Of a DNA stretch of 14,241 nt, positions 1 to 14,241 are shown in pieces. Below the pieces are notes generated by a model that did not search any database, was not told the DNA's origin, and worked only from the letters and a program-made list of their open reading frames with translations. Location of the stretch: the NCBI GenBank assembly GCA_027001995.1, contig JALTLO010000178.1, positions 1 through 14,241 of the forward strand, in the 5' to 3' direction. The translations under genes and the position numbers were made by a program. Positions within the stretch are counted from its first letter, which is position 1; each line of letters begins with the position of its first letter. Source of the stretch: Planctomycetota bacterium (GTDB lineage Bacteria; Planctomycetota; GCA-002687715; DRQF01).

Positions 1-1
1 G

Positions 2-970
2 CAGAATCAGTTTATTCGCCCCAACGGTTCCATCGCTTTCGATTCTGGTGTCTTTGGCTACAACAATCCTTCAGCCTATGGCGGCTCTTGGTGGTGGGGT
101 GGATACAATATTCCCGAGATGAATTCGGTTCCCGGTGTGTGGAAGATTCGAATCAGATTGAACGGCAAGATTGTCGCCGACGCCCCGATTCGGGTGTTGC
201 CGACCACGCCTGTCAATCTTTCGCCTTCTGCCGTATCTGTCGTGTTTTCTCCTGCGGCACCTATGGTCGATGAGCCACTCCAGTGTCGAGTAACGAGTGA
301 TCACATCGTGGCTGATCCAGACTACGACATTGTGCGGCACCGCTGGCAATGGAAGGTCAATGGCAGTGTTGTTCGAGACATTACGACGGCAGCTAGGACG
401 GATGTGATTCCTGGCAATCTATTCGTCGCTGGTGACTTGGTGAGCTGCGATGTGACGCCAAGTGATGGGACACTCGCAGGCCCTTCGACTCTCATCTCTG
501 CTCAAGCCACTGACGGGTCTCCTTATCCCGGATCAGGAGAAGATTTCGAACTCACCACAGGGATCAACGCCGGGCCGAGTTCGACCCCTGCGATTAAGTC
601 TGCGACGGCTGGTGACCTTCTGACGGTTCACATCGAGTCGCCAATGGGATCCTATGATTTCCTTCCGGCTTACCTTTATGGTCAAACTTTTGTCACCGGA
701 TTTCCACCGGCTCAACCGATCCTTTATCCAGAAGTTCATATTGACTTTGAGCCGACAGCTCCGACTCCGGCCATTCTTCTGTACTCGCCTTACATGAATT
801 TGTTTGCTCCCACAGTCTTACCAATGGGGGGCATGACTTTTACTTATTCTGTACCGGCGCAGATGGCAGGAGTCAGCTTCTTGATGCAGGCCTACTCCCT
901 TGCGGGAAGTGCCAACACAGGGACTTCATGGTTTACTGCCACGGATGCTCATGAAGTGCAAATCATGTAA
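2..970 (+). CDS. 3' part of a probable secreted/surface protein (Ig-like beta-rich domain plus C-terminal domain); 5'-truncated by the window edge
   Basis: The frame of ORF 119..970 is open back to base 2 (QNQFIRPNGSIAFDSGVFGY...WWWGGYNIPEM). Composition is rich in Pro/Thr/Val/Gly, with an Ig-like segment DPDYDIVRHRWQWKVNG...VSCDVTPSDG. Ends TAA, followed by a hairpin. Function not assignable. Confidence 0.8.
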   Translation, partial: QNQFIRPNGSIAFDSGVFGYNNPSAYGGSWWWGGYNIPEMNSVPGVWKIRIRLNGKIVADAPIRVLPTTPVNLSPSAVSVVFSPAAPMVDEPLQCRVTSDHIVADPDYDIVRHRWQWKVNGSVVRDITTAARTDVIPGNLFVAGDLVSCDVTPSDGTLAGPSTLISAQATDGSPYPGSGEDFELTTGINAGPSSTPAIKSATAGDLLTVHIESPMGSYDFLPAYLYGQTFVTGFPPAQPILYPEVHIDFEPTAPTPAILLYSPYMNLFAPTVLPMGGMTFTYSVPAQMAGVSFLMQAYSLAGSANTGTSWFTATDAHEVQIM

Positions 971-996
971 GCAGCAGAAGTCGCGCCGTTTCCTTT

Positions 997-1030
997 GGGT
1001 CTCAAGTCACTGTGGCTTGGGACCCGTTTA
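997..1030 (+). terminator. Stem-loop after the first CDS, probable intrinsic terminator
   Basis: GGGTCTCAAGTCA-CTG-TGGCTTGGGACCC forms a 13-bp stem with two G-U pairs, starting 26 nt after the stop. Only a weak tail (GTTTA) follows. Confidence 0.55.
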
Positions 1031-1101
1031 TCATGACGCTCGTCTGAAAGAAGAATAAAGAGGAAAAGGCATCAATCGGCGGGAGCCGCTATTTCGCGGC
1101 C

Positions 1102-1131
1102 TTGACAGTGGCCAAGTGAAGGAAGTATTGT
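1102..1131 (+). promoter_or_regulatory. Putative sigma70-type promoter for the kinase-ECF operon
   Basis: Perfect TTGACA (1102-1107), 18-nt spacer, then TATTGT (1126-1131), in intergenic DNA upstream of the kinase. Confidence 0.5.
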
Positions 1132-1311
1132 TGCTTTCTCCGAACCTTGAGTTCGGGTGTATGGACATCAGGCTCTTGTGGTGCGCTCCATTGGTTTCGT
1201 TTCGCCAGACGATGACTGGTCTTTGGCAAAACCGATGAAACTGATTTGTTTGTGAGATCGGCCACGACGATGTAGACAGCCTTCCTGAATTGAATTGACG
1301 GGGGAAGATGA

Positions 1312-2268
1312 ATGGGTGCTGAGGTCGAGAGAGACTCTGACGACTTTTTTGAACATTACGAGCGGGGCATGCGTATCTATTCCCAGTGGCGTCGGAACCC
1401 TGGGGATTTGGATTTTGATGGACTTTGTCTTCGTTTTTCTACGGAGCGCGATGTCCTTGTGGCGCTTCATGAAGACCCCTTGCGCATTGATGATCGGACC
1501 CTCAGCAATCTGGGGCCCTATGAACTCGATCAGCGAATAGGCCACGGCGGGCAAGGATTTGTGTGGTTGTCGTTAGTTGACGGAAGGAAACTTGCAATCA
1601 AGCAGTTGCCCTTACGGGCAAGTGCCGCAGCCAAACGAAGATTTGAGAGAGAAATTCGCACTCTTCGCTCTGTGCCAGCTCATCCCAACATCGTTGCCAT
1701 TGTTGACGCCTCAAAGAATCAAGATCCTCCCTACTATGTGATGGATTTTGTTCCAGGGCCCTCCTTAGATGCTGTCATCGCCAAGAAGGCTGATCGAGCC
1801 TACGGTAGTATGCCTCCGAAGACTGTAAAGAAACTCCGAGCCGCCATCGCTGTCTTCATGGGAGTGGTGGATGCTGTGGCACATTTGCATGCTCATGGTG
1901 TCGTGCACAGCGACATCAAGCCCCACAACATCGTTTTCCAAAGTCCCGATCATCCCATCCTTGTGGATTTCGGATTGGTTCGAGGGACGGGAGAAGGGCT
2001 CTTGGTCACGCAGTCAACGGAGGTGGGGGGGACGCCTTACTACATGAGCCCTGAACAAGTTCGAGGTGAACAATTTGGCCCAGGCTCTGATGTTTTCTCT
2101 TTGGCGGTTACGCTTTTTCAACTTCTCACAGGGAAGGTCCCTTTTTCCGGGGCAACGGCGGGTGAGGTTGGACGAGCTATTGAACAAGAGGAACTTCCTG
2201 ATCTGAGGAAGTTCAACAATTCAGTTGATCGAGATCTCAAGGCGATCATTGAGATTGCAGCGGCCTAG
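1312..2268 (+). CDS. Hanks-type Ser/Thr protein kinase (N-terminal segment of an interrupted kinase-FGE fusion)
   Basis: Motifs GHGGQG, AIK, RFERE, HSDIKPHN, DFG, GTPYYMSPE, SDVFSL. Purine-rich GGGGGAAG lies upstream of the ATG. The ORF stops at TAG before kinase subdomain XI. Confidence 0.9.
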   Translation: MGAEVERDSDDFFEHYERGMRIYSQWRRNPGDLDFDGLCLRFSTERDVLVALHEDPLRIDDRTLSNLGPYELDQRIGHGGQGFVWLSLVDGRKLAIKQLPLRASAAAKRRFEREIRTLRSVPAHPNIVAIVDASKNQDPPYYVMDFVPGPSLDAVIAKKADRAYGSMPPKTVKKLRAAIAVFMGVVDAVAHLHAHGVVHSDIKPHNIVFQSPDHPILVDFGLVRGTGEGLLVTQSTEVGGTPYYMSPEQVRGEQFGPGSDVFSLAVTLFQLLTGKVPFSGATAGEVGRAIEQEELPDLRKFNNSVDRDLKAIIEIAAA

Positions 2269-2313
2269 AACCCTAAGCATCGGTATATCGATGGTCAAGC
2301 TTTTCTTGATGAC

Positions 2314-4059
2314 TTGAAACGGTGGAAAGACGGGATTGCCCCAGAGGCCCGAAGGCGCGCTTTGGTGAACCGGCTCAAAGTTGCGGTCAAGCGCCATCGA
2401 CTTTCTATTGGTCTTTCTGTTGTAACGATCATCATGGGAATCATGATGTTGCAGGTTCGGGCCAGTGAGTTGGAAGCGACGGAGAATGCCAAAAAGGCGG
2501 AGAGGGCAGCCCATGAAGCTGAGTGGGCCCGAAAGGAAGAGAGCGCTGCGCGTCTTGGGGCGCTTGCTCAGAGGGATGAAGCCCAAGCCCTCCTGGAGAA
2601 GGTGGATATTTTCACCAGCGAAGCGCGACTCAGGAATCTAGCAACTGGCGTAAACGGGCTCTATCCAATTGCATTGTCAGGACGCCCAGCGACAGTTCAG
2701 TGGATTCATGAAGTGGATCAACTCTTTGAAAAAGCGCACGAAGTGGCAGGCAGTTTCTTGTCGGTTCGAAGAGAAGAAGACAGTGGTGAGATGGAGCGTC
2801 CCGTGTCGGTCCTGCATGAACGGCTTCGGGTGCTTCGTGAGCATATTGCTCGTGACGAGGGCAGAGTCGGGCACAATTTGGTGAAACATTTTAAACTGTC
2901 AGATCACGATATCTTACATATCGATCAATTGAAGGCTCAGGCCCACGAAGTGGAGTTGGCAATTGTCAATGAACCGCGAGTTCAGTACCGCGATCAAGAA
3001 GGGACCATCAAGGCGACAGCCAATGCGATCATTGACACGATTCGCTTGATTCGTGGAAAACACGGGGCGATGGCTGAGGTCAAGGAGATCATCGCGAGTC
3101 TTGACCGGATAGAAGAGGTTTCAAGCGCCAAGAAAGCCCAAGAGGCTTGGGCTAAGTGCATTAAAGAGGTGGAGGCAGATCCAGTTTATGGTGGCCTTAA
3201 GCTCGTCGATCAGGAAGGTCTCCTTCCTCTTGGCAAGAATCCAAGAACTGGTTTGCAGGAGTTTAGCCACATACTCTCTTCAGCCCCGGGAGCGGAATGG
3301 CCGGGGGAACGGAATCCCAATGGTGGTTTCACTGTGACGAAGGAACGAGGCCTTATTTTTGTTCTTTTGCCTGGGGGCAAGACTCAGGTTGGTGTTCAGG
3401 GTAGAGATCCGAAGAAACCGCTCTTCGGCAAGGTCGGGGCAAAGTGGGGGCAAGTTCATACGCTTAATCTTGATCCTTTCTTTGCTTCCAAGTACGAGTT
3501 GACACAGGCGCAGTGGGGGCGTTTGAACCGTGGTCGTGTACAATGTTTCTCGGCGAATCTTGGGCGTCATACTTGGCCAGCAGATAGTGTGTCTTACGTC
3601 CAGGCTGAAAGCCTTATGAGCAAGTATCTCATGGAGGTACCTAGCTGTGCTCAGTGGGAGTATGCCTGCCGTGGAGGTACGACAACACCATGGCCTTTTG
3701 GCACAAATAAGCGGGATATCGCCAAGTTCGCCAATATCTATGATCCGAAAATACCTGTGGGGATCAGGAATGTCGGCGGCAAGCTTCCCAATAATTTCGG
3801 ACTCTTCGATATGATTGGAAATGTTCAAGAATGGACGACTGATCAGATTCCTTTTGATCACCCACGTTCTGGCGATGGAAAGGTGCCTGACAACGGGGAG
3901 CGCGAAGTACGGCAGATTCGAGGGGGAGGTTATGCAACCGATCCAAATTCTGCCACATCGTTCAATGCGATGGTCGGCATCGCTGAGACTGACGGCGCCA
4001 TGCCTAATGGCTTTCGTCCCATTCGCCGTCTCTTCTTAGCAACAAAAGGCAAAAAGTGA
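2314..4059 (+). CDS. TM helix, coiled coil and FGE-sulfatase (SUMF1/formylglycine-generating enzyme-like) domain (C-terminal segment of the fusion)
   Basis: Hydrophobic LSIGLSVVTIIMGIMML (2401-2451). FGE-family motifs LLPGG, KYELTQAQW, AQWEYACRGG, PNNFGLFDMIGNVQEW, RGG, GFRP. Same frame as the kinase; the TTG start is probably not a real start. Confidence 0.85.
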   Translation: MKRWKDGIAPEARRRALVNRLKVAVKRHRLSIGLSVVTIIMGIMMLQVRASELEATENAKKAERAAHEAEWARKEESAARLGALAQRDEAQALLEKVDIFTSEARLRNLATGVNGLYPIALSGRPATVQWIHEVDQLFEKAHEVAGSFLSVRREEDSGEMERPVSVLHERLRVLREHIARDEGRVGHNLVKHFKLSDHDILHIDQLKAQAHEVELAIVNEPRVQYRDQEGTIKATANAIIDTIRLIRGKHGAMAEVKEIIASLDRIEEVSSAKKAQEAWAKCIKEVEADPVYGGLKLVDQEGLLPLGKNPRTGLQEFSHILSSAPGAEWPGERNPNGGFTVTKERGLIFVLLPGGKTQVGVQGRDPKKPLFGKVGAKWGQVHTLNLDPFFASKYELTQAQWGRLNRGRVQCFSANLGRHTWPADSVSYVQAESLMSKYLMEVPSCAQWEYACRGGTTTPWPFGTNKRDIAKFANIYDPKIPVGIRNVGGKLPNNFGLFDMIGNVQEWTTDQIPFDHPRSGDGKVPDNGEREVRQIRGGGYATDPNSATSFNAMVGIAETDGAMPNGFRPIRRLFLATKGKK

Positions 4060-4108
4060 GTTCGCTTTGTTCACATTCGGTGTTTCGCAGGTTGGAGAAA
4101 CGAACGCT

Positions 4109-4699
4109 ATGACTGAATTTAACGACCTATTCGAACGTGCGAAGAAACAAGAGCCAGACGCTATCAACGAACTGCTTGACCTTCTTCGGCCTATTGCTGA
4201 ACGCTATGCTCACTCGAAACGGAGTCAGGCCCATCGATGGCTGGAAGACACGGTTGACATTGTTCAACAGGTGCTCTTTGATTTCTCGGTCAAACTACCG
4301 AAAGTTGATTTTTCTAATGAGACAGCTTGCCGTTCCTACGTCCTGAAAGCCATCGAGAATCGGCTGCGTAGTCAGCATAACTGGATGGATCGGGAGAAGA
4401 GAGCCCAAAATCGGGGTCAGCGGGTTGCAACCGGATTTGAGTTGCAAGGTGACAAACGGTTTCTCAATGACCAGGATGGAGCCTTGACGGATTTGGGGAA
4501 ACGGGAGCGTATTGAAAAAATGAAGAATAAAGTTCAATCCTTGCCTTCAGCTGATCAAGAGCTGCTGCGGTTGCGAGATACAGAAGGCGAAACTTGGCCC
4601 ACAATCGCCAAGAAGATGGATGTGAGCGCAGACGCCGCTCGTCAGCGTTACAACCGCATCATCCAAGCCCTTCATGGGCAGCTGCGAGAGTCACCATAG
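4109..4699 (+). CDS. ECF-type RNA polymerase sigma-70 factor (kinase-associated, planctomycete-like)
   Basis: Region 2 EDTVDIVQQV...AIENRLR and region 4 LPSADQELLRLRD...WPTIAKKMDVSADAARQRYNR. ATG 4109 is preferred over TTG 4067 because of GGAG at 4094-4097. Confidence 0.9.
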   Translation: MTEFNDLFERAKKQEPDAINELLDLLRPIAERYAHSKRSQAHRWLEDTVDIVQQVLFDFSVKLPKVDFSNETACRSYVLKAIENRLRSQHNWMDREKRAQNRGQRVATGFELQGDKRFLNDQDGALTDLGKRERIEKMKNKVQSLPSADQELLRLRDTEGETWPTIAKKMDVSADAARQRYNRIIQALHGQLRESP

Positions 4700-4743
4700 C
4701 TGTTTTGTTTGCTTTTGGGATTTTCTTGATGTGGGTGAATTTT

Positions 4744-5358
4744 TCACATCTCGACGCTGGGTGGTAACCCCTTTTTCTTGAGTTCAGCCACTTTCTTGGC
4801 GAGGCGCTTGAGGGCTCTTCCGAAGCGCATTCGCGCCGCATCGGGGGTAGAGTTGATTGTCTTGGCTAAGTCGTCGAAACTGAGATTCTGGAATTGCCGA
4901 AGTTCAATGACTTCCCGGTCTGTTTGAGATATGAGTTCAAGGGCGACATCCAAGATGGCCATGGATTCTCTCTTGCCGGCTTCTGTTCCTGGTCCGTCGA
5001 TGGAGTCCATGCGATCTAAGTCAATGATCCTCTGAGTTCCTCGTTTTTCGGCTTGGAGTCCTCGATGTTTGTCGATTAGGACATTGATAGCGATGCGGGC
5101 GGTGAGGGCCCGAAAGGCTTTGGGGTCAGAAACGAGGTATTTAGGGCCGCTCTTGAGTACCCTTAGGACGGTTTCTTGAACCACATCCACGCTGTCGAAT
5201 TCAACCCGAATCTCTGGACCAATGCGCTGACGCACAACCTGCCGGATCCATGGCATATGTCTGGCCAAGAGGGTCTGGAGCGCCGTTTCGTCACCTTCAT
5301 GGGTACTCTTGAGGAGATCACGGGTATTGTCGTGTGATTGGGACTGAGATCGGGTCAT
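4744..5358 (-). CDS. ECF-type RNA polymerase sigma-70 factor (kinase-associated, planctomycete-like)
   Basis: Motifs GDETALQTLL, FDSVDVVQET, IAINVLID and DREVIELRQFQNLSFDDLA...DAARMRFGRALKRL. ATG 5358 chosen; the ORF track extends to 5388. Confidence 0.9.
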   Translation of the reverse strand: MTRSQSQSHDNTRDLLKSTHEGDETALQTLLARHMPWIRQVVRQRIGPEIRVEFDSVDVVQETVLRVLKSGPKYLVSDPKAFRALTARIAINVLIDKHRGLQAEKRGTQRIIDLDRMDSIDGPGTEAGKRESMAILDVALELISQTDREVIELRQFQNLSFDDLAKTINSTPDAARMRFGRALKRLAKKVAELKKKGLPPSVEM

Positions 5359-5598
5359 AGGAGGTTCTCTTTCTCTGGAAAAGATCACATCTTGCGATCT
5401 TAGACCATTTCATTGTGTTGTCATCTGGAGACGGTGGGAATTGGCGATTCGAACAGTTTCTTTCGTGTTTTCTTGTTTTCTTGTTCGCTTTGGCCCTGAG
5501 AGGCGTTTTCCCCAATAACTATGCGTTGCCTTGGTATTCATGAGTAGTTGGGGCATCCACTCCAAGCAAGACTGTTGAAAATTCGGAAGGGAAAGACC

Positions 5599-8046
5599 TT
5601 GAAGATAACTTGCCGTGCATGTGTGATTCTAATCCTGTGCCTATTCTGCCAACAAATTGGCGCTCAAACAGAATCTTACGTACCCAAGAAAGTTCGCTCG
5701 AACCTGAAGGTTCAGCTCCGTAAGTGGTTTCAGTATCGTGCCAGCATTTTTGGGATTTGCCGAAGCTGTCGCACAACCGGGCTCGATACGCGAGCAGTGC
5801 CGCGTCGTCAGATGATCGAAATGGTGAGCGTTTGGGATGGGCCTTGCCGAGGGACGGGTCGAATTTTTAGTCCATCCGCGTTCAAGCTTATGTTCAAGTT
5901 GTACGCTCCTGATTCGGAGAGTGTTCCCGATGTAACTTTGAACCAAGTGAAGCAAACTTGGAAAAACAGCATGCGTGGACGGGCGAAGACATCGGCAAGT
6001 GTACGAGTCGCATGGACATCCGGCCCATTGGCCTCGGTGGCCCAATTGTTGCGCTTTACCAAGAAGCAAGATCGGGCCTATGAGTCGAAAATTACGAATC
6101 ATGGCGACTTCTATTTTACTGCTGTTGTCAACTCGGAGTACGATGCCACTCCAACTCACTGGGCATATATGTGTGTTGGCCCCAGAAAATGGGAATGGCG
6201 ACTTAGCGATGACGCCGATCTCGCGTCTTGGCGAAGTGAGTTGAAGCGCAAGTTTGAGCAATACGTTTCGACTCTTGAAGGATTTCGGTCTCGTTTGTCG
6301 CAAGGAATCGAAAAGGTCGATGCTGTAGAGAAGGAGTTTCGTGTTTTTAGTCGGTCAAATAGGGCCTTTAGGGAGAGTCGACCCGGTCGCAGTTTCGTGG
6401 CTCTTCTCCAGCTTCTGAGATTTGATCAATCCATTGATATGCTTGCGGATCCAGCCGATAGCGCAGAACGCTATCGCCGATTTGCGAGGAAGCCGGTTTT
6501 CAAAGACACGGATGTTGTTTCTTTGGTTCTTGACCGAGTCAAATGGCATCGCAATCGGATCTTGATTCTTGAAAGAGCGCAGGCTGATATGAGGCGGTTG
6601 AAGGAGAGGCCCCTATGGTCGGTTGATCGTCAAGTTCGGTTCTTGACTGCCATGGTAAAGAGAGATCCCATTTTGGCGGCTGATAAGGGTCTCGGTGAAC
6701 TCTTGGATAAGGCGATCAAGAATCGGAACGCGCTGGAAGGCTCTTTGTCTTCTATGGAGATAGGGAGTGCAGCGCAGGAGCTTGGGAATGCTAGGAAGCT
6801 GTGTCAATTGGGGCGCAGGGGTGAAGCTCTTCAGCGATTGGAGAAGTTGCCTCTCAGTGCCCATGGACCAAGAACAAGGTTGCTCATGGGCCAACTTGAA
6901 CTGGAGTTGGGATATCCCTTGAGAGCTCAAACCACGTTTAAGGCAGTCAATACCGATGATAACGCTTTGGCTCAGGCCGGACTTGCTCTTGCTGGATTGA
7001 ACCTTGGGCAGCCCATAGACGCCCTTCTTAAGACTGTGTTGGCTGCAAGATCAAAATCTCCTGATGATGCTTTTGTGCTTTGGGCGACAGCGAAATGTTT
7101 TATCGCAAGTGATGATCTGAGTGGGGCAACCGAGGTCGCCCGAAAACTGGTGGACTCTCAGCCAATGTGCCCAGAAGCGCATATACTGGTGGCGATAATC
7201 TCAGGGTTAAGACGGGATGAGAAAGTGAGGGTCTTCGAAGCGGAGCGGAGCCTTGAGTTAGATCCTGCTTCGCCAAGGACTCTCGTTCGGGTTGCCGAAG
7301 TTCATGCTGCGGTTAGTGCTGACGAATCCGCGGAAGACGCAGCGAGCCAGGCACTCGCCCTTCAGGCTGACTATATCCCTGCCTTGTGGTCTCGTGCCCG
7401 CATTCGCCAAAAGTCCAACCGACTGGGGCCCGCTTTGACGGATATCTCCCGGGCTTTGCAAGCTAATCCAGAGCATGTGGGGTGTTTGATCACCAAGGAA
7501 TTGATCTTGATTCGGCAGGGAGAATATCGCAGCGCCTTGGACACCGTTGAAGAGTTAATTGAGCTTCAGCCAAACTCGAAGGATCACGTGGTCAAGAAAG
7601 CCTACGTCTTGATCAAGCTGAACGAAAATGAGAAAGCCGCAGAGTATTGCCAATCGAAAATATCGGTCTTATCGGGTGAGCCTCTCTTGTACTACCTAAA
7701 GGGTGTTGCACTCTCTCGTTCCGACAAGCTCTCCGAAGCCCATAGAGCGTTTACTGCTGGCATATCATTCGCTGGAAAAAGAGAAATCTTGCCTTTCTTC
7801 CTTCCGGGAAACGTGAAGGCCAGCAATGATCAAGTGGAACTTGAGCTCTTGTTGCGCTATGAGCGAGGCTTGGTTTCTTACAGGTTGGGACATGATGAAG
7901 CGACGCTCGTGGACCTAAAGCATGTCCTTACCAGTGGAAAGGGTGGGTTCGACGATTGGCTCCTCGCTTGGTTCGCCTTGAGGGGGCTCACTGACAAGGC
8001 AACCAAGCTGCTCCAGCGTTTGGGCTTGGCTGATCGTGACAACTAA
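5599..8046 (+). CDS. Probable secreted tetratricopeptide-repeat (TPR) protein
   Basis: The C-terminal half has successive TPR-like units (ALDTVEELIELQPN, ALTDISRALQANPE, YYLKGVALSRSDKLSEA). TTG 5599 follows GGAAGGGA and gives a signal-peptide-like MKITCRACVILILCLFCQQIGA/Q. The ORF track start is 5548. Confidence 0.85.
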   Translation: MKITCRACVILILCLFCQQIGAQTESYVPKKVRSNLKVQLRKWFQYRASIFGICRSCRTTGLDTRAVPRRQMIEMVSVWDGPCRGTGRIFSPSAFKLMFKLYAPDSESVPDVTLNQVKQTWKNSMRGRAKTSASVRVAWTSGPLASVAQLLRFTKKQDRAYESKITNHGDFYFTAVVNSEYDATPTHWAYMCVGPRKWEWRLSDDADLASWRSELKRKFEQYVSTLEGFRSRLSQGIEKVDAVEKEFRVFSRSNRAFRESRPGRSFVALLQLLRFDQSIDMLADPADSAERYRRFARKPVFKDTDVVSLVLDRVKWHRNRILILERAQADMRRLKERPLWSVDRQVRFLTAMVKRDPILAADKGLGELLDKAIKNRNALEGSLSSMEIGSAAQELGNARKLCQLGRRGEALQRLEKLPLSAHGPRTRLLMGQLELELGYPLRAQTTFKAVNTDDNALAQAGLALAGLNLGQPIDALLKTVLAARSKSPDDAFVLWATAKCFIASDDLSGATEVARKLVDSQPMCPEAHILVAIISGLRRDEKVRVFEAERSLELDPASPRTLVRVAEVHAAVSADESAEDAASQALALQADYIPALWSRARIRQKSNRLGPALTDISRALQANPEHVGCLITKELILIRQGEYRSALDTVEELIELQPNSKDHVVKKAYVLIKLNENEKAAEYCQSKISVLSGEPLLYYLKGVALSRSDKLSEAHRAFTAGISFAGKREILPFFLPGNVKASNDQVELELLLRYERGLVSYRLGHDEATLVDLKHVLTSGKGGFDDWLLAWFALRGLTDKATKLLQRLGLADRDN

Positions 8047-8090
8047 ATCCTGGCCAGAGCTCACTCAGGACCATAGCTCATTCAAATTGT

Positions 8091-8187
8091 TGAATTCGCC
8101 TCTATGCCATTGTGCCGGAGGGATAGGGGTTGGCTCCATGGGTTGGCATTGAGCCCAAGAGATCTCGGCGAAGAGAAGAAAGGGTGG
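8091..8187 (+). repeat. Copy A of a diverged 97-bp direct repeat
   Basis: Aligns by hand with 9608-9704 at about 76 of 99 columns, including the exact 15-mer GGTTGGCATTGAGCC. Confidence 0.85.
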
Positions 8188-8398
8188 TGTAAGAATCGCT
8201 TGGCGTTGCTGGCTCCTGCGTTGCATCAGGGCACTTTTGCTGGGGGGCTCGATCGAGATTGCGGGCCCAAGAGCAACGAAAAAACTCGAGTGCAAGAGCC
8301 TGAAATCACTTGGTCCAATTTGGGCTTTCACCCTAGTCCATTATTGACTGCAGGGACTGGTGACGATGGATTCAATGGTGGGATGGATGGCGGTGGCA

Positions 8399-8920
8399 TT
8401 AAGATTCGAGCATGGTGATCAAAAGATCTGCATAGGCGCAGGATTCCAAGTCTTCTTCGTTGATGGATAATTTTTTCATGAGATCTTGGGCAATCCTTTG
8501 GCCATAGGTGGCGTCTTGATCTTTGGTCAGGACAACTTCTAATTCCATGAAGTTGCCAAGTCCTTCGACTTCGTCCAAGTGAATGCGGGTCTGCCCAACA
8601 AGGTAGAGTTCTCTGCGTTTCTTCACCACGACGGTTTCCCCCAAAGACTTTGCCATCAGGAGGCGAAACTCCTGGGGGTTGGAAATGGGATAAATCTGGT
8701 AGTGGGATTGTTTCGATTTTGCGGTGTCGGGGCGTTCATATTGAATGAGCTCGGCACTTTTGTCTGAAAATATTCGCAGCTTGAGTCGGCCATGAGGAAC
8801 TTTGAAGAACACATCTTCTTGGAGGATGACTTCCATGGGACAGGTCGCCAAGTCCTGGGCAAGTGCCCGCAGGGCATTCATGTCGTGGACCTTAGCTTTG
8901 ATTTCTGTGTTAACGGGCAT
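8399..8920 (-). CDS. CYTH-domain protein (class IV adenylate cyclase/triphosphate tunnel metalloenzyme family)
   Basis: MPVNTEIKAK (ExExK-like), QEDVFF, GRLKLR, VKKRRELY, RIHLDEVEGLGNFMELEVVL, AYADLL. Family proteins begin at this motif, so ATG 8920 is preferred over TTG 9070. Confidence 0.9.
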   Translation of the reverse strand: MPVNTEIKAKVHDMNALRALAQDLATCPMEVILQEDVFFKVPHGRLKLRIFSDKSAELIQYERPDTAKSKQSHYQIYPISNPQEFRLLMAKSLGETVVVKKRRELYLVGQTRIHLDEVEGLGNFMELEVVLTKDQDATYGQRIAQDLMKKLSINEEDLESCAYADLLITMLES

Positions 8921-9066
8921 GGTTGTGATTCTGTTTCGAGCGTCGAATGGAAGGCCTTGGTTCGTTAAGGCGAACAGGTAGATTCTGTCCGATACATGGT
9001 TCCTTTCTTTGGTCTCTCGTATGAAGACCTCAGATCTATCCTTCTTAGTTCCAAATAAGGAGACGC

Positions 9067-9402
9067 TCAAATCATCTCGAGAAGGTTTTCAACGGGGCGT
9101 CCCAACATGGCTCTGCCATTGCCCGCAAGGATAGGGCGTTGAAGTAGAGTCGGGTGTTTCGCCATGAGTTCAATCAACTTCTCGGCTGTTTCGTTTCCGC
9201 TTAGGCCTAATTTTTTGGCATCGCCTCTCCGAAGAAGCTGTTGCGGCGTCATGGCTAGATCTTTGAACAAGTTTTGAAGTTCGCAGACATCCAATATTTC
9301 TTCCTGATACTCGCGGTATCGAAACGCAATCTCTCGTTCATTTAGCAGGGCGACCGCCTTGCGGCAAGTGCCTCATGTCTCGGTGCAAATGAGTGTCAAC
9401 AT
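9067..9402 (-). CDS. ArsC/Spx/MgsR-family thioredoxin-fold protein, probable selenoprotein (UxxC), 111 aa
   Basis: From ATG 9402 (AGGA upstream): MLTLICTET-UGA-GTCRKAVALLNEREIAFRYREY..., in frame with ORF 9067..9294 (LLRR, HPTLLQRPI, GRPVENL). The UGA at 9375-9373 occupies the family's N-terminal redox Cys position. Confidence 0.85.
9345..9362 (-). promoter_or_regulatory. Candidate bacterial SECIS stem-loop
   Basis: GCAAGGC-GGUC-GCCCUGC (6 of 7 pairs) begins at +11 after the UGA. The apical loop starts at +18 and contains GGUC, as in the E. coli fdhF SECIS loop region. Confidence 0.6.
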
Positions 9403-9447
9403 GGGAATTGCAGTCCTATTTTCTTTGGGATGTGTGAGTTCGGGAAT

Positions 9448-9478
9448 ATCTTAACATTCTGATGGTACCCTGCCGCAA
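9448..9478 (-). promoter_or_regulatory. Possible promoter for the ArsC-family gene
   Basis: Extended -10-like TGtTAAGAT (9456-9448), with TTGCGG 19 nt upstream of the hexamer. The spacing is non-optimal. Confidence 0.25.
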
Positions 9479-9607
9479 TCCTTCCGGCCACGGCGCTGGA
9501 GAAGAGTTGAGGCTCCATGCCGGGTTAGACCTTGTGAAGTAGTGGGAAGTTGCCTTAGTTGAAGGCTAACGATCGGGGCGTAACGGAAGTTGGCGCATCC
9601 GAAGCAG

Positions 9608-9704
9608 TGAATCCGCCTCTTCGGTATTGTTCTGGTTGGATAGCGGCTTGGGGCCATTGGTTGGCATTGAGCCTTAAGAGGTCGGCGAAAAGAAAAACGC
9701 GTGG
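9608..9704 (+). repeat. Copy B of the diverged 97-bp direct repeat
   Basis: Partner of 8091-8187. It overlaps the U-tract arm of the tRNA terminator. Confidence 0.85.
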
Positions 9705-9727
9705 CGCATCAGGTGCGCCACGCGTTT
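9687..9727 (-). terminator. Rho-independent terminator after tRNA-Pro
   Basis: Perfect inverted repeat AAACGCGTGGCGCA-N5-TGCGCCACGCGTTT (9695-9727). On the minus strand the GC stem is followed by TTTTTCTTTT. Confidence 0.9.
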
Positions 9728-9730
9728 CTG

Positions 9731-9808
<78 letters not shown>

Positions 9809-9938
9809 AGTTTTGTTTTTCCCTGTTTGGCATCTGCTGAGACGCCAGAACTGGGAGAGAGAATGTATCACTGCTTCGGTTGAGGTCAAGATCTTCGCTC
9901 TAACTTCTTTTGTTTCAGAGGTTTCTGGTCACATTTCT

Positions 9939-11273
9939 CTATATTTCGATGGTCTTCCAGGTCCCACCTCTGAACTTCAGGGTCATGAAGGCAAACCAGG
10001 TGACCATGTAGACGATCCAGGCACCCCAAATGGCGTCGAGATCTCCGGGGAGGAAATGCTGTACCAGCATGAGGAATGGGACCACGCAGCCGATGGACAC
10101 GCAAATTTCAGCCCACATGACGTAGAGGGAAGCGCCTGCGGCGGACAAGGCCCGGGCCAGGATGATGCCCACGGAGTCTAGGCATCCGAAGATCAGGACT
10201 AGACGCATGGGGACGATCCCCAGCTTGACGACTTCTGGATCGTCGCTGAAGGCTCCAATGATCTCTCCCGGGAAGATGAAACCAACAACCGCTAAGCAGG
10301 CGCTGGACCAAAATCCGAGGCGGGAAGCGGCCCAGCCATAGCTCTCAGCTAAGTCCGGGCGTTTCTCGCCTAAGCTTTGGCTCACCAAAGTTCCAGCTGC
10401 GGCTCCATAAGCTAGACCAGCCATGACCAAAATACCGAAGATGCGCCAGACGATGATGGAAGAAGCCAAAGCTGTTTCTCCGCATTCGTCGCTGATCACC
10501 TTGAAGAAGTAGACGGAGCCTCCAAAAGCCAGGGCCTGGAGGGCTCGGGGCGCCGACAGCTTCATGATGCCAACTATGACTTTGCGACTGATCCCTTCCA
10601 AGCGGAAGAGTCCGTACTTCCTGCGATATTGTTCTTTCATGGCCAGGGCCATCATGCCAAGGGCGATAATGAGTTGAGCTGAAACGCTGGACCATGCAGC
10701 TCCGGCAACGCCCATTTTTGGGAACCCCCCATGGCCTAAGACCAAGGCGTAATTGAATATGATATTGAGAACATTCATGCCCAATCCAGCCCAAATGTCT
10801 GGGCGGGTGATCCCAATGCCATAGAAGAAGCCACGAAATGCCCAAAGAGTGGTGACAGTTACAAAACCTCCAACGCGAATCTCCAAGTAACGCGTTGTCA
10901 ACGGCAGCACCGCTGAGACAGCTTCGTTCTGAGAAAAAACAAAGCGCACCAGGTCATCCATGATGGTGATGCCAGCGACGCCAACGGCCAATCCAATGAG
11001 GAGCTGGAGCAGCAATCCGTTGTTGAAGATGAGCCCGCATCCGCGATCATCGCTTTGACCGAAACGACGGGCAGCCAAGGCCTGGATCCCCATGAAAGCC
11101 GATGAGAACACTAAGAAGATAACCAAGTAGATCACCCCAGCTTGGCCCATTGAGGCCAAAGGCCCATGGCCCTCCAGTTGCCCCAGAAACCAGGTGTCGG
11201 CTAGACCAATTGAAATCTGGGAGAGATTTCCCACCATAAGCGGAAGAGCCAAGCTGAGGACTCTTCGACGCAA
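9939..11273 (-). CDS. MATE-family efflux transporter
   Basis: About 12 hydrophobic segments. Motifs VLSLALPLM..N...GLADTWFLGQL, ARRFG, NIIFNYAL..G..GFPKMGVAGAAWS, VSQSLG and a C-terminal FRGGTWK. The start may be up to 13 codons earlier. Confidence 0.92.
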   Translation of the reverse strand: MRRRVLSLALPLMVGNLSQISIGLADTWFLGQLEGHGPLASMGQAGVIYLVIFLVFSSAFMGIQALAARRFGQSDDRGCGLIFNNGLLLQLLIGLAVGVAGITIMDDLVRFVFSQNEAVSAVLPLTTRYLEIRVGGFVTVTTLWAFRGFFYGIGITRPDIWAGLGMNVLNIIFNYALVLGHGGFPKMGVAGAAWSSVSAQLIIALGMMALAMKEQYRRKYGLFRLEGISRKVIVGIMKLSAPRALQALAFGGSVYFFKVISDECGETALASSIIVWRIFGILVMAGLAYGAAAGTLVSQSLGEKRPDLAESYGWAASRLGFWSSACLAVVGFIFPGEIIGAFSDDPEVVKLGIVPMRLVLIFGCLDSVGIILARALSAAGASLYVMWAEICVSIGCVVPFLMLVQHFLPGDLDAIWGAWIVYMVTWFAFMTLKFRGGTWKTIEI

Positions 11274-11308
11274 GTGCTTCTTGTCGGCTGGGTCGACCGT
11301 GGAAGAAG

Positions 11309-12364
11309 TCAGGATTTCTCTCGGGCAAACAGGGATTTCAAGAAACTTGGTTTCTTTCGTACCTGCGGCGTGAAATCTGGTGCCGGCACAGAGTTGACCA
11401 CCTGTCTGAGTAAGCCCTCTACGGTGGCGTCGTCGGCAGTACCTAAGTAATTCACCAAGACTCGATGACAGAATACAGGATGCACGAGGGCGCGAATGTC
11501 TGCATGAGTCGGTTTAGATTCACCACGCATGAGAGCGAAGACTTTGGCTCCCATCACCAAGGCCTGCGCCGCTCTTGGGCCGGCTCCAAAGCTGACATAT
11601 TTCTTGATGGCGGCTGGAGCTGTGGAATCGTCCGGGCGCGTACGGCGGGTCAAAGTGGTGGCATACGCCACGATTTCTTTTGGCACGGGCATGTCGCGGA
11701 CGATCTCCATGATCTCAATGACTTGGTCTCGGGTGAGAACTGGTTGCAAGTTGTCTTCATGGGGACGTGTCGTCATGCGCATGATCTTGGCTTCATCATC
11801 ACGGGCGGGGTAGTCCACGTTGATGTTGAAGAGGAAGCGGTCGAGCTGAGCTGCCGGCAGGGGATAGGTGCCTTCTTGTTCGATTGGGTTTTGGGTGGCT
11901 AGGACGAAGAATGGGGGCTCCAAGGAAAAAACATTCCCTAATGCGCTCACTTGCCTCTCTTCCATGGCTTCCATGAGGGCCGCTTGAGTCTTAGGGGGTG
12001 TTCGGTTGATCTCATCGGCCAAGACGATGTTGGCGAAGATGGGCCCCTCCAAGAATCGGAAGTTTCTTTGTCCGGAGTCTTTGTCTTCCACGATAACTTC
12101 TGCCCCTGTGATGTCGCTGGGCATCAAATCAGGGGTGAACTGAATTCGATTGAAATCCAATTCCATGAGTTGGGCGACGGAGGAAATGAGCCGAGTTTTT
12201 GCCAATCCCGGAACACCTACAAGCAAGCAATGACCGCCAGAGAATATGCCAGCGAATAGGAGGCGAATAACCTCGTCCATGCCAACGATGCGTTGGCTCA
12301 GTCGTTTGCGAATTTCGGCGTAACTCTCGGTGAGTGTCTTGGCGGCTTCTTGAGTAGTCGACAT
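11309..12364 (-). CDS. moxR: MoxR-family AAA+ ATPase
   Basis: Walker A GVPGLAKT, RIQFTPDLMPSDITG, Walker B LADEINRTPPKTQAALMEAM, ATQNPIEQEGTYPLPAAQLDRF, GAGPRA. AGGAG RBS upstream. Confidence 0.96.
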   Translation of the reverse strand: MSTTQEAAKTLTESYAEIRKRLSQRIVGMDEVIRLLFAGIFSGGHCLLVGVPGLAKTRLISSVAQLMELDFNRIQFTPDLMPSDITGAEVIVEDKDSGQRNFRFLEGPIFANIVLADEINRTPPKTQAALMEAMEERQVSALGNVFSLEPPFFVLATQNPIEQEGTYPLPAAQLDRFLFNINVDYPARDDEAKIMRMTTRPHEDNLQPVLTRDQVIEIMEIVRDMPVPKEIVAYATTLTRRTRPDDSTAPAAIKKYVSFGAGPRAAQALVMGAKVFALMRGESKPTHADIRALVHPVFCHRVLVNYLGTADDATVEGLLRQVVNSVPAPDFTPQVRKKPSFLKSLFAREKS

Positions 12365-12546
12365 TTCAATTCTCCTGGAGCGGTATCCTACCTGGATTCC
12401 TCAGAAGATCGAACCATTTGACCGGGAGAAGGTCCCGTAAATCACCTTTCTTTTGCCAAAATAACCAACTGATATTCACGTTTCTTGCATTTTGATCCGA
12501 TAAGAAACGTACAAAGAGAATCTTAGAGAAAACGGAGCACAGAGCC

Positions 12547-12927
12547 ATGAGCGTCACACAGGCTGGCCGAAAGAGCGTCGAAGAACGCATTGTCGAACTT
12601 GCTGAGGCAGGCCTGAAGCTCCATGTGCGCCCCATTTCTCACGATACTTCTGGGATCGCCTGTCGTCTGTTTGACTTAGACACCGATTGTGAGCGCAAAG
12701 AACGTGCATTGAAGATGCTCGAAGCCAGCTATAAGGGGACTCCTGTCAGCAACCTCGGGCCTCATGACGCTCGCATCTTTCGACGGGAACGGGAGCGTCG
12801 GGTGAAGCAGCTCAATGCGATGTTAGCGGAGCGCTCCAAGTTGGTTCTCCACTACGGCCACGAGTTGATCGAGTCGCCCTTGCGTCATCCTGAATTGGCC
12901 GAGTACTACGACGCGCTGTCCGTTTGA
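12547..12927 (+). CDS. Hypothetical protein, 126 aa
   Basis: Fills the gap between the divergent moxR and the convergent glycosyltransferase. GGAG lies upstream of the ATG and the composition is charged and helical. No recognised family. Confidence 0.7.
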   Translation: MSVTQAGRKSVEERIVELAEAGLKLHVRPISHDTSGIACRLFDLDTDCERKERALKMLEASYKGTPVSNLGPHDARIFRRERERRVKQLNAMLAERSKLVLHYGHELIESPLRHPELAEYYDALSV

Positions 12928-14241
12928 CTAACTGGGGCTCAATCCCAATCTCATCATTTCACCCAGCCTTTGGTCCAATCTGTGGTCTTTCATGAACCTT
13001 TTGTGGAAGGAAGCTGCAATTCTCGCCCGTTCTTCGGGCCGGTCCAGGTAGTAGAGAATTTTTTCTTTGAGATCGTCCAAGTTCCGGTAGACGATGATTT
13101 CGTGGCCAATGTTGAACAGACCTGCAATTTCTGTATTTTCTTCAGTCAGCAAGAACCCTCCGCAGGCTGCTACCTCAAAAGTTCGCAAGGTCACTATGTC
13201 CGGCTGATACAGCCGATTGATATCGATGTTGATGGCGGTGCTGGCGTAGTGGTTGCTCAGAGCTCTGCCGTGGCCCAGAGGGCCCCGATAGTCCAAGTCG
13301 GGAATAGCATCGCGCCATTCTTCTTCGCCAAAGACGCTCATGCCCAGCTCGACCAAGCCTTGAACGATGGCGATCCGTTTGCTTGAGGCCAGGGATTCTC
13401 CCGCCAGAACGATGACATCCGCTTGACCTTCGGGTAATTCGATCACATCCGGTAAGCCATGGGAATTCAGGGCTGCCCTGATCTGTTCTTCTATGTCTTC
13501 TTGGCAGGGATCTTGTTGGACTCTCGATTCCATTTGGTCCAGGGCTTCGAGAAAGCGTTGCCAATCTGATGCAGCGTTGCGTCCTGGTTTGGCGAGTTCT
13601 TCCAAGATAGACCTGTGCTTTTGGCCTTGCCTCTTCATACAAGAGCCCACGAATGCCAGGGCCACTGGAGATTCCACTTTTTCGACCGCTGGGCTCCTGA
13701 GGGAGGGATCGGCGGCAATGGGTAAGAAGTGTACGTTTCGATACTTGGCGCGGGCAAAGGACTGCACGCGCTTGCGTCGCCAAGTGAATATGTGGCTTGC
13801 GGTCTTCGAGCGGTCTGTCGGCAGCAATGTGGGGATAGTGGAAGCTGTGGGGTCGATCTCCCAGGAAAGGTAAGGGAAGCCCAAGCGACCAGCGAGGGCC
13901 CCCAGTTCCGGTGAGAAATTGATCGAGAAGGTGAATTTGGGTTCGATCAAAGCTAACTCGCGGGCGATTTGCTCTGGTGTCAGTATGCTTGCATCTAAGC
14001 GAAATACATCGAAGTGAATCTGATGGAAGTAGTGGGCGCATTCGCTCACCAGGAGTTCACCGTCCAGCACCACAACTGTCTGCCGCGTGGACATGAGTTT
14101 CTTGTCTGAGTCTATGTCACCGGAGGTCCACCGTGATTCTAAGTGGAGGCGTTCCCAGAGATGGAGATCGCCCATCAAAGGATGAAAAGTCACTTGGGAA
14201 ATCGCTGGGAGGGGTGTGGCCCAAAGCTCGGCACCCAAGAG
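12928..14241 (-). CDS. CgeB-like glycosyltransferase (GT-B, Glyco_trans_1_2-type C-terminus); probably 5'-truncated by the window edge
   Basis: Motifs VHFLPIAADP, AFVGS, YASTAINIDINR, LRTFEVAACGGFLLTE, LFNIGHEIIVYRNLDDLKEKILYYL..PEERARIA, DHRLDQR. The frame stays open to the last base. Confidence 0.88.
   Translation of the reverse strand, partial: LLGAELWATPLPAISQVTFHPLMGDLHLWERLHLESRWTSGDIDSDKKLMSTRQTVVVLDGELLVSECAHYFHQIHFDVFRLDASILTPEQIARELALIEPKFTFSINFSPELGALAGRLGFPYLSWEIDPTASTIPTLLPTDRSKTASHIFTWRRKRVQSFARAKYRNVHFLPIAADPSLRSPAVEKVESPVALAFVGSCMKRQGQKHRSILEELAKPGRNAASDWQRFLEALDQMESRVQQDPCQEDIEEQIRAALNSHGLPDVIELPEGQADVIVLAGESLASSKRIAIVQGLVELGMSVFGEEEWRDAIPDLDYRGPLGHGRALSNHYASTAINIDINRLYQPDIVTLRTFEVAACGGFLLTEENTEIAGLFNIGHEIIVYRNLDDLKEKILYYLDRPEERARIAASFHKRFMKDHRLDQRLGEMMRLGLSPS

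Follow-up and report, generated by a model that had tools for sequence, protein, structure and literature searches.

The window analysed here is a stretch of 14,241 nucleotides from a member of the Planctomycetota (contig JALTLO010000178.1). On its minus strand, at 9067-9402, lies a gene predicted from its readthrough translation and from Pfam family PF03960 to encode an ArsC-fold selenoprotein of 111 amino acids, followed by a stop codon. The gene runs from an ATG (9402-9400) to a terminal TGA (9069-9067). The sole in-frame TGA between the two is codon 10 (9375-9373), which is predicted from alignment and from relatives to specify selenocysteine (Sec) at the position of the catalytic cysteine, Cys12 of R773 ArsC. 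With this TGA read as Sec, the 111-residue product begins MLTLICTET*GTCRKA. The mechanical open reading frame (ORF) is a piece of 75 amino acids (9067-9294). The initial annotation took this ORF for a truncated call of a longer gene, with the family N-terminus upstream across a single TGA and an RBS-like AGGA in front of it; the coordinates and the translation agree on each point. The putative AGGA is at 9417-9414 on the same strand, 11 nt 5' of the ATG, and a same-genus relative (G014) also has AGGA upstream.

The TGA is also present in a contig that a second study (run X3) provides for 9239-9483; this contig has five differences from the window, none of them in the TGA or in the hairpin that follows it. 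Run X1 is a possible source of the window and hence is not independent. As the same TGA and hairpin are present in the second-study contig, the codon is not an assembly slip.

Beside the selenoprotein gene is a CYTH (class IV adenylate cyclase-like) gene (8399-8920, minus strand). The CYTH domain begins at residue 54 of a 223-residue mechanical ORF; the gene therefore probably starts at the ATG at 8920 and does not abut the selenoprotein gene. This neighbour had been considered noteworthy, but it is incidental: there is no CYTH match at the loci of relatives (L009-L069) or among 119 neighbour ORFs. No neighbour family is common to more than three of 46 loci. Elsewhere in the window, a tRNA-Pro(GGG) gene (9733-9809, minus strand) is followed by a palindromic stretch (the two together at 9572-9809); a contig joint that leads back 129 bases, together with raised depth across 9572-9700, suggests a repeated element. 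The region 1312-5388 encodes a Ser/Thr kinase, a protein with an FGE-sulfatase domain and two ECF sigma factors in convergent orientation, which have weak matches to a Planctomycetaceae subfamily.

Conservation of the UGA codon and its hairpin

Close relatives were taken to be the 53 rows with more than 100 bits, which represent 47 distinct proteins; rows under this score were excluded, as was one locus that is cut. Codon 10 is TGA in 39 of the 47 and TGC in the other eight, which is the mixture of TGA and Cys codons that the initial annotation predicted. It had also placed the UGA at the redox cysteine of the family, and the codon does align both with Cys12 of R773 ArsC and with the TGC of the eight relatives. 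Pseudenhygromyxa sp. WMMC2535 is a named strain that has the Cys form (WP_172303370.1). In a survey of the class, eight of 23 genomes matched and all eight have TGA at this codon; five encode CxxxUxxC and three the canonical HxxxUxxS. In a phylum sample of 401 genomes, 96 matched a profile. The top 13, at more than 110 bits, each contain one TGA; the score then drops to 84. A further 19 loci from genomes and 26 from metagenomes came out of pattern scans. Outside the Planctomycetota, carriers are labelled Myxococcota, Calditrichota and Pseudomonadota.

Public protein records mostly miss the active site. Those of the nearest relatives (HGY91446.1 and MFT7618178.1) are 93-residue fragments without it, and the N-terminal motif is absent from 68 of the 120 best protein matches, nearly all of which are pieces of 92-98 amino acids. 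As it stands, the main value of the present case is an annotation fix. Four public proteins of the lineage (P0048, P0054, P0066 and P0087) have Trp at the Sec position; these are probably gene calls made under a table in which TGA encodes Trp.

A putative SECIS-type hairpin (9345-9362, minus strand) was identified by folding, conservation and covariation. It lies at +11 to +28 from the UGA, where the initial annotation had located a stem-loop with a GGUC loop. The stem (GCAAGGC and GCCCUGC) has seven positions, of which six are paired and one is an A-C mismatch; the GGUC loop (9355-9352) is 17 nt after the UGA. The hairpin matches the published bacterial SECIS model, which has a 4-nt loop starting with GG, a 7-bp stem and a distance of 17 nt from the UGA (PMC13188914, Fig. 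2 legend). When compared with shuffled sequences, its stability is no greater than expected by chance (z = -0.19, -1.06, -1.18 and +0.52 for four stretches); the case for it therefore rests on conservation. In this sense the proposed folding check gave a divided answer: fold strength by itself does not single out the hairpin, but its conservation in relatives, with compensatory changes, does.

At least six of seven pairs and a GGUC loop are found in 38 of the 39 TGA genes, against one of the eight Cys genes; the Fisher p of 1e-6 for this contrast is overstated, since kin are not independent. The same 18-mer is present in 32 of the 39. In the TGA genes, synonymous positions are nearly frozen across codons 14-19, and codons 7-9 and 20-29 are variable. 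Among 37 distinct rows, 98.1% of cells are paired and four cells have changed on both sides of the stem; none of 500 shuffles reached this level and slid controls were 30-59% paired. A hairpin with a GG loop at the same offset follows 203 of 205,916 TGA triplets in the genome, a count for which the offset was chosen after the hairpin had been seen.

The initial annotation also implied Sec machinery in the host. In the host genome (5.2 Mb, 92% complete), selA, selB, selC and selD are all present with scores over curated cut-offs, and ARAGORN finds a tRNA-SeC(tca). The selA, selD and selC genes are clustered on one contig (C148, 21750-24409) and selB is on another (C17, 34238-36124); selD has one in-frame TGA of its own. 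Across genomes with the TGA form, selA is found in 17 of 18 (16 over the cut-off and one cut by a contig end), and the one miss is a genome that is 84% complete. It is also found in three of four genomes with the Cys form.

These results bear on the reading of the TGA as a nonsense mutation, an assembly error or a Trp codon under another genetic code. The fragmentary public records, the four Trp-containing proteins and the unexceptional fold of the hairpin are what such a reading could draw on. Against it, the TGA is kept in 39 distinct genes from several phyla, Cys forms lose the hairpin, the second-study contig has the same letters, the gene's own terminal TGA falls where homologues end, and the host has the complete set of sel genes. 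Such an origin is hardly credible; with the covariation added, it is refuted for practical purposes. A UGA at the active-site cysteine, a conserved hairpin and full Sec machinery together make an ArsC-like selenoprotein very likely, and recoding of codon 10 as Sec, judged by this comparative evidence, is almost certain. Each prediction made at the outset for a UxxC selenoprotein came out as expected: the TGA and Cys codons of relatives, the hairpin kept by those with TGA, and the sel genes.

Family placement and fold

The protein matches Pfam PF03960 (ArsC) with 46.2 bits (cut-off 24). Its best NCBIfam model is TIGR00014, the glutaredoxin-type arsenate reductase family of R773 ArsC, at 75.8 bits, which is under the cut-off of 106.05; four Cys relatives score 80.8-89.4 on the same model. 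Spx and YffB models give 21-49 bits overall, including 39.3 on NF002459 (cut-off 123) and 49.3 on TIGR01617 (cut-off 75.05), both of the Spx/MgsR type, and 37.7 on the YffB model NF008107 (cut-off 121). The two parts of the protein behave differently. Residues 33-111 score 54.8 bits on TIGR00014 versus 22.8 on TIGR01617, and residues 1-32 have weak matches to Spx, YffB and glutaredoxin models (best on Spx, 20.7 bits) and none to TIGR00014.

An AlphaFold2 model built from 98 sequences (pLDDT 95.9) has the ArsC fold. Its best structural match is 3rdw (TM 0.92); R773 ArsC gives 0.90-0.91, and the range across Yersinia and Vibrio ArsC-type structures and R773 ArsC is 0.87-0.92. Scores are lower for Spx (0.69-0.80) and YffB (0.79), and Z scores give the same order. 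Alignment and structure comparison agree on a register of +2 to R773 ArsC, so that Sec10, Cys6 and Cys13 stand at the positions of Cys12, His8 and Ser15.

Three arginines align with those of solved ArsC-type proteins and, like Pro103, show no variation in an alignment of proteins (98 of 98). Arg58 (9229-9231, minus strand) is the equivalent of Arg60 in the arsenate-binding triad. Arg89 (9136-9138, minus strand), followed by Pro90, corresponds to Arg94, and Arg102-Pro103 (9094-9099, minus strand) correspond to Arg107-Pro108. Two co-evolving sets, Arg60/Arg107/Pro108 and His8/Asn9/Ser15, are required for arsenic resistance (PMC5593903, Table 2). The lineage keeps the first set and replaces the second: where the H-x3-C-x3-R motif has its His8, Asn9 and Ser15, the protein has Cys6, Thr7 and Cys13, with Arg14. 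The arginine/Pro108 set is lacking in Spx and YffB (PMC5593903, Table 2; PMC3169414). YffB has a set of its own, Lys93 and Asn60 (PMC5593903, Table 2), for which the protein has Gln88 and Arg58; by this measure it is not of the YffB/YusI type either.

Spx and YffB share the superfamily and the fold with the protein, and the UxxC is at the position of the Spx CxxC. This position, together with the preference of residues 1-32 for Spx models, might suggest an Spx-like redox-sensing regulator which binds RNA polymerase. It is a very unlikely role, given that the whole protein falls far below the Spx cut-off, its fold match to Spx is below that to ArsC, it has 111 amino acids compared with 131-132 in B. 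subtilis Spx, and it carries the Arg60/Arg107/Pro108 set which Spx lacks. The initial label of 'ArsC/Spx' is therefore kept in its ArsC half (best model, triad and best fold match) and dropped in its Spx half. As far as sequence goes, the protein sits beside glutaredoxin-type ArsC and away from Spx, a placement which follows from the arginine triad and the conserved Cys6. It belongs to an unmodelled lineage recognised by its CxxxUxxC motif combined with the ArsC arginine triad; the monophyly of this lineage is unsettled by trees.

Relation to known ArsC-like selenoproteins

One catalogued form of ArsC selenoprotein is UxxS, of the TIGR00014 type (PMC1088965, Sargasso Sea, 2005). The present protein resembles R773 ArsC and TIGR00014 in family and fold, in the triad and Pro108, and in the position of the nucleophile; it differs in having Cys for both His8 and Ser15 and in its sub-threshold score. 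Canonical HxxxUxxS genes were also seen in three genomes of the same order (L013-L015 in G016, G017 and G015); their hairpin is longer and different.

The initial annotation was right that ArsC-like selenoproteins have precedent; the UxxC form, which it singled out for a check, was itself in print by 2008 (PMC2398784) and appears in later catalogues (PMC9312934, PMC13188914). The list 'Arsenate reductase 2 (UxxC, cd03032)' from the GOS data contains 42 reads (PMC2398784, supplement 3), and the window protein has what membership in it takes, an ArsC domain and UxxC. By eye, two of the 42 (JCVI_READ_2161197 and JCVI_READ_1093018614276) share with it the start LICxxTUxxCRKAV, and most others look NF041106-like; the list is a mixed bin. 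Members of the lineage had thus already been published as predicted selenoproteins, though without being told apart from other lineages. The relevant passages of the GOS paper (Zhang and Gladyshev 2008, PMC2398784) neither separate the lineage nor mention a third cysteine. No text separating it or naming CxxxUxxC was found in the literature searched, in which the string 'CxxxU' was sought only in PMC13188914 (no matches in the text covered); BSepDB, Rosen et al. 2020 and Haft and Tolstoy 2025 could already hold the lineage.

The one modelled UxxC family is NF041106 (ArsC_rel_Se_1), to which the 2026 catalogue ties its 'Arsenate reductase-like protein, UxxC' (PMC13188914). Likenesses to the window protein are a length of about 110 amino acids, the ArsC superfamily and a UGA-encoded N-terminal UxxC. 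Membership in this family was considered and rejected: the window protein has no match to the model at E up to 10 (cut-off 85 bits), and three Cys relatives score 16.8-18.8. A search of the host genome with the model (E up to 1) finds a different gene instead of that in the window. This second ArsC-superfamily selenoprotein gene (L101, contig C78, 18446-18760) is a true member of NF041106, with 115 bits and an in-frame TGA; only 17 residues of its product align with the window protein.

A further ArsC/Spx-like UxxC lineage is present in Planctomycetota. All 15 of the low-scoring TGA loci that were fetched have UGA at the first Cys (L086-L100, in G379, G195, G042, G198, G301, G122, G241, G284, G226, G244, G367, G164, G126, G182 and G046, respectively). 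Five of them were compared with the NCBIfam models and none reaches a cut-off, the maximum on NF041106 being 29.2 of 85 bits; they group together at 100/100. Rosen et al. 2020 reportedly distinguish nine ArsC clusters. The label 'ArsC-like UxxC selenoprotein' conceals three lineages or more, and just one of these has an NCBIfam model. The window gene is very likely a real hidden selenoprotein of an already known kind, from a lineage which lacks a model of its own and has a predicted twist in the active site. A separate curiosity among the public proteins is P0160 (490 amino acids), which has a canonical ArsC domain (385-489) behind what by eye appears to be a dihydroorotate dehydrogenase; this is a fusion or a gene-call artefact.

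Active site and proposed function

The codon of Cys13 (9364-9366, minus strand), the second residue of UxxC at the Ser15 position of R773 ArsC, specifies Cys in 47 of 47 close relatives. Sec10 and Cys13 very probably form a redox pair, to judge from these residues. The third thiol is Cys6 (9385-9387, minus strand), four residues before Sec at the His8 position. It is present in 36 of 39 TGA genes, eight of eight TGC genes and 51 of 52 full-length Cys proteins, and residues 7 and 8 beside it vary freely. One genome-scan pattern included Cys6 and therefore favours it. In the pattern-free search, Cys6 is found in ten of 13 Planctomycetota genomes (two others have Gly and one Ile); all of the 21 metagenome TGA loci that only a pattern without Cys6 could reach also carry it. 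Among the best 150 cluster representatives, of which a few rows are mis-parsed, HxxxCxxS accounts for 74. CxxC combined with a different residue at -4 accounts for 42, and the triad is present in 41 of these. CxxC with the triad is thus common and only Cys6 marks the lineage. For the same reason, and because Gly or Ile replaces it in three of 13 genomes, neither the fold nor the family, as seen in these alignments, requires Cys6.

A parallel exists in thioredoxins with [ST]-x3-CxxC. In B. cereus BC3987 and NrdH-redoxins, the pKa of the buried second Cys is lowered by a Thr at -4, which lies 3.4-3.8 A away (PMC3720550). The window protein differs in that -4 is Cys, the nucleophile is Sec, and an ArsC helical domain and triad are added. 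By analogy, Cys6 likely tunes the reactivity of Cys13, with the Cys6-Cys13 distance carried over from another family.

A mechanism can be proposed as follows. SelB would bind the GGUC loop and deliver Sec-tRNA, placing Sec at residue 10, as in established Sec biology. The three conserved arginines would hold an oxyanion, probably arsenate, for attack by the Sec10 selenolate. Cys13 would then resolve the adduct to give a Sec10-Cys13 selenylsulfide with release of the reduced product; Cys6 probably lies beside Cys13 and would keep it reactive, much like the Thr of [ST]-x3-CxxC thioredoxins. Recycling of the enzyme would probably fall to a partner of thioredoxin type. If Cys13 resolves the adduct internally, the enzyme could do without the steps in which classical ArsC uses glutathione and glutaredoxin. 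Taken as a whole, this chain from oxyanion reduction to thioredoxin-type recycling has roughly an even chance of being correct, and the odds that arsenate or a similar oxyanion is the substrate are about equally balanced. The loss of His8, which is needed for arsenic resistance, and the score below the TIGR00014 cut-off both weigh against arsenate in these sequences, as does a separate candidate for arsenate reduction in the host genome.

That candidate is an ArsC of the LMW-PTPase type (L105, contig C141, 12810-13196), which scores 147.3 bits on TIGR02691 (cut-off 174.3). Its first two cysteines are present and the third relay cysteine is apparently absent; the part played by Cys89 in B. subtilis ArsC is deduced from pI258 numbering. 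An arsenite pump gene, acr3, is on another contig of the host, and the LMW-type gene is not beside it. Within 1.5-3 kb flanks, acr3, LMW-type arsC and arsR are near the gene in none of 47 loci of the clade, and likewise in none of 19 control loci with canonical ArsC, so that ars linkage does not discriminate here.

A real selenoprotein with a more general task is a possible but rather unlikely alternative. It would be a thiol-disulfide oxidoreductase, glutaredoxin-, NrdH- or YffB-like, acting in repair of oxidative stress, with an arginine pocket that holds some other anionic group and with arsenate irrelevant. The lean of residues 1-32 towards Spx, YffB and glutaredoxin models, the loss of His8 and the lack of ars neighbours (shared with the canonical controls) all fit such an enzyme. 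Thiol-redox genes are also found within 2-3 kb in five of 46 loci, a figure with no control count: MsrB (L054), MsrA (L047), a TrxB-like flavoprotein (L051), OsmC (L022) and Grx4 (L026). These neighbours are all different genes, however, and the full triad with the Pro108 equivalent, which YffB and Spx do not have, is invariant. Oxyanion reduction remains the preferred reading.

Glutathione provides a weak argument for the arsenate reductase. In the host genome, at 92% completeness, there is no match to gshB or PF04262; the GCS2 family is represented by one gene, and a single glutaredoxin-like match is weak. Across carriers, gshB is over the cut-off in none of 13 planctomycetes, seven of nine others and none of three canonical UxxS carriers. 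With this spread, the motif cannot be put down to an absence of glutathione.

Cys6, Sec10 and Cys13 might also act jointly, with Cys/Cys in place of His8/Ser15 around Sec on the R773 fold. One form would be a relay in three steps, in which a Sec10-Cys13 bond is followed by a Cys6-Cys13 disulfide; the other would be a site that binds As(III) or a metal through three ligands. The protein would then be a self-resolving reductase, a trap or a sensor. The high conservation of Cys6 between free neighbours would suit this idea, as would the closeness of the -4 position to the buried Cys in thioredoxin folds (PMC3720550); a three-cysteine relay (pI258 ArsC) and a three-cysteine As(III) site (ArsR) are both established (PMC9807832). 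It is nevertheless improbable, as position 6 is Gly or Ile in three of 13 genomes and one Cys protein also lacks Cys6; moreover, reductants would have poor access to a buried Cys6-Cys13 disulfide. If it were true, the protein with its Cys-Sec-Cys site would reduce arsenate independently of glutathione on an R773 fold, convergent with the three-cysteine relay of the unrelated pI258 family. Should the third cysteine be functional, the natural Sec/Cys and Cys6/Gly6 variants would provide a test of an R773-type ArsC that works without glutathione.

Two of the loci with redox neighbours differ in arrangement. At L054 (2001-4200), msrB and a dihydrolipoyl dehydrogenase gene come after the relative in the same orientation; at L047, msrA faces the relative.
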